The position numbers and the translations under genes were made by a program. Below the pieces are notes generated by a model, which was not told where the DNA came from, searched no databases, and saw only the letters and a list, made by a program, of their open reading frames with translations. Positions 1-64,000 of a stretch of DNA of 64,000 bases are shown here, piece by piece. This DNA is from Flavobacteriales bacterium (GTDB lineage Bacteria > Bacteroidota > Bacteroidia > CAIKAF01), in the NCBI GenBank assembly GCA_022402535.1, contig JAKRSD010000022.1, forward strand, positions 54,779 through 118,778, in the 5' to 3' direction. Each line of letters begins with the position of its first letter. Position 1 is the first letter of the stretch.

Positions 1-1
1 A

Positions 2-166
2 CTGACCGTGGAACCGGGTTTTGTGGCATTGATTGTAGCCAAAAACATGGACAGTCAGCCGGCTCAGGTAACTGCCCGCATTAAAGTGGACGGAGAAATT
101 GTGAAAGAAAATACCAGTCATTGCCCCATCAACGGAACCGTATTGGTTACCGATACCATTCAGTAA
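2..166 (+). CDS. 3' end of a hypothetical protein (partial, runs off the left edge)
   Basis: Open frame from nt 2 to TAA at 164-166: LTVEPGFVALIVAKNMDSQPAQVTARIKVDGEIVKENTSHCPINGTVLVTDTIQ*. Confidence 0.6.
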   Translation: MTVEPGFVALIVAKNMDSQPAQVTARIKVDGEIVKENTSHCPINGTVLVTDTIQ

Positions 167-206
167 AGACGGGTTAACCCACCTGATATTTTCCACATGG
201 GATGTT

Positions 207-214
207 TATCTTCG
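207..214 (+). promoter_or_regulatory. Bacteroidota sigmaA -7 element variant (TATCTTCG)
   Basis: TAnnTTYG 22 nt upstream of the GTG start at 237. Confidence 0.45.
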
Positions 215-236
215 CGGTGATTTAATGCCCGTCTGA

Positions 237-1721
237 GTGAATATATCCATTGAAAATATCCTGCTCGTTGGTTCAATCTTGTTGTTGCTAAGCATTTTTG
301 CCGGGAAAACGTCTTATCGGTTTGGGGTTCCCACTTTATTACTCTTTCTTACTGTGGGTATGATTGCCGGCTCGGATGGATTGGGCGGAATACATTTTGA
401 TAATCCACAGATTGCCCAATTTTTGGGCATTGTTTCGTTAAATTTTATTCTTTTTTCCGGTGGATTGGATACCAACTGGAATTCCATAAAACCCATTTGG
501 AAGGAAGGCGTTGTGCTTTCCACATTGGGTGTTTTGCTCACGGCGGTTACGTTGGGTCTTTTTATTTATTGGGTGACCGATTTTTTTACGCTTTACGAAA
601 GTCTGTTGCTCGGTTCTATTGTTTCTTCTACCGATGCGGCCGCCGTATTCTCCATCCTGCGGTCTAAAAGTATGGCGTTAAAAACCAACCTCAGGCCCAC
701 GCTTGAGCTCGAAAGCGGCAGTAACGACCCCATGGCGTATGTGCTCACCATTGCCTTTCTTTCGTTGGTGATGAATCCCGAAAAATCGGTGATGTCAATT
801 ATTCCCCTGTTTTTGATTCAAATGCTCGTGGGCGCCGCCATGGGATATGGGTTTGGAACGGTTAGTAAACTCATCATCAACCGCATTAAACTGGATTTTG
901 AAGGGCTTTATCCGGTATTGGTGATTGCACTTATGTTCTTAACGTTTTCAGCTACCGATTTTATTGGGGGCAACGGATTTTTGGCAATTTACATCTGTTC
1001 GGTATATCTGGGAAACCAAAATCTCATTCATAAAAAAACCATCCTTAAGGTTTTTGACGGTTTGGCCTGGCTGATGCAGATTGTTCTGTTCCTTACCTTA
1101 GGATTGCTGGTGTTTCCTTCTAAAATAGTTCCGGTAATCGGCATCGGATTGTTGATTTCATTATTCCTGATTTTTGTAGCCCGTCCGCTCAGTGTGTTCA
1201 TCAGTCTGATTCCTTTTAAAATGAAGCTCAGGCGACGTTTCTACATTTCCTGGGTGGGGCTCAGGGGAGCGGTTCCCATCGTGTTTGCTACCTATCCGCT
1301 TATTGCCGGAGTCGAAAAAGCGGATATGATTTTTAACATCGTGTTTTTTATTTCCGTGAGTTCCTTGCTTTTGCAGGGAACCACGCTCTCCCTTGTGGCC
1401 AAATGGTTGCATGTGGCCTTACCCGAAAAGGTAAAACCTGCCTCCGAAACCGATAAATTAATTGCTGAATTGCCCAAAAGTGTGTTTAGGGAAATCGCTA
1501 TTGTTTCCGGTTGTACTGCTGCAAATAAAAAAATTGTGGAGCTGGCTTTTCCCAAATCGGCCTTGATCGCCATGATTATCCGTGAGGGTAAATACTTCAC
1601 GCCCGATGGGTCCACCAAACTGCTCGAAGGCGACAGGCTGATGGTTATTTCCGAAAATGAAGAGGCGTTGAATAAGGTGGCGGATTGCCTTAACATAAAA
1701 TTACAACCTGAAATCAAATAA
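237..1721 (+). CDS. K+/H+ antiporter, CPA1 family (CvrA/NhaP2-like) with C-terminal TrkA-C (RCK_C) domain
   Basis: About 12 TM segments; motifs SSTDAAAVFSILRS, LELESGSNDPMA, WVGLRGAVPIVFA; C-terminal LIAMIIREGKYFTPDGSTKLLEGDRL. Confidence 0.92.
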   Translation: MNISIENILLVGSILLLLSIFAGKTSYRFGVPTLLLFLTVGMIAGSDGLGGIHFDNPQIAQFLGIVSLNFILFSGGLDTNWNSIKPIWKEGVVLSTLGVLLTAVTLGLFIYWVTDFFTLYESLLLGSIVSSTDAAAVFSILRSKSMALKTNLRPTLELESGSNDPMAYVLTIAFLSLVMNPEKSVMSIIPLFLIQMLVGAAMGYGFGTVSKLIINRIKLDFEGLYPVLVIALMFLTFSATDFIGGNGFLAIYICSVYLGNQNLIHKKTILKVFDGLAWLMQIVLFLTLGLLVFPSKIVPVIGIGLLISLFLIFVARPLSVFISLIPFKMKLRRRFYISWVGLRGAVPIVFATYPLIAGVEKADMIFNIVFFISVSSLLLQGTTLSLVAKWLHVALPEKVKPASETDKLIAELPKSVFREIAIVSGCTAANKKIVELAFPKSALIAMIIREGKYFTPDGSTKLLEGDRLMVISENEEALNKVADCLNIKLQPEIK

Positions 1722-1749
1722 TGAGCGGCTATCACACTACCTTTGCCGT

Positions 1750-2127
1750 GTGAAAAATAAAATCTACTTCGTGTTATTTGCCCTTTGGGCCGTTTTTTAC
1801 GGCTTGATTTCGGGCAACAGCGTGGTAGTTTCCCAGTTCACGGAAACCAAACAGCATTATGTAGATTCTCCTTCTAACGAGTCGGTATTGCAGGCTGCGG
1901 CTTCGCTCTCCTTTTTGCACATACCGCCTTCCGGTATTTCCCTTGTTCAGCCCAACCCGATTCAGGTAAGCCCATTTCAACATGCATTTTCGGGCTTCGG
2001 AAATCCGAATTACGAAAAGGGAACTCTTTTTACCTCGGAATTGAAGCGTTATCTGGCTTCTGTATTCAATCCCTTCCGGGTAATTAAGATGGTGGAATGG
2101 TTGTCTCCCTTCCATTTTTTTCCATAG
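1750..2127 (+). CDS. Hypothetical protein with N-terminal hydrophobic segment, ending SPFHFFP
   Basis: GTG start 4 nt after TACCTTTG (1738-1745); signal-like N-terminus MKNKIYFVLFALWAVFYGLISG. Confidence 0.6.
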   Translation: MKNKIYFVLFALWAVFYGLISGNSVVVSQFTETKQHYVDSPSNESVLQAAASLSFLHIPPSGISLVQPNPIQVSPFQHAFSGFGNPNYEKGTLFTSELKRYLASVFNPFRVIKMVEWLSPFHFFP

Positions 2128-2227
2128 CCGTTTCATTTTCTATCGCCCTTGTTAGTTGGGTGTTTCTTTATGCAGAAAGCATAAAGCAGAATTAGCGTTT
2201 TGGAAAAAATTAAAAATCAATTTAATC

Positions 2228-2716
2228 ATGGATTTAACAAGTGCCATCGTAGGCGCAATATTTATATTGGCGTGCAGTCTGCCGTTTATACTGATGTATA
2301 ACAAAAGAAAAAAGAAAGAAAAAGCCTTACTGCAGGGCATGAAAAGTAAAATATCGTCTCAGGGCGGAGAGTATGCGCAGCATGAATTCAGCGGCGATTT
2401 GATTTTTGGGTTAAATGACCGGGAAACCTTCTTTTATTATGGAAAAGTAACCCGCCGGGGGCTCGAAGACGCTTTGGTGGAACTGGCTCAGTTTTCTTCG
2501 TGTAAAATTGTGAAAGAGCAGGCTGCGTCAGTTAGCAGCGGATCTTCATTGAGTACATTGGAAAAGCTGGAATTGGTATTCGTCCCCAAACAAAAAAATC
2601 AGCAGGAAATGAAACTGCTGTTGTTTGATGCGGAAGATGCTGTCCAGCATAACGGTGAATTGCTTTTTGCCGAAAAATGGGAAAAGCAATTGAACAGACT
2701 CCTTCGTTCCGCCTGA
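2228..2716 (+). CDS. Hypothetical single-pass membrane protein
   Basis: ATG at 2228 gives an N-terminal TM (MDLTSAIVGAIFILACSLPFILM) followed by a basic stretch; a terminator follows. Confidence 0.7.
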   Translation: MDLTSAIVGAIFILACSLPFILMYNKRKKKEKALLQGMKSKISSQGGEYAQHEFSGDLIFGLNDRETFFYYGKVTRRGLEDALVELAQFSSCKIVKEQAASVSSGSSLSTLEKLELVFVPKQKNQQEMKLLLFDAEDAVQHNGELLFAEKWEKQLNRLLRSA

Positions 2717-2724
2717 TAAACCCC

Positions 2725-2762
2725 ACAAGCCCTGTGATTTATTCATGGGGCTTGTTTTTTTT
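2725..2762 (+). terminator. Rho-independent terminator
   Basis: ACAAGCCCTGTGA-tttat-TCATGGGGCTTGT stem (2 G-U pairs) followed by a T7 tract. Confidence 0.8.
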
Positions 2763-2853
2763 AATTCCAAAGGCGTTGAATTTGTCAGCCCGGGAAATGC
2801 GCACGCCTTCTGATTAATTTATGTACCTTCGCCGTCCTAAAAAAATAGCACTC

Positions 2854-3576
2854 ATGGGACGCGCATTTGAATTTCGCAAGGAAAGAAAATTTAAACGTTG
2901 GGCCAAAATGGCCAAAGTGTTTACCCGTATCGGTAAGGAAATCGCCATATCTGTAAAAGAAAGCGGTCCCAATCCCGAAACCAATCCCCGCCTGCGTATG
3001 GCCATGCAGAACGCGAAGGCGGCCAATATGCCCAAAGATAATGTGGAAAGAGCCATCAAAAAGGCTTCGGGGAAAGATCAGGAAGATTACAAAGAAATGG
3101 TGTACGAAGGCTACGCGCCACATGGTATTGCCATTGTGATAGAAACCCTCACCGATAATCCTACCCGTACGGTGGCTAATATCCGCAGCTATTTCAATAA
3201 ATGTGGCGGAAACCTGGGAACTACCGGTTCTCTGGAATTTTTGTTTGACCGAAAAAGCGTTTTCAAAATAGCCGATAAGGCAAACGATTTGGAAGAACTC
3301 GAACTGGAACTGATTGATTACGGCGTGGATGAACTTTTCCGTGAGGAAGAAGAAGACGGAACCACCACGATCATGCTTTACGGCGGATTTACCGATTTTA
3401 ACCGCATCCGCGAATATCTTGAAGCTAATCACTTTGAAATCAAGGAAAGCGGTTTTGAACGTATTCCGCACGAAAACAAAGAACTTACGGCCGACCAAAA
3501 AGCCGAAGTGGAAAAACTCATTGATAAAATTGAGGAAGACGACGATGTATCGCACGTGTTCACCAATATGGCATAA
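2854..3576 (+). CDS. yebC: YebC/PmpR family protein
   Basis: MGRAFEFRKERKFKRWAKMAKVFTRIGKEI, NPRLR, NMPKDNVERAIK, YEGYAPHG, TDNPTRT; ATG at 2854 preferred over 2821, which overlaps the TACCTTCG promoter-like element. Confidence 0.95.
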   Translation: MGRAFEFRKERKFKRWAKMAKVFTRIGKEIAISVKESGPNPETNPRLRMAMQNAKAANMPKDNVERAIKKASGKDQEDYKEMVYEGYAPHGIAIVIETLTDNPTRTVANIRSYFNKCGGNLGTTGSLEFLFDRKSVFKIADKANDLEELELELIDYGVDELFREEEEDGTTTIMLYGGFTDFNRIREYLEANHFEIKESGFERIPHENKELTADQKAEVEKLIDKIEEDDDVSHVFTNMA

Positions 3577-3592
3577 CTAAAAAACACGGCAA

Positions 3593-4585
3593 TTGGCATC
3601 AAACTTTGTAGATTATGTGAAAATAATGTTCCGTTCCGGAAAGGGTGGGGCAGGTTCGGTTTCGTTCCGTCGCGAAAAGTCGGTTCCTAAAGGCGGACCC
3701 GATGGAGGAGACGGAGGCCGTGGCGGTCACATTATTCTGAAAGGAAATGCCCAGTTGTGGACGCTGCTTCACCTCAAATACCGCAAACATATTTACGCCG
3801 GCACCGGCGAAGGCGGAATGGGTGCCCGTTGCCACGGAAAAGATGGCGAAGATGTGATTGTGGAAGTGCCTCTGGGTACGGTAGCCCGCGACCCGGAAAC
3901 CGGTGAAACGCTTTTTGAAATCACGCAGGACGGAGAAGAAAAAATCCTTATGCGGGGTGGAAGAGGCGGACTCGGAAACGACCATTTTAAAACCGCCACT
4001 CTGCAAGCCCCCCGATTTGCCCAACCCGGCGAAGAAGGCGTGGAAGGCTGGCGGATTCTGGAACTGAAAGTGCTGGCCGATGTGGGCTTGGTGGGTTTTC
4101 CCAATGCCGGAAAATCAACGTTGCTTTCAGTGATTTCGGCCGCCAAACCGGAAATCGGGGATTATCCTTTTACCACGTTAGTACCCCAATTGGGTATTGT
4201 GCCCTATCACGACCACAAATCGTTTATCATGGCCGATATCCCAGGAATTATAGAGGGCGCTTCTGAAGGAAAAGGTTTGGGTTTACGCTTTTTGCGGCAT
4301 ATTGAACGCAATTCCCTGTTGCTGTTTCTGATTCCGGCCGATGCGGATGATTACCGCAAACAATACGATATTTTGTGCAATGAGCTGGCCCGATTCAATC
4401 CCGATTTGGTAAATAAAGATCGTCTGGTTGCGGTTTCTAAATGCGACCTGCTCGACGAAGAACTGAAAACAGCCCTCAGAAACGAATACCCCGAACTGAA
4501 TTTTCTGTTCTTTTCTTCCCAAACCGGCGAAGGCATTCCACAGCTGAAAGACGCAATCTGGAAAAAACTCACGAAAAATAAATAA
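3593..4585 (+). CDS. obgE: GTPase ObgE/CgtA
   Basis: NFVDYVKI, Gly-rich Obg domain ([12 protein letters not shown]), G1 [10 protein letters not shown]2 YPFTT, G3 DIPG; TTG start. Confidence 0.97.
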
Positions 4586-4621
4586 TGCCTGCGGGCTTTA
4601 TTTTCTTACTTTGGATATGAA

Positions 4622-5221
4622 ATGGCTCTTCCTGTGGAATTCATAGAAACACTCAATACCTGGGACCGATCACTCTTTTTGTGGATGAATTCGTTTCATA
4701 CTCCGGCTTCCGATGCCTTTTGGTTGTTTATGACCGGCAAATGGGCCTGGGTACTGTTGTTTGCACCGGTTCTGTATTACGTGTTTAAAGCGTACAAACT
4801 CAAAGGTTTTTATACGGTGATTGCCGTATTGTTTGTATTTCTGATTGCCGATCAGGGATCTAATCTGGCTAAAATGTATGTGGAAAGACCTCGCCCCTGC
4901 CGCGAAACCGACCTTGCCGCGTTGATGCATTACATTGCCCCGGGCTGTTCGGCCTATGGGTTTTGGAGCGGACATTCGGCCAATGCGTTTGCGCAGATTA
5001 CCTTTTTTATGCTCTTGGGCGTGGTGCCTGCGGGCAATGCAAGAAAAATCATGTACCCCTATTGGGTGTTATGGGCTGCTTTGGTGGCTATCAGCCGTGT
5101 AATGGTTGGCGTGCATTATCCCGGCGATATTCTGGTGGGGATGCTGTATGGCGTGTTCAGTGGAGCCTTGGTATATGCAGTATTCCACCGGGTCAGAAAA
5201 CGGTTTAAAGCCTTATCCTGA
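4622..5221 (+). CDS. PAP2 family phosphatase (membrane)
   Basis: C1 KxxxxRPRP, C2 WSGHS, C3 SRVMVGVHYPGD. Confidence 0.9.
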   Translation: MALPVEFIETLNTWDRSLFLWMNSFHTPASDAFWLFMTGKWAWVLLFAPVLYYVFKAYKLKGFYTVIAVLFVFLIADQGSNLAKMYVERPRPCRETDLAALMHYIAPGCSAYGFWSGHSANAFAQITFFMLLGVVPAGNARKIMYPYWVLWAALVAISRVMVGVHYPGDILVGMLYGVFSGALVYAVFHRVRKRFKALS

Positions 5222-5775
5222 TGAACCCCGGTTCCCGGTATATTCCGATGTTTATTAAACCCGACGGTTTTTTACAGGAAGCTGTGGTGGAATGGCTGAC
5301 ATTGGTTGTCGGTTTAGATGAAAATGCCATACGTGCCACCCGATTCCGTAGGGTGAATTCCTTGCCTTATGATGCGCGTACGATATACAAAACCGTTTCG
5401 TATTTCAACCCCGAACTTCCCGGCAGTCCCACACGGAATTATTCTTTTTCCAACTGGTTGAATCTGATTGCCCATGAGCTGTTTCACCGCCACGAAATTG
5501 GCAACAACCTGTTTTCGGCCCTGCGGTTTGGCATCAGTTACGGATGGCATTGGGTAAAAAACCGGGTAACCGGAAAAGACCCCTATTTTGACAACGTGCA
5601 TGAAATCCGGGCCTTTCGTGTAGGCTGTAATCATGATTCTTTGGTAAATCAGTTTTTGAAATATTTTCCCGACACGGAACACTGGTTTTTATTGGAAAAA
5701 GAAGAGCGGCACAAGAAATTTATACAAGCCGCTGCGGTTTTTAAACATGAGGGTTTAAGCCCATTTTATCATTAA
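5221..5775 (+). CDS. Hypothetical HExxH zinc-metallopeptidase-like protein (DUF4157-like)
   Basis: LIAHELFH plus downstream HEIRA; TGATG stop/start overlap with the PAP2 gene. Confidence 0.6.
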   Translation: MNPGSRYIPMFIKPDGFLQEAVVEWLTLVVGLDENAIRATRFRRVNSLPYDARTIYKTVSYFNPELPGSPTRNYSFSNWLNLIAHELFHRHEIGNNLFSALRFGISYGWHWVKNRVTGKDPYFDNVHEIRAFRVGCNHDSLVNQFLKYFPDTEHWFLLEKEERHKKFIQAAAVFKHEGLSPFYH

Positions 5776-5959
5776 TTCATCCCAAAGGACTAACATGATT
5801 ATGAAAATGCTTACCTCCTTAGTTTCTTTATATTCAAGCCTAATAAGAAACATGAAAATAAGAAAAACCGCCAGTCAAATAGACAGGTTTTGTGTTTTGT
5901 AGTGAAGTCAAAATCTATCCGCGAGGAAAAAGCCCCACCTTTTTTAGATCAACAGGAGT

Positions 5960-7627
5960 TTAGAAACTCAATGTTATACCTCCCATACCGTTGAAACCCT
6001 GCATGGGGTAGCGGAACCAGCGGTTGTAGCGGAATGCCGCAAAATTGTTGAATCCCGCCCAAAACGAAAGCATTTTATTGAAACGGTATTCAGCATGCAG
6101 ATTCAGATCAAACGCATTGCGGATCAGGGTTACACCCGCCACCGGTTTTCTGAGGGTCTCGTCGTAGCGGAAAGGGGAGTAGTGTTCGCCCAGGTAATAG
6201 AAATCGGCCTTAAAGAGAAATTTATCCTGTATGTTGTACGATGCCGAAAGGGTTAAGTCAATTTTGGGCATGTGCCAGGCACGGGCAAACGTCTGAGGTT
6301 TATAAAACCAGTAATTTCCTTTCAGTGCCACATGCAGTTTTTCGCCCATGGCATAGCCGATTTCTCCCGAAACAAACGGGGTATTCATATCATCATACAC
6401 GGTTTTGAAAAAATTGCCCACCGGCTGCAGGGTATCGGTTATAAAAAACACCTGATTTTTGGTCATACGGTATCCGCCGCCCAGAGTATAATACACGTTT
6501 TTGGCAAAATAGCCTTTGAAACCTCCTCGGGCATCAATGGGCGTGTAAGTCTGGCCCAGCATGGGATTCGAAATAATAAACGGATTCACGAGGCGCAGAC
6601 GGTCAAAGGTATTGCGTTCTACTCCGCCTTTGGCCTGTATATATGCCATCACATGGTTTTTATAGAGATTTGCCTGTCCTTCCACCACAGGCATGATGTA
6701 TCCTTTGGCAATGGTATCGAAGGCTCCGGCAACTTCAAAGCCTACTTCCACATTCCATTTTTCGCGTCCGGCTTTGATGTACGGGTTGAATTTAATGAAA
6801 CCCATGCCACGCCCCGAAGTGGCCGTGCCCGGTTTGAAATTGTAATATTCCACCCCGATTCTTCCGCCCACAAAAAAGTCTTTTACATGTTTAGAAACAT
6901 CGGTTCCGGCCCAAAAGGCATGTTCTCTGGATTTTTGCCTATCCTGTAGAAAATAATATCCCATCCGGGTCTGGCTGATCCATTCGGTTTTGCTGGTAAG
7001 ATCGTGGTTGGCAAAAGTCAGTTCTAATCCGGCTTTGTGAAAATGCTGGCGGATGGATTTTTTATCAGGGAACAGGGTGTCGGTCAGCGAATCGGGACGG
7101 AAACCATAGTAATGATTCTGGTCGTAAGTGTATCCACCTTTGAGGCTGAGCGCATGTTTGTTGAACAGGTGCTTGTAGTTTCCATCGGCTTTGTGCTGCT
7201 GCATGCCCGGAAAACCCACGTCTTTCTGTTTTCCAAAGGAAGCAAAGTAGGAATAGCCCACATCATACGCATCGTTTTTGGAACGCAGCGAATTTACCCG
7301 CACCTGAGCCAGCGGAGTCAGGTAATTTCCGAAGCCGAGTTTCATGTAGAGCCGGCGTAGTTTTTTTAGCGGTTCCGATTTCATACGGGCGGCCGAAATG
7401 GTATCGGGATTATGATAAAAGGCAATCTCCCGGGGATTCACATTTATTACAGGATTGGCCCGGGTCTGAAACGTGTCTTTTTCCTCGGGATTTCTCAGCA
7501 GTTTTTCCGAAGGTTTTATTTCCGGAACAAATCCTCCCGTTACAATTACATCGCCGCCTACGCCTTGTGCAAAAGCAGATGCGGAAAAGAAAAGGGCGGC
7601 TATGATATAGGCTGTTTTTTTCATCAT
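5960..7627 (-). CDS. Outer-membrane beta-barrel protein (family usually annotated 'TonB-dependent receptor')
   Basis: Signal peptide (..FSASAFA-Q), alternating amphipathic strands, C-terminal GGITLSF BAM signal; ATG at 7627/7624. Confidence 0.75.
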   Translation of the reverse strand: MMKKTAYIIAALFFSASAFAQGVGGDVIVTGGFVPEIKPSEKLLRNPEEKDTFQTRANPVINVNPREIAFYHNPDTISAARMKSEPLKKLRRLYMKLGFGNYLTPLAQVRVNSLRSKNDAYDVGYSYFASFGKQKDVGFPGMQQHKADGNYKHLFNKHALSLKGGYTYDQNHYYGFRPDSLTDTLFPDKKSIRQHFHKAGLELTFANHDLTSKTEWISQTRMGYYFLQDRQKSREHAFWAGTDVSKHVKDFFVGGRIGVEYYNFKPGTATSGRGMGFIKFNPYIKAGREKWNVEVGFEVAGAFDTIAKGYIMPVVEGQANLYKNHVMAYIQAKGGVERNTFDRLRLVNPFIISNPMLGQTYTPIDARGGFKGYFAKNVYYTLGGGYRMTKNQVFFITDTLQPVGNFFKTVYDDMNTPFVSGEIGYAMGEKLHVALKGNYWFYKPQTFARAWHMPKIDLTLSASYNIQDKFLFKADFYYLGEHYSPFRYDETLRKPVAGVTLIRNAFDLNLHAEYRFNKMLSFWAGFNNFAAFRYNRWFRYPMQGFNGMGGITLSF

Positions 7628-7667
7628 GTTCTTTTTACTGTGGTTGTACATCCTTTGTCAGTTTAGA

Positions 7668-10600
7668 TTAATTACCACCGGGTGAATCAAATTCAAAATC
7701 ATTGAAATCGGGTTTGGTATTCCGCCGGCGTTGTTCGGCTTCGGCTTCTTCCAGTTTTTGGCGGGCCAGATTCACGGTTTCGGGCACATCATGATTGTCA
7801 ATTACACTTTGAAGGGTAGCAATGGCCTGGTCTATATTATCGAGTTTCATGTATACATCGCTGAGCAGGATAAAGTTTTTGGCCAGCCAGTCGTAATACG
7901 AAACCATATCGTTCACGGTAGCCAGAATGCGTTTTTCGCATTGGGTGTATTGCCCGCGTTCGAACATAATTTTACACTCGATATGGGTGGCTTCGGCAGA
8001 GGCTTCTGTCTTTTTGGAATCCGCGGCTTTCTTCAGCCAGGTCAGCGCATTTTCTGTTTCATTTTTATTCAGATAGGCCTTACCTAATAAGAGATAAATG
8101 CGCTCTTTTTCAATGCCGGTTACTTTTTCTTCTTTCAACAGCATGTCGGCATATTCAATGGTTTTGTCGTTGGCTTGGGTTTGAGCATAACTTTCAACCA
8201 ACCGCAGACGGATGAGCAGGATATTGTCTTTCAGTTCGGTTACTTTTTCAGCTTTTTCGTAGGCCTGAATAGCCTCGGCAAATTGACGTTTGGTGAAGTA
8301 AATGCCTCCTGAACGCAATAGGGCATTCTCAGTGAAGTTGTTGAGCGGCGCATTGGCTACGAATAGAAAATCTTCCAGCGACTCGTCCCATTGTTGTTTT
8401 TGGAAATTACATTCCCCACGGTAATAACGGGCATTAATCACAAAAGCCCCGTTGGGGTATTTTTGCAGGTATTTGGTGAAATCGGCTACGGCTTTGTCGC
8501 AATCGCCTTTGATAACCAGGTTTTCTGCCGAAGTATAGAAGGTAGAATCCAACGCCGATTCATTGAAATCTACGCCTTTGATGTTACGCAGAAAGTCCAC
8601 CAGATCGTCGGCTTTGCCGGCATCCACATAAATTACCCGTACATATTTGAGGGCATCGTTGGCTTCGGGTGTTCCCGGGTATTTTTCGAGCACCTGTTTG
8701 AAATAACTCAGCGCCTGTTCATCTTTTTCACGGTTGAAATAATCCAGACCGATTTTGAGCAGTGCTTTTTTGTGAAAACTGCTTCCCGAATATTGATTAA
8801 CCACCCGTTGCATAGTGGCAATTCCTTCCTCGTTTTTTCCATCCAGAAATAAGGTGTTCCCGATTTCAAAAAGGGCTTCGGCCATGTAAGGCGATTTGGG
8901 ATATTCTTTTTCTAACTGGCGCAGGGTGGACAGCTTCTGGTTGTTTTGTTTCAATACGCCCTGAATAATTCCTTTTTGCAGAAGCCCGTAATCGGCATCA
9001 AAACTGGAGGTTTCAATGGCTTTGTTATAGTAAGTAAGGGCCTGATTCCAATCTTTTTGAATGTAATAACAATCTCCTGCACGCAAACAGGCATCCGCTT
9101 TGCGTTTTCCGTCTTTTTCCTTTTTGGCGTTGTCGATATATTTTCTGAATTCCGTGGCCGCCTTTGGATAATTCTTTTGTTTAAATCGTACATATCCTAA
9201 GTTATAATAGGCTTCGTTGAGCAGGCCGCTTTCCAGGGCACCGGGTGTAACTAAAAACTCCTGATAGGCTTCAGCCGCTTCGGGCAATTGATTGCGGCGA
9301 TAAAAAATTTCGCCCTGCCAGAAAATACTTCCTGCCGAGAGCGCATTGTTCCATCCCGGTTTAGCCGATAGATTGTACATTTTTAAGGCCTCATCGTATT
9401 GACCGGCATTAAATAAATCCTGCGCATGAAAATAGGCTACACGGCGGTAGGCATCTTCCAGCCGGCGGTCGTTCTTTTTGATTTTATCAAGCACCTGTAA
9501 GGCATCTTTATAATTTCGGGTGGTCATAAACACTTCCGCCAGAAACCCGTACGCTTCTTTGGCTTTGGGCGAATTGGGGTAGGTATCCAGGTATTCTCTC
9601 AGCGCTTTGATGGCTTCGTTATACGGGTCAAAATCGATTTTGAATGATAATTTGGCAAAATTAAATAGGGCATCTTCGGCCAGGGCTTTGTCTACATCGG
9701 TTTTATAAGCCATTTTGAACGCATCCAGTGCATTACGCTCTTTATTGAGTTTCATATAACAATCGGCCAGTGTGTACCAGGAATTTTGCGCCAGGCTGTC
9801 GTTTACACCCGTGAGTGCGGCAAACCGATCAGCGGCTTCGGCATATTTTTTCGTGTTATAGTAGGCTCTTGCCAGTTTGTAATTGCCTTCACGGTCCAAA
9901 TTCTGTCCCGCAGTCAGAAAGCGGTTATAATTCAGTATGGAGGCATTGTAATCTTCTTTGATGTAATAGGATTCGGCCAGCAGTCGATACACGGGAACTA
10001 CCGATTTTCCTTTGGCGGTATCGGCAATGGTTTTTCCGTAGGAAATTACCTCATCGTATTTCTTTTGGAAATAATAAATCTGCACCACATAGTATGGAAT
10101 CAGGCCCGAAAAGGCTTTCTCTTTTTCAATTTTGCGGAAGTGGACCAGCGCTTCGTCATATTTTTTATTCAGATAATTGATATGCGCATAATAATAAGTG
10201 GCCGGCACAGCATACACATTTTTGGTGTCTTTAATTTCGCGGAAATTGGGCAGCGCTTCGTTGAATTTTCCGGTCATGAAGTAAGAGTACCCCAGTTTGT
10301 ATTTATACTCGTACCATTCTTCGCGGCTGAGTTGGTCAGGTTCAGTTTCTTTAAAGTATTGAATGGCTTCTTTGAATTTTTTCTGACGGAATTTTAATTT
10401 TCCTAATTGAAACCTTGCCGAAATAATTAGCGGACTTTCCGGGTAGGTACTCAAAAAGCGGAGCATGCGCGGTTCTGCATCTTCATGAAATAATTCCACG
10501 GCACACACGGCACTCAGGTAATCGGCATAGGCGCGTGTTCCGGGGGCTTTCTCGGCTTTCAGTTTTAAAAATTCTTCAAACTTGGGCTGTGCGGCCGCAT

Positions 10601-10739
10601 ATTTTTCTTTCTGAAATAGATCTAATCCTTCTTTATACACGGCTTCGGGACTCACATATACTTGGGTGCGTTGTGCGTAGGTTGCCGAAATAAACCATAC
10701 GGAGGCTGCGGTAACAAGTAACTTTTTGAATGTACTCAT
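7668..10739 (-). CDS. Large periplasmic tetratricopeptide repeat protein (~1020 aa)
   Basis: Signal peptide; many TPRs such as AYYNLGYVRFKQKNYPKAATEF and ALFEIGNTLF; ATG at 10739. Confidence 0.9.
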   Translation of the reverse strand: MSTFKKLLVTAASVWFISATYAQRTQVYVSPEAVYKEGLDLFQKEKYAAAQPKFEEFLKLKAEKAPGTRAYADYLSAVCAVELFHEDAEPRMLRFLSTYPESPLIISARFQLGKLKFRQKKFKEAIQYFKETEPDQLSREEWYEYKYKLGYSYFMTGKFNEALPNFREIKDTKNVYAVPATYYYAHINYLNKKYDEALVHFRKIEKEKAFSGLIPYYVVQIYYFQKKYDEVISYGKTIADTAKGKSVVPVYRLLAESYYIKEDYNASILNYNRFLTAGQNLDREGNYKLARAYYNTKKYAEAADRFAALTGVNDSLAQNSWYTLADCYMKLNKERNALDAFKMAYKTDVDKALAEDALFNFAKLSFKIDFDPYNEAIKALREYLDTYPNSPKAKEAYGFLAEVFMTTRNYKDALQVLDKIKKNDRRLEDAYRRVAYFHAQDLFNAGQYDEALKMYNLSAKPGWNNALSAGSIFWQGEIFYRRNQLPEAAEAYQEFLVTPGALESGLLNEAYYNLGYVRFKQKNYPKAATEFRKYIDNAKKEKDGKRKADACLRAGDCYYIQKDWNQALTYYNKAIETSSFDADYGLLQKGIIQGVLKQNNQKLSTLRQLEKEYPKSPYMAEALFEIGNTLFLDGKNEEGIATMQRVVNQYSGSSFHKKALLKIGLDYFNREKDEQALSYFKQVLEKYPGTPEANDALKYVRVIYVDAGKADDLVDFLRNIKGVDFNESALDSTFYTSAENLVIKGDCDKAVADFTKYLQKYPNGAFVINARYYRGECNFQKQQWDESLEDFLFVANAPLNNFTENALLRSGGIYFTKRQFAEAIQAYEKAEKVTELKDNILLIRLRLVESYAQTQANDKTIEYADMLLKEEKVTGIEKERIYLLLGKAYLNKNETENALTWLKKAADSKKTEASAEATHIECKIMFERGQYTQCEKRILATVNDMVSYYDWLAKNFILLSDVYMKLDNIDQAIATLQSVIDNHDVPETVNLARQKLEEAEAEQRRRNTKPDFNDFEFDSPGGN

Positions 10740-10903
10740 ACTGTTTGGATACAAATTTTCGAAGTAAAGGTATATAGCCGGCAGGCGCATTGATAAACGA
10801 TACGCCCCAACTTTTCAACCCCGGACGTTTAATAAATGTTTGAGAGCAAACGCCCCCGATGTAATAATATCAGGCATTTTTGCAATGTTTAACACTCCAC
10901 GAT

Positions 10904-11584
10904 ATGGCTTCATCCGAATCAAGAATTTTACTGAAAAATGTGCAGATTTTTCAAGGAAAACATCTCATTTTAAAGGATGTAAATTTGGATATTCATTCGG
11001 GTGAATTTGTGTATATGATCGGTAAAACGGGCAGTGGAAAAAGTTCTCTGCTCAAAACCCTGTATGCCGACATTCCGCTTAAGGATGGCGAAGGTATGGT
11101 TACCGATATGAGTCTGGTAAATCTGCGAAAAAACGATGTGCCTTTTCTGCGCCGCAAACTGGGTATCGTATTTCAGGATTTTCAACTGCTGAGCGACCGT
11201 TCCGTGCATGATAATCTGTTTTTTGTACTCAAGGCTACGGGCTGGGACAGCAAAAAGAAAATGGACGAACGCATTGAAGAAGTGTTGGATATGGTGGGGC
11301 TGAAAACGAAAGGACATAAATTTCCGCACGAATTATCGGGCGGGGAACAGCAACGGGTGGTGATTGCCCGCGCCCTGCTCAATAGGCCCCAACTTATTTT
11401 GGCCGATGAACCTACGGGAAATCTGGATCCGGAAACATCCGAAGAAATTATCCGACTGTTGATTAACATCAGTCGCACGGGAACGGCTATGTTGGTAGCT
11501 ACCCACGATTATGAAATCCTGAAAAAATATCCGAGTCGTACGATTGTGGTGGAAGATTCTACCGTGAAGGAAAAATCTCTTTAA
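10904..11584 (+). CDS. ftsE: FtsE-like ABC ATP-binding protein
   Basis: Walker [47 protein letters not shown]; no ftsX adjacent. Confidence 0.8.
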
Positions 11585-12701
11585 GCATAATTTCGGCTCC
11601 GTGGCGGTTTGAGAAAGCCGTTTCTAACATTTCGCTTCGCTTTGCAATTTCTTCCTGCGTGAATTTTTTGGAGAATAAGTCAGAGATGCCTTTTTTCATG
11701 GTTTGGGGCGTATTTTCTATCCGACAGAGTTTTTCCAAACCGGTGCCTTTTACCATGTTTTCATTCACGAGGCAATGTCTGCCATAAAACAGCGCCATCA
11801 ATAACTTGAGCTTGATACCCGTGGATTGCCACGTGGGTAATATATTGATATGGGCTTTGTGCACCAGGGATTGAATTTCGGCGGTATCTACTTTGCTTTT
11901 TAAGCAAACGTTGGACGATGCATCGCAGGCATCGCGCAGTTCTTTCGAAGGATTTTTACCGGCAATCACCAGTTTGTAGGGCAGATCGTTGAATACTTCC
12001 TTCACCAGTTTGATGGCGGCATGGTTATTTTCGGCCACATCCAGACTGCCGTGATATAACGCAAAATCATTTCCGCCTTCATCAATGCTTACTTTGTCGT
12101 TCAGGTGAAAAGCCGTTACACACCAAACCGGCGTATCCGCGTATTTTTTGCTGAAATATTCTGCATCAGCTTTAGAAATGGCAAATATTCCGCTGCATTG
12201 CGCAAGTATCTGTTCAAACTGTTCCAGTTTTCCCGCTTCTGAGGAATAATAATAGCGTTTGAAAATATTGCGTTCTACATTAGCTAACCCGCGATAATAA
12301 TCGTGTTCTACATTGTGTGTACGCACAAATATTTTTCTCTTTTTCAGCTGGGGATTTGAAATAATTCCGCAGCAATGCAAACCTTCCAATAAAATGGGAT
12401 AATTGTCTTTTGCCAAACGGTTCACCAATTCTTCCGAACGGCGCCCATATACCACATAAGGCAAGGCCCCGAAGAGTCCGTTTTTACCGGTATCTCTGCG
12501 GTAATAATGCACTTCTTCGCAGTAGGCATTAAGCTCGGGAGCCTGCGGACGGCCATATTCATAACAATGCAGAATGATACTAACTCCGGCTTCCTTTAAC
12601 GCTTTAATTTTGCAGAAAATATCAATCAATCCTCCGTTATCCGCCGGAAAGGGGATGTTGAATGCCACCAGGTGCAGCTTATTTTTGGAGGATTTGCTCA
12701 T
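11559..12701 (-). CDS. Glycosyltransferase, GT4 family
   Basis: GT-B features: IPFPADNGG N-terminus, TGIKLKLLMAL nucleotide-sugar-binding region. Confidence 0.8.
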   Translation of the reverse strand: MSKSSKNKLHLVAFNIPFPADNGGLIDIFCKIKALKEAGVSIILHCYEYGRPQAPELNAYCEEVHYYRRDTGKNGLFGALPYVVYGRRSEELVNRLAKDNYPILLEGLHCCGIISNPQLKKRKIFVRTHNVEHDYYRGLANVERNIFKRYYYSSEAGKLEQFEQILAQCSGIFAISKADAEYFSKKYADTPVWCVTAFHLNDKVSIDEGGNDFALYHGSLDVAENNHAAIKLVKEVFNDLPYKLVIAGKNPSKELRDACDASSNVCLKSKVDTAEIQSLVHKAHINILPTWQSTGIKLKLLMALFYGRHCLVNENMVKGTGLEKLCRIENTPQTMKKGISDLFSKKFTQEEIAKRSEMLETAFSNRHGAEIMLKEIFPSR

Positions 12702-13821
12702 AACGCTTTTTCAGTTCGATTTCTTCGTTTTCTCTGCACAATTTTTCGGCGGCGAATGTAAGATTTTTCTTCCATGTACTGCGCCGGTTTTCATCGTTCA
12801 GGCATTCCTCCATTTTCTTAGCGATGTGTTCAGTCTCAAACTGTTCAATACAGTCGCCCACCTCATAGGTTTCAATAATGTTTTTTAACTCGGGCAGGGG
12901 AGAAGAAAGTACGGGAATGCCCGCCTGTATGTAATCGAAAATTTTATTGGGCAGGCTGTACAGGTAATTCAGGTTATCGCCTTTATCGAGTGTGATGCCC
13001 AAGTCCGCATTCAGCGTGTATTGCATAAGTTCTTCATAAGGCAGACGGCCTTTGAACCACACTTTTTCATGCAAGTTTTCCTGTTGTACTTTCTGTTTGA
13101 GGGCGGGAATCACATCGCCGTTTCCGATAATAAGCAAAAGGCAGGGAAAATCAATATGTTTCATCGCTTCCACCGCTTCTTCTGCACCACGTCTTACATT
13201 GATTCCGTTGCCTTGCAGAATGATGATTTTTTTATCGGCAGGTAACCCTAGTTCAGCTCTTGTTTTTCTTACGGGCGGATGAAAACGGTACGGCATGTTT
13301 CTGAACACCAGAAACTTTACACCGTAACGTTTTTCTAAGATATCGGCAATGGATTGATTTACGGTGATGCAATGCGATAAACGGGGCACAATGCTTTTTT
13401 CAATACGCAGCCATACCCATTTGGCAAAGGCGTTTTCTTCCAGTTCGGGGACTTCGGTAAACAGTTCGTGACTGTCATACACCAAAGGGATGTTTTTGAA
13501 ACGCGATACCAGATAATTGGCGGGTAACGTGTCGAGGTCGTTCGCCACCAACACATCCGACTTAGAAAATAACAGATGGAAAAAAAGCCGGATGTTATAT
13601 TCTGCATAAAAAAATGCACTTTTACTGAATAAGAGCCGCATACGGGTCTGCGTATATTTTTCGGAAGAAAGCGGCGGACTTTCGGGCAATTTCCTACCGA
13701 TGAATTCCACTGTATGTCCCATTTCGGTGAGCATGGAGCAGAGACGCTTCACGCGGTTGTCCGTGACCAGATCATTGGTTACGGATACCAAAATTTTTCG
13801 GGACGGGGATTGGCTCTTCAC
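12679..13821 (-). CDS. Glycosyltransferase, GT4 family
   Basis: SVTNDLVTDNRV, VYDSHELF, PNKIFDYIQAGIPVLSSPLPE; GTG start. Confidence 0.88.
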   Translation of the reverse strand: MKSQSPSRKILVSVTNDLVTDNRVKRLCSMLTEMGHTVEFIGRKLPESPPLSSEKYTQTRMRLLFSKSAFFYAEYNIRLFFHLLFSKSDVLVANDLDTLPANYLVSRFKNIPLVYDSHELFTEVPELEENAFAKWVWLRIEKSIVPRLSHCITVNQSIADILEKRYGVKFLVFRNMPYRFHPPVRKTRAELGLPADKKIIILQGNGINVRRGAEEAVEAMKHIDFPCLLLIIGNGDVIPALKQKVQQENLHEKVWFKGRLPYEELMQYTLNADLGITLDKGDNLNYLYSLPNKIFDYIQAGIPVLSSPLPELKNIIETYEVGDCIEQFETEHIAKKMEECLNDENRRSTWKKNLTFAAEKLCRENEEIELKKRYEQILQK

Positions 13822-13896
13822 GCTGCCAAAGGTATTAATTACGGTTTTGGGAATTGCGGGTTTTAGTAAAGAAACATGGAATTCATTCGAATTTTA

Positions 13897-13904
13897 TACA
13901 TTTG
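13897..13904 (+). promoter_or_regulatory. sigmaA -7 element TACATTTG driving the riboswitch leader
   Basis: Exact TAnnTTTG 7 nt upstream of the riboswitch 5' end. Confidence 0.65.
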
Positions 13905-13911
13905 GCACGGT

Positions 13912-13966
13912 GGCAATGGTGTCTGCCCTGAACCGCTCCGCATCTTGCGGAACTGATGGCGCCTAC
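13912..13966 (+). ncRNA. Fluoride riboswitch (crcB motif)
   Basis: GGCAATGGTGTCTGCC-CTGAACCGCT-CCGCATCTTGCGG-AACTGATGGCGCCTAC matches the GGCRAUGGNGUYYGCC...AACCGC...hairpin...CURAUGRCRCCUAC pattern; lies directly upstream of a CLC-F gene. Confidence 0.93.
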
Positions 13967-13997
13967 TTAAATCAATAAAAGTTGAAATGGGTAGGTT

Positions 13998-15320
13998 ATG
14001 AAAAAAAGAAAAACGGTTCATTCATCCTCAAATAGTAAAGAAAAGGAAATTCGGCCTGAATCCCTTGTACATAAAGGATTAAAATGGTTTCTGTTTATCC
14101 TGATTTCGGGCGCAGCTGCCGGAACGTTGTCTGCCCTGTTTTTGTACTTGTTGGACCGGGTTACCGAAATGAGAATGGCATCCCCTGTGTTGATTTGTTT
14201 TTTACCCCTTGCCGGTTTTGTGTTAGGCTGGATTTATTACCGCTTTGGAGGCCGTGCCAATGCCGGGAATGGAGTAATCACTTCTGAGTTTTACACGCCA
14301 TCCGAACCCATTCCTTTTCGTTTGGCTCCCTTTGTTTTGGGCGGCACGCTGTTAACCCATCTTTTTGGCGGATCGGCAGGCCGGGAGGGAACCGCCGTGC
14401 AGATGAGTGTAGCCGTAACCGATCGTTTTGTAAACTGGTTCGGATTAAAATCTCTGAACAGGCAGATTATGATTAGGGCGGGAATCAGTGCCGGCTTTGC
14501 TTCTGTGTTCGGAACTCCCTTTGCGGGAGCCATTTTTGCGTTGGAAACCTTAACCGTGAAGAAATTTTCTTTCAAAGCGGTAATCCCCGTGGTGGTGATT
14601 GCTTTTTGGGCAGACTTTGTCTGCCATGCCTGGGGAGTGGGGCATACCCGTTATGAACCGATCGAACTTCCTGCTTTTCAGTTTTCTTTTTTAGGGTGGA
14701 TTCCTTTAGCCGCTATTATCATGGGGCTTACGGCTTTTCTTTTCCTGCAGCTTCTTCATTCGTTTGCCCGTTATTTTCAGCAATGGATTACTTATCCTCC
14801 TCTTAGGCCTTTTATCGGCGGGGCGATATTAGCCCCGACGGTGCTTCTGTTCGGGTGGTATGATTATGTGGGATTGGGTGTTCCGGTAATTGTTTCTTCT
14901 TTTTCTGAAGAATGGCCTGCGTATGCTTTTCTGCTGAAAATTCTGCTGACTACTTTTACGCTTGCCGCCGGATTTAAAGGGGGAGAGGTTACTCCCTTGT
15001 TTTTTATCGGAGCCCTGCTCGGAAATGCCTTAAGCGCTTTTATTCCGCTGCCCCTGGCCTTTTTGGCCGGTTTGGGTTTTGTGTCGGTGTTTTCAGGGGC
15101 TACCAATGCGCCCATAGCCTGTGCCGTGATGGGCATGGAGTTGTTTGGGTGGCAGATGGGTGGGTATCTCTTGGTTTGTTCCGTGTTGGCATTTGTTTTT
15201 TCAGGAACATCAGGGTTATATGTTTCGGGTTATTCTTTAGAAAATATCCATCCCTTACTTGGAAAATCTAATCGATTCATTACTAATTATTTTGAAAAAG
15301 TATTGAAAACGGTTAAATAA
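13998..15320 (+). CDS. CLC-F type F-/H+ antiporter (EriC-like fluoride exporter)
   Basis: CLC-F subclade signatures GNGVI (for GNNLI), GREGT and GEVTP; preceded by a fluoride riboswitch. Confidence 0.92.
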   Translation: MKKRKTVHSSSNSKEKEIRPESLVHKGLKWFLFILISGAAAGTLSALFLYLLDRVTEMRMASPVLICFLPLAGFVLGWIYYRFGGRANAGNGVITSEFYTPSEPIPFRLAPFVLGGTLLTHLFGGSAGREGTAVQMSVAVTDRFVNWFGLKSLNRQIMIRAGISAGFASVFGTPFAGAIFALETLTVKKFSFKAVIPVVVIAFWADFVCHAWGVGHTRYEPIELPAFQFSFLGWIPLAAIIMGLTAFLFLQLLHSFARYFQQWITYPPLRPFIGGAILAPTVLLFGWYDYVGLGVPVIVSSFSEEWPAYAFLLKILLTTFTLAAGFKGGEVTPLFFIGALLGNALSAFIPLPLAFLAGLGFVSVFSGATNAPIACAVMGMELFGWQMGGYLLVCSVLAFVFSGTSGLYVSGYSLENIHPLLGKSNRFITNYFEKVLKTVK

Positions 15321-15433
15321 TCAAAAACTTTAAACTTGTAGTAACATCTTTTAAAAGTATTGTTATTTTCGTACGCCGTGTTTTTAAGAACACGTGTTCT
15401 AATCTTTGATTTTTAGACAATATTTTAAGATAG

Positions 15434-18400
15434 ATGAAGAAGTGCTTTACTTTCTTGTTTTTGTGTTTTACAGCAATGGGATTATATTCTCAAACCCCAT
15501 GTAATATTCAGGCTTTTGCATCGCCATTGCAGATTCAATGTGGACAGGAAGTTCAGTTATCGGCATTTGGAACCGGTTCCGGCAATGTGGCATTTCAGGA
15601 GAATTTTAATTCAGGCAGTCCACAGGGATGGCAGTTCACCCAAACGGTTACCATAGCCAACAACACTTGTGGTGTTCCCTCACCTGATGGTTCTCCATTT
15701 ATGTGGATGGGAGATGCGTCGGTGAATCCGCGGGATATGACAACTGTTCCTTTCGACTTGACATTAGGGGGGACCATTTGTTTTGAAATGCGCTATGCCA
15801 TCCAGGGGCAGGCATCTCCCTGCGAAGGTCCGGATGAGCCACAAGAGGGGGTTTATGTGCAATACAGTGTAAATGGTGGGGCTAACTGGACAACCATTGA
15901 ATATTGGAATCCAAACGGAGGAAACGATGCCCAGCTCGTAAACTGGAATCAGTATTGTCTGGCTATACCTCCCGGGGCTCAGACTCCCAATACGATGATT
16001 CGTTGGCATCAGGATAATGTGAGTGGCGCTGAATATGATCACTGGGGTATTGATAATGTCATCATCACGCTTAATGATCCCAATTATGTAATCACATGGA
16101 ATCATGACGGATATTCATATGGTTTAGGCTCATCGGGCGGATTAAATCCCAATATCGTGTCACCGACATCCACCACGACTTATACCGTGCAGATTTCTGA
16201 CGGAAATAACACCTGTACCGATCAGATTCAGGTGGTGGTGTCTGATCCTGTAATTGTGGTATCCGCCGAATCTGATGTAACTATTTGTCCCGGAGAATGT
16301 GTAGATTTAGATGGGACCGCATATTGGCAAATTCAGCCGGCGGGACCGGTCACTTTTGTTAATGATGTTTCTCAGACCATCTCAGCCGGTTTCGGTGGTG
16401 GAGCCATCAGCATTCCCATTGTTACCAGCGGATTGAATATCGGGGCGTTAGGTGCGAACGATATTTTAGAAGTCTGTATCACCAATATGTCTTATTTCGG
16501 GCAGAATATTTTTCCTCCTTCGTTGCTCACCGTAGGTTCATTTACCATTAATCTGGTATGCCCGGGAGGAAACAGCATAACGCTGGTGCCAAACGGCGTA
16601 ACTACCAGTACATTTATTCTTCCCGGATATGTGAACACCTGCTTCACCATGTCGGCCATGAATCAGATTAACACCGCATCTCCACCATATTCAAATACAT
16701 ATCAGCCCAATCAATCGTTTGCCAATTTAGCAGGATGTCAGGCAAATGGTACGTGGACCATGTCGTTGGTTCCATCGGGTTTGCTTGGTGTGGGTTCAGG
16801 AAATTTTGGCGGATGGTCCATTACGTTTGATGATCCGGGTTTGGTGGGACCGGTAACGTATACATGGAGCCCTACTACAAACATGACCGCTGAAAACACG
16901 CTTACACCCGAAGTATGTCCCAATTTTACAACAACTTATACACTCACCGCCACCAATGCACCGGGATGTTTACCGGCTTCAGATCAGGTTACGGTAACCG
17001 TTCCTAATTCATGTTGTCAGCTACAGCTAGTTAATGTGGCCGTTACTCAGCCAAGTTGTACCGGCAACGACGGACAAATTGTAATAACAGTGTCGGATGC
17101 CATTGCCGGGCTGCAATACAGCATTGATAACGGAGTTACGTTTCAGGCTTCAAATACATTTACCGGTTTAGCTCCAGGAGCTTATAACGTTTTGGTAAAT
17201 GATGATAATGATTGTCCGGTGGGTCAAGCAGTTGATCTGGTAAATGATAATGCGCCTGTGATAGATGATATTATTACTAGTAACTCTTCATGCGTTGGAA
17301 ATGATGGAAGTATAACCGTAAATGCATCGGGAGGAAGCGGTGGGTTTCAGTACAGTCTTGATGGAGGAGTTACTTTTCAGGCATCCAATGTTTTTTCGGA
17401 CTTAGCCGCCGGAAATTATACCATTACCCTAGAAGATGCAGGCGGTTGTCAGGCCACCGGACAGGCAACGGTTTCCACACCAGGAGGTTTGTCTATAACT
17501 GCGGTAAATACCACACAACCATCCTGCGGACAAGCCGATGGTTCCTTAGTAATTATTGCCAACGGAAACGGAATTCAGTATAGTATCGATGGTGGGGTAA
17601 CTTATCAGGTATCTTCTACATTCACAGACCTATCTTCGGGAAATTATACCATTACCGTGCTGGACGAAGATGGATGTGAAGCTACCGAAAATGTGGTTTT
17701 AAATGATTTCGGTGCACCGGTTATCAATTCGGTGCAGGTAGTAAATATTGGTTGTGCAAATGCGGTGGGTTCTATCACCATAAATGCCACAGGCCAAAAT
17801 TTACAATACAGTATTGATGGAGGCGTCACCTTTCAGGCGGGGAATGTATTCAACGGGTTGGCGGCAGGAACTTACAATGTATTGGTGAGCGAAAACGGCT
17901 GTGAAGCTTCTGAAACGGCACAGATAACCGAATCTCCCATTCTTGCGGCAAACTTAAATGTTATAAATGACGGTTGTACCCCTGATTGTTCCGGCTCCGT
18001 TGCCGTGAATATAACAAACGGAACCCCGCCATACACCTATAACTGGGCCGGGGGAGTTGCCGGAAATGTGCCTCAGATACTCAATCTATGTGCTGGAAAT
18101 TATTCGGTGAATATTCAGGATGAAACGGGATGTACTTTAGCATTACAAGGGGCTGTGGGAACGTCCTCTTCGCCCTTGGCTGATTTTGATTTTAACCCTT
18201 CGCAGGTGATATTGCCGGATGGATTGGTTTCCTTCACCAACTTGTCAAGCGGATCCGATTCGTATTCATGGTCATTTGCCGGCTTGGGAATTTCTGATGC
18301 GGCAAATCCTTTGTTCGATTTTAGTGCAGCAGCTCCCGGTGTTTATCCTGTTTGTTTAATCGCTTTCAATGCGGAAGGGTGTAGTTCAGAACACTGCGAA

Positions 18401-18703
18401 AATCTGACAGTGAAAGAAGACTTTCTGCTCTTTATCCCCAATGCTTTTACTCCCAATGGTAATAACCAGAACGAAACTTTTTTTCCTGTAACACGAGATA
18501 TTTTGTTTGGCGACGAATTTGAATTTTCGGTGTTCAGCCGTTGGGGCGAATTGATGTTTATTACCCAAGAGAGTAATCAGGGCTGGGACGGAACATATTT
18601 TGGTAAACAGCTTCCTCCGGATGTATATGTGTGGAAAGTCAAAGTGAAAGCGAAAGGACAGCTCGAAAAAGTATATTTGGGACATGTAACACTCCTCAGA
18701 TAA
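15434..18703 (+). CDS. T9SS type-B (gliding motility-associated CTD) cell-surface protein: Reelin-like domain, P-domain, SprB repeats, PKD
   Basis: Signal peptide; C-terminal FIPNAFTPNGNNQNETF...VFSRWGELMF...GWDGTYFG...YVW...GHVTLLR; repeats YSIDGGVTFQxxNxFxxLxxGxY. Confidence 0.9.
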   Translation: MKKCFTFLFLCFTAMGLYSQTPCNIQAFASPLQIQCGQEVQLSAFGTGSGNVAFQENFNSGSPQGWQFTQTVTIANNTCGVPSPDGSPFMWMGDASVNPRDMTTVPFDLTLGGTICFEMRYAIQGQASPCEGPDEPQEGVYVQYSVNGGANWTTIEYWNPNGGNDAQLVNWNQYCLAIPPGAQTPNTMIRWHQDNVSGAEYDHWGIDNVIITLNDPNYVITWNHDGYSYGLGSSGGLNPNIVSPTSTTTYTVQISDGNNTCTDQIQVVVSDPVIVVSAESDVTICPGECVDLDGTAYWQIQPAGPVTFVNDVSQTISAGFGGGAISIPIVTSGLNIGALGANDILEVCITNMSYFGQNIFPPSLLTVGSFTINLVCPGGNSITLVPNGVTTSTFILPGYVNTCFTMSAMNQINTASPPYSNTYQPNQSFANLAGCQANGTWTMSLVPSGLLGVGSGNFGGWSITFDDPGLVGPVTYTWSPTTNMTAENTLTPEVCPNFTTTYTLTATNAPGCLPASDQVTVTVPNSCCQLQLVNVAVTQPSCTGNDGQIVITVSDAIAGLQYSIDNGVTFQASNTFTGLAPGAYNVLVNDDNDCPVGQAVDLVNDNAPVIDDIITSNSSCVGNDGSITVNASGGSGGFQYSLDGGVTFQASNVFSDLAAGNYTITLEDAGGCQATGQATVSTPGGLSITAVNTTQPSCGQADGSLVIIANGNGIQYSIDGGVTYQVSSTFTDLSSGNYTITVLDEDGCEATENVVLNDFGAPVINSVQVVNIGCANAVGSITINATGQNLQYSIDGGVTFQAGNVFNGLAAGTYNVLVSENGCEASETAQITESPILAANLNVINDGCTPDCSGSVAVNITNGTPPYTYNWAGGVAGNVPQILNLCAGNYSVNIQDETGCTLALQGAVGTSSSPLADFDFNPSQVILPDGLVSFTNLSSGSDSYSWSFAGLGISDAANPLFDFSAAAPGVYPVCLIAFNAEGCSSEHCENLTVKEDFLLFIPNAFTPNGNNQNETFFPVTRDILFGDEFEFSVFSRWGELMFITQESNQGWDGTYFGKQLPPDVYVWKVKVKAKGQLEKVYLGHVTLLR
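17114..17880 (+). repeat. Four tandem SprB-type coding repeats (~76-78 aa)
   Basis: CARTAYAG..GAT..GG..T.AC.T.TCAG units begin at 17114, 17348, 17576 and 17804 (spacing 234, 228, 228 nt). Confidence 0.85.
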
Positions 18704-18714
18704 CAGATAAAAAC

Positions 18715-18747
18715 AAAAAAGGGATATGAATTTCATATCCCTTTTTT
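18715..18747. terminator. Bidirectional Rho-independent terminator
   Basis: Perfect inverted repeat AAAAAAGGGATATGAA-T-TTCATATCCCTTTTTT between convergent genes. Confidence 0.9.
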
Positions 18748-18765
18748 ATTCATGAATAATTCAAT

Positions 18766-20388
18766 TTATTTCAATCGTATCAATGCAGGCGTATTGGTGT
18801 TTTTAGCACCTCTTCCTGATCTTCTCGAAGAGCTTAGGATCAGTCCCGGAGCTACTTCATCCATATCGTAGGGAAGAATCATTTTTTGTTCATCTCTTAA
18901 ATCAAAAAGTCTTACTCTGTTCATTTTGCCCGACGGGTCAATTTTAATGGCCATCAGACATCCGTCTTTGAAAGAGCGGAATTCAACGGGGGCATTACTG
19001 TCAGGTAAATTGATGTTTTTTACATTGTCCAGATGGAAAAGATACACATTGTCGTTGTGCACAAAAGAACTGATTCCTGCACCATAAGTAGAGTTAATAA
19101 AGTGCTGGTTCTTGGGCACTTTTAATGTCCATTGTTCCGCCCCGTCAGGTCCTACGGAAGAAACAATCATATCTTGGAAATAATAGTGGTACGTATAACG
19201 CACGTTACCCCTGCTGTCGGTAGATGTGGTAACCACAAGGTGATATTGTTCTCCTACCATTATCCATCCGCCGTCTTGTTTTTTTCTGATCATACGGGTT
19301 TCCAAAAATGGAATTCCGGGCTCTTTGCCTTTCGCAATGGCTTTTTCTAATTTACGTTTGGTACGGTCTTTTTCAAATGATGTAATCAGTTCGCCGCTGA
19401 ATGCATATTGGTTCACGCTTTCCAGCGATTTGGTTTCCGGGTTGAATACGGCCGTAAAATACCCCGTGAAAGTAGTTACCCGTTTTTTGGGTTGGATATA
19501 TCCACCGATCATGATTTTGTTACCGAACCCTAATCCAAAAATTAAATCTTTGAAATAGAGTTTATCCATTTCCAACGAATACTCTTTAGGTTCTTTGGCG
19601 TCTTTGGTAATATGCAGAACACCCAACTCATCAAATTCGGGTTTTTTGGTTTCCGGGTTTAATCTACCCGACATGGATTCCACAAAGGTAAATACCTCAT
19701 CGCCCACCAGCCTGAAATTCAGGATGCGCATTTCAGCTTCGGTGTGGGGCATGGTTACTTCTTTGTTCCAAATCTGTTTCCAGGAGCGGTCATACAAGTG
19801 AAACTCATATTTCTCGTAGTTCTTGGCATCCCTTTTTTTTTCGTTTTTGTACTTGTAGTACAATAAAATGCGGTCGCTGTTGTCGGGGGCAATTACTTTA
19901 AATTTATCGGTAACTGAAAAGGAATAAAATCCTGTTGCAATGTATGTTCCGGTTACTTTACGGTTAGTTTCAATGAGTTGCATGGGACTGTCTAAAAACT
20001 TTCCTTCCAGCAGGTCCACTTCCTGTACATATAATTTTTCGCTCTGGTTGGCTTTATCAAAATCTGAGAACAGGAAAAAAGCACGATTGTCAAATTCCAC
20101 AATCGTTTCAAACATGATGTATTTGCTTTTCATCATATTTTCCATGTTGTTTCCTTCATACTTCAAATCAGAAGAAAAGCGATATAAACCGATTTCTTTC
20201 TTTTTTAAGTTTTCAGAAACCTGCACATAACCCGTTTTAGGATTTCCGATGAAACCTGCCCGAATATGTTTCTTCAGTAACGGGGCATTATCTCCCCATT
20301 GAATGTCTACAAAGTCTGCCGATTTTTGTCCCCACATTCCAAGGGATAAAAACCAAAATCCTACGATTCCTACCAGTTTTTTATTCAT
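18766..20388 (-). CDS. Hypothetical exported protein, beta-rich (possible propeller)
   Basis: 540-aa ORF with signal peptide (..LGMWG-Q); repeated short beta strands; no catalytic motif recognised. Confidence 0.75.
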   Translation of the reverse strand: MNKKLVGIVGFWFLSLGMWGQKSADFVDIQWGDNAPLLKKHIRAGFIGNPKTGYVQVSENLKKKEIGLYRFSSDLKYEGNNMENMMKSKYIMFETIVEFDNRAFFLFSDFDKANQSEKLYVQEVDLLEGKFLDSPMQLIETNRKVTGTYIATGFYSFSVTDKFKVIAPDNSDRILLYYKYKNEKKRDAKNYEKYEFHLYDRSWKQIWNKEVTMPHTEAEMRILNFRLVGDEVFTFVESMSGRLNPETKKPEFDELGVLHITKDAKEPKEYSLEMDKLYFKDLIFGLGFGNKIMIGGYIQPKKRVTTFTGYFTAVFNPETKSLESVNQYAFSGELITSFEKDRTKRKLEKAIAKGKEPGIPFLETRMIRKKQDGGWIMVGEQYHLVVTTSTDSRGNVRYTYHYYFQDMIVSSVGPDGAEQWTLKVPKNQHFINSTYGAGISSFVHNDNVYLFHLDNVKNINLPDSNAPVEFRSFKDGCLMAIKIDPSGKMNRVRLFDLRDEQKMILPYDMDEVAPGLILSSSRRSGRGAKNTNTPALIRLK

Positions 20389-20484
20389 TATAATTTAGTT
20401 TCTGCAAGGATAATATTTATTTTCAGTGCAGACGTTTTTTTTTCATTAACCGTTTGTTTACACAGGTTCAATTACCTTTGAAGC

Positions 20485-21441
20485 ATGATGCAAAGTATCC
20501 ATCCCGAATCGCTGGTCCGTTTTGGAAATCTGGAATTATTGGCCAAAGCCGCCGTGGAAGGTTTTATCACAGGCCTGCACAAGAGTCCGTTTCACGGGTT
20601 TTCGGTGGAGTTTGCCGAACACCGGCAGTACAATACCGGCGAAAGTACCCGGCATATAGACTGGAAACTCTATGCCCGCACGGAAAAACTTTTTGTGAAG
20701 AAATACGAGGAAGAAACCAATCTCCGGTGCCGCATCATCATAGACCGTTCGCCGGGTATGTATTTTCCTTTTGAAGCCCAATCCGATAAACCGGGACATA
20801 ATAAACTCTCTTTTTCGGTATTTGCGGCCGCTTCGCTCATTGAACTGCTCCGCAGACAGCGTGATGCTGCAGGAATTACTTTGTATTCAGATAAGGTGGA
20901 ATATGCGTCGCAGGTAAAATCGGGTTTGGTGCACATACGCCATTTATACGCCGAACTGGAAAAACTGCTTTTACCTTATACGCCTGAAGCCACTAAAACC
21001 ACCTCTACGGCCGATGTGCTTCACGAAATAGCGGATACCATTCACCGCCGAAGTCTGGTGATTCTGTTTTCTGATTTATTTTCCAATTATTCCGATACGC
21101 GCACACCCGAAAGCGAAAACGAAAAACTGATGGAAGCCATACGCCACCTGCGCCACAACCGGCATGAGGTGATTGTGTTCCGGGTAAGTGACCGCCGTTT
21201 GGAAACCGATTTTGCGTTTGAAAACCGTCCGTATATTTTCATTGACCCCGAAACGGGCGATGAAGTGCGCCTGAACCCCACAGAAATCAGGGAAATGTAT
21301 CAAAGCACCCTGCAAAAGTTTGAAGGCGATTTGAAACTGATGTGTGGCCAAAACGGGGTAGATTACAACGAAGCCGACATAGGAGAGGGCTTACAGAAGG
21401 TATTGTACTCGTTCATGGTAAAAAGACAGCGGATGATGTAA
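20485..21441 (+). CDS. DUF58 family VWA-like protein (MoxR partner)
   Basis: GLHKSPFHGFSVEFAEHRQY, RHIDWKLYAR, VKKYEEETN, LFSDL. Confidence 0.92.
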   Translation: MMQSIHPESLVRFGNLELLAKAAVEGFITGLHKSPFHGFSVEFAEHRQYNTGESTRHIDWKLYARTEKLFVKKYEEETNLRCRIIIDRSPGMYFPFEAQSDKPGHNKLSFSVFAAASLIELLRRQRDAAGITLYSDKVEYASQVKSGLVHIRHLYAELEKLLLPYTPEATKTTSTADVLHEIADTIHRRSLVILFSDLFSNYSDTRTPESENEKLMEAIRHLRHNRHEVIVFRVSDRRLETDFAFENRPYIFIDPETGDEVRLNPTEIREMYQSTLQKFEGDLKLMCGQNGVDYNEADIGEGLQKVLYSFMVKRQRMM

Positions 21442-21513
21442 TATTCTTTGGGCTTGATAATGAAAAGAATGTCGCATGCCGGTTGGAAATCTTATAGAAT
21501 TTTGGGGTCAAAA

Positions 21514-21544
21514 TTTGCAAATTCAGAATTAGGTTCTACTTTTG
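21514..21544 (+). promoter_or_regulatory. sigmaA promoter of tRNA-Asp
   Basis: TTTG (21514-17)-N19-TACTTTTG (21537-44), exact Bacteroidota -33/-7 consensus. Confidence 0.85.
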
Positions 21545-21560
21545 TGCTCCCAACAGAAAT

Positions 21561-21634
21561 GGTTCGGTAGTTCAGTTGGTTAGAATGCCGCCCTGTCACG
21601 GCGGAGGTCGCGGGTTCGAGTCCCGTCCGGACCG
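21561..21634 (+). tRNA. tRNA-Asp(GTC)
   Basis: GGTTCGG/CCGGACC acceptor stem, D arm TAGTTCAGTTGGTTAGAA, anticodon loop CTGTCAC, T loop TTCGAGT; CCA not encoded. Confidence 0.97.
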
Positions 21635-21643
21635 CAAGGTTAT

Positions 21644-21674
21644 AAAAGCGCTTGATTATCAAGCGCTTTTTTTT
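21644..21674 (+). terminator. Hairpin/terminator after tRNA-Asp
   Basis: Perfect palindrome AAAAGCGCTTGAT-T-ATCAAGCGCTTTT followed by more Ts. Confidence 0.8.
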
Positions 21675-21826
21675 ATATCATTTGTTTTATTTATTGTTTT
21701 GGGTGAGTATAATAGACAAAACACTGAAGACCTTTAAAATTCTGTTAATTGATTGTTTATATTTTGATTTATATTCCTCTGTAAATGAGTTTGGTGGTGA
21801 GTAGATTTGTTCTATAAAAGCTAAAA

Positions 21827-23761
21827 ATGGAGATAACTAGAGCAAAAGCTAATTTACTGGATGAATCAAAAATTTTTGACGTACTAAAGACGACCATACT
21901 TGAATCAATACAAAATAAAAATCCTTTGTTCAACAGGGTTTCTTTTGGTGAAAATTATAGTTTACTTGATAGAAATTCCTTGATTATTACCCATTCTTCT
22001 GGGTCATTTGAAATCCGATATGAAAAATTTGAGCCTTGTTTCGTATTATTGAACATAAGCGAAGAAATATTAAAAGAAAAACTACCTGCAGATATTATTG
22101 GTAGCCTTGAATTTGTGGATCGTTTTTGTGCTGAAATAAAAAAGCCGAAACAAAACCAAAAATGGTATGGCCATCTTGAATCTAATTTTAAGCGCTTCAT
22201 TCTTGTTTACTTAAACCATGAATACTCTATTGATATAACTTCGTTCCTTCATACGGTCGATGACGATATGAAAGAAAAAATCTCCGCACTTCAATCATTC
22301 GATAGGTATTACAGAGATGCTTGCCCATTTTTGTCTGACCCGATGGATAAAATATTTGAATCATTGATTTATCTTAACGAACAAAGCTCAAAAGAATACG
22401 TTCCAGAAATTCTTAACGCCATAGGTAAATATAATTTCTCCAAAGCTCAAAAATTATATGAGTATATAGAGAAAAGCCAATCACAACATTCTCCAATATT
22501 TTTATCATTCTTGCTTGTGGGCATATTCAAAAATGATGAGACGACGTATTTAGAGAAAGCCATGGAATTGTATTCAAGCTATCCTATTGAGGGAATAAGG
22601 GCGTTCGGATGGATTAATTATTCTACTGCAGAACAAATAATTGCAGTACATAATATACTCACTAAAAATGTAAACGAAAGTCATGAATATAAATTCTATG
22701 AATCTATATTTTATATAAGGCAAATAGAGAATAAGGCGATAACTGTAGAACTGAAGGCAATTTTCGTTGAAAAAATTAAGTCTTTATATGCTGTCGAAGA
22801 TGATAAAGTAAAAAGAAATATTGAGTGGCGTGTAGGCGGAATCAAGGAGCACGACGCTGAAAAGTTTAACCTTCTGCTTACTTTTATAAACAGCGGTGGT
22901 GGAATAAACGTGGCAAAAGGTTTTTTTTCAAATTTTAAAGACCCTAAGTATCTTTTTTCATTAATAGAGAATGCATACTTAACGATGGGTGTACGGATGC
23001 AGATTGAATTCTTTAGGGAGGCTCTCTTTTCACTGTCTCGTAATAACCCTGATGCTACTTATACAGAAATAAAAAACTTGTTATCGCATAAACTTGCTTC
23101 CGGCAGGCTTGCAGCGATACAGATGTTGGGGCTCAGTTTTATCAAAGTTCACAATATATCTTTATTGGAACTGGACGAAATGGGGCAATTAAATATAATT
23201 GAGTCTATTGAAATACAACCAAATGTGATGGATGGTTTGTTTTCATTGCTCATACAATTGAGAAAAAGTACACACCAAAGCGTAAGAGAAAAGCTTTTCG
23301 AAGCACTCGTAGAGCTTATATGGGCGTACGACAAATACGTATTGGAAAGTTTAGAAAATGAGATAGATATGGCCGACGCGGAAGATTCTGAATTGTATTC
23401 CCGTTTCAAATCAGTTTACGATGCTTTTGCTATTCAAAAAGAGAATAGAAAAAAAATTAAAGAACTAAACCCAATAGAAAATGAACTTTCTTTTATGGAG
23501 GACTATTACAAGCACGAGAATGAGTACCAGAGAAAATTGATGGAAGAGGCAGGAAAAAAAACTTTCTTCTCAATGATTGGCAAAGAAATAAAAGTAATTA
23601 GAGGAAGGGGATATAAATCTGGTTATAAGGATGAAATAACTATGTTAACTACTATTGAGCATTCACAACTTATGGACAGAAGGTATTCAATTAATCCTGA
23701 TTATCTTGAGTGGACTTTCAACAAGATGCATGCAACCCTGAAAAATATCAAGCCCGAATGA
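21827..23761 (+). CDS. Hypothetical 644-aa, mainly alpha-helical (HEAT/ARM-like) protein; candidate defence gene A
   Basis: Long AT-rich ORF, no signal peptide, TM or Walker motif; ATGA overlap with the next gene. Confidence 0.8.
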   Translation: MEITRAKANLLDESKIFDVLKTTILESIQNKNPLFNRVSFGENYSLLDRNSLIITHSSGSFEIRYEKFEPCFVLLNISEEILKEKLPADIIGSLEFVDRFCAEIKKPKQNQKWYGHLESNFKRFILVYLNHEYSIDITSFLHTVDDDMKEKISALQSFDRYYRDACPFLSDPMDKIFESLIYLNEQSSKEYVPEILNAIGKYNFSKAQKLYEYIEKSQSQHSPIFLSFLLVGIFKNDETTYLEKAMELYSSYPIEGIRAFGWINYSTAEQIIAVHNILTKNVNESHEYKFYESIFYIRQIENKAITVELKAIFVEKIKSLYAVEDDKVKRNIEWRVGGIKEHDAEKFNLLLTFINSGGGINVAKGFFSNFKDPKYLFSLIENAYLTMGVRMQIEFFREALFSLSRNNPDATYTEIKNLLSHKLASGRLAAIQMLGLSFIKVHNISLLELDEMGQLNIIESIEIQPNVMDGLFSLLIQLRKSTHQSVREKLFEALVELIWAYDKYVLESLENEIDMADAEDSELYSRFKSVYDAFAIQKENRKKIKELNPIENELSFMEDYYKHENEYQRKLMEEAGKKTFFSMIGKEIKVIRGRGYKSGYKDEITMLTTIEHSQLMDRRYSINPDYLEWTFNKMHATLKNIKPE

Positions 23762-25500
23762 AAAATATCATAGTACGGGAATACCTGCAATCCCTCACTG
23801 AAAAAAATGAACTTGACTATTTATTTCCGATACTGCTGGAGGTAATGAATTTTCAGATTATTTCAACGCCAAAATTGACTATCGGCTTGCCTCAGTATGG
23901 TAAAGATATTGTTGCCACGGGAACCGACAAGGATGGGATAAAAAAAAGATTCTATTTTGAAGTAAAAGGTGGTCAAGACAAGGATGTAACACCTTCCTCC
24001 TTTACGAAAGATGATGGAATCAGAATGTCCCTCCTTGAAGCTAAAGACAAAAAATTCAATGATTCATCCAACCCCGAGTTTAATAATCTTCCTATAAAAA
24101 TCATTTTGGTCCATAATGGGATTTTAAATGCAAGCGTTAAGGATACTTTTGATGATTTCATAGAAAGGGAGTTCACAAATAGTGGTAAATCTGGCGGCAC
24201 GGTATATGAATTCGAAAGATGGGGTATTTTTGAATTGACAGCATTGTTTTCAGACTATTTATTCAGCGAGTATCTTTTGACTGACGATGAGACCGTCCGA
24301 CTGTTTAAAAAGGTTTTGGTGCTGATTGATACTCCTAAGAACAATTTTTCAGATTACTATCAACTCATCAATTTAATTTTTGACAAAGCAGGTAAATATG
24401 AAAGCCTAAGCAAACGAAAAAGATTATTATTGTTCGAAACATTGAATATCATTTCTTACATAATTTATTCTTACTGCAAAGAATCTGATAACTTAGAAAA
24501 CGCTAAAAAATGTTTGCCGTATTCAATTTTAAAGTTCTGGGAATGGATACTTGAGAACAAAATAGAATCAGACAAAAAAGTACTACAACATTTTCAAAAG
24601 CATCATAACATCTACATGAAGCTACTGGATGAATATTTTACAAAGACAATCCAAGTTGCAGCATTAGAAAACGGTTTATGGTCTCCAAACGGAGGTAGAT
24701 ATGAACAGGTTGGTTATCCCATTCGTACGATGGAATATTTATCATATCTCGTGTATTTTTTTGAAGCATTGGGTTTCCAAGGTATTTATGATGAGAGTTT
24801 GGAAAGTCAAATCAAGATTGATTATTTGATTGCGATATTGAATGGTAATATTCAAGGTACAAGACCATTACTTGACAATCATTCGATTCCTATTTGCCTT
24901 GTTTTAAATTATTTAATTAAAAATAATAGAGAGGATGATGCGAAAGCATTTCTTGGTAACCTTTTGGGTTCTATACAAGTTGCTTATGAAGCCCATAAGA
25001 GACTTCCAGATGGTGCCAATAATCTTGAAAATGTTATTCAATATGTAATTAAAAGAGAAAAAAGTATATCATATGTTGATAGTACTTCCCATTTAATAGG
25101 TATATTATTTGAATATTTAGCATTATTGGGAATGAAGAATGAGTATTATCATTATCGTGACTTTGTCAATAATTTAAAATTGGACATAGCTGTTTTTATA
25201 CCATTTGATGATGAAAAATTGTCTACTTATTTACCGAATAATACTAAAAGTCATGAAGCTCATCTATTTGGGCATGAAATACGAAAGGAAGGCTACCAAA
25301 GCCATATTATATTAAATGATGATTTTGCAATGTTTCAAAATCGAGTTTTTTCGTCAGATGAATTTACTTATAAATACAGAACAGATAATGTTAATTTAGG
25401 GTATCTAAAATATTTAGCTCATATATTTTATAAAACACCATTATTTCCGAATACATGGAGGTGTTTAAATAATTCAAATAGGATCTTCATAATCAAATAA
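23758..25500 (+). CDS. Protein with N-terminal Mrr-like PD-(D/E)xK nuclease domain and helical C-terminus; candidate defence gene B
   Basis: ATG at 23758; E(LDYLFPILL)...QYGKDIVA...FYFEVKG catalytic E/D/ExK arrangement; FERWGIFEL closes the domain. Confidence 0.75.
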   Translation: MKNIIVREYLQSLTEKNELDYLFPILLEVMNFQIISTPKLTIGLPQYGKDIVATGTDKDGIKKRFYFEVKGGQDKDVTPSSFTKDDGIRMSLLEAKDKKFNDSSNPEFNNLPIKIILVHNGILNASVKDTFDDFIEREFTNSGKSGGTVYEFERWGIFELTALFSDYLFSEYLLTDDETVRLFKKVLVLIDTPKNNFSDYYQLINLIFDKAGKYESLSKRKRLLLFETLNIISYIIYSYCKESDNLENAKKCLPYSILKFWEWILENKIESDKKVLQHFQKHHNIYMKLLDEYFTKTIQVAALENGLWSPNGGRYEQVGYPIRTMEYLSYLVYFFEALGFQGIYDESLESQIKIDYLIAILNGNIQGTRPLLDNHSIPICLVLNYLIKNNREDDAKAFLGNLLGSIQVAYEAHKRLPDGANNLENVIQYVIKREKSISYVDSTSHLIGILFEYLALLGMKNEYYHYRDFVNNLKLDIAVFIPFDDEKLSTYLPNNTKSHEAHLFGHEIRKEGYQSHIILNDDFAMFQNRVFSSDEFTYKYRTDNVNLGYLKYLAHIFYKTPLFPNTWRCLNNSNRIFIIK

Positions 25501-25761
25501 AGCAGTACCAGCTATATCATATAAAGGTTCAGCGTATATATCAATTAATTGAGTTGAACTAATTCCGACAATAGAATTATTATCCGAATTGTAATAAATA
25601 TATCTGTTTAAGTGTAATTCCCCAATATAGTTTCCATTTAGGTCAAAAGCAAAAGAATTATTAATGTTGCCTATGTGATTTCCATTAGCATTATAAAGGG
25701 CTCCCGATTCATGTGCCCAGCCATAAAATTCTCCTGAATTTAATTTCCAAAGCGGATTCAT
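25474..25761 (-). CDS. Small 95-aa protein resembling 4-fold beta-flower domain proteins
   Basis: Repeating units NSGEFYGW / LYNANGNHIGNI / FDLNGNYIGEL, ending DYEDPI; 27-nt 3' overlap with gene B. Confidence 0.6.
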   Translation of the reverse strand: MNPLWKLNSGEFYGWAHESGALYNANGNHIGNINNSFAFDLNGNYIGELHLNRYIYYNSDNNSIVGISSTQLIDIYAEPLYDIAGTALFDYEDPI

Positions 25762-25934
25762 AATGTTTTTTTGCTAAGTTAATAAAAACTTTTAAAGACG
25801 ATTATAATGTTTTAAAAGACTATTAAAACACTTATTTATCTGGACTTATAAATTTGTTTGAGCTCATTTATTTATTTTGGAAGCCCTAAATTGAAAAATT
25901 AAAAAACTACACCTCTCCTACGAAGTCTATATCT

Positions 25935-26489
25935 CTATGGTTTGAAATGACCTTTTTCAATCCGGTAAATAAAAACATTTTCTCCATCGAGCCAGGGAAT
26001 CGTTTACTCTCGGGTGAGTCTATTTTTTTCGGCCACTTTCAGCGAGGCGTAGTTTTCGGTGTCAATAACCGATATAACAGAATCTGTCAGATTATTTTTA
26101 AATGCATAGGCTATAAATAATCTTGCGGCTTCGGTTGCAAAGCCCTGTTTACGGTAGGGTTTCAAAATATGATACCCTACTTCTGTTTCTCTTTTGCCTT
26201 TTACTTCCTGAGCCAACAAACCACAGAGTCCAATGCATGTATTTGTTTTTTTATCTACCAGAACCTGAAGTCCAAAACGCTTATCGCGATAGCGTTCTAT
26301 CTGTTTATTTATCATGTGGGTGGCATACTCAAGATTTGATGTTAAGCCTAAAGTATGCAGAAACAGAAATTCGGTGGATTCCGGGTCTTCAAAAAATGAT
26401 TCCCACCATGTTACATCTGAAGCCGTTAGTTTTCGGGTAATTAACCGCTCCGATTGCAGATTGTCTTCGTAAAGGTAGTTTGATGTCAT
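25935..26489 (-). pseudogene. RimJ/RimL-type GNAT acetyltransferase with in-frame TAA 23 codons before the apparent end
   Basis: LQSERLITRKLT, EVGYHILK, QGFATEAA, IDTENYASLKVAEKN; after TAA (26004-06) the frame continues TIPWLDGENVFIYRIEKGHFKP to TAG (25935-37). Confidence 0.65.
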
Positions 26490-26543
26490 AATACTTGGAA
26501 GCGCTAAAGTCGGGCTATTATTTAACAATCAAAAGGGCAAAAC

Positions 26544-26569
26544 AAAAAAGGCCGGAAAGTCCGGCCTTT
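26544..26569 (-). terminator. Rho-independent terminator of the M13 peptidase gene
   Basis: AAAGGCCGG-acttt-CCGGCC-TTTTTT on the minus strand. Confidence 0.8.
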
Positions 26570-26588
26570 GTCAATATATGAGATGGAT

Positions 26589-28652
26589 TTACCAGATTAC
26601 AACCCGGTCTTCTTCTTTCAGAATCATTCCCGTTCCGCCTTTGTGGCCCCAGGCATTTTCAAATTCTTTCATGTGCGAAAGGGTGGCGTTTATCCGCCAG
26701 CGGGCGGGGCTGTGCGGGTCGGTTTCTACCTGGTTGCGCAGGGCTTCGTCGGTAATGTTCATACGCCATACCTGTGCCCAACCCAGAAAGAAACGCTGCT
26801 TCCAGTTCAATCCGTCAATCAGGGGCGGTTCGGGTTTGCCTTTCAGCGATTTTTCCAAAGCATAATACGCTAAAGTCAATCCGCCTAAATCGGCAATGTT
26901 TTCGCCTATGGTCAGTCCGCCTTTGATGTTTACGCCGGGCATGGCTTCAATTTTATCAAAATAGGCAATATATCTTCCGGCCAGCGCCATAAAGTTGGCC
27001 CGGTCTTCATCGGTCCACCAGTTTACCAGATTTCCTTCGGCATCAAACTGCGAACCCTGATCGTCGAATCCGTGGGTAAGTTCGTGCCCGATTACGGCCA
27101 TTATGCCTCCGTAATTGATGGCATCATCGGCATGGGGGTTAAAGAACGGCGGCTGTAAAATGCCCGCAGGGAAAACCACTTCGTTAAACAATGGATTGTA
27201 GTAGGCATTCACGGTCTGCGGAGTCATTCCCCATTCTTCTTTGTCTACCGGTTTACCGATTTTAGACACATTGTCTTCGTGTAGCCAGATATTCATGTTG
27301 ATGACATTCTGCACCAGATTCACAGGCGAAATGTCCACTTTGGAATAATCTTTCCACTTATCGGGGAACCCGATTTTATAGGTGAACGATTTAAGTTTTT
27401 CCTGGGCTTTCTTTTTGGTTTCATCGCTCATCCAAGGCAGGGCGGCAATACGTTCTCCGTATACGGCACGTACGTTTTCAATCATTTCTTCCACTTGTTT
27501 TCTGGATGACTTGGGGAAATAACGCTCGGCATAGATTTTACCCAACGGTTCGCCCACGGTGGCATTGGTGGTACGGAGGGCTCTTTCGTCGCGTTTACGC
27601 TGGGTTTTTACGCCACGCATCACCGTACTGAAAAAACGGAAGTTTTCTTCGTCGATGGCCTTGTTCAGGTTGCCTGCCATTGCACTCAGCAGCTTCCATT
27701 TAAACCACAATTTCAGCGTGTTTAAATCGGTAGAAGCCATGTAATTGGCGGCATCTTTCAAGTATTTCGGACTTTCCAGAATGATGGTGTCCGATTGGAT
27801 TCCTTGGGCGGAGGCAAAGTTTTTAAAGTTGAATTTGGGACTCAGATTAGTCAATTCCGAAAAGGCCATTTTGTTATACGTTTTTACGGGGTCGCGGCGC
27901 TCAATATTGGTAAGCTGGAGTTTGGCCAATCCTGTTTCAAATTTGAGCAGGGCTTCGCCCGGTTTATCGGCTTTAATTCCCGCCAGTTCAAACATGTTGT
28001 TCACATGGTTCACAAATTCATTGCGGATGTTCACCATGTTTTCGTCTGTTTTTTCGTAGTAGCTGCGTTCACCCAAACTTAATCCCGACTGAAAACCGTA
28101 CAGGGCATTCATTTTGCTGTTACGGGCATCGGCGTACACATAAAATCCGGCAAACTGTTCAATACCGAACCGTTGGAAATCGCCCGCCAGTGTGGCATAA
28201 TCATCCATATTGGCGATTTTGTCAATTTTCTCCATATACGGATTCAGGGGAGTAGCGCCTAATTTTTCAATGTTTACGGTATCGGTAAACGAACGATAAA
28301 AATCAGCAATCAACTGTTCGTCGCTGCCTTTTTTCAGTTCGGTTTTGTTCATCACTTCTTCAATGATGCCTTTGATTTTTACTTCCAGATTTTCTTTATC
28401 CAAAATGCTGAAAGCGCCCCATTTGGATTCAGTGCCGGGAATGGGATTATTTTTTTTCCAGTTGCCGTTGGCATAACTGTCAAAATCGTCGCACGGGTTT
28501 ACCGTGCTGTCTATGGCCGACATATCGAATGCCGGAACTTTTTCTGCATCGCTCATGGCTTTGTCTTTAGGTTTACAGGATGAAAGGCCCATAATGGCCG
28601 CAACAATTACCGAACAGGTGCCGGCAGTTATTATTTTTTGTGTCTTTTTCAT
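26589..28652 (-). CDS. M13 family (neprilysin/PepO) metallopeptidase, lipoprotein
   Basis: Lipobox LSSC; VNAYY, GHELTHGFD (HExxH), GENIADLGG, DPHSP. Confidence 0.95.
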   Translation of the reverse strand: MKKTQKIITAGTCSVIVAAIMGLSSCKPKDKAMSDAEKVPAFDMSAIDSTVNPCDDFDSYANGNWKKNNPIPGTESKWGAFSILDKENLEVKIKGIIEEVMNKTELKKGSDEQLIADFYRSFTDTVNIEKLGATPLNPYMEKIDKIANMDDYATLAGDFQRFGIEQFAGFYVYADARNSKMNALYGFQSGLSLGERSYYEKTDENMVNIRNEFVNHVNNMFELAGIKADKPGEALLKFETGLAKLQLTNIERRDPVKTYNKMAFSELTNLSPKFNFKNFASAQGIQSDTIILESPKYLKDAANYMASTDLNTLKLWFKWKLLSAMAGNLNKAIDEENFRFFSTVMRGVKTQRKRDERALRTTNATVGEPLGKIYAERYFPKSSRKQVEEMIENVRAVYGERIAALPWMSDETKKKAQEKLKSFTYKIGFPDKWKDYSKVDISPVNLVQNVINMNIWLHEDNVSKIGKPVDKEEWGMTPQTVNAYYNPLFNEVVFPAGILQPPFFNPHADDAINYGGIMAVIGHELTHGFDDQGSQFDAEGNLVNWWTDEDRANFMALAGRYIAYFDKIEAMPGVNIKGGLTIGENIADLGGLTLAYYALEKSLKGKPEPPLIDGLNWKQRFFLGWAQVWRMNITDEALRNQVETDPHSPARWRINATLSHMKEFENAWGHKGGTGMILKEEDRVVIW

Positions 28653-28691
28653 ATTGAATTGAAAATGCTTTTACTCGTTGTTATGCTTACA

Positions 28692-29642
28692 TTATTTTAG
28701 TCCGATTTCGCGAAGGCGTTCATCTAAATATTCGCCCGCCGAAATGGGTTCATACTGCACCGGATTTTCATCGGTAATGCAGCTTGAAAGGCAATCCAGA
28801 CGCATTTCGCTGCGCGGATGCAGAAAAAACGGAATGGAATAACGGCTGCTTCCCCATTGTTCGCGCGGAGGATTCACCACGCGGTGGGTAGTGCTTCGCA
28901 AACGGTTATTGGTGAGCCGCTGAAGCATATCGCCCACATTCACCACCACCTGCTCGGGCAGGGCGGTTACAGCTACCCATTCTCCTTTTTTATTCAGAAT
29001 TTCCAGTCCGTCGGCGCTGGCTCCCATCAACAGGGTAATGAGGTTGATGTCCTCGTGGGCTCCTGCTCTTACTGCATTTTTAGGTTCTGAAGTGATAGGC
29101 CCGTAATGAATGGGACGCAGTATGCTGTTTCCGTTGTGGATTTTATCATCAAAATAATTTTCATCTAACCCCAAAAACAGGGCAATGGCTCTGAGCATTT
29201 CGCGCCCGGCTGATTCCAGTTTTCGGTAGGCTTCCAGACCGTATTGGTTAAACTCAGGCACCTCATCGCAAAAGATATTGTCGGGATATTCGGATTTTAT
29301 GGAATCACCGTCGGTAACTTCCTGCCCGAAATGCCAGAACTCTTTTAAATCGGCCACTTCGCTGTCTTTGGCTTTTTCGCGTCCAAAGCTGGTGTATCCG
29401 CGCTGCCCGGCAAGCGCTTTGTCTTCGTATTTGAGTTTGATGTCGGTAGGCAGTTCGAAAAACGCCTTAACCGAGGCATATAATTTATCGCGCAGTTCAT
29501 CGCTTAATCCGTGATTTTTCACGGCTACAAAACCTACTTCTTCGTAGGCTTTACCAAGTTCCTGAACGAATTTGGCTTTTTGCTCGGCGCTGCCCCGGAT
29601 AAAATCATTCAGGTCCACGGCAGGAATACTGGATAGTGACAT
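28692..29642 (-). CDS. 2-oxoglutarate/Fe(II) oxygenase, isopenicillin N synthase family
   Basis: DIOX_N (GFVAVKNHG), HxD in AHEDINLITLL, STTHRVVNP, RYSIPFF. Confidence 0.92.
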   Translation of the reverse strand: MSLSSIPAVDLNDFIRGSAEQKAKFVQELGKAYEEVGFVAVKNHGLSDELRDKLYASVKAFFELPTDIKLKYEDKALAGQRGYTSFGREKAKDSEVADLKEFWHFGQEVTDGDSIKSEYPDNIFCDEVPEFNQYGLEAYRKLESAGREMLRAIALFLGLDENYFDDKIHNGNSILRPIHYGPITSEPKNAVRAGAHEDINLITLLMGASADGLEILNKKGEWVAVTALPEQVVVNVGDMLQRLTNNRLRSTTHRVVNPPREQWGSSRYSIPFFLHPRSEMRLDCLSSCITDENPVQYEPISAGEYLDERLREIGLK

Positions 29643-29699
29643 ATTTTATAATTCAGTTTTATACATGATTGTGCTTTGATAAGAGTAAAACCCTTCGGA

Positions 29700-29747
29700 C
29701 AAAAGTATGATTTACGCCGAAACATTACCTTACAATATTTACTTTTG
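29700..29747. promoter_or_regulatory. Divergent sigmaA -7 elements
   Basis: TACTTTTG on the minus strand (29700-29707) and on the plus strand (29740-29747). Confidence 0.6.
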
Positions 29748-29752
29748 TGCAA

Positions 29753-30307
29753 ATGGGATACTGGGCACCCTGGCGGGTAAAATGGGCGTTGTTTAATGTA
29801 AAGCAATCCGGAAGGACTGCTAAAAAAGCCATGAGCATTTCCCGAGCACAGCGTATCGGAATTGTATATGATGCCACCGATCGTGAAGCCGCCGAAATTG
29901 TGAAGGAATGGGTAGGAGAGCTTCGTACGATGCAAAAAGAAGTGAACTCATTGGGTTTCGTAAATGTGAAATACGAAGAGGAAATCCCCAAATCAAAACT
30001 GAGCATGGATTTTTTCGGATTGAAACACATCAACTTTTCACTGAAACCTACTGATCCCATTGTGATTAATTTTGAAGAAGAACCTTTTGATTTACTGTTT
30101 GATTTGAATATAGATGCCAACCCGGTGTTATTGAACATCGTTTCAAAAAGTAAGGCCGGTTTTATCGTGGGAGGAGCAGGTAAAGGCAAAGAATTGAGGG
30201 ATTTATACTTTGAGATTAAGGCATCTGATACCGAATCGAGGGACGCCAAGCTGAAAAAGCTGCAGGATTTGATACAAAACATAAAAAAATACACAACTAA
30301 AATATAA
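29753..30307 (+). CDS. Hypothetical protein (DUF6913-like) upstream of dapA
   Basis: RIGIVYDA...FDLLFDLN...SKAGFIVG pattern; 1-nt gap to dapA. Confidence 0.7.
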   Translation: MGYWAPWRVKWALFNVKQSGRTAKKAMSISRAQRIGIVYDATDREAAEIVKEWVGELRTMQKEVNSLGFVNVKYEEEIPKSKLSMDFFGLKHINFSLKPTDPIVINFEEEPFDLLFDLNIDANPVLLNIVSKSKAGFIVGGAGKGKELRDLYFEIKASDTESRDAKLKKLQDLIQNIKKYTTKI

Positions 30308-30308
30308 T

Positions 30309-31190
30309 ATGAACACACTGAAAGGAACGGGAATTGCCATAGTTACTCCGTTTAATGTGGATGGTACCATTGATTTTAACACCTTAGAACGGCTGATTAA
30401 TTACTGGATAGAAGGTGGGGTGGAATACCTAGTGGTGATGGGTACCACAGGCGAAAGCGTTACGTTGGAAAAGGAAGAAAAAATAGCGCTTTATGATTTC
30501 TGTGCCGAAAAAATAGCCGGTCGGGTTCCGCTGGTTATCGGTATAGGCGGAAATTATACCGATGCGGTAATCCGCAATTTCAGTTTGTTTGATTTGTCAA
30601 AAGCGCAGGCAATATTGTCTGTTTCGCCGTATTATAACAAACCCAATGCCCAGGGAGTGTATGCCCATTTTGAAGCCATTGCCCGCAAAAGTCCTTTGCC
30701 CGTGATTCTGTATAATGTGCCCGGGCGCACGGGCAGCAATATGAGTGCAGATACCACACTAAAGCTGGCCAAAGACTTTTCCAATATTGTCGCCGTGAAG
30801 GAAGCTTCAGGTAATATGGAACAAATTTCACAAATCATAAACCAACGCCATTCGGATGATTTTTTGGTGATTTCGGGAGATGATAACTTAACACTGCCCA
30901 TTTTGGCCAGCGGAGGCGATGGGGTGATTTCTGTAGTGGCCAATGCCTATCCCGCCAAATTTTCGGATATGGTAAGGCTTTGCCTGAAAGGGGATTATGC
31001 TTCCGCCAGAGTATTGCATTATGAATTGTTTGAATTTACCCGTTTATTATTTGCCGATGGCAGTCCGGGAGGAATAAAAACGGCGCTGCATGAAATGGGC
31101 TTTGGAGCGGATGAAGTACGAATGCCGTTGGCAAAACCTTCAGTGGCCGTAGCGGAAGCCATCCGTTCTTTTGTAAGAAAATCAGCCTAA
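30309..31190 (+). CDS. dapA: 4-hydroxy-tetrahydrodipicolinate synthase
   Basis: GTTGES, SPYYNKP, LYNVPGRTG, Schiff-base Lys in AVKEASG, ISGDD. Confidence 0.96.
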   Translation: MNTLKGTGIAIVTPFNVDGTIDFNTLERLINYWIEGGVEYLVVMGTTGESVTLEKEEKIALYDFCAEKIAGRVPLVIGIGGNYTDAVIRNFSLFDLSKAQAILSVSPYYNKPNAQGVYAHFEAIARKSPLPVILYNVPGRTGSNMSADTTLKLAKDFSNIVAVKEASGNMEQISQIINQRHSDDFLVISGDDNLTLPILASGGDGVISVVANAYPAKFSDMVRLCLKGDYASARVLHYELFEFTRLLFADGSPGGIKTALHEMGFGADEVRMPLAKPSVAVAEAIRSFVRKSA

Positions 31191-31201
31191 ACGTTTAAGG
31201 A

Positions 31202-31819
31202 ATGAAGTTCATACGCAAATATCGGGTTCCTTTGGTAATACTGATTTTGCTGTTGGCTTTATATTTTGCCAGGGTGCCCATTCTTCGTTCTTTGTATGGC
31301 TTTTTGAATGTAACCCATGAACCCGAACGAGTATATGATTACGGATTGGTATTAGGAGGTGAAGCTTTGGACAGACCTGCTGCAGCGGCTGAATGGTATC
31401 AAAAAGGAAAGGTAAAAAAGATAATCTGTACGGGCGGACAAGTTCCCAGACCGCTTGCGGCCATGAATATTATGGTAACAGAAGCGGAAACAGCATTTAA
31501 TCGTCTACTTACCCTGGGTGTGCCCGAAGAAGATATTATTGTAATTACGGAAGCTACATCCACCCGCGAAGAAGCCGATGCGGTTAATAATTATATCGCC
31601 TCAGCGGGTGGAAATTCCCTCCTGATTATAACCACGCAAACGCATAGCCGAAGGGCTAGGGCTGTTTTCAGGGAATATGCAACTCATATAGAAATCATTG
31701 ATGCTTGGGGTGTTTCACCAACACATTATGAGGCCCGTTATTGGTGGAAAAGTGAACATGGTTTTTTGGCTGTTTTTGAAGAATATGTGAAAACGGTGTA
31801 TTATTGGGTGGCCTACTGA
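31202..31819 (+). CDS. YdcF/ElyC-like DUF218 protein
   Basis: N-terminal TM, LVLGG, IICTGG, ATSTREEA, TQTHSRRA. Confidence 0.85.
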   Translation: MKFIRKYRVPLVILILLLALYFARVPILRSLYGFLNVTHEPERVYDYGLVLGGEALDRPAAAAEWYQKGKVKKIICTGGQVPRPLAAMNIMVTEAETAFNRLLTLGVPEEDIIVITEATSTREEADAVNNYIASAGGNSLLIITTQTHSRRARAVFREYATHIEIIDAWGVSPTHYEARYWWKSEHGFLAVFEEYVKTVYYWVAY

Positions 31820-31825
31820 TTTTCA

Positions 31826-31860
31826 TTAGTAGTTAGTATTTAGTATTAGGTATTGAGATA
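31826..31860 (+). repeat. Degenerate heptamer tandem repeat
   Basis: TTAGTAG TTAGTAT TTAGTAT TAGGTAT TGAGATA. Confidence 0.6.
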
Positions 31861-31919
31861 GATATTCATTGAGGTAAGAAATTTTAAAGCTCAATTAAAA
31901 AAAACGGAATACATTTTAC

Positions 31920-32249
31920 ATGAAAAAGAATAAAAATACATCCGGTGGATTAATATATAGTACAAATCCGGGGTTTCGGCCTGAGGATGAAGAGGAAGAA
32001 TTGGAGACATTGCCTCCGGAAAAACAGGTGCTGAGAGTCGTTATTGACCGAAAAAACCGGGGGGGTAAAGAAGTGACGCTGATAACAGGCTTTCAGGGGA
32101 CACAGGACGACTTGGAGAAATTGGCTAAACTGTTGAAAAACAAATGTGGCGCGGGAGGTAGTGCCAAAGATGGAGAAATCATCATACAGGGCGATAAGCA
32201 AAAAGTCATTCTATCAATTCTTACCGAATTAAAGTATAGAATAAAGTGA
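31920..32249 (+). CDS. Translation initiation factor SUI1/YciH family
   Basis: LIYSTNP, RKNRGGKEVT, LKNKCGAGGSAKDGEIIIQGD. Confidence 0.92.
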   Translation: MKKNKNTSGGLIYSTNPGFRPEDEEEELETLPPEKQVLRVVIDRKNRGGKEVTLITGFQGTQDDLEKLAKLLKNKCGAGGSAKDGEIIIQGDKQKVILSILTELKYRIK

Positions 32250-32343
32250 AATTACTTTTTGGTGAATTAAAAACCGCTTTTCGTAAAATTATAGACTAGG
32301 TGGCTTTCGGCTATGGTAATTTTGATTTATAAATCAATTTTAC

Positions 32344-32619
32344 ATGAAAAGAATTCTTGCCCTGGTAATTTGTGTGGTTCCCATCCTCACCTATGGCCAA
32401 CGTTCAACGGACTCAAGAGTGAGTGCCGAAATCTCAAAATCAACCCATACGGTTAACGAAGTGAAACTCGATTTGAAATCGTATGTAGATCAAAACCAAA
32501 AAGTGGAAATTCATGCTGCAAGAGTTGCGGGTATGAATGAAAATGACAGACGTTATATTCTGGCGCATCCGGATGTGTTTGTTATTGTAGGAAAAGAAGA
32601 AGAAGGAGGTGTGAAATGA
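32344..32619 (+). CDS. Small exported hypothetical protein
   Basis: Signal peptide (..LTYG-Q); ATGA overlap with the downstream T9SS cargo gene. Confidence 0.65.
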   Translation: MKRILALVICVVPILTYGQRSTDSRVSAEISKSTHTVNEVKLDLKSYVDQNQKVEIHAARVAGMNENDRRYILAHPDVFVIVGKEEEGGVK

Positions 32620-34808
32620 GAAAAACATTTTTGACCCTTCTTTCAGCCGGTGCAATGTTTTTAGCCAATGCTGATCTTAATGCGCAGTGTGTTTTATTCA
32701 GTGAAAATTTCGAAAACTCACTCGGCCAGTTTTCAGTTACAGCCTCATCAAATGGTTCATGGATTTTTACAAATAGTTGTTTGCAAAGTGGGCAACCGGG
32801 ACATTCCGGACCGGGTTCAGCACTCTTCAGCGGTGCCGGGTGTCAATTCGGAAATGGAGGTTCTGCAGTCTCAGGACACATAACGTCACCGGCTATAGCA
32901 ATTCCTGCTACCGGTTCCTATGTGTTGAGTTTTAATTATTTTATAAATAATGAATGTGGAGCCAATATGCAAAGTTGTAATTATGATGTGTTATCTGTGC
33001 AGATATCTGCTGATGGGGTTACTTACTTTAACTTGGCTTCCAGTAATATTTCAGGCGAATTGCCCATGCAGGGGGTATGGAACAGTAAATCAATTGATCT
33101 TTCGCCTTATGCCGGTTTAACCGGATTCTTACGCTTTAGTTTCAACTCGTTAGATGGTGCTGCCAATGCTATGGACGGGATTTATGTAGATGACGTAATC
33201 GTATCTAAAGTAACTCCGGGTCCTGTAAACACAATCAGTGGACCGTCTTTCTTCTGCGAAGGAAGCTCATTTACACTTACTTCTTCATCCGCTTCTAATA
33301 ATCTTTGGTCAACCGGGGCTACCACACAATCCATTACGGTTTCCGTAGGCGGCACTTATTCCTTGCAGACTTCGGAAGGTATCGGTTGCATTTCTGCCGG
33401 TACAAGTTCTAAAATTGTTATAGCGAATCCGCTTTCTGAAGCGGTGAATCCTGTTGACACAACAATTTGTAAAGGGGCAACTGTCTCTTTAACGGCGTCG
33501 AATGCTGGTTCAGTAGCCGGTCGTTATCAGTGGTTTGATGATCTAATGAGCATTACTCCTGTTCATACAGGTCAGACTTTGCCATCACAGCAATATAATA
33601 CCAATACTACGTGGTATGTGGAGTTTTTGGACAGTATTCAGCCTGGTACAGAAATATATTATTTGCGTTCAAGCTCCGGTGAGCCTTGGGGAGTGCAGGA
33701 TAATGTAAACGCCATGAACACGGCTTTTGGTTCGGGTAACTGGACTTTAGAGTTTTTTCAGACCGTTAATGTTTTGGATATGTTGGACGATGCCGGATTT
33801 ATTTTCTTAGATGGTAGTGAATTAGGTGCAAATGCATTGAATGCATTTCTTGCTACTAATATTGCAGTTCTTGAAAATTGGGTTAATAGTGGTGGAAAAT
33901 TATTTATTAATTCGGCTCCCAATGAAGGAGGAAATATTGACTTTGGATTTGGAGGTTCTACGCTTGTTTATTCTTATTTTTCACCTATTGTTACTTCAAA
34001 TATTCCGTCACATCCTATTTTTAATACCCCATCTGTAACTGGTACAAGTTTTTCAGGGAATGATTTCGGACATGCTCATGTTACAGGAAGTGGTTTCACC
34101 AAGTTAATTGTTGATGCTGCAGATACTACTATAATGTTATTGGGTATCAAAAATTTTGGATTAGGTAAAGTGATGATGGGAGGTATGACACAACCTAATT
34201 ATCACAATCCTCAGCCACAGGCGTATAATCTGCGCTCCAATATGCTATCCTATATGAATTCAATATTGCCATTACCCGGAATTAGCGATTGTCCTGCACC
34301 CCGGGCTGTTTATCAGGTTAATGTAACGCCCAATGTTTCCTATAATCAATCACAGACTTCTTGTCTGCAGGCGGGAGCCATTCCGCTTCAGGGGGGGACT
34401 CCAGCAGGTGGGGTATACACGATTTCGGGAGTATCGGTAACGGAACTCAATCCTACAGTTACCGGTGTGGGTAATATTACGGTTACATACACATTCACGG
34501 ATGGAAATGGATGTTCTGACGCTGCCAATTCCGTAATCAGCATTGTGGATTGTGCCAATATAAACGAATCGGTTGCAGGCAGTCTTTCGGTTTATCCGAA
34601 CCCAACAACCGGTTTACTGAATATTGAGGCTACAGGCGGTTTGGTTAGCGAAGTGGAAGTGATTTCGATTACCGGTAAAGTTATTTACTCTGCGAATGTA
34701 AATTCTTCTGCCGCACAAGTAAATATGAGCCACCTGAGCAAAGGGGTTTATATGGTACGTGTAAAACAACCCACAGGAAATTCTGTACACAGGATTATTC
34801 TTCAGTAA
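32616..34808 (+). CDS. T9SS type-A cargo protein (adhesin-like jelly-roll, Ig-like, GATase-like insert)
   Basis: Signal peptide; FSENFE...ITSPAI...GIYVDDV domain; C-terminal VYPNPTTG...GVYMVRV...HRIILQ. Confidence 0.88.
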   Translation: MRKTFLTLLSAGAMFLANADLNAQCVLFSENFENSLGQFSVTASSNGSWIFTNSCLQSGQPGHSGPGSALFSGAGCQFGNGGSAVSGHITSPAIAIPATGSYVLSFNYFINNECGANMQSCNYDVLSVQISADGVTYFNLASSNISGELPMQGVWNSKSIDLSPYAGLTGFLRFSFNSLDGAANAMDGIYVDDVIVSKVTPGPVNTISGPSFFCEGSSFTLTSSSASNNLWSTGATTQSITVSVGGTYSLQTSEGIGCISAGTSSKIVIANPLSEAVNPVDTTICKGATVSLTASNAGSVAGRYQWFDDLMSITPVHTGQTLPSQQYNTNTTWYVEFLDSIQPGTEIYYLRSSSGEPWGVQDNVNAMNTAFGSGNWTLEFFQTVNVLDMLDDAGFIFLDGSELGANALNAFLATNIAVLENWVNSGGKLFINSAPNEGGNIDFGFGGSTLVYSYFSPIVTSNIPSHPIFNTPSVTGTSFSGNDFGHAHVTGSGFTKLIVDAADTTIMLLGIKNFGLGKVMMGGMTQPNYHNPQPQAYNLRSNMLSYMNSILPLPGISDCPAPRAVYQVNVTPNVSYNQSQTSCLQAGAIPLQGGTPAGGVYTISGVSVTELNPTVTGVGNITVTYTFTDGNGCSDAANSVISIVDCANINESVAGSLSVYPNPTTGLLNIEATGGLVSEVEVISITGKVIYSANVNSSAAQVNMSHLSKGVYMVRVKQPTGNSVHRIILQ

Positions 34809-34830
34809 TCATTAATTGATTTTTCTTCAT

Positions 34831-34863
34831 AAAAAATCCCCGTAAGTATCTTACGGGGATTTT
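34831..34863. terminator. Terminator between convergent genes
   Basis: AAAATCCCCGTAAG-tat-CTTACGGGGATTTT. Confidence 0.85.
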
Positions 34864-34885
34864 GGTTTTCAGGGGGAGGGGGAAC

Positions 34886-35590
34886 TTATTCTGGTTTTAC
34901 GTTAAGTCTGTATTCAAACTTATCGGTGAGGGATAAATTTTGAATGATTACACCAAACATGGACACCCCTGATGTATGACTTACTACAAATTCTTTCTTT
35001 TGCTCATTTGGTTCTATCGTAATTGAGCCCAGCGGACTACTTTGATTGTTATTTTGAAATGCACGTACTGTTGCACGGGCGCTTCCGCTGATACGGGTTA
35101 CGATTATGCGATATTTGCCTGTACAGGAAATGTTTGTGCTAAATGTTTTTTGAGTGTTCAGGAGTAAGGTTCCGGTTTCAGGTCCTCCCGATCTCATCAG
35201 GGTAGGAAGTATCCCTTCAAATTTTGCAGCATATTCAAATTTATTGCCGACAGATTGATTGATGATATCCACCTTTACTTCTTTGTTTTTGGTGCCTGTG
35301 ATGGTTTTGGTTTTCCAGTCGGTGGTGTAATCTCCGTTATCAAAGGTGATTTTGTCTCTGAGTTGCCCGTCCACATAAATGTTTACAAGCGTTTGCGCTT
35401 TTCCTCCATCTTTCTTTACCATAACGAAGGTTTCTTCGCAGCGTGAGGTGTTTTTTATGGTAACGGGACCTCCACCCATCACAGTACCGGATCGGCTCTC
35501 CATTCTGATTCGGCAGGTTTTTTCGGTTGTGTTCATCTCGAAATTCGTAGAGAACGTAATGCCCATGGCAAGTAAAAATACTTTTGTCAT
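34886..35590 (-). CDS. Hypothetical protein with two internal repeats; start uncertain
   Basis: ATG at 35590 (MTKVFLLAMG..); repeats end IINQSVGNKFEY and IQNLSLTDKFEY. Confidence 0.7.
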   Translation of the reverse strand: MTKVFLLAMGITFSTNFEMNTTEKTCRIRMESRSGTVMGGGPVTIKNTSRCEETFVMVKKDGGKAQTLVNIYVDGQLRDKITFDNGDYTTDWKTKTITGTKNKEVKVDIINQSVGNKFEYAAKFEGILPTLMRSGGPETGTLLLNTQKTFSTNISCTGKYRIIVTRISGSARATVRAFQNNNQSSPLGSITIEPNEQKKEFVVSHTSGVSMFGVIIQNLSLTDKFEYRLNVKPE

Positions 35591-35678
35591 AATGGTAATG
35601 GTATTAGTAATTAATGACACAAAACTATCGGACAAGCAGGGAAGCCTTTTCACCCACTCGGGTGATTTCGTTATGGGC

Positions 35679-35705
35679 AAAAAAAAACCGCCCTAAAGGC
35701 GGTTT
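35679..35705 (-). terminator. Terminator of the DUF4920 gene
   Basis: AAACCGCC-tttag-GGCGG followed by T9 on the minus strand. Confidence 0.8.
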
Positions 35706-35727
35706 AAATATGATATGAAAAATGAAT

Positions 35728-36258
35728 TTACTTAATGATTACGCCTACCGCTTCAAACGAATATTCGGTAACAGGCTCAGTAATGGCGGCAATTTCTTCT
35801 TTAGTTTTTCCTTCATCTTCAGCATAATGACGAAGCGTTTCCACACTGATTAACTCTTTATACGCTTTACCTTCCATAATGGCAGTGTGTCCGTCAGAAT
35901 TTTTAGGAACAAAAAATCCGTAATCTTTAAATGTCACACGCATTTCGGTCCCTTCTAAATCCACAATCATCCAACATCCTTTTTTCTGGCATGCGTGAAG
36001 TATCGGTGCTTTTACTTTCGCCACCACACTGTCGGAAGAACTTAATTGGGTTAACAATTCTTTTCCGGAAATGGCTCCGGTTTCGCTGATTTTTTCACCA
36101 AATTCTCCGGTGGGTTTTTCTTCACCTTCATGACCATGATGGTCTTCTTGATGAGTTGAATTTTCAACGGGGAAATTGAATGTATCTCCCGGGTTGCTGC
36201 ACGAAGAAATTACGAATACGGTAAAAAGTGCTGAGGCAAAAAGTCTTATTTGTTTCAT
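35728..36258 (-). CDS. DUF4920 family lipoprotein
   Basis: Lipobox ISSC; ACQKKGCWM, VTFKDYGFFVP, LRHYAEDEGK. Confidence 0.9.
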   Translation of the reverse strand: MKQIRLFASALFTVFVISSCSNPGDTFNFPVENSTHQEDHHGHEGEEKPTGEFGEKISETGAISGKELLTQLSSSDSVVAKVKAPILHACQKKGCWMIVDLEGTEMRVTFKDYGFFVPKNSDGHTAIMEGKAYKELISVETLRHYAEDEGKTKEEIAAITEPVTEYSFEAVGVIIK

Positions 36259-36310
36259 CAGTTAGAAAATTACGGATGCGAAGGTAAATAATAATCGGAA
36301 AAAGGAGGAC

Positions 36311-36339
36311 AAAAAAAAGAGGTTGTTTTCACAACCTCT

Positions 36340-36340
<1 letters not shown>
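36311..36340 (-). terminator. Terminator after tRNA-His
   Basis: AAGAGGTTGT-GAAA-ACAACCTCTT followed by a T tract on the minus strand. Confidence 0.85.
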
Positions 36341-36417
<77 letters not shown>

Positions 36418-36434
36418 GTTTGTATTCGGGAGTG

Positions 36435-36465
36435 CAAAAGTAATTTGTACCGCCCGAATTTCAAA
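36435..36465 (-). promoter_or_regulatory. sigmaA promoter of tRNA-His
   Basis: TTTG-N19-TACTTTTG on the minus strand, exact consensus. Confidence 0.85.
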
Positions 36466-36477
36466 ATTATTTATCCC

Positions 36478-37953
36478 TTATTTTTTGTTTTCTTTCATTT
36501 TTTCAAAGGCCTCCAAGAGCTTAGGCAGCGCTTCGGCACTCAACCTTCTGCCGATGATGTTTTTATTTTCATCCAACAGATATATCTGGGGCGTACTGGT
36601 TATGTAATAGGTTTTGTGAAGATTCAGGCTTTCAATATCGGTTACGCGCATTTCATAAATGTATTTCTCCGGGTATTTGGCCATATCGGGAAAAACAGCT
36701 CCTTGTAAAAACGTGAGTTTTTTGTCGCGGATGAATTTTTTCCACTCTTCAATTTCGCGTTGGGTGTAAATCCCGAATATCTCCAGTCCTTTCGGTTTCC
36801 ATTCTTCATAAATCGTTTGCAGTTTGGGCAATTCTTTCTGACAATGTCCGCAGGTGGGATCCCAAAATACCAATACCGTATACTTAGCTCTGATATTGGC
36901 CATGTTGATGAAGTTTTGACCGGTGGTGTCAGCCAGGCGAAGGTTAGGCGCTTTCTTACCTAAAATCAAAGGCTCTAAAGAATTTACGTGTTCTTTAATT
37001 TTAGCCAGACTGGCCGAATCGGCCCAAGTCGCTTTTTCTTTGTTGTAATAGTTTTTTCCTATAAAAACGGCAAGATTTTCAGCCCCCATGATTTTACTGG
37101 TATCACCGAATACATAAAGAAAATGAGTCATGTATTTTTTTAACTCAAAGGAATTCTCAGCCTTGTTAAATAAGCGCTGTGCTTCGTTCACCAAGGAATC
37201 GTGTTGGGGAACCACAAACCGTGAAAAATACACTTTCAACTTGTTGTGCAGCACTTCACTATAGGCGAGTTTATTATCCGTAAAATCAAAATTGTCCCAA
37301 AAATGCTGTTTGTAATACCTGCCCGGAAAAAGCGAATCTTTGGTGCCATCCGGATTTAAGGGAGATTCCGGTATTTCGGGCTCACGAAGGCTTTTTAGCA
37401 GTTTGGTAAAAAACAGGTTGGGGTGGTTGTTGATGATATTATCCTGAAGGCCTTTAAGTTCTTTGTCCAACAACTCTAATTCATTTTTATAATACGCTAC
37501 TGAATCTTTTTTTCCTTCTTTTTCGGCCCGGCTCATTCGTTGGTTTGCCGTCGTCATTTTGGTTTGTAGCGGTCCGGCTTTTGTAACAAAATCAAAGAAA
37601 ATGGAGTTCAGTGGAGAGTTGGTGATTTTGGCATTTTTTACAAAATTCAGGGTGTCGGATTCAATCGAGAAGTGCTGGTTTTCATCAATCAGTAATTCGA
37701 AGTATAATTTTGTGGGGGTATAGATGAAAAACACTCCGCCGGATAACGCTTCTTTACCTTCAAATACATACACGCCTTTTTTCTGAATTTTGGCAGTATC
37801 CTTCAGGTATTTTTTATCGGCCAGGGTAAATCCCAGATAGATTTCATCTTCCATGTAATCCTTCAGGGTAACCTTAATGTTATACCCGGTTTTTTGGGCC
37901 ATAATTGAAAAAGGTAAAACCAACAGTAATCCAAAGAGTACAATGTTTTTCAT
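36478..37953 (-). CDS. Exported TlpA-like thioredoxin-fold protein (DUF5106 plus redoxin domain)
   Basis: Signal peptide; YYKQHFWDN; VLVFWDPTCGHC (CxxC); TPQIYLLD. Confidence 0.88.
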   Translation of the reverse strand: MKNIVLFGLLLVLPFSIMAQKTGYNIKVTLKDYMEDEIYLGFTLADKKYLKDTAKIQKKGVYVFEGKEALSGGVFFIYTPTKLYFELLIDENQHFSIESDTLNFVKNAKITNSPLNSIFFDFVTKAGPLQTKMTTANQRMSRAEKEGKKDSVAYYKNELELLDKELKGLQDNIINNHPNLFFTKLLKSLREPEIPESPLNPDGTKDSLFPGRYYKQHFWDNFDFTDNKLAYSEVLHNKLKVYFSRFVVPQHDSLVNEAQRLFNKAENSFELKKYMTHFLYVFGDTSKIMGAENLAVFIGKNYYNKEKATWADSASLAKIKEHVNSLEPLILGKKAPNLRLADTTGQNFINMANIRAKYTVLVFWDPTCGHCQKELPKLQTIYEEWKPKGLEIFGIYTQREIEEWKKFIRDKKLTFLQGAVFPDMAKYPEKYIYEMRVTDIESLNLHKTYYITSTPQIYLLDENKNIIGRRLSAEALPKLLEAFEKMKENKK

Positions 37954-38031
37954 AACTATTTTCCTTGCTTGATTCGCAAATTTAATGAATAGGTGTTGCT
38001 TGAGTCCGGATTAACTTCCATTTAACAGGCT

Positions 38032-39765
38032 TTAAGGCATGATGCGGTAAATGGGATATATTCCTCTGTTGGGGTCAGAATAGGTTGAGTTTTTAAAGAT
38101 GTATTCCAGTCGGTTTTCGGGGGTGTCTAAATCTGAATTTTTTCTAAAAAATTCGTCCATTGATGCCTTAAGTTCCGGTTTTTTCTGAATCAGTTCCAAG
38201 GCTGTTTCTTCAAAAACGTAATCAGAAAAATATTCTTTCTGTTCTAAAACGGAATTAAAAAATCCCCATTGGAAGTAAGAGTCCTTCGAAAGGGGTTCTA
38301 ATACGGAGAGTATAAATTTATCGGATTCTGTTCCGGTTTTTACAAGATAGTCTCCTTCTTTTCCAATGATTTTGCCTTTTTCAGATCTGATTTTGGTTGG
38401 ACTCACTAAGGCTCTTCCTTCGTATAAATAAGGACCATTGAATTCTTCGATAAAATAATACTCGGCATTGAATTCTTTTTCTGTTTCCAGCTCTTCCATA
38501 GCAATGCCGTTTGCTTTCAGCCTGCTGATAATTTCGCCCCAAGCCTGCGGAATTAAATAGGCTTCCGGTTTCTGAACAAAGTTTTTTCCGCGCAGGTAAG
38601 CATAATAGGGAATTGTTTTTTCGAACGGACGGTTACGGTTGTAATACAGTCGTTTAGCGCCGGTAATATCACTGGTTTTATATTCGGCTTCATACCCTTT
38701 AAAGAGCAGGTTTTCCTGGCGCGATAAGTCTGTTTCGTGATTCAGGTAAAATCCTTCGGAATTTTGGATGGAAAATAAAGCCTGTTTTTTCAGCGCAAAC
38801 ACTTTGTCATAATTCTCAGACAGTTCTTTAAATAAAATCGTTATGAATGCTTTGGTAGCTTTCACCCTGTCGGGAAAGGGTTTAAGCATATGGGTTTCCG
38901 TGGTGAAACCGATAGTGCCGAAAAGCGATGCATATCCGATAGTGTATCGGGGTGTGTCGTTAAAAGCAACAATTCCGGAATCGGGAATATCTTTTTTTAG
39001 CGAAACATAAGGTGCCATTTCATATCCTGAAACCTTCATGTTTTCAAATAATTTTGGTAATAACTGATTTCTCAGATAAATTTTTTGGGGTTCTTCTAAT
39101 TTATCCGGCGCCGTTGGAATCAGTGTCATCACATAGCGATAATCAGCGCCATTACTCACATGCGTATCAATAAAAAATTCAGGTTTCCAATCCTGAAAAA
39201 TTTTGGTGAGCACCTCCATGTTTTTACTGTCGGCCTTGATACAATCACGGTTTAAATCCAGATTTCGGGCATTGGCCCTGAAACCCGACTCTTCCGGTCC
39301 GTTTTGATTTACCCGGGTATTTCCCCGGATAAGCATCCCGTCCACATTGTATACCGGCATAATGATTACCGTTACTTTGGAAAGTAAATTCTGGTATTCC
39401 TTATCTTTCAATAAATCTTCGGCAAATTCCACGGAAGCATCAATTCCGTCGGGTTCGCCCGGATGGATTCCGTTGAGGATAAATAATGTTTTTTTACCTC
39501 TTTTTTGTGCCTCCACTGGAGAAAATTCGGTGTTGGCATCAATCACAAACAGGTGAATGGGGTTCCCTCCGTCAGTATATCCATAGGTGAGCAGCCTGCC
39601 AAACGTATATTTAGTTTCAAGAGCTTTATAGGTGGTAATAAGTTCTTCGTGGGTATAAGTCTGATTAAACAAATATTTTTTGGGTACAATTTGCCCGTTC
39701 AGCGTTTGTACAGTTTGTAGAACTACAAAAAACAACAGTATTTTTATGGATAATTTAATATTCAT
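38032..39765 (-). CDS. M14 family zinc carboxypeptidase
   Basis: NGIHPGE (HxxE), DLNRD, FIDTHVSNG, FTTETH. Confidence 0.88.
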   Translation of the reverse strand: MNIKLSIKILLFFVVLQTVQTLNGQIVPKKYLFNQTYTHEELITTYKALETKYTFGRLLTYGYTDGGNPIHLFVIDANTEFSPVEAQKRGKKTLFILNGIHPGEPDGIDASVEFAEDLLKDKEYQNLLSKVTVIIMPVYNVDGMLIRGNTRVNQNGPEESGFRANARNLDLNRDCIKADSKNMEVLTKIFQDWKPEFFIDTHVSNGADYRYVMTLIPTAPDKLEEPQKIYLRNQLLPKLFENMKVSGYEMAPYVSLKKDIPDSGIVAFNDTPRYTIGYASLFGTIGFTTETHMLKPFPDRVKATKAFITILFKELSENYDKVFALKKQALFSIQNSEGFYLNHETDLSRQENLLFKGYEAEYKTSDITGAKRLYYNRNRPFEKTIPYYAYLRGKNFVQKPEAYLIPQAWGEIISRLKANGIAMEELETEKEFNAEYYFIEEFNGPYLYEGRALVSPTKIRSEKGKIIGKEGDYLVKTGTESDKFILSVLEPLSKDSYFQWGFFNSVLEQKEYFSDYVFEETALELIQKKPELKASMDEFFRKNSDLDTPENRLEYIFKNSTYSDPNRGIYPIYRIMP

Positions 39766-39828
39766 GTTGACTCAATTCAACCGGGCAGCAAAATTATAAT
39801 CTATTTTAACCGAGTAAAAGTAAACTAT

Positions 39829-40386
39829 ATGAAAAGCCTACCGGAGCCGGTAAAAGTAACGGAAAATCTTCAATTTAGTATGATGAAGCCCCAAGATGCT
39901 GAATCTATGGCGCTTTTGGCAGATGATTACACGATTTGGATTAATTCCAGAGGTTCTATGCCTTATCCTTACACTTATTTTGATGCACTTGACTTTATCC
40001 AACAGGTGCAGCAAGATAGCCGAAACCGGGTAATGGGCTTGTATGAAGGAAATCACATCATCGGAATATTTTCGCTTTTCCCGGGAACAGATGTGTACCG
40101 GTTAACCGCAGAAGTAGGCTACTGGATTGGAGCGCCTTACCGAAACAAAGGAATTGCTTCGCTTGCGCTGAAAAAATGGTGCGAAGCCGCTTTTGCCGAT
40201 TACGGATTTATAAAATTGAAAGCTTCTGTTTTTGAAGGGAATATTGCTTCTTCGCGGGTGCTCGAAAAGTGCGGATTTGCCAGAGAGGCCGTACTTCAGA
40301 AAGATGTTTTTAAAAACGGAAAACAGTTGGATGAATGGCGTTATGCATTATTCAATCCTGAGGGTAAGATTAATCAAATCACATAA
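39829..40386 (+). CDS. RimJ/RimL family GNAT acetyltransferase
   Basis: AEVGYWIG, NKGIAS, NIASSRVLEKCGFAREA. Confidence 0.9.
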   Translation: MKSLPEPVKVTENLQFSMMKPQDAESMALLADDYTIWINSRGSMPYPYTYFDALDFIQQVQQDSRNRVMGLYEGNHIIGIFSLFPGTDVYRLTAEVGYWIGAPYRNKGIASLALKKWCEAAFADYGFIKLKASVFEGNIASSRVLEKCGFAREAVLQKDVFKNGKQLDEWRYALFNPEGKINQIT

Positions 40387-40430
40387 AAAATTTGTAAACT
40401 TGATTCGGATACATTGCTAAAGAATTAACC

Positions 40431-40811
40431 ATGGACTCAAGAAAATGTACGGAATGCGGCGAGGTGCTGATTGGCAGAGCCGATAAAAAATTTTGTTCGG
40501 ATATGTGCCGCAATGCATTTAATAACAGGCAAAGCGGAGAGGTGTCGAATTCGATGCGCAGAGTGATTTTGGCGCTGAAAAAAAATCGCAGAATTTTGGC
40601 TGGGTTCATAGAGTCCGACAAAAAGAAAATAACCAAGAAAACCCTGCTCGAAACGGGTTATGATTTTAACAGAGTAACCCATTTTTATATCAATAAGAAA
40701 AATCAGGTGTATCGTTTTTGCTTTGATTACGGCTTTGTGGAATTTGAAGACGGCTGGCTGTTTCTGGTTTCAGATAAAGTAAATGCCGAGAGCGGAACGG
40801 CCTCAGAATAG
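40431..40811 (+). CDS. Zn-ribbon hypothetical protein (DUF2116-like)
   Basis: CTECG...GRADKKFCSDMCRNAFNN; YRFCFDYG. Confidence 0.8.
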   Translation: MDSRKCTECGEVLIGRADKKFCSDMCRNAFNNRQSGEVSNSMRRVILALKKNRRILAGFIESDKKKITKKTLLETGYDFNRVTHFYINKKNQVYRFCFDYGFVEFEDGWLFLVSDKVNAESGTASE

Positions 40812-40869
40812 TTTTTCTCTTCATAAATCCACGTTTCCGCTAATTTCTTACTTCCTTTGCCCACAATAC

Positions 40870-41742
40870 ATGAGCAATCCCATTCATATCAAACTGGGCG
40901 GAGTGCCCGAACATTTCAATTTACTTTGGGAACTTGACGAGTGCCGGCAGGTTTTTACGGAACTGGGAATTGAGTATCAGTTTTATGAGTTTCCCGGGGG
41001 CACGGGTGCCATGTCTGAAGCCGTTAAATCCGGTTTTTTGGATGGCGCTTTAATTCTTACGGAAGGTGCCGTAACCGAAATTTCCAGAGGGGCAAATTAT
41101 AAAATTGTATGTCCTTTTGTGGAATCGCCTTTGTTTTGGGGTATTTTTTCCTCCGCATACGGCCCTGTTATGAATACGGAAGGACTGGATAAACGGGTGT
41201 TTGCCATCAGCCGTTTTAACTCAGGAAGCCATTTGATGGCGCAGTATTTAGCGTTTAAAGCAGGCGTAAAACTCACAACAGATAATTTTTACCCGGCCAA
41301 CGATTTGCAAGGCGCCCGAAAAGCTTTAAAAGAAGGAAAAGCCGATTTATTTCTGTGGGAAAAATTTATGACCCGTCCCTTAGTTACGGCGGGCGAATTC
41401 AGGCAGGTAGGCGAAGTGTCTCCGCCCTGGGGGAGTTTTGTGGCGGTTCTTTCTGAAAAAACCGTTGAAAGTTATCCCCATCTTCCTTCCTTGCTCTGTA
41501 AAGGGATCAGCAGGGCAGGAGAGCGGTTCAAAAAAATGCATGGAATTCCCGATAAAATTGTAGCCCGCTATGGCATTTCAAAAGAAGATGCTCATGATTG
41601 GTACGGTCAGGTGGTTTATTTTAGCGGCGGAGAACTTTATAAAGAAAAGTTGGTTAATTCTGCAAAGCTGTTACATCAGTTTAACATCAGCGATAGAGTG
41701 CCCCGGGAAGAAGAATTGTTGTTTGGATCAGGTGAAATATGA
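40870..41742 (+). CDS. Type-2 periplasmic-binding-fold protein (THI5/SsuA, Ca3427-like) without signal peptide
   Basis: GGVPEHFN, PGGTGAM, LTEG, ISRFNSGSHLMA, FLWEKFMT; ATG at 40870. Confidence 0.8.
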   Translation: MSNPIHIKLGGVPEHFNLLWELDECRQVFTELGIEYQFYEFPGGTGAMSEAVKSGFLDGALILTEGAVTEISRGANYKIVCPFVESPLFWGIFSSAYGPVMNTEGLDKRVFAISRFNSGSHLMAQYLAFKAGVKLTTDNFYPANDLQGARKALKEGKADLFLWEKFMTRPLVTAGEFRQVGEVSPPWGSFVAVLSEKTVESYPHLPSLLCKGISRAGERFKKMHGIPDKIVARYGISKEDAHDWYGQVVYFSGGELYKEKLVNSAKLLHQFNISDRVPREEELLFGSGEI

Positions 41743-42644
41743 TTAAAATCGGAATAATAGGGGCGGGAGGTACCGCAGGAAAATTCATTAGCCGGTATCT
41801 TGCGGCCCAACATAAATTTGAACTGGTTCGTTTTACCCGAAAACGAGACAAAACTGACGTTTCCGAGTTTTTTGTTTTTGATTTTAAGTCCGAAAACTGG
41901 GCCGATTTAGGGCGTTTTGATGTTATTATTAATTGTGCGGGAATCATTCGCGAAAGCCGTTATGATGACTTTTACCACGTGCATGTAGAGTTGGTGAAAA
42001 CCCTTCTGGCAAACCGTGTACGATTAGGTAATCCGCGCATCATCCACATTTCGGCTCTGGGTGCCGATAAAAACCATTCCATCGATTTCCTGCGCACCAA
42101 AGGTATCGCCGACGATTTGTTGTTGGCCAATCCGGATACTTACGTACTCCGGCCCTCCATTCTTTGCCTTCCGGAGAATATTTTGGTTCAAAAATTCAAA
42201 TGGCTGGTGTTTATGACCCGCCTCATGGCTAACCGTCCCATTGTCCCCTCCGGGTTTTTAGAAACGGTAATTCAGCCTGTGATGGGCGAAGATCTGGCCG
42301 AAAGTGTGTACAGGCTTTGCGAAAATCCATATACAGAAAGAGAAATTCCGATAGTGGGTAAAGACCCGCTCAGCTTTAAAAAACTGTTGGAAATTACCGT
42401 GGGCATAGAAAAGAAAAAGATTTTCCCTATCGAAATTCCCAAAAAAATGGTGGAACCGGTCACCAAAAATTTCATTTCGGTCTGGTTTCCCGAACTCATC
42501 AATACCGACCAGTTTAATTTACTGTTTAAGGATAACGTGGCGGAACCCGATGTGATGGAAAAACTCATTGGCCGCGAATCTGCCTCAACCCTTCAATTTT
42601 GGAAAGAAGAGTTCCGAAGAATTACGCTGAATGATTTAATCTGA
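41739..42644 (+). CDS. NAD(P)-binding epimerase/dehydratase-like protein (NDUFA9-like atypical SDR)
   Basis: GIIGAGGTAG Rossmann motif, VIINCAGI, IHISALG, FLRTK, LRPS. Confidence 0.82.
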   Translation: MIKIGIIGAGGTAGKFISRYLAAQHKFELVRFTRKRDKTDVSEFFVFDFKSENWADLGRFDVIINCAGIIRESRYDDFYHVHVELVKTLLANRVRLGNPRIIHISALGADKNHSIDFLRTKGIADDLLLANPDTYVLRPSILCLPENILVQKFKWLVFMTRLMANRPIVPSGFLETVIQPVMGEDLAESVYRLCENPYTEREIPIVGKDPLSFKKLLEITVGIEKKKIFPIEIPKKMVEPVTKNFISVWFPELINTDQFNLLFKDNVAEPDVMEKLIGRESASTLQFWKEEFRRITLNDLI

Positions 42645-42645
42645 T

Positions 42646-43719
42646 TTATTTTTTCGCACCCGCAACCGCCGCAGGTTTTCTGAACCAACCGATTCCTTCG
42701 CTGCCGATTCCCACAATGGATTGAATATTGAGCGGAAATTCTAAGAATACATGCAGCATACTCAGGAAAAATAAGGCAAACAGCCCGGTGCGGTAATCAT
42801 ACAAGTACAAGCCGATTGAAGCCACCCAGACAACAGCCGTTATAATCAGCCATAAACGGGGCACCTGATGCCATTTAATCACTTCCGTTTTGCTGAACCA
42901 GTTCAGATAATGATAGGTGTAAGAAAAGGCTATAAATGCCTGAATTTTAAGTGCAAACTTGGTGTTAAGAAAAAATGTGGATTCTCTTCCGGGGGCTAAA
43001 ATTTCCCATAAACTTTTGTTCAATGTGCCAAAACCGCTTTTCTGAAAGGCCGTCAGCACATAATCGGTGATGATATATTTTTTCGGATCAAAGTGGAATT
43101 GAAAAATGACAAACACGATGAGCAGAAAAAAGCCAAAAGAAAGATACCCGCTGAATCTTTTACTTTTCATGGCGCCATAAAGCATAAAAAGTGCGGTAAA
43201 TACGCAAACGTGAATGATGGTGGGCAATAACACGGCAAACCAGGTTTCAAAGGACTTCAATTCAGCCAGAAATATAACAGGCAATATCATGAGTGTCATC
43301 AGTCCGTAACGCAGGTATGGGTTCTTTATCAAAACCATAAAAATAGCAGTACTGAAAGCTATGAATATAAATCCGGTGCTGTATGTTGAAAAGAAATCTC
43401 CAACGGGAGCCAAAGTGCCTGTAGAAAAGCTTTCGGCCATAGGTTTGAGCGGTTCCCAGTTTCCGGCCAGCGAAATGCCCAATCCGATAGTGATAAGCAC
43501 ACACAAAATGGCGGGTATTATCACATCTTTTTTGTTCAGCGAGAAATAATTGCGCTGATGCAGCCAGCCTATTTCAGTCATATAGTGCAAGGGGCCTAAT
43601 ACGGCATAGGCAAACAAAAACAGCTCAAATGGAAAGGTAACGGCTAACACCGCCGAAAGCACCATCAAACCGATGTTTACATAATTGATTCTGTCTAAAC
43701 TGGATGCGGATTGGGCCAT
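42646..43719 (-). CDS. Hypothetical polytopic membrane protein with His motifs
   Basis: About 9 TM segments; GPLHYxTEIGWLH, IHVCVFT, YHYLNWF, LHVFLEFPLN. Confidence 0.8.
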   Translation of the reverse strand: MAQSASSLDRINYVNIGLMVLSAVLAVTFPFELFLFAYAVLGPLHYMTEIGWLHQRNYFSLNKKDVIIPAILCVLITIGLGISLAGNWEPLKPMAESFSTGTLAPVGDFFSTYSTGFIFIAFSTAIFMVLIKNPYLRYGLMTLMILPVIFLAELKSFETWFAVLLPTIIHVCVFTALFMLYGAMKSKRFSGYLSFGFFLLIVFVIFQFHFDPKKYIITDYVLTAFQKSGFGTLNKSLWEILAPGRESTFFLNTKFALKIQAFIAFSYTYHYLNWFSKTEVIKWHQVPRLWLIITAVVWVASIGLYLYDYRTGLFALFFLSMLHVFLEFPLNIQSIVGIGSEGIGWFRKPAAVAGAKK

Positions 43720-43725
43720 ACTTGT

Positions 43726-44514
43726 TTAAAAGATTCGTTTTACAATGCGGAGTTTATGGGTATAACGTCCTTCTTTTAAATCAAAAATTCCTTCATGATC
43801 TAATTTCCCGATTTTTACTTTGGAAGAAGCGTGAATGATAAGCCCTTCGTCCAGCACAATCCCCACATGCACAATGCGGCCTTCGGCATTTTCAAAAAAA
43901 GCCAGATCGCCGGCTTTGGCCTCAGAAACAAAAGGAACCGTAGTGCCCAGTTCTGCCTGTTGATAGGAATCTCTGGGCAGTTTTATTCCCACATATTTAT
44001 ACACCACCTGCGTAAATCCGGAACAATCAATACCAAAAGGCGAACGGCCGCCCCATAGATAGGGGGCATTCATATAGGTCATGGCAAAATCGGTAAGTGC
44101 ATCGGGCAGGGTTTTGGTACGGTTGGGAATTTCATCCTGTTCAAAGTGAAATTCGTCGCCGGCAATGCTGAACGAATGGTTTTCCGCCGGAATTAATGAA
44201 CTCCCTCTGAGAATAGGATAAACAATTCCGGTTCTGCGGTTTTCTATTTTGGTAATCAGTCTGTGGGTAATCAGATTGGCTTCCCGGTTCCAACGCGAAA
44301 AATCGGCTTCCGAAATTTCGGTGTGAAGTCCTCTGTCTATCCAGCATTCATAGGCATCATAAGTACATTTAACCATAACCCAGTTTTTGGATGATGTATC
44401 ATCCAACACTTCGTAGGTTTCTCCGAAAAGAAAATGGGTAACCATTTCGCTTTTGTCGGAGTCTATTGCCCTGCCGGGAATATTGCTTACGAGACAAATA
44501 CCGTATTTACTCAT
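43726..44514 (-). CDS. NlpC/P60 (C40) peptidase with N-terminal SH3-like domain
   Basis: PYLWGGRSPFGIDCSG, RDSYQQ, GDLAFF, HVGIV, IIHAS. Confidence 0.93.
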   Translation of the reverse strand: MSKYGICLVSNIPGRAIDSDKSEMVTHFLFGETYEVLDDTSSKNWVMVKCTYDAYECWIDRGLHTEISEADFSRWNREANLITHRLITKIENRRTGIVYPILRGSSLIPAENHSFSIAGDEFHFEQDEIPNRTKTLPDALTDFAMTYMNAPYLWGGRSPFGIDCSGFTQVVYKYVGIKLPRDSYQQAELGTTVPFVSEAKAGDLAFFENAEGRIVHVGIVLDEGLIIHASSKVKIGKLDHEGIFDLKEGRYTHKLRIVKRIF

Positions 44515-44519
44515 ATCTG

Positions 44520-44546
44520 AAAAAAAAGAGCCGAAAAATTCGGCTC
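44520..44546 (-). terminator. Terminator after the thiolase gene
   Basis: GAGCCGA-atttt-TCGGCTC followed by T8 on the minus strand. Confidence 0.7.
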
Positions 44547-44552
44547 AGTAAT

Positions 44553-45734
44553 TTATTGCATGTTTTCGATAACCAGTGCAGAAGCACCTCCGCCTCCGTT
44601 ACAAATTCCGCACACTCCGTAGCGTCCGTTGTTTTGTTTGAGCACATGAATGAGTGTAACCAAAATACGTGCTCCTGAGCATCCCAGCGGGTGCCCCAGA
44701 GAAACAGCGCCTCCGTTTACATTCACTTTGGCATCATCCAGTTTTAATTCTTTGTTATTGGCAATGGCCACCACGGAAAAGGCCTCATTAATTTCAAAGA
44801 AATCAATTTGATCTAAGGTTAAACCTGCTTTTGAAACAGCGGATGGAATTGCTTTTGCCGGAGCCGTGGTAAACCATTCGGGAGCCTGTTCGGCATCGGC
44901 GTATGAAATAATACGGGCCAACGGTTTAAGCCCCAATGCTTCTGCTTTAGCTTTGCTCATGAGCACTAATGCGGCGGCACCATCATTTAGCGTGGATGCA
45001 TTGGCTGCAGTTACCGTTCCTTCTTTTTGAAAAACAGGATTCAGCTGGGGGATTTTATCAAATTTCACATTGTTATATTCCTCATCATGGTTAATCACAA
45101 TCGGATCTCCTTTACGCTGAGGAACTTCAACGGGAACAATTTCGTCGTTAAAACGGCCTTCTGCCCATGCTTTTTGCGAACGTTTGTAACTTTCAATAGC
45201 GTAGGCATCCTGCTCTTCGCGGCTGATATTACACTCTTTTGCGCACAATTCGGCTGCATTTCCCATGTGGTAATTATGATACACGTCGGTTAATCCGTCT
45301 TTTACGAGTCCGTCAACCACAACACCGTTTCCGAGGCGGTAGCCGTTACGGGCTGATTCGAGATAATAAGGAACCTGGGTCATATTTTCCATGCCGCCCA
45401 CTACTACGGCTTCATGGTCGCCCAGCATCACGGATTGCGCTCCGTACACTACGGCTTTCAATCCGGATGCACATACTTTATTGATGGTCGTACATTGTGT
45501 TTCGTTGGCCAATCCGGCAAACTTTGCAGCCTGACGGGCAGGTGCCTGTCCCACACCCGCAGAAAGCACATTACCCATAATTACTTCAGTAATCGTAGAA
45601 GGGTCAAGGCTGATTTTATTTAAGGCTCCTTTGATGGCTGCCGCTCCCAGGCGGGTAGCACTAACTCCTGAAAATTGTCCGTTGAAACTTCCGATTGCCG
45701 TACGTGCGGCGCTTACAATATACACTTCGTTCAT
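44553..45734 (-). CDS. Acetyl-CoA C-acetyltransferase (thiolase)
   Basis: INKVCASG, EINEAF, GHPLGCSG, CNGGGG. Confidence 0.96.
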   Translation of the reverse strand: MNEVYIVSAARTAIGSFNGQFSGVSATRLGAAAIKGALNKISLDPSTITEVIMGNVLSAGVGQAPARQAAKFAGLANETQCTTINKVCASGLKAVVYGAQSVMLGDHEAVVVGGMENMTQVPYYLESARNGYRLGNGVVVDGLVKDGLTDVYHNYHMGNAAELCAKECNISREEQDAYAIESYKRSQKAWAEGRFNDEIVPVEVPQRKGDPIVINHDEEYNNVKFDKIPQLNPVFQKEGTVTAANASTLNDGAAALVLMSKAKAEALGLKPLARIISYADAEQAPEWFTTAPAKAIPSAVSKAGLTLDQIDFFEINEAFSVVAIANNKELKLDDAKVNVNGGAVSLGHPLGCSGARILVTLIHVLKQNNGRYGVCGICNGGGGASALVIENMQ

Positions 45735-45806
45735 CTTGCTATCTTTTATGTTTAATAATTGGCTGCGAAAATACTAATTTGAAAGAGAAAAACTTGGGAT
45801 GATAGA

Positions 45807-46451
45807 TCATGGATTCAGGCGGGTGATTTCCCATGATTTATCGGCTTTGGGCGTAAAACGGAACCGGTCGTGCAGTCGGCTCGGTCTTCCCTGCCAAAAT
45901 TCAAACGAAACGGGAACAATTCTGAATCCACCCCAAAAAGGCGGCTTTTCCACATCTTTTCCTTTGAACTTGGTTTCGATTTCTTTTATTTTTTGTTCTA
46001 ATTCTTCCCGACTCGAAATAGGTGTACTCTGATCGGAAGCCCATGCCCCGATTTGACTTGCACGGGGTCTGGATTTAAAATAATCCATGCTTTCCAGGGT
46101 GCTGATTTTTTCGGCTCTGCCCTGAATACGAATCTGGCGCTCCACATCGGTCCAAAAAAAGTTCATGCACACAAACGGATTTTCAGCAATGTCCTGCGCT
46201 TTATCACTGGTATAATTGGTGTAAAAATAAAATCCTTTATAATCGAAATTGCGGAGTAAAACAATCCGCGAAGAAGGAATTCCTTCTTTTGAAACTGTGG
46301 ACAAAGTGAAAGCATTGGGTTCTATTACCTCTGCATTGGCGGCTTCGGTAAACCATTTTTCAAATTGTTTGTAAGGGTCGGGATTCAGGTCCTTTTCGCT
46401 AAGACCCATTTTTCCGTAATCTTTCCTCAGTTTCGATAAAAACTCTTTCAT
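45807..46451 (-). CDS. pdxH: Pyridoxamine 5'-phosphate oxidase
   Basis: PSSRIVLLR, FYTNYTSDK, YFKSRPRASQIGAWAS, EFWQGRPSRLHDR. Confidence 0.96.
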   Translation of the reverse strand: MKEFLSKLRKDYGKMGLSEKDLNPDPYKQFEKWFTEAANAEVIEPNAFTLSTVSKEGIPSSRIVLLRNFDYKGFYFYTNYTSDKAQDIAENPFVCMNFFWTDVERQIRIQGRAEKISTLESMDYFKSRPRASQIGAWASDQSTPISSREELEQKIKEIETKFKGKDVEKPPFWGGFRIVPVSFEFWQGRPSRLHDRFRFTPKADKSWEITRLNP

Positions 46452-46507
46452 CTCAATTTTTTTTCAAAATTAAACAGAACCCGCGGTATTACATAAAGAT
46501 TTTGCAG

Positions 46508-47431
46508 TTAAAGTGTGCCGTTTCGGAGTGCAAACATAATCCCTTCTTTGAGGGAATAGGCCGATGATTTGATATGCTTAAAGTGATATTGGTCTGTAAT
46601 GCATTTTACGGCAATAACTGACGCGGTAATCATTTCAGCTCTGAATTTAGCCATACCGGGAATCTGCAATCTTTCTTCATAGGTTTTACCCAGAATTTCT
46701 TTGTACAGATGCTCAAATTCATCGGTAGTATAGGTGAATTCGGTTGCACTCGCCCGAACATCGGGGTTTCGGGCCAATAGTATATCTCTGAATGTGTCAA
46801 ATGTGCCGGACGAACCTACCAAATATTGGGGAGCATCCTTTTCGGTTTGACGAAACATGTCCTTTAAGATGTCATTTAGGTAATCATACATTGCCTCTAC
46901 CGTAGAAGGCAGAATCGGATCCTCAGGAGTGAATTTATCAATGAGACGGCTTACTCCGATTTCGTAACTGTACCGTTTCACAATTTTCTCCCGGTTGCAT
47001 AAAATGAATTCACAACTGCCACCTCCAATGTCCATCAACAGGCAGATTTCATCCGTAAGGGTTCCTGAATTTTTCACGCCTTCATAAATCAATTCCGCTT
47101 CTCTTTCGCCCGAAATTACGGTTACCTCTAAACCGGCTTCTTCCATTGCCCGTGAAATAAATTCTTCTTTGTTGCCGGCACTGCGCACGGCCGAGGTGGC
47201 AAATACCAATATTTTTTCGGCAGATAAGCGGTCTATTTCATTCCTGTGGCTTTTTAACGCCTGCATGGCTCTGTCCATAGCATCGGGCAAAATAAGGCTA
47301 TTGTTGATTCCGCCTTTACCAATTTTTACCGCAATTTTAGAACTGTGGATAATCGAATAATCGGATAACATTAGATCGACAACCAGTAGATTGAATGTAT
47401 TGGTTCCACAGTCTATTACGGCAATTCTCAT
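46508..47431 (-). CDS. Ppx/GppA family phosphatase (short form)
   Basis: IDCGTNT, ATSAVR, ISGEREA, DIGGGSCE, LKEG. Confidence 0.92.
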   Translation of the reverse strand: MRIAVIDCGTNTFNLLVVDLMLSDYSIIHSSKIAVKIGKGGINNSLILPDAMDRAMQALKSHRNEIDRLSAEKILVFATSAVRSAGNKEEFISRAMEEAGLEVTVISGEREAELIYEGVKNSGTLTDEICLLMDIGGGSCEFILCNREKIVKRYSYEIGVSRLIDKFTPEDPILPSTVEAMYDYLNDILKDMFRQTEKDAPQYLVGSSGTFDTFRDILLARNPDVRASATEFTYTTDEFEHLYKEILGKTYEERLQIPGMAKFRAEMITASVIAVKCITDQYHFKHIKSSAYSLKEGIMFALRNGTL

Positions 47432-47570
47432 ATTTTTTTACGATTTGAGTGTAAGTATAATCCGGTTTTAACTTTCATGCAAATTAATGAATATCCGTAT
47501 CCATTCATTTTTTTCAGGTTTTCTATCAACCGTTTTTAATTCAGATATTTGAATGCTAAAAAATAAATGC

Positions 47571-48008
47571 ATGTTGAAAATAATCGGGCCATTTTTATGT
47601 ATTCTGGTTACGCTGAATGGGATTGCTCAGAAAATGTCTCAGACGGAATCGTATATTTTTCAGGCAATGGCTGAGCAGGAAGCCTGTTGGAACAACGGAG
47701 ATCTGCCCTGTTTTATGAAGCATTATTGGAAATCAGACAGTCTGAAATTTATCGGCTCAAAAGGCATTACATACGGCTGGCAAAAAACCTTGGATAACTA
47801 TATGGTTTCGTATCCCGATAAAAGTGCCATGGGAAAATTAACATTTACCAACCTGGTTTCCGAAAAACTGGGAAAGGATGCTTGGATGATTATGGGAAAA
47901 TGGGAACTGCAAAGAACCGGGAATTTCCAAAACCTTTCAGGGCATTATACCCTGATCTGGCGAAAAATAAAAGGAAACTGGGTGATTGTTGCAGACCACA
48001 GTTCTTAG
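47571..48008 (+). CDS. NTF2-like DUF4440 exported protein
   Basis: WNNGDLPCFM..YWKSDSL, TYGWQKTLDNY, MGKLTF, WVIVADHSS. Confidence 0.88.
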   Translation: MLKIIGPFLCILVTLNGIAQKMSQTESYIFQAMAEQEACWNNGDLPCFMKHYWKSDSLKFIGSKGITYGWQKTLDNYMVSYPDKSAMGKLTFTNLVSEKLGKDAWMIMGKWELQRTGNFQNLSGHYTLIWRKIKGNWVIVADHSS

Positions 48009-48011
48009 CAT

Positions 48012-49424
48012 CTACTGTTTAATGATAAGGGCCTGTTTTCCGCTTTCGGATTGCAGAATGTAAGTGCCCTGAGCCACAGTACGGATATCTATTTTAAATG
48101 GAGATAGATTTAATGTATAGGATTGTATTCGCTTTCCTTGGATATCATACAAATGAAACGTTTCATTTTCTGTAATATCACCCGTCAGGTAAATAAAATC
48201 GCTTGTCGGGTTTGGGAAACAGAATAGCGAAGTGTTTTCTGAAAAATCCTGTACTCCGGCAGACGTGAGCTCAAATGAAGCCGATACGCCCGAACATCCT
48301 TCGGCATCCGTTACTGCTACCGTATACAGCCCGTTGGATTGAGGCCACCAATAGGCATCATTGGCTGTTGGAATGGCTACCCCGTTTAGGTACCAGGTAT
48401 ATTGAAAATAGTTTCCGGCAAACAAGCCGTCCTGTGTGAGGCTGATCTGCGGCTCGGGGAGGGGATTTACGATAAGTTCGACTTCAGCGGGAAAATATAA
48501 ACATCCATTGGTCATTAGAACTGTGGCGGAATAGATGCCCGCATCGGAAACTTCAAGAAAGTTTCCGGAATTTACGGTAAGCGGGTTTTGATTATAAAAC
48601 CAGGTAATGGGATCTCCTATTTCATAAGGTGAAATAAGCAGTACAGTTTCCTCACCTTCACAGATTACATTATCCTCAAATGGATTGATTACGGGCTGAT
48701 AAAGATAATCGGTGTCAAATCCGGAACAGTCCTCATCGATTTTGTTTCCGCATATTTCCATGGCCGAAGGGTTAATTTGCGGATTGTCATCGTTACAATC
48801 GGCATTGTTAAACACATACCGTGCGGGGGGCACGCAGGTTTTCAGCCCGTTTCCAGAACCGTAAGAATCATTATCGGCATCGGAATACCAAATCGGCGTA
48901 AAATAAAGCGTTACATTATCAATAATACCCAGGTCTCCACCGGCCAAATCCTGTACGAAAAGTTTCCAATTTCCTGCCACCGGCTGGCCTGTATGTAATG
49001 TTTGCAACGTGGTAATGGGTTTATATCCTCCGGATAAAGCTAATGGATTAGGCAGGCAAATGCCTTCGGCAAGCAATGTGTAAACATCACTGAATACGGC
49101 ATTCACATTGTCATTTCCGCAGCCGAATGTGGTGGTTGGAACTCCGGGGCGGTCAAATAACACGGCCGTATCATTGGCAGAAGAAATTAACGATACTTTG
49201 ATGTCGCCCACGTAAGTGTGAGAAATTTGAATTTTAACCGAATCAAGATACCAGTTAGTTCCCAGGTTTCCCGATAATGATACGGGTAAAACGGCTATCG
49301 CCCCTGTTTCATTATTATCCGGAATGGGAACACCAAATTGCTGGGTTATGGTTTCGCAATTCTGACTATGGAGACTGATGAATGAAACAAAAATAAACAG
49401 GGTTGAGAGTAACGTTTTATACAT
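48012..49424 (-). CDS. T9SS type-A cargo with proprotein-convertase P-domain and MopE-like metal-binding repeat
   Basis: ISHTYVGD..GNWKLFVQD P-domain; DCNDDNPQINPSAMEICGNKIDEDC; FPNPT CTD. Confidence 0.85.
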   Translation of the reverse strand: MYKTLLSTLFIFVSFISLHSQNCETITQQFGVPIPDNNETGAIAVLPVSLSGNLGTNWYLDSVKIQISHTYVGDIKVSLISSANDTAVLFDRPGVPTTTFGCGNDNVNAVFSDVYTLLAEGICLPNPLALSGGYKPITTLQTLHTGQPVAGNWKLFVQDLAGGDLGIIDNVTLYFTPIWYSDADNDSYGSGNGLKTCVPPARYVFNNADCNDDNPQINPSAMEICGNKIDEDCSGFDTDYLYQPVINPFEDNVICEGEETVLLISPYEIGDPITWFYNQNPLTVNSGNFLEVSDAGIYSATVLMTNGCLYFPAEVELIVNPLPEPQISLTQDGLFAGNYFQYTWYLNGVAIPTANDAYWWPQSNGLYTVAVTDAEGCSGVSASFELTSAGVQDFSENTSLFCFPNPTSDFIYLTGDITENETFHLYDIQGKRIQSYTLNLSPFKIDIRTVAQGTYILQSESGKQALIIKQ

Positions 49425-49436
49425 ATTTATTAAAAA

Positions 49437-50186
49437 TCAAGGTGTGGATGAAAGGTCTTCTTTACGACGAAGAACAAAGTTAGAACCCAGATACACTCTG
49501 CGCACCTGTTCGTCTTCGGCCAATTGTTCTGCTGTGCCTTCTTTTAATATCTTTCCTTCAAAGAGCAGATAAGCTCTGTCTGTAATGCTGAGCGTTTCAT
49601 GTACGTTGTGGTCTGTAATGAGTACGCCTATATTTTTGCTTTTCAGTGAAAATACAATGTTCTGAATATCTTCTACGGCAATAGGATCTACACCGGCAAA
49701 AGGTTCATCCAATAAGATAAACTTGGGGTCAACGGCCAACGCACGTGCAATTTCGGTTCTTCTTCTTTCGCCACCTGATAGCACTTCGCCGTTGCTTTTG
49801 CGGACTTTGTGTAAACCAAACTCATCAATCAGACTTTCCATTTTGTTTTTCTGTTCGGCTTTGCTCAGCGAAGTCATTTCTAATACAGCTCTCAGATTAT
49901 CTTCTACACTCATTTTTCTGAAAACAGAAGCTTCCTGTGGAAGATATCCCAATCCGAGACGGGCTCTTTTGTACATGGGAAGATTGGTGATTTCTTCACT
50001 TTCAAGAAAAATTTTTCCTTCGTTGGGTTTCACCAAACCAACCACCATATAAAAGGAAGTGGTTTTACCGGCTCCGTTGGGGCCCAAAAGTCCAACAATT
50101 TCTCCCTGATTTACTTCAAAAGAAACATTGTTTACTACCGTGCGGCTTTTATAGGTTTTGATTAAATTTTCAGCTCGTAAGCGCAT
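49437..50186 (-). CDS. lptB: LPS export ABC ATPase
   Basis: [47 protein letters not shown]. Confidence 0.96.
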
Positions 50187-50198
50187 GAACGGGATAAA

Positions 50199-52397
50199 TT
50201 AATTGCCTAAATCGCTGATAAATTTAATGCGCATAAGACGTATTTCGCTTTCGCTATACACGTCTTCAAATTCGCGCAAAGCTTCTTCCAAGTCTGCATT
50301 TTCGGTAGTTCTGAAATAATCAAACAGTTCTTCCTGTTCATCAGGGCCCAGTGAGCTGTCAATGTTGTAATCCAGATTGAGCCTTGTTCCCGCGTTTACG
50401 ATAGATTCCATTTCAGTCAACAGTTCCGACATGTCAAGCCCTTTGTTTTTGGCAATCATATCAATGGGCATTTTGCGATCTACCGATTGGATGATATACA
50501 CTTTCATATCGGACTTGCCGGCCAGGTTTCTAACCACGAATAAATCCTGTGGTCTTTCGATACCGTTGTCTTCTACGTATTTGCTGATGAGTTTTACAAA
50601 AGGTTCGCCGTATTTAGACGCTTTCCCTTCACCCACACCGCTCACTTCTTTCAGTTCGTCCATCGTAATGGGGTAGCGTGTTGCCATTTCATCTAATGAT
50701 GGATCCTGAAAAATCACAAACGGGGGAACTTTTTTCTCTTTGGCTACCTTTTTGCGCAGTTCTCTCAGCAGTCCCATCAGTACTTCATCCAAAGCGCCTC
50801 CGCCTTTTCCGTTCAGGATGATATCATCATCGCCTTCACTGCTTGTATTGAGGTCTCTGTCTTTTGAGAATAGAATGGAATGCGGGTTTTTCAGAAAGTT
50901 TTCTCCTTTTTCACTTAAAAGAAGCGTGCCGTATTTCTCGATGTTTTTAGTCAAAAAGTCATTCACCATCGCCTGACGGATAACAGACATCCAGAAGTTT
51001 TCACCTTCTTCCGCGCCTTCGCCAAAAGTTTCTAAATTGTCAAACTTGTATGTTTTAACCGTATTTGAAAGATTTCCGATAAGCACGTTTACAATCTGCT
51101 TGGCTTTAAAACCATCCTTCATGAGTGAAAGGGTTTTCAGCACTAACGTCAATTGTTCTTTTGCATCGAATTTTTCTCGTGGATTAGCGCAGTTATCGCA
51201 GCCTCCGTTGCACTTTGAATCATCAAAATATTCACCAAAATAGTGTAATAGTACTTTACGTCTGCAGGCAGTAGTTTCCGCAAATCCTACCACTTCCTGC
51301 ATCAACAGGCGGTTAATTTCCTGTTCGGCAACCGGTTTGCCGCCCATCAGTTTTTCCAGTTTTATCATGTCATCGTAGCTGTAGAAAGCTACGCATTTTC
51401 CTTCGCCACCGTCCCGGCCTGCACGTCCTGTTTCCTGATAGTAACTTTCCAGCGATTTGGGCATGTCGTGGTGAATGATAAAACGGATATCCGGTTTGTC
51501 GATTCCCATACCAAAGGCAATCGTGGCCACAATTACTTCCACGTCTTCCATCAGGAACATATCCTGGTTTTTAGCCCGCGATTTGGCATCCATTCCCGCA
51601 TGATAAGGCACCGCATTGATTCCGTTTACCTGCAAGGTAGCGGCTATTTCTTCCACTTTTTTGCGGCTCTGACAGTATACAATCCCTGATTTTCCGGGAT
51701 TCTGCTTAATGAATTTGATGATTTCTTTTACCTCATTTTTCTTAATCCGTATTTCGTAGTACAGATTTTCGCGGTTAAAACTGTCTTTGAACAGTTTGGC
51801 ATCCTGCATGCCCAGATTTTTTACGATATCCAACTGCACTTTTGGCGTGGCGGTTGCCGTAAGGGCAATGATGGGAACTCTTTCAATGGCTTCAATGATG
51901 GTGCGCAGACGTCGGTATTCCGGACGGAAATCATGTCCCCATTCAGATATACAGTGTGCTTCGTCAATGGCAAAAAAGGATATTTTTATGCTTCGCAGAA
52001 ACTCAATATTTTCTTCTTTGGTAAGACTTTCGGGAGCTACAAAAAGTATTTTCGTAATGCCGGAAACAATGTCGCTTTTTACTTTATCGCGCTCACCTTT
52101 ATTGAGTGAAGAATTGAAAAAATGGGCTACCCCTTCATTACTTCCGAATGCCCGGATACTGTCCACCTGATTTTTCATCAGGGCAATCAGCGGCGAAACA
52201 ACGATTGCCGTTCCTTCGCTGATGAGAGCCGGAAGCTGGTAACATAGCGATTTACCGCCCCCTGTAGGCATGATCACAAAGGTGTCATTACCTTCCAAAA
52301 GGTTCTGAATTATTTCATCTTGACGGCCTTTGAATTTATCAAATCCAAAGTACTTTTTTAAGTGTTCCTTCAAGGAAATTTCTGTGGAAACTCCCAT
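50199..52397 (-). CDS. recQ: DNA helicase RecQ
   Basis: PTGGGKS, DEAHC, ATAT, QETGRAGRDG, Zn-binding CRR..CDNC, RQC and HRDC domains; ATG at 52397. Confidence 0.96.
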   Translation of the reverse strand: MGVSTEISLKEHLKKYFGFDKFKGRQDEIIQNLLEGNDTFVIMPTGGGKSLCYQLPALISEGTAIVVSPLIALMKNQVDSIRAFGSNEGVAHFFNSSLNKGERDKVKSDIVSGITKILFVAPESLTKEENIEFLRSIKISFFAIDEAHCISEWGHDFRPEYRRLRTIIEAIERVPIIALTATATPKVQLDIVKNLGMQDAKLFKDSFNRENLYYEIRIKKNEVKEIIKFIKQNPGKSGIVYCQSRKKVEEIAATLQVNGINAVPYHAGMDAKSRAKNQDMFLMEDVEVIVATIAFGMGIDKPDIRFIIHHDMPKSLESYYQETGRAGRDGGEGKCVAFYSYDDMIKLEKLMGGKPVAEQEINRLLMQEVVGFAETTACRRKVLLHYFGEYFDDSKCNGGCDNCANPREKFDAKEQLTLVLKTLSLMKDGFKAKQIVNVLIGNLSNTVKTYKFDNLETFGEGAEEGENFWMSVIRQAMVNDFLTKNIEKYGTLLLSEKGENFLKNPHSILFSKDRDLNTSSEGDDDIILNGKGGGALDEVLMGLLRELRKKVAKEKKVPPFVIFQDPSLDEMATRYPITMDELKEVSGVGEGKASKYGEPFVKLISKYVEDNGIERPQDLFVVRNLAGKSDMKVYIIQSVDRKMPIDMIAKNKGLDMSELLTEMESIVNAGTRLNLDYNIDSSLGPDEQEELFDYFRTTENADLEEALREFEDVYSESEIRLMRIKFISDLGN

Positions 52398-52529
52398 ATA
52401 TAATTTTTTTGTGTTTTTAAATTTGGCTGGCATTCAGCAATTTCTTTGCCAATTGCTATTGTCAGGTACTAAAATACATAAAAATAAATTCTACGGTGAA
52501 TTTATTTAACAAACCCTGTAAATTAAGTA

Positions 52530-53795
52530 TTAAACCGACGGAAGTATTTTATTCACCACTTCGCCGAAACCGATACGGAGTCCTTCTTTTTCACAATATC
52601 CCCGAAACGTAATGGTGTCAAAATCTTCAATGAATGTTCTTGTGTTTCCATCTTCCAGTGCGATGGGTTTGGTGCCTCTCCAACTTAATTCCAGCATACT
52701 GCCGAATCCCCCTTCATAAGGTGCACTGATGGTTCCCGAACCGCACATATCGCCCGTACGCATGTTGCAACCGTTCACCGTATGGTGGGCCAGTTGCTGC
52801 GCCATGTTCCAATACAGGTATTTGTGGTTTGAATGGCAGATTTTGGACTCTTTCCCATTCTCCGGAGTGAGAAATACATCCAGCTGAATGTCGTAACTTT
52901 TTTCACCGGTGAATTTCAAATAATCCAACACGGGTTCATCCTGCACGGGACCTTGCACTCTGAAGGGTTCAAGCGCATCCAGTGTAACCACCCAGGGAGA
53001 AACGGATGAAAAAAAGTTTTTGCCTAAAAAAGGACCAAGGGGAACATATTCCCAGCTTTGCAAATCCCGCGCGCTGTAATCGTTAAAAAGAACGAGTCCG
53101 AAAATATGATCTTCTGCGTTTTCGGTAGAAATGGATGTTCCCAAATCATTTCCTGTGCCCACTATAAATGCCATTTCCAGTTCAATGTCTAATTGTCTGC
53201 TGGGACCATAACTCGGTTTTTCGGCGGTGGGGGGCTTGGTTTGTCCTTTGGGACGGTGAAAAGGCGTACCCGAAACATATATGGATGAAGCCCGTCCATG
53301 ATACCCGATGGGCATGTGTTTCCAGTTAGGCAACAAAGGCGGTTGGTCAGGCCTGAACATTTTTCCCACATTGGAAGCATGTTCCAGGCTGCTATAAAAA
53401 TCGGTGTAATCCGGTACAGAAACCGGCATCAGCATATCTACTTCCTGTTGCTCATAGAAAAGTTCCGGTTTGTTTTGAATGGTTGTGTTTCCTTCGCTCA
53501 GCAATTCGGTGAGTCTGGCCCGGACAGATGTCCAAACGGTTCTGCCTAAAGCCATGTATGTGTTCAGCGTTTCGGAAGAAAAAGGATTGGATTCCGGCAG
53601 GCCACAGTCCGAAAGAAATCCTTGGTTGTAAAGCGCAGCTAAATCGAGGATTTGATTTCCAATGGCCACACCGGCTCTGGGTGAATGGCCTTTGGGTTGA
53701 AATATTCCGTAGGGGAGGTTTTGAATGGGAAAATCTGAACCTGACGGAACAGATACCCAGGATTTTAGTGATGAATCGGTCTTATAAATACTCAT
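52530..53795 (-). CDS. fahA: Fumarylacetoacetase
   Basis: FPIQNLPYG, DYTDFYSS.EHA, YHGRASS, LDIELE, NDYSARDLQ, QQLAHHT; ATG at 53795. Confidence 0.95.
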   Translation of the reverse strand: MSIYKTDSSLKSWVSVPSGSDFPIQNLPYGIFQPKGHSPRAGVAIGNQILDLAALYNQGFLSDCGLPESNPFSSETLNTYMALGRTVWTSVRARLTELLSEGNTTIQNKPELFYEQQEVDMLMPVSVPDYTDFYSSLEHASNVGKMFRPDQPPLLPNWKHMPIGYHGRASSIYVSGTPFHRPKGQTKPPTAEKPSYGPSRQLDIELEMAFIVGTGNDLGTSISTENAEDHIFGLVLFNDYSARDLQSWEYVPLGPFLGKNFFSSVSPWVVTLDALEPFRVQGPVQDEPVLDYLKFTGEKSYDIQLDVFLTPENGKESKICHSNHKYLYWNMAQQLAHHTVNGCNMRTGDMCGSGTISAPYEGGFGSMLELSWRGTKPIALEDGNTRTFIEDFDTITFRGYCEKEGLRIGFGEVVNKILPSV

Positions 53796-53944
53796 GAACT
53801 TTTTAATTTCCGAGTACAAAGATAAAATTTAAAAGAACTTTTCCGGATGTACTTGTTTTGTTGTTTAATATGCTGAATATTAATCAAATAAGTCTAATTT
53901 AAGATGGAATTTAATTTGACCTGTTTTTGGGCGGATGCGCTTTT

Positions 53945-55093
53945 TTACTTATTTGTTATCACACGTTTTGCATGTAATATTTCTTTTTCCAGTCGGAACA
54001 GCATTTCTAATGAAGGGCAGATATAACCAAAATTTAGCAGAGGAGATTTAGAAATCGCCGCTTGGAAAGGGTTGGGAGCCACACTGCCCATATTGGCATA
54101 AAAGAAATAAAATGTTCCATCCGGTATGGGAATGTTTTTTTCATACTCCGAAAAGTCGCCATGATAGGCCAGTGCCGCTTCTAAAATAATCACTTCCAAA
54201 GGATAAAGCCATTCTTTTTGCAACTTTTCTTTTATTCTGGATTTAATTTTAGGTTGCCATTCTATCAGACCTTGAATCGGGTATTTACTCACTAAAAAAC
54301 TGAAATGATAAAGACACGCTGTCTCTGATTTATACTGAGGCGAAATACGATGGGGTTTAGTACGGATATAATCCTTTTCGATACACTCCTGCATGAATTT
54401 TACCGATGCGGAATCATGTTTTGAAAATGGAATATTATACTCACTGAACACAAAAAGCACGTTGGCCATCACACAAAAATCAAATTCGGGAGGCATACGG
54501 TTTCCAATCCAGGTAGAGTAGGCTTTCAGCTTAGAAAGGGCAGGAAGGGTATTTCGTATATTTCGTTTTTTTCCTGGGATATTTTCATTCAACAGTTTTT
54601 TAAAATCATCTATGGTTTCGGCAGAAGCTTCATTAATGAATAAAAGCAGCGCTGTATCGTCGGCATCGTCGGGAATGTGAAAGTTGGTGGATTTTGATAA
54701 AAAACGGTCGCCGGGAAACTGATTTACAGGATGGGTTTTCCAGAAATTGTAAGTAATTCCGCCATATTTATTTTTAAAATATCCCGAAGCCTGCTGTACT
54801 TCTCGAATAATTTTATCGGCTTTATCAATGCAAGTTTGTGGAATATCATTTCGGAACCGCATTAAACGGCTGGCAATAACGGCAGAGAAAAAAAGGGTAT
54901 GGTCGTCTCTGCTGTAGGAAATGTAACGGTTCTCTCTTTTTGAAGGATGCAGCCGATATTTTCCTTTCTCCTGAATCCGCATGTCATGGTATAGTTTTTC
55001 TACAAGCGGACAAATCTCATTTTCGTCATTTTTGTTTTGCGAAAACGATACGTGATATAAAAACAGGAAAAGTATGATTCCAAACGTGCGCAC
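53945..55093 (-). CDS. Hypothetical exported protein resembling a class II terpene cyclase beta-domain
   Basis: Signal peptide; IPDDADDTA (DxDD), DFCVMANVL, Y..ETACLYHFS; GTG start. Confidence 0.6.
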   Translation of the reverse strand: MRTFGIILFLFLYHVSFSQNKNDENEICPLVEKLYHDMRIQEKGKYRLHPSKRENRYISYSRDDHTLFFSAVIASRLMRFRNDIPQTCIDKADKIIREVQQASGYFKNKYGGITYNFWKTHPVNQFPGDRFLSKSTNFHIPDDADDTALLLFINEASAETIDDFKKLLNENIPGKKRNIRNTLPALSKLKAYSTWIGNRMPPEFDFCVMANVLFVFSEYNIPFSKHDSASVKFMQECIEKDYIRTKPHRISPQYKSETACLYHFSFLVSKYPIQGLIEWQPKIKSRIKEKLQKEWLYPLEVIILEAALAYHGDFSEYEKNIPIPDGTFYFFYANMGSVAPNPFQAAISKSPLLNFGYICPSLEMLFRLEKEILHAKRVITNK

Positions 55094-55137
55094 CGGTCAA
55101 ATATACTGGAAAACACAGGACCGAAAACAAGATGCTT

Positions 55138-57171
55138 TTATTTCCATTCGTCCAGTAACTTTTTAAGTTCAAACATTTCATCGCGGAGTTTTGCGGCAGC
55201 AATAAAATCAAGTTCTTTGGCAGCTTTTTCCATGGCTTTTCTTATACGTTCCAAGGCCTTTTCCACATCGCTCCGTGTTTTATAGGACGTGCTTTCTTCC
55301 GCGGCAACCGAAATTTCATCAGGCGAAAGGTATTCGGCTTTACCTTTGGTTTTCTCTGCTCTTCCACTGCCCACAATCGCCTGCTTTCTTATTTTTTCTT
55401 TGTCAGAATCCGCTTGTTTTGGGATAATATGATTATCAAGATTGTATTTAATCTGTTTTTCGCGCCGTCTTTCGGTTTCGTCTATGGCTTTCTGCATACT
55501 CTGTGTAACAGAATCTGCGTACATAATCACCGTACCGTTTACGTTTCGCGCAGCCCGTCCGATGGTTTGAATCAACGATCGTTGATTTCTCAAAAAACCT
55601 TCTTTATCGGCATCCAGAATGGCCACTAAAGATACTTCCGGTAAATCCAATCCTTCTCTGAGCAGATTCACGCCCACCAGCGCATCAAAAAGACCTAACC
55701 GTAAATCTCTCAATATTTCCACCCGTTCCAGCGTATCCACTTCGCTATGGATATAACGGCAGCGAATACCCACTTTGGCCATATATTTGGTCAGTTCTTC
55801 GGCCATTCTTTTGGTGAGTGTGGTCACCAGTACCCGTTCATCTTTTTCTGCCCTTTTTTGAATTTCTTCCAGCAAATCGTCAATCTGGTTTGTTGTGGGC
55901 CTGATTTCAATCACCGGGTCTACGATGCCCGTTGGGCGTATTACCTGTTCCACAAACTCGCCCTGGGTGGCCTGCAACTCATAATCGGCGGGAGTAGCAC
56001 TCACAAAAATCACCTGATTCAACAGGCCTTCAAATTCATCAAACTTTAGGGGTCTGTTATCTAACGCCGAAGGCAGACGGAAGCCATATTCCACCAGATT
56101 GGTTTTTCTTAACCGGTCGCCATTATACATGGCTCTCACCTGCGGAACGGTAACGTGACTTTCGTCTATCACCATCAGAAAATCTTTGGGAAAATAATCC
56201 AACAGACAGAAAGGACGCATACCGGGTTTGCGGCCGTCAAAATAGCGCGAATAGTTTTCGATACCCGAACAGTAACCCAATTCGCGAATCATTTCCAGAT
56301 CATATTCGGTTCTTTGCTGCAAACGCTTCGCTTCCAAAAATTTCTGTTCCTGACCGAAAAATTCCACCTGACTGACTAAGTCATCCATAATCATGAGTTC
56401 AGCCGCCTTCAGCCGTTCTTTGGTGGTTACAAACAGGTTGGCGGGGTTAATCACAAATTGAGATTCTTCGCCGAATTTTTTACCGGAAACGGGATCTATC
56501 AGTTCTATCAGTTCCACTTCATCGCCCCAGAAATAAATGCGGACGGCATTATCGGCATACGCCAAAAAAATGTCCACCGTATCGCCCGTAACCCGGAAAG
56601 TTCCCCGTTTGAATTCACCTTCCGTGCGGTAGTAAAGTGAATCTACCAACTTTAGCAGGAATGCATTTCGCCCGATTTTCATTCCTTTTTTTACCGTGAT
56701 GATATTGGCGTAAAAATCGTCGGGATTTCCCATACCGTAAATGCACGAAACGGATGAAACGACAATCACATCTTTTCGCCCTGAAAGCAGGGCAGAGGTG
56801 GTACTCAGTCTCAGTTTCTCTATTTCATCGTTGATGGAAAGTTCTTTTTCGATGTACACACCCGAACTGGGCACATACGCCTCGGGTTGATAATAATCGT
56901 AATACGAAACAAAGTATTCCACCGCATTGTAGGGGAAAAACTGTTTAAACTCCCCATAAAGCTGGGCCGCTAGGGTTTTGTTATGGCTTAAAACAAGTGT
57001 AGGACGCTGAACTTGTTGGATTACGTTTGCAATGGTGAAGGTTTTTCCGGTTCCGGTTGCCCCCAATAATGTTTGAAAGCGCGTGTTATCATTCACTCCC
57101 TGCACCAACTGACTGATGGCTTCGGGCTGGTCACCCAAAGGGGAATACGGGGAGTGTAGTTGAAAATCCAT
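55138..57171 (-). CDS. uvrB: Excinuclease ABC subunit B
   Basis: [37 protein letters not shown]-terminal UVR domain; ATG at 57171. Confidence 0.97.
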
Positions 57172-57184
57172 CGTTAAATTTTTG

Positions 57185-57308
57185 CAAAAGTAGCCTAAAA
57201 AACAGCTAGTAATTGCAGATTGTTCGTTAATCCGGAAGTAATTCACAGGGGGGATTGGGTAACTCACCCCGCTTCATTCGTAATTGAAGTTTTTATATCT
57301 TACTTTTG
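57185..57308. promoter_or_regulatory. Divergent uvrB/guaA -7 elements
   Basis: TACTTTTG on the minus strand at 57185-57192 and on the plus strand at 57301-57308. Confidence 0.6.
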
Positions 57309-57327
57309 CCCAAGCATAAAAAAAGGC

Positions 57328-58854
57328 ATGCATCAAAAATTACTCATCATCGATTTCGGGTCGCAATACACCCAACTGATAGCCCGCAGGGTTCGTGAAT
57401 TAAATGTGTACTGTGAAATTTGGCCGTACAATCACCTTCCTTCGCTGGATGGTTTTCAGGCGGTCATTCTTTCGGGTAGTCCGCATTCGGTAAGAGAACG
57501 CAATGCACCTACTGTGGATTTACAGGCAATCTTTGCCAACGGTCCGGTATTGGGGGTTTGCTACGGTGCCCAGCTTATTGCCCAGAAATCGGGCGGAACG
57601 GTTGAAAAATCCGCAACCCGCGAATATGGAAGAGCCAATTTGAACGATGTATCTAAAAAAGAAGACCTGTTTAAGGGAATCAAAAAAGGTTCACAGGTAT
57701 GGATGAGCCATGGAGACACCATTTTTGAAATTCCTGAGAATTTTAAAATAATTGCTTCCACCCACGAAGTGAAAGTGGCTGCATTCAAAGTAAAAAAGCA
57801 GGATGTTTACGGAGTTCAGTTTCATCCTGAAGTATATCACAGCGAGGACGGAACCAAGCTTTTGGGAAATTTCCTCTATAAAATATGCGGATTTACTGGC
57901 GATTGGACTCCCGGAATGTTTGTGGAAGAAACCGTGGCCGAGTTAAAAAATACCTTGAAAAAAGACAAGGTTATCATGGCGCTTTCCGGCGGTGTGGACA
58001 GTACGGTGGCCGCTTCATTAATCAGTAAAGCCATTGGAAAAAACCTGCATTGCATATTTGTGGATAACGGTCTGCTTCGCAAAGGAGAATTTGAATCCGT
58101 TTTACATTCTTACAAAGATTTTGGACTGAATGTGAAGGGGGTAGATGCCAAAGCCCGTTTCATGAAAGCGTTGAAAGGGGTTTCAGATCCCGAGAAGAAA
58201 CGTAAAATCATCGGCGGGCTATTCATTGAAATATTTGATGAAGAATCCAAAAAAATAAAAGATGCCAAATGGTTGGGTCAGGGAACCATTTATCCTGATG
58301 TGATAGAGTCTGTTTCGGTAAAAGGCCCTTCTGCCACCATTAAAAGCCATCATAACGTGGGTGGCTTACCTGCCAAAATGAAATTGAAAGTAGTAGAGCC
58401 ACTACGTACATTATTCAAAGATGAAGTAAGAAGAGTGGGCCGAAGCATGGGAATCGGGGAAGATTTTATAGGCCGTCATCCGTTTCCGGGTCCCGGACTG
58501 GCCATTCGTATTTTGGGTGATATCACTCCCGAAAAGGCAGCTATTCTGCAAGAAGCAGATTTTATTTACATCAATGCCCTCAAAAAGCATGGTTTGTATG
58601 ATGAAGTTTGGCAGGCGGGAGCTATTTTTCTACCTGTGCAGTCAGTGGGGGTAATGGGAGATGAGCGTACCTACGAAAATGCAATCTGTCTGCGTGCGGT
58701 AACCTCTACGGATGGTATGACTGCCGACTGGAGCAGACTTCCTTACGATTTTCTGGCCCAGGTATCCAATGAAATAATAAATAAAGTGAAAGGGGTGAAC
58801 CGTGTGGTATTTGATATCAGCAGCAAACCGCCCGCCACGATTGAATGGGAATAA
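57328..58854 (+). CDS. guaA: GMP synthase (glutamine-hydrolysing)
   Basis: [32 protein letters not shown]; ATG at 57328. Confidence 0.98.
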
Positions 58855-58896
58855 TTTTTGCGAAAAAATCAAAATTTTAATCCTCTTAGAGATTCC

Positions 58897-60555
58897 ATGA
58901 AGTTATCAATCACTGCCTTTATTATCGCATTCTTATTGTTTGCTGGCGCTGTATCGGCCCAAATTTCAACGATTAAGAGAACCGTAAACAATAAAGAATT
59001 TTATGTGCATACCATCGAAAAGGGACAGACGGTATATGCCATAACTAAAATTTACGGCGTAACCGATAAAGAGATTTATGAAAATAATCCCGGAACTGAA
59101 CAGGGCATCAGGGCCGGGGCAGAGTTATTGATCCCAATAAAAGGCAGTCAGTCGCAAACTCCTGTGGTTGATAAAAAGCCAACACCCGAAAACGGACAGA
59201 TAAAACATATTGTTTCTAAAGGCGAAACCCTTTATGGACTGAGTAAACAATATGGGGTAACCGTTGATGAAATTTTATCAATAAACCCATCATTGGCAGA
59301 AGGGTTGAAAGTAGGTGCCGAAATTAAAATTCCGGGTCCCGATAGGGGAGATAAGCCTGTGGTCATCAAAAATGAAACGAAAGAAGATATAAAGGTTGAA
59401 GAAGAGGTGGATTTATCGGATATAAAGCCGATTACAAAAGGGAACGGGGTGGATTATGTGGCTAATTTTCAAAATGAAGCGGATTGTCTTAATAAAACCA
59501 TCAAAAAAGAAAAATACCGCATAGCCCTGCTGCTGCCGTTTGGGTTTCAGGCACAGATGGATAACAAACAGGCCCGCGTGGCATTTCAGTTTTTTGCAGG
59601 TGCCCAATTGGCACAAAAGATGTATCCGTCTCAAAAAGTGGCGATGGAATGGCAGGTGTTTAGTACGGGAGATACAGATGATACTTCTACAGTTTCAAAG
59701 CTCATTAATTCTGGCAAACTCAATGACTTTGATATGATTGTTGGGCCTTTATACGCAAAAAGTGCAGCCAAAGTGGCAGAATTTGCTTCTGAGATCAAAA
59801 AGCCTATTCTATTGCCAACCGTAAGGGGAAGTGAAATCATTATAGGCAATCCTTATGTAATAAAAACTACTCCTTCTCCTGAATACTACCGAAAAGGTCT
59901 GGCTGAATATATGGTGAATTCATTTGATAATATTATTCTGATGAATACTCCGGGAAGTAAAGATTCCCTTTCAATGATTGAGCTTCACAAAGACATTAAA
60001 AGTCTTATTTCAAAGTACCCCGGCAAAAAGGTACACCTGATAGAATCAGGAAAATCCGGTGCTATGGAGTTGGTGATTCCTCAGGTAGAGAACTTGATTT
60101 ATTTCCCAAGAAAAAATGAACTGGCTGTCGGGAATTTTCTTACGGGAATGCGTAAACTGAAGAAAACAGATAAAATTACCGTAATGGGCGATGAATCCTG
60201 GTTGAGTTTCCGGAATTTTGATCCCGAATATTACAACACGGTTAAACTTCAGGTTCCCGTAATCTACTTTATGTCTCCTGAAATTGTGGGCGTTGAAGAA
60301 TTTGTGAAAGAGTTCAGAAACACATTCAAAACAGATCCGGAAGGATACGCCTTTAAGGGATATGATGCAGTCTGTTATGTGACCGATATGCTAGAAAAGT
60401 ATGGTTCGGGAATCCCTGATTGTATCTCATTTGAGTCTTCAAAATACACACTTTCACCTTTTAAAATGGAGCGGATAAGTGGAGGAGGCTTTGATAATAA
60501 AGGGATTCAGGTTTTAATTGTGGATGAGTATAAACTCAAATTAACCACAAACTAA
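58897..60555 (+). CDS. LysM-domain protein with type-1 periplasmic binding (LppC-like) domain
   Basis: Signal peptide; two LysM (HTIEKGQTVYAI, HIVSKGETLYGL); IALLLPF, IVGPLY, GYDAV. Confidence 0.88.
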   Translation: MKLSITAFIIAFLLFAGAVSAQISTIKRTVNNKEFYVHTIEKGQTVYAITKIYGVTDKEIYENNPGTEQGIRAGAELLIPIKGSQSQTPVVDKKPTPENGQIKHIVSKGETLYGLSKQYGVTVDEILSINPSLAEGLKVGAEIKIPGPDRGDKPVVIKNETKEDIKVEEEVDLSDIKPITKGNGVDYVANFQNEADCLNKTIKKEKYRIALLLPFGFQAQMDNKQARVAFQFFAGAQLAQKMYPSQKVAMEWQVFSTGDTDDTSTVSKLINSGKLNDFDMIVGPLYAKSAAKVAEFASEIKKPILLPTVRGSEIIIGNPYVIKTTPSPEYYRKGLAEYMVNSFDNIILMNTPGSKDSLSMIELHKDIKSLISKYPGKKVHLIESGKSGAMELVIPQVENLIYFPRKNELAVGNFLTGMRKLKKTDKITVMGDESWLSFRNFDPEYYNTVKLQVPVIYFMSPEIVGVEEFVKEFRNTFKTDPEGYAFKGYDAVCYVTDMLEKYGSGIPDCISFESSKYTLSPFKMERISGGGFDNKGIQVLIVDEYKLKLTTN

Positions 60556-60576
60556 TTTTTTATTACCTTTGCACTC

Positions 60577-63210
60577 ATGGGTAATATTTTAAGATTTTTT
60601 GGGAAACTATCCCTGATTTACCCCCTTTCCCTCCTGTCATTTTCCGGGCATGCACAGTGCCTATCCGGAAACTGCTATGCTTTTGCAGACGCTTCCTCTT
60701 TGCAGATTTGCAGAGGACAGCAGGTGACTTTAACTTCAGAGGGTGGGGCGGCAGCGCTCTTTAATAATTTTAATAATCAAACCGTTGGAACAGGTTGGTT
60801 GACAAACAATATCAACGTGATGTTTAACAATCCCTGCGGTCCAAACGGCAGTGACGGAACCCCTTATTTGTGGTTTGGAAATACTTCCGGTGCGGGACAA
60901 AGAACTCTCACAACGGTTGACTTTAATTTAACAGGTGGGGGAAGTATTTCATTTGATTTGCGCTTTTCAATTCAGGGGCAGGCTGCACCCTGTGAAGGTC
61001 CGGATTTAGCAAACGAAGGAGTATATTTTCAATATTCCACTAACTTCGGAGGTACATGGAATACCATTTTTTACTTTGATCCTAACATTAATGGCAGCGG
61101 CGGTGGAGCAGGTTCGCCTTACGTGAATTGGGCGACATATAATTATGCAATTCCATTAGCTGCTCAAACACCATGTACCCGTTTCCGTTGGTTTCAAAGT
61201 GAGGTTTCCGGTGAACCGTTTGATCATTGGGGACTTGATAATATTTTTATCGGCGGACCGCCGCCAGATCCTTCTTCTATTGTTTTTCAGTGGACAGACG
61301 GTGTTCCCGGAGGTCCAGACCGTATAGTGGCTCCTCAGGTTACTACCACTTACACGTTAATGTATGGTACTTCTGCCGATACTTGTTATGACAGTGTAAC
61401 CATTGAAGTATTTGATGTTCCAGAAGCCAATTTAACAGCAACTCCTGCATTAGCCTGTGTGGGTCAGCCTGTAAATTTTGATGCATCAGGAACTCAAAGC
61501 ACAACCCCCATATCAAATTATAAATGGCGTTTCAATAACTCGGGAGTCGTAAATCAAACAACAACTTCACCTAACACAACCTTTACGTTTCCGATTACAG
61601 GAACATTCAACACTTCGGTAATTGTTACCTCGGGAATATGCTCAGACACTGCATTCTTTCCGGTATCAGTAACGAATCCGCCAACTGTTAACTTCACCAT
61701 TCCTTCTCAGGTGTGCGAAGGGCAGGTGTTTCAGGTAAATGCATCTGCCACCACTATAGGGGCGCCTGCTACAATAGCAACATATGATTGGGATTTTTAT
61801 AATGACGGAACGACTGATATAACCACCAATCAGCCGATATCTGAATATTCACTCTCTGGACCGGGCCCTGTTCCCGTAAAATTAACAGTAACTTCCTCGG
61901 CAGGATGTGCGCTTTCTTCGGTACAGAACATGACTGTTTTTGAAATTCCGGAAGTGGATTTCTCCTTTAATGATGCCTGTATCGGAACCGCTACTCAGTT
62001 TACCAATCAGACACAGGGTACAGTAACGCAATGGGGTTGGAATTTCGACGGATTGGGAACTTCGGTAAGCGAAAACCCCAATTATACTTTTCCAGGTGCT
62101 GGGGTTTATTCTGTAACGTTAATTGCTAATAACAATAATGTGTGTGCGGATACCTTGTCTTTGGATGTAGATATTAAAAATACGGCCACGGCTGATTTCT
62201 CATTTAATGATCCGTGTTCGCTTACAGCTATTTTTGAAGATTTGTCGTTTGTTCCTCCTACCTCTGAAGGAAGTATAGTTTCATGGAGTTGGAATTTTGG
62301 AAATGGATCGCAGAGTTCAGATCAAAATCCTACCCATACATATAACAATAACGGAGTATATAATGTAACGCTCACGGTTGAAACAGACAGAGGATGTGTT
62401 AATTCTATCACCAAACAAATGCCCAGATATGCATTGCCGGTTGCGGCTTTCTCTGCGGCTGAAGTCTGTTTTGGGCAGATTACTCAGTTTGCCAACACGT
62501 CATCTGTTGCTTCGGGACAAATTGCGTCCTCCTCATGGCAATTTGGCGACGGACAGGGTTCAACTAATTTTTCACCGGCCTATAGCTATGATGCCGATGG
62601 ATTTTACACTGTCACACTGATAGTGGTAACCGATAACAATTGTTCTGATACCATTTCGCAGACTTATCAGGTTTATCCACAGCCCGTTGCTGCTTTTGAA
62701 AGTGATCCGAATGGAATTACGGATATGTTGAGTCCAGATGTGCTTTTCACCGATTTGTCTACTAATGCAGATAGTTGGACTTGGACATTCGGAACTATTG
62801 GAGGTTCTGCCGAACAAAATCCATTGTTTTCCTTTCCTACTTCAGGTTCATATGATATAACGCTGATTGCACAAAATCAATACGGTTGTAAAGCTGCCGT
62901 TACACAAGGTTATGAGGTGCTTCCCGCATATAATTTTTATGTTCCTAATTCATTTACTCCGTTCAATGGGGATGATATAAATTCACTTTTCCGTTCCTAT
63001 CACACAGGAGTGGACATCTTGGAGTTCGGAATTTATAACCGTTGGGGCGAACAAATTCTATTTACCCGTGATGTCAATTTTACCTGGGATGGTACATTCC
63101 GAGGTAAGCGTTGTCCTCAGGGACTTTATGTATATAAAGCCTGGGTTCGCGATATAGAAGGAAAACATTACTTCTACGAAGGCATCATTAATCTTTTGGA
63201 CGGAGAATAA
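60577..63210 (+). CDS. T9SS type-B cell-surface protein: Reelin-like domain, PKD array, gliding-motility CTD
   Basis: Signal peptide; about six PKD units (WSWNFGNG, WQFGDG..YTVTL); YVPNSFTP..IYNRWGE..WDGT..GLYVY..GIINLL. Confidence 0.9.
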   Translation: MGNILRFFGKLSLIYPLSLLSFSGHAQCLSGNCYAFADASSLQICRGQQVTLTSEGGAAALFNNFNNQTVGTGWLTNNINVMFNNPCGPNGSDGTPYLWFGNTSGAGQRTLTTVDFNLTGGGSISFDLRFSIQGQAAPCEGPDLANEGVYFQYSTNFGGTWNTIFYFDPNINGSGGGAGSPYVNWATYNYAIPLAAQTPCTRFRWFQSEVSGEPFDHWGLDNIFIGGPPPDPSSIVFQWTDGVPGGPDRIVAPQVTTTYTLMYGTSADTCYDSVTIEVFDVPEANLTATPALACVGQPVNFDASGTQSTTPISNYKWRFNNSGVVNQTTTSPNTTFTFPITGTFNTSVIVTSGICSDTAFFPVSVTNPPTVNFTIPSQVCEGQVFQVNASATTIGAPATIATYDWDFYNDGTTDITTNQPISEYSLSGPGPVPVKLTVTSSAGCALSSVQNMTVFEIPEVDFSFNDACIGTATQFTNQTQGTVTQWGWNFDGLGTSVSENPNYTFPGAGVYSVTLIANNNNVCADTLSLDVDIKNTATADFSFNDPCSLTAIFEDLSFVPPTSEGSIVSWSWNFGNGSQSSDQNPTHTYNNNGVYNVTLTVETDRGCVNSITKQMPRYALPVAAFSAAEVCFGQITQFANTSSVASGQIASSSWQFGDGQGSTNFSPAYSYDADGFYTVTLIVVTDNNCSDTISQTYQVYPQPVAAFESDPNGITDMLSPDVLFTDLSTNADSWTWTFGTIGGSAEQNPLFSFPTSGSYDITLIAQNQYGCKAAVTQGYEVLPAYNFYVPNSFTPFNGDDINSLFRSYHTGVDILEFGIYNRWGEQILFTRDVNFTWDGTFRGKRCPQGLYVYKAWVRDIEGKHYFYEGIINLLDGE

Positions 63211-63293
63211 TACGCTGTTGAAATCCTGTTTTAGGTTCTCTTTTTTACAGGAGAATTCCTTTAGCTTTGTGCAAAATTTAGCACAAAGAAAGT

Positions 63294-64000
63294 ATGGCAT
63301 CCTCCCACATGTCGTTTGACAGAAGCGGAATTTCTGATGAAACCCTTCTTCATATTTATAACCAACTGTTATTACCCCGGCTTATCGAAGAAAAAATGCT
63401 GGTACTTCTTCGTCAGGGCCGCATTTCTAAATGGTTCAGCGGAATAGGTCAGGAAGCCATATCGGTAGGTGCAACACTCGCATTGGAAACGGATGAATTC
63501 ATTTTGCCCATGCACCGGAATTTGGGTATGTTCACCGGAAGAGGTATGCCTATTTGGAAATTGGTAGCGCAGTTTCAAGGTAAAATTACGGGTTTCTCCA
63601 AAGGCAGAGAACGCTCATTCCACTTCGGTAATAATGATTACCATCTGGTGGGAATGATTTCTCACTTGGGCCCCCAATTAGGAATTGCCGATGGTATTGC
63701 ATTGGCTTCAAAATTGAAAAAAGAGAAAAAAGTAACACTGGTTATCTCAGGCGACGGTGGAACCAGTGAGGGCGATTTTCATGAATCATTGAATGTGGCT
63801 TCTGTATGGGATTTACCCGTTATTTTTACGATAGAAAATAATGGATACGGACTGTCTACCCCAAGTAACCAGCAATTTAAATGTGAATATATCTCCGACA
63901 GAGCCAAAGGATATGGTATGGAGTCGGTGATTATTGACGGAAATAACATTCTCGAAGTGTATTCCACGGTGAAGCGTTTGGCCGAATCCATGCGCGAAAA
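63294..64000 (+). CDS. 2-oxoacid dehydrogenase E1 component, alpha(/beta fused) subunit; partial
   Basis: Translated by hand from ATG 63294: RLIEEKM..LRQGRISKWFSGIGQEA, MHRNLG, TPP motif GDGGTSEGDFHE...ENNGYGLSTP; runs off the right edge. Confidence 0.92.
   Translation, partial: MASSHMSFDRSGISDETLLHIYNQLLLPRLIEEKMLVLLRQGRISKWFSGIGQEAISVGATLALETDEFILPMHRNLGMFTGRGMPIWKLVAQFQGKITGFSKGRERSFHFGNNDYHLVGMISHLGPQLGIADGIALASKLKKEKKVTLVISGDGGTSEGDFHESLNVASVWDLPVIFTIENNGYGLSTPSNQQFKCEYISDRAKGYGMESVIIDGNNILEVYSTVKRLAESMRE

Follow-up and report, generated by a model that had tools for sequence, protein, structure and literature searches.

A reelin-type jelly-roll domain nested within an Ig-like repeat of a predicted T9SS type-B cargo protein from Flavobacteriales

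Results

Gene and domain organization of the locus

The window, i.e., the whole 64-kb stretch of Flavobacteriales DNA that was analyzed (64,000 nucleotides), contains a gene for a protein of 1089 amino acids, here named P0002, whose features are listed in Table 1. Hundreds of full-length homologues of this protein were retrieved, under the source name 'gliding motility-associated C-terminal domain protein'. The segment that had been described earlier as reelin-repeat-like was free of stop codons and in frame with the rest of the gene, and the four strings quoted for it, MTTVPFDLTLGGTICFEMRY, CEGPDEPQEGVYVQYSVNGGANWTTI, IPPGAQTPNTMIRWHQ, and YDHWGIDNVII, were all found in the translation. A second copy of the Reelin-type domain lies within the same window, at 60757-61257, as part of the paralog P0123; the two proteins showed 41% identity over aa 23-295, and the Ig-like flanks were conserved along with the jelly roll.

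Table 1. Features of the P0002 gene, its downstream hairpin, and the paralog found in the same window
Feature	Position	Strand	Basis
Whole gene, predicted 1089-aa T9SS type-B cargo surface protein (P0002)	15434..18703	+	ORF translation; Pfam and NCBIfam domains
Putative Sec-type signal peptide, aa 1-20 (MKKCFTFLFLCFTAMGLYSQ)	15434..15493	+	By eye: basic N-terminus, then hydrophobic core
Ig-like repeat 1, N-terminal strands, aa 21-50 (...IQCGQEVQLSAFG)	15494..15583	+	hhalign of joined flanks; AF2 pLDDT 85-90
Reelin-type jelly-roll domain, aa 53-213 (161 aa)	15590..16072	+	PF21471; PDB search; AF2/Foldseek; signature positions
Asp-box hairpin QYSVNGGANW, aa 143-152	15860..15889	+	Motif fit (PMC4882317); PF02012 BNR match, aa 143-153
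Ig-like repeat 1, C-terminal strands, aa 217-276 (YVITWNHDG...TTTYTVQISDGNNTC...VVV)	16082..16261	+	hhalign across the junction; AF2 pLDDT ~90
Ig-like repeat 2, aa 277-297 and 470-528, with nested P-domain-like beta-sandwich, aa 298-468	16262..17017	+	hhalign; AF2; Foldseek
Four SprB-type repeats (~77 aa; starts at aa 542, 620, 698, 774) and a fifth, divergent one	17036..18154	+	PF13573, 53 bits, three stretches; motif positions
PKD-like domain, aa 914-989	18173..18400	+	Weak Pfam matches: PKD / PKD_4, E 0.15-0.26
T9SS type-B C-terminal sorting domain (CHU_C) and stop codon	18431..18703	+	TIGR04131; PF13585
19-bp hairpin between convergent genes, likely two-way terminator	18711..18751	.	Terminator scan; consensus match only
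Paralog P0123, 877 aa: nested Reelin-type module, six PKD domains, CHU_C	60577..63210	+	PF21471, 76 bits

Homology of the jelly-roll domain to reelin subrepeats

The preliminary description had proposed that this protein contains a Reelin-repeat-like domain, and this was borne out by profile, sequence, and structure searches. P0002 matched the Pfam model PF21471 (Reelin_subrepeat-B) with 95 bits and an E-value of 3.9e-27, and the excised 161 aa alone still gave 74.6 bits (cut-off 27 in both cases); for comparison, the 18 PF21471 stretches of shark reelin itself average about 104 bits. When the whole protein was searched against the PDB with phmmer, five reelin chains were retrieved, with E-values from 6e-15 to 2e-7, and the sole other match listed was a glutaredoxin (E 0.54), which aligned to a different region. 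A profile built from 10 bacterial copies matched reelin in the PDB with an E-value of 1.4e-78, scoring 77-104 bits per reelin B subrepeat and 28-53 bits per A subrepeat, and neither this profile nor the P0002 sequence found a non-reelin PDB chain with an E-value better than 0.5. Moreover, a phmmer search of 1.84 billion proteins with the 161-aa piece directly retrieved animal reelins, e.g., that of Callorhinchus (E 1.7e-77).

The alignments revealed 23 signature positions common to the bacterial copies and the reelin subrepeats. Among them, C79, C130, R100, R190-W191-x-Q193, W204, and D207, the Asp of the final strand, are each kept in at least 75% of bacterial and at least 60% of reelin B copies. 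With regard to the structural Ca2+ ion on the convex face of reelin subrepeats, the observation made here is the conservation of D207. The Asp-box, S145-V-N-G-G-A-N-W152, fits the motif S/T-x-D/N-x-G-x-x-W as defined for reelin (PMC4882317), and its residues Y144, S145, G149, and W152 are conserved in bacterial copies and reelin alike. The bacterial domain thus has in common with reelin subrepeats its jelly-roll fold as predicted, an Asp-box of the form S-x-N-x-G-x-x-W, the Cys pair (C79 and C130), the R-W-x-Q motif, and a final strand of the form W-x-x-D-N-V, with identities of 18-25% in structural alignments and 27-31% by phmmer.

The AlphaFold (AF2) model had a pLDDT of 86 and a pTM of 0.74, with a pLDDT of about 90 in the jelly-roll part, and its 11-strand jelly roll superposed on the solved reelin subrepeats (rmsd of 2.4 Å over 160 columns with 2ddu). 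With this predicted model as the query, ranks 1-8 of the Foldseek search were all reelin, with E-values from 1.7e-9 to 1.4e-7, so that generic MAM, CBM, or cleaved-adhesin domains were not the best structural matches. The reelin matches were followed by xanthanase, meprin MAM, and CBM4/27/35 at 1e-6 to 1e-4, and ephrin-receptor domains were also among the significant matches. The CBM4, CBM27, CBM35, and MAM domains, with Foldseek E-values from 5e-5 to 1e-3, share the general jelly-roll architecture with the P0002 domain, and no sequence relationship to them was detectable, as none was matched in the PDB by the 10-copy profile.

These additional Foldseek matches (CBM4/27/35, meprin MAM, and ephrin-receptor domains) could be taken to mean that the likeness to reelin is convergent, or reflects mere membership of the galactose-binding-like jelly-roll superfamily that includes MAM, CBM, and cleaved-adhesin domains, and weak PF21471 matches (20-35 bits) are indeed scattered across many T9SS proteins. 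However, the reelin matches at the sequence level had E-values from 1e-15 to 1e-78, the conserved positions in common include the Cys pair and the Asp-box, and the Foldseek E-values for reelin were three to five orders of magnitude better than those for xanthanase, MAM, CBM, or any other family. We therefore give convergence practically no weight and regard it as refuted in practice. Taken by sequence and predicted fold, aa 53-213 belong to the same family as the reelin subrepeats (PF21471; 2DDU, 2E26, 3A7Q, 5B4X, 6A48, and 7LYU) and are a genuine homologue of these jelly rolls.

Nested topology of the N-terminal region and composition of the stalk

The preliminary description had placed the domain at a free N-terminal tip, which did not hold: hhalign showed that the jelly roll sits within a loop of Ig-like repeat 1. 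The two flanks of this repeat, when joined without the jelly roll, aligned colinearly with uninterrupted Ig-like repeats of 78 aa (probability 94, E 1.4e-7), and the score of 41.3 compared with 33-36 in 20 shuffles of the N-terminal flank. For repeat 2, the joined flanks gave a probability of 96.8 and an E-value of 2.9e-10. A Pfam scan of the joined repeat-1 flanks returned weak matches only (I-set, E 0.13; PKD_5, E 0.0025), and the topology was decided by the hhalign comparison with uninterrupted repeats and the shuffle control, not by Pfam. The same unit of an Ig-like repeat and an insert recurs in the 12-copy protein P0124 and in the loci L015-L021. These sequence alignments showed that the jelly roll is inserted into repeat 1.

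As for the stalk, which had been described as a P-domain, four SprB repeats, and a PKD domain, the four SprB repeats were found, together with one divergent repeat. The PKD-like domain was also recovered; its Pfam matches were weak, but it aligned with P0123, showing 36% identity to the last PKD domain and C-terminal domain of this paralog. The P-domain stood on less firm ground. The insert of repeat 2, of about 170 aa, was modeled with a pLDDT of 88, and its best Foldseek matches were furin and Kex2 at an E-value of 4e-3; the match to PF01483 had an E-value of 0.099, and this family is on record for some homologues. These values hint that aa 298-468 may resemble the P-domain of proprotein convertases.

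Predicted secretion and surface display

The protein had been described as a T9SS adhesin, and the C-terminal region (aa 1000-1089) did contain a type-B sorting domain, matching both TIGR04131 (54.2 bits, cut-off 35) and PF13585 (44.8 bits, cut-off 27). The genome encodes 41 type-B cargo genes and four PorP/SprF genes with TIGR03519 scores above the cut-off. In the neighborhood examined, neither a PorP/SprF gene nor any other functionally linked gene adjoins the P0002 gene. When RNA runs were sought for expression, only DNA metagenomes turned up. Judged by its sequence, P0002 is an ordinary T9SS type-B cargo, one among about 41 in this genome, and does not represent a new kind of system.

The putative Sec signal peptide would direct the protein to the periplasm, and the type-B sorting domain would then mediate its export through the T9SS. 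After export, P0002 would be retained on the outside of the cell; as no PorP/SprF partner gene adjoins, this attachment was assumed from the family. Reading from the anchor outwards, the predicted order is the PKD-like domain, four to five SprB repeats, the Ig-like repeat with the P-domain-like insert, and the Ig-like repeat with the reelin-type jelly roll. This organization is like that of the SprB/RemA-type T9SS type-B adhesins (CHU_C, TIGR04131), which likewise have a long stalk of SprB/PKD repeats and a type-B C-terminal domain, behind a Sec signal of the kind predicted for P0002. Nevertheless, P0002 is much shorter than SprB and has no adjacent PorP/SprF gene, and its head is a reelin-type jelly roll, whereas that of RemA is a lectin domain. 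Another Bacteroidota T9SS cargo, MBX3100897.1 (3445 aa, 12 copies), is built from the same unit, a reelin-type jelly roll set into an Ig-like repeat; it contains twelve of these in tandem and a type-A sorting domain, while P0002 has one unit and a type-B domain.

Proposed role of the jelly-roll domain

We propose that the jelly roll is an exposed head that would recognize a glycan or protein displayed by particles, by prey, or by other cells, and that the repeats would serve as its stalk. A binding role is suggested by analogy, since CBM and MAM domains are the next-best fold matches, and receptor binding has been described for the reelin subrepeats (PMC4882317). In the subfamily defined by the loop motif PCEGPD, the position of the head is conserved, while the SprB/PKD stalk varies freely and the protein length ranges from 600 to 1900 aa; this is the pattern one would look for if the head is functional. 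In addition, two loop motifs, PCEGPD and DHWG(I/L)DN, are invariant in the subfamily. The glycan- or receptor-binding role, the ligand, the retention at the surface, and any dependence on Ca2+ are what we infer from these likenesses. The binding partners would certainly differ from those of reelin, as the bacterial setting lacks lipoprotein receptors.

The domain could instead be a spacer or rod element that makes the stalk stiffer or longer without itself binding a ligand. Such a solely structural function is conceivable because the domain builds rods in reelin, whose repeats form a straight rod (PMC4882317), and because it occurs in tandem in bacteria, with 5 copies in P0129 and 12 in P0124; in addition, the Asp-box of reelin has been described as structural (PMC4882317). 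In P0002, however, the domain occurs only once, at the end opposite the anchor, in a position that is conserved while the stalk varies, and the subfamily has its own unvarying loop motifs, PCEGPD and DHWGIDN. We thus regard a spacer function as unlikely. It is probable, in our assessment, that P0002 is a reelin-homologous surface protein of Crocinitomicaceae/Vicingus-type Flavobacteriales with the jelly roll as its exposed binding head. For the choice of what such freshwater and wastewater Flavobacteriales adhere to, the conserved head is a candidate determinant.

A reelin repeat is an A-EGF-B horseshoe, whereas P0002 has a single PF21471 stretch with Ig-like flanks and no EGF match, and it is without the Reeler domain, the eight repeats, and the basic C-terminal region of the animal protein. 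These small, single-copy bacterial versions of the reelin fold could be used for structural and binding studies.

Distribution and phylogenetic position

A survey of named taxa with the close subfamily as the query, which covers the PCEGPD subfamily alone, found 452 loci in species genomes, mostly of Crocinitomicaceae and Vicingus. Cultured carriers of the subfamily include Wandonia haliotis JCM 16083, whose domain is 80% identical, and Fluviicola. The domain was present in 35 of 41 relatives, with two copies within the 64-kb window, and among hundreds of species the module either did not vary or showed 60-96% identity; these sequences suggest that the module is under selection. The domain is not rare, as it occurs in hundreds of Bacteroidota species.

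In the phylogenetic tree, all 49 sampled bacterial domains were set apart by a branch (UFboot 99, SH-aLRT 94), with the reelin A, B, and N-terminal subrepeats all on the opposite side (98/94). Within the bacterial radiation, the P0002 subfamily formed a derived clade (100/100). Since the bacterial clade branches outside every reelin subrepeat, whether A, B, or N-terminal, the domain is not of the B type as such; on the compared sequences, its kinship is with the reelin subrepeat family as a whole and not with subrepeat B in particular. The name of the Pfam model, given for subrepeat B, and the higher scores of B subrepeats over A could suggest that one subrepeat B was recently acquired from the reelin gene of an animal, or that animal DNA contaminates the contig. 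These readings are contradicted by the separate bacterial clade and by the RnB orthologue groups, each of which already includes shark, hemichordate, and horseshoe crab. They are also at odds with the T9SS sorting domain, the putative bacterial signal peptide, and the bacterial neighbors of the gene, and with the number of loci in species genomes. We consider either of them very improbable.

The nearest neighbor of the bacterial clade was a group of non-reelin, eukaryotic-looking tandem arrays. The tandem-array proteins P0125 (35 copies) and P0178 (20 copies) had mucin-like linkers and a gene-poor contig; on these grounds, a bacterial origin of the two was dropped, and they are probably eukaryotic.

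These data indicate that the reelin subrepeat is not an isolated invention of animals, as it has a large and diverse bacterial sister family on secreted surface proteins, and the origin of the reelin repeat is therefore open to a properly rooted phylogeny, on which the bacterial domain may bear. That the Bacteroidota unit of Ig-like repeat and jelly roll represents the lineage from which reelin's building block passed to early animals, or to unicellular relatives of theirs, is compatible with the data, because the bacterial copies form one deep, diverse clade outside the reelin subrepeats; we nonetheless hold it to be quite unlikely. The accompanying scenario of one bacterium-to-eukaryote transfer, an A/B duplication, and an eight-fold amplification is part of the same reading and appears just as doubtful.

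Our literature searches found no paper on bacterial reelin-type domains, and Nogi 2006 or Manoharan 2015 may mention bacterial relatives. Database pipelines already label these proteins with PF21471. Given that such bacteria commonly carry the module and that the Pfam model already matches it, the identification of the domain is correct rather than new. In a search of BFVD, the top match was a homologue labeled 'uncultured marine phage'.

Homology to Reelin Subrepeats and Predicted Fold

The preliminary description had proposed, from the sequence, a Reelin-repeat-like domain on a T9SS adhesin. All the residue strings quoted for this domain were present in the translation, which is in frame within a 1089-aa ORF (main ORF; the coordinates of all features are collected in the table). 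When the whole protein was compared with Pfam, PF21471 (Reelin_subrepeat-B; gathering cut-off of 27 bits) matched aa 77-211 with 95 bits (E 3.9e-27), and the excised 161 residues by themselves gave 74.6 bits. When all PDB chains were searched by phmmer with the whole protein, five reelin entries were retrieved (3A7Q/5B4X, 2E26, 6A48, 7LYU, and 2DDU; E 6e-15 to 2e-7), and the sole non-reelin match listed was a glutaredoxin (E 0.54), in another region of the protein. With a profile from just ten bacterial copies, reelin was reached among the PDB chains at E 1.4e-78, the next chain being at E 0.59. The 161-aa piece, compared by phmmer with 1.84 billion representative proteins, gave 1507 matches at E ≤ 1e-3 and 912 at E ≤ 1e-10, including named reelins of Callorhinchus, Ptychodera, Tachypleus, Tubulanus, and Anneissia. 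The proposed similarity is real and far above chance, and we regard homology of the bacterial domain to reelin subrepeats as nearly certain.

The AlphaFold2 model of aa 18-300, generated from 32 homologues, had a mean pLDDT of 86.4 and a pTM of 0.74. The eight top Foldseek matches in the PDB were all reelin (E 1.7e-9 to 1.4e-7); 2DDU superposed on the model with an rmsd of 2.4 Å over 160 columns, and 7LYU showed 25% identity. Xanthanase (1e-6), meprin MAM (5e-5), and CBM4/27/35 and ephrin-receptor domains (1e-4 to 1e-3) followed, and the best matches were thus reelin, not the generic MAM, CBM, or cleaved-adhesin domains that would have spoken against the proposal.

To compare signature residues, 61 domains first labelled bacterial, 12 of them later reassigned as probably eukaryotic, were aligned with 51 subrepeats from three animal reelins, and 23 positions were conserved in both sets. 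The Asp-box that had been anticipated was found, with S145 to W152 matching the reelin motif S/T-x-D/N-x-G-x-x-W; a Ca2+ site is also on record for reelin subrepeats (PMC4882317). The C79/C130 pair was invariant across the bacterial set and almost invariant in reelin, suggesting a disulfide common to both.

Positions of the features in the window, in the main ORF product (aa), or in another locus
Feature	Position	Strand	Description
Main ORF	15434-18703	+	1089 aa
Reelin-type jelly roll	15590-16072; aa 53-213	+	
Second nested insert	16325-16837; aa 298-468	+	beta-sandwich of ~170 aa in next Ig-like repeat
SprB repeats, four clear	start aa 542, 620, 698, 774		period ~77
Fifth SprB repeat	alongside the four clear ones		divergent; in head-to-anchor stretch
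PKD-like domain	after SprB repeats, before anchor		weak match
Shared positions, first group	F58, W66, C79, G86, R100, T104, D108, F117, C130, V140		
Shared positions, Asp-box	Y144-S145-x-x-G149-x-x-W152		
Shared positions, C-terminal group	P179, A182, T187, R190-W191-x-Q193, W204, D207, I211		
Upstream neighbour of main gene			ClC channel
Downstream neighbour of main gene			ORF without assigned function, convergent
Hairpin	18711-18751		perfect 19 bp, T-runs on either side; between convergent genes
540-aa ORF	18766-20388	-	
563-aa ORF	5960-7651	-	
Second gene with nested reelin-type head	60577-63210	+	domain 60757-61257, PF21471 76 bits
P0178	L102, 8001-20273		4090 aa; 20 directly adjacent reelin-type domains

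Nested Topology

The residues preceding the jelly roll (aa 21-50, ...IQCGQEVQLSAFG) were the first part of an Ig-like repeat, and those after it (aa 217-276, YVITWNHDG...TTTYTVQISDGNNTC...VVV) were the remainder of the same repeat, which has uninterrupted counterparts in related proteins (L015-L021). When the flanks of 32 homologues were joined without the jelly roll between them, they were colinear with the uninterrupted repeats across the junction (hhalign probability 94, E 1.4e-7, score 41.3), and shuffling the N-flank columns lowered the score to 33-36 in 20/20 trials. Therefore, the reelin-type domain is nested within this Ig-like repeat; it does lie at the distal end, as first described, but is not a free N-terminal domain.

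The next Ig-like repeat (aa 277-297 and 470-528) was also colinear when joined (probability 96.8, E 2.9e-10). The model of its insert (pLDDT 88) was closest to the furin and Kex2 P-domains (Foldseek E 4e-3), and PF01483 matched at E 0.099 in Pfam, so that the P-domain named earlier is plausible but weakly matched. Two consecutive domain-in-domain modules within one protein are an unusual layout. Moreover, MBX3100897.1, a T9SS type-A cargo of 3445 aa from Bacteroidota, contained twelve tandem units of an Ig-like repeat with an inserted reelin-type jelly roll; the closeness of its length to that of reelin is a coincidence.

Relation to the Reelin Subrepeats

In shark reelin, PF21471 matched 18 stretches spanning the A, B, and N-terminal subrepeats, and therefore the family is not specific to subrepeat B; B merely scores higher with bacterial queries (62-108 bits vs. 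21-68 bits for A). In an unrooted IQ-TREE analysis of 112 domains, a branch (UFboot 99, SH-aLRT 94) separated off all 49 bacterial copies, and the reelin A, B, and N-terminal subrepeats were all on the opposite side (98/94). Reelin A was a long-branched clade (100/99), and a quick tree of the same rows united the shark, hemichordate, and horseshoe crab sequences within every RnB orthologue group. Within the bacterial radiation, the subfamily of the window formed a derived clade (100/100). These placements rule out a captured B subrepeat as the origin of the bacterial domain, which is, therefore, sister to the entire reelin subrepeat family. The tree sets the bacterial copies outside all reelin subrepeats but, being unrooted, gives no direction of transfer; any transfer is older than the eight-repeat protein of bilaterians.

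Closest to the bacterial clade in the tree were two giant tandem-array proteins, P0125 (5983 aa, 35 directly adjacent reelin-type domains) and P0178, both with mucin-like Ser/Thr/Pro linkers. One of the two genes was on a gene-poor 288-kb contig; the 8 kb upstream of P0178 held no ORF of at least 90 aa, and exon-like PF21471 scraps were found downstream. Both proteins are probably eukaryotic, and they are not reelin.

Export, Stalk, and Proposed Function

The N-terminus of the main ORF product, MKKCFTFLFLCFTAMGLYSQ, reads as a putative Sec signal, and its C-terminus matched TIGR04131 (54 bits, cut-off of 35) and PF13585 (45 bits), in agreement with the T9SS assignment, here as a type-B sorting domain. 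The genome contained 41 T9SS type-B cargo genes and four PorP/SprF genes, none of the latter adjoining the main gene in the neighbourhood inspected. The four SprB repeats described earlier were recovered, together with a fifth; the PKD domain is present as a PKD-like one, with a weak match.

The product would be exported by the T9SS and attached at the surface, where the repeat stalk would present the conserved jelly roll as a putative binding head. This role, to which we give an even chance, is suggested by the location of the domain at the end most distant from the anchor, by its conservation among homologues whose stalk varies in repeat type and length, by loop motifs that are invariant and specific to the subfamily, and by the fact that both reelin and the families closest in structure have binding roles. 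Its chief competitor is a structural role, in which the domain would build a rod as it does in reelin and in the bacterial proteins with several copies.

Around the main gene, the hairpin is likely a bidirectional terminator. The 540-aa ORF had no Pfam or NCBIfam match, and the 563-aa ORF no Pfam match, at the thresholds used.

Distribution

The second window gene continues after the head with six PKD domains and a CHU_C sorting domain, and its nested module was 41% identical to that of the main gene. There were four PF21471 matches in this genome, and 35 of 41 related genomes had a match (29 above cut-off). Phylum-wide, 21/301 had one, with the top scores (104 bits) from another family. A scan of species-representative genomes, targeting the close PCEGPD/DHWGIDN subfamily only, gave 452 confirmed loci, nearly all in Flavobacteriales; hosts included Fluviicola, Wandonia haliotis JCM 16083, Lishizhenia, Vicingus, and Cryomorphaceae. 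Metagenomes with the sequence were from freshwater, wastewater, and activated sludge.

The domain is a member of a known curated family, with PF21471 already listed in precomputed homologue annotations, and the protein falls into an established class of T9SS cargo. No paper on bacterial reelin-type domains was found in the literature searched, which covered the key reelin literature incompletely. The present analysis adds two points, that the jelly roll is nested and that the bacterial clade lies outside the A as well as the B subrepeats of reelin; the finding is correct and moderately interesting rather than a new kind of system.

Eight loci (L022, L045, L047, L067, L078, L092, L077, and L097) had domains 64-96% identical to the Flavobacteriales subfamily in MAG records titled Competibacteraceae, Saccharospirillaceae, Sphingomonadales, Polynucleobacter meluiroseus, and Chryseobacterium gleum; the most likely explanation is that contigs were mis-binned or records misnamed. 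The BFVD entry A0A8D9FS04, a 1423-aa 'putative signaling protein' labelled uncultured marine phage, matched the whole nested module with 44% identity (Foldseek E 1e-27), and is either a phage-borne copy or a bacterial contig misfiled as viral.
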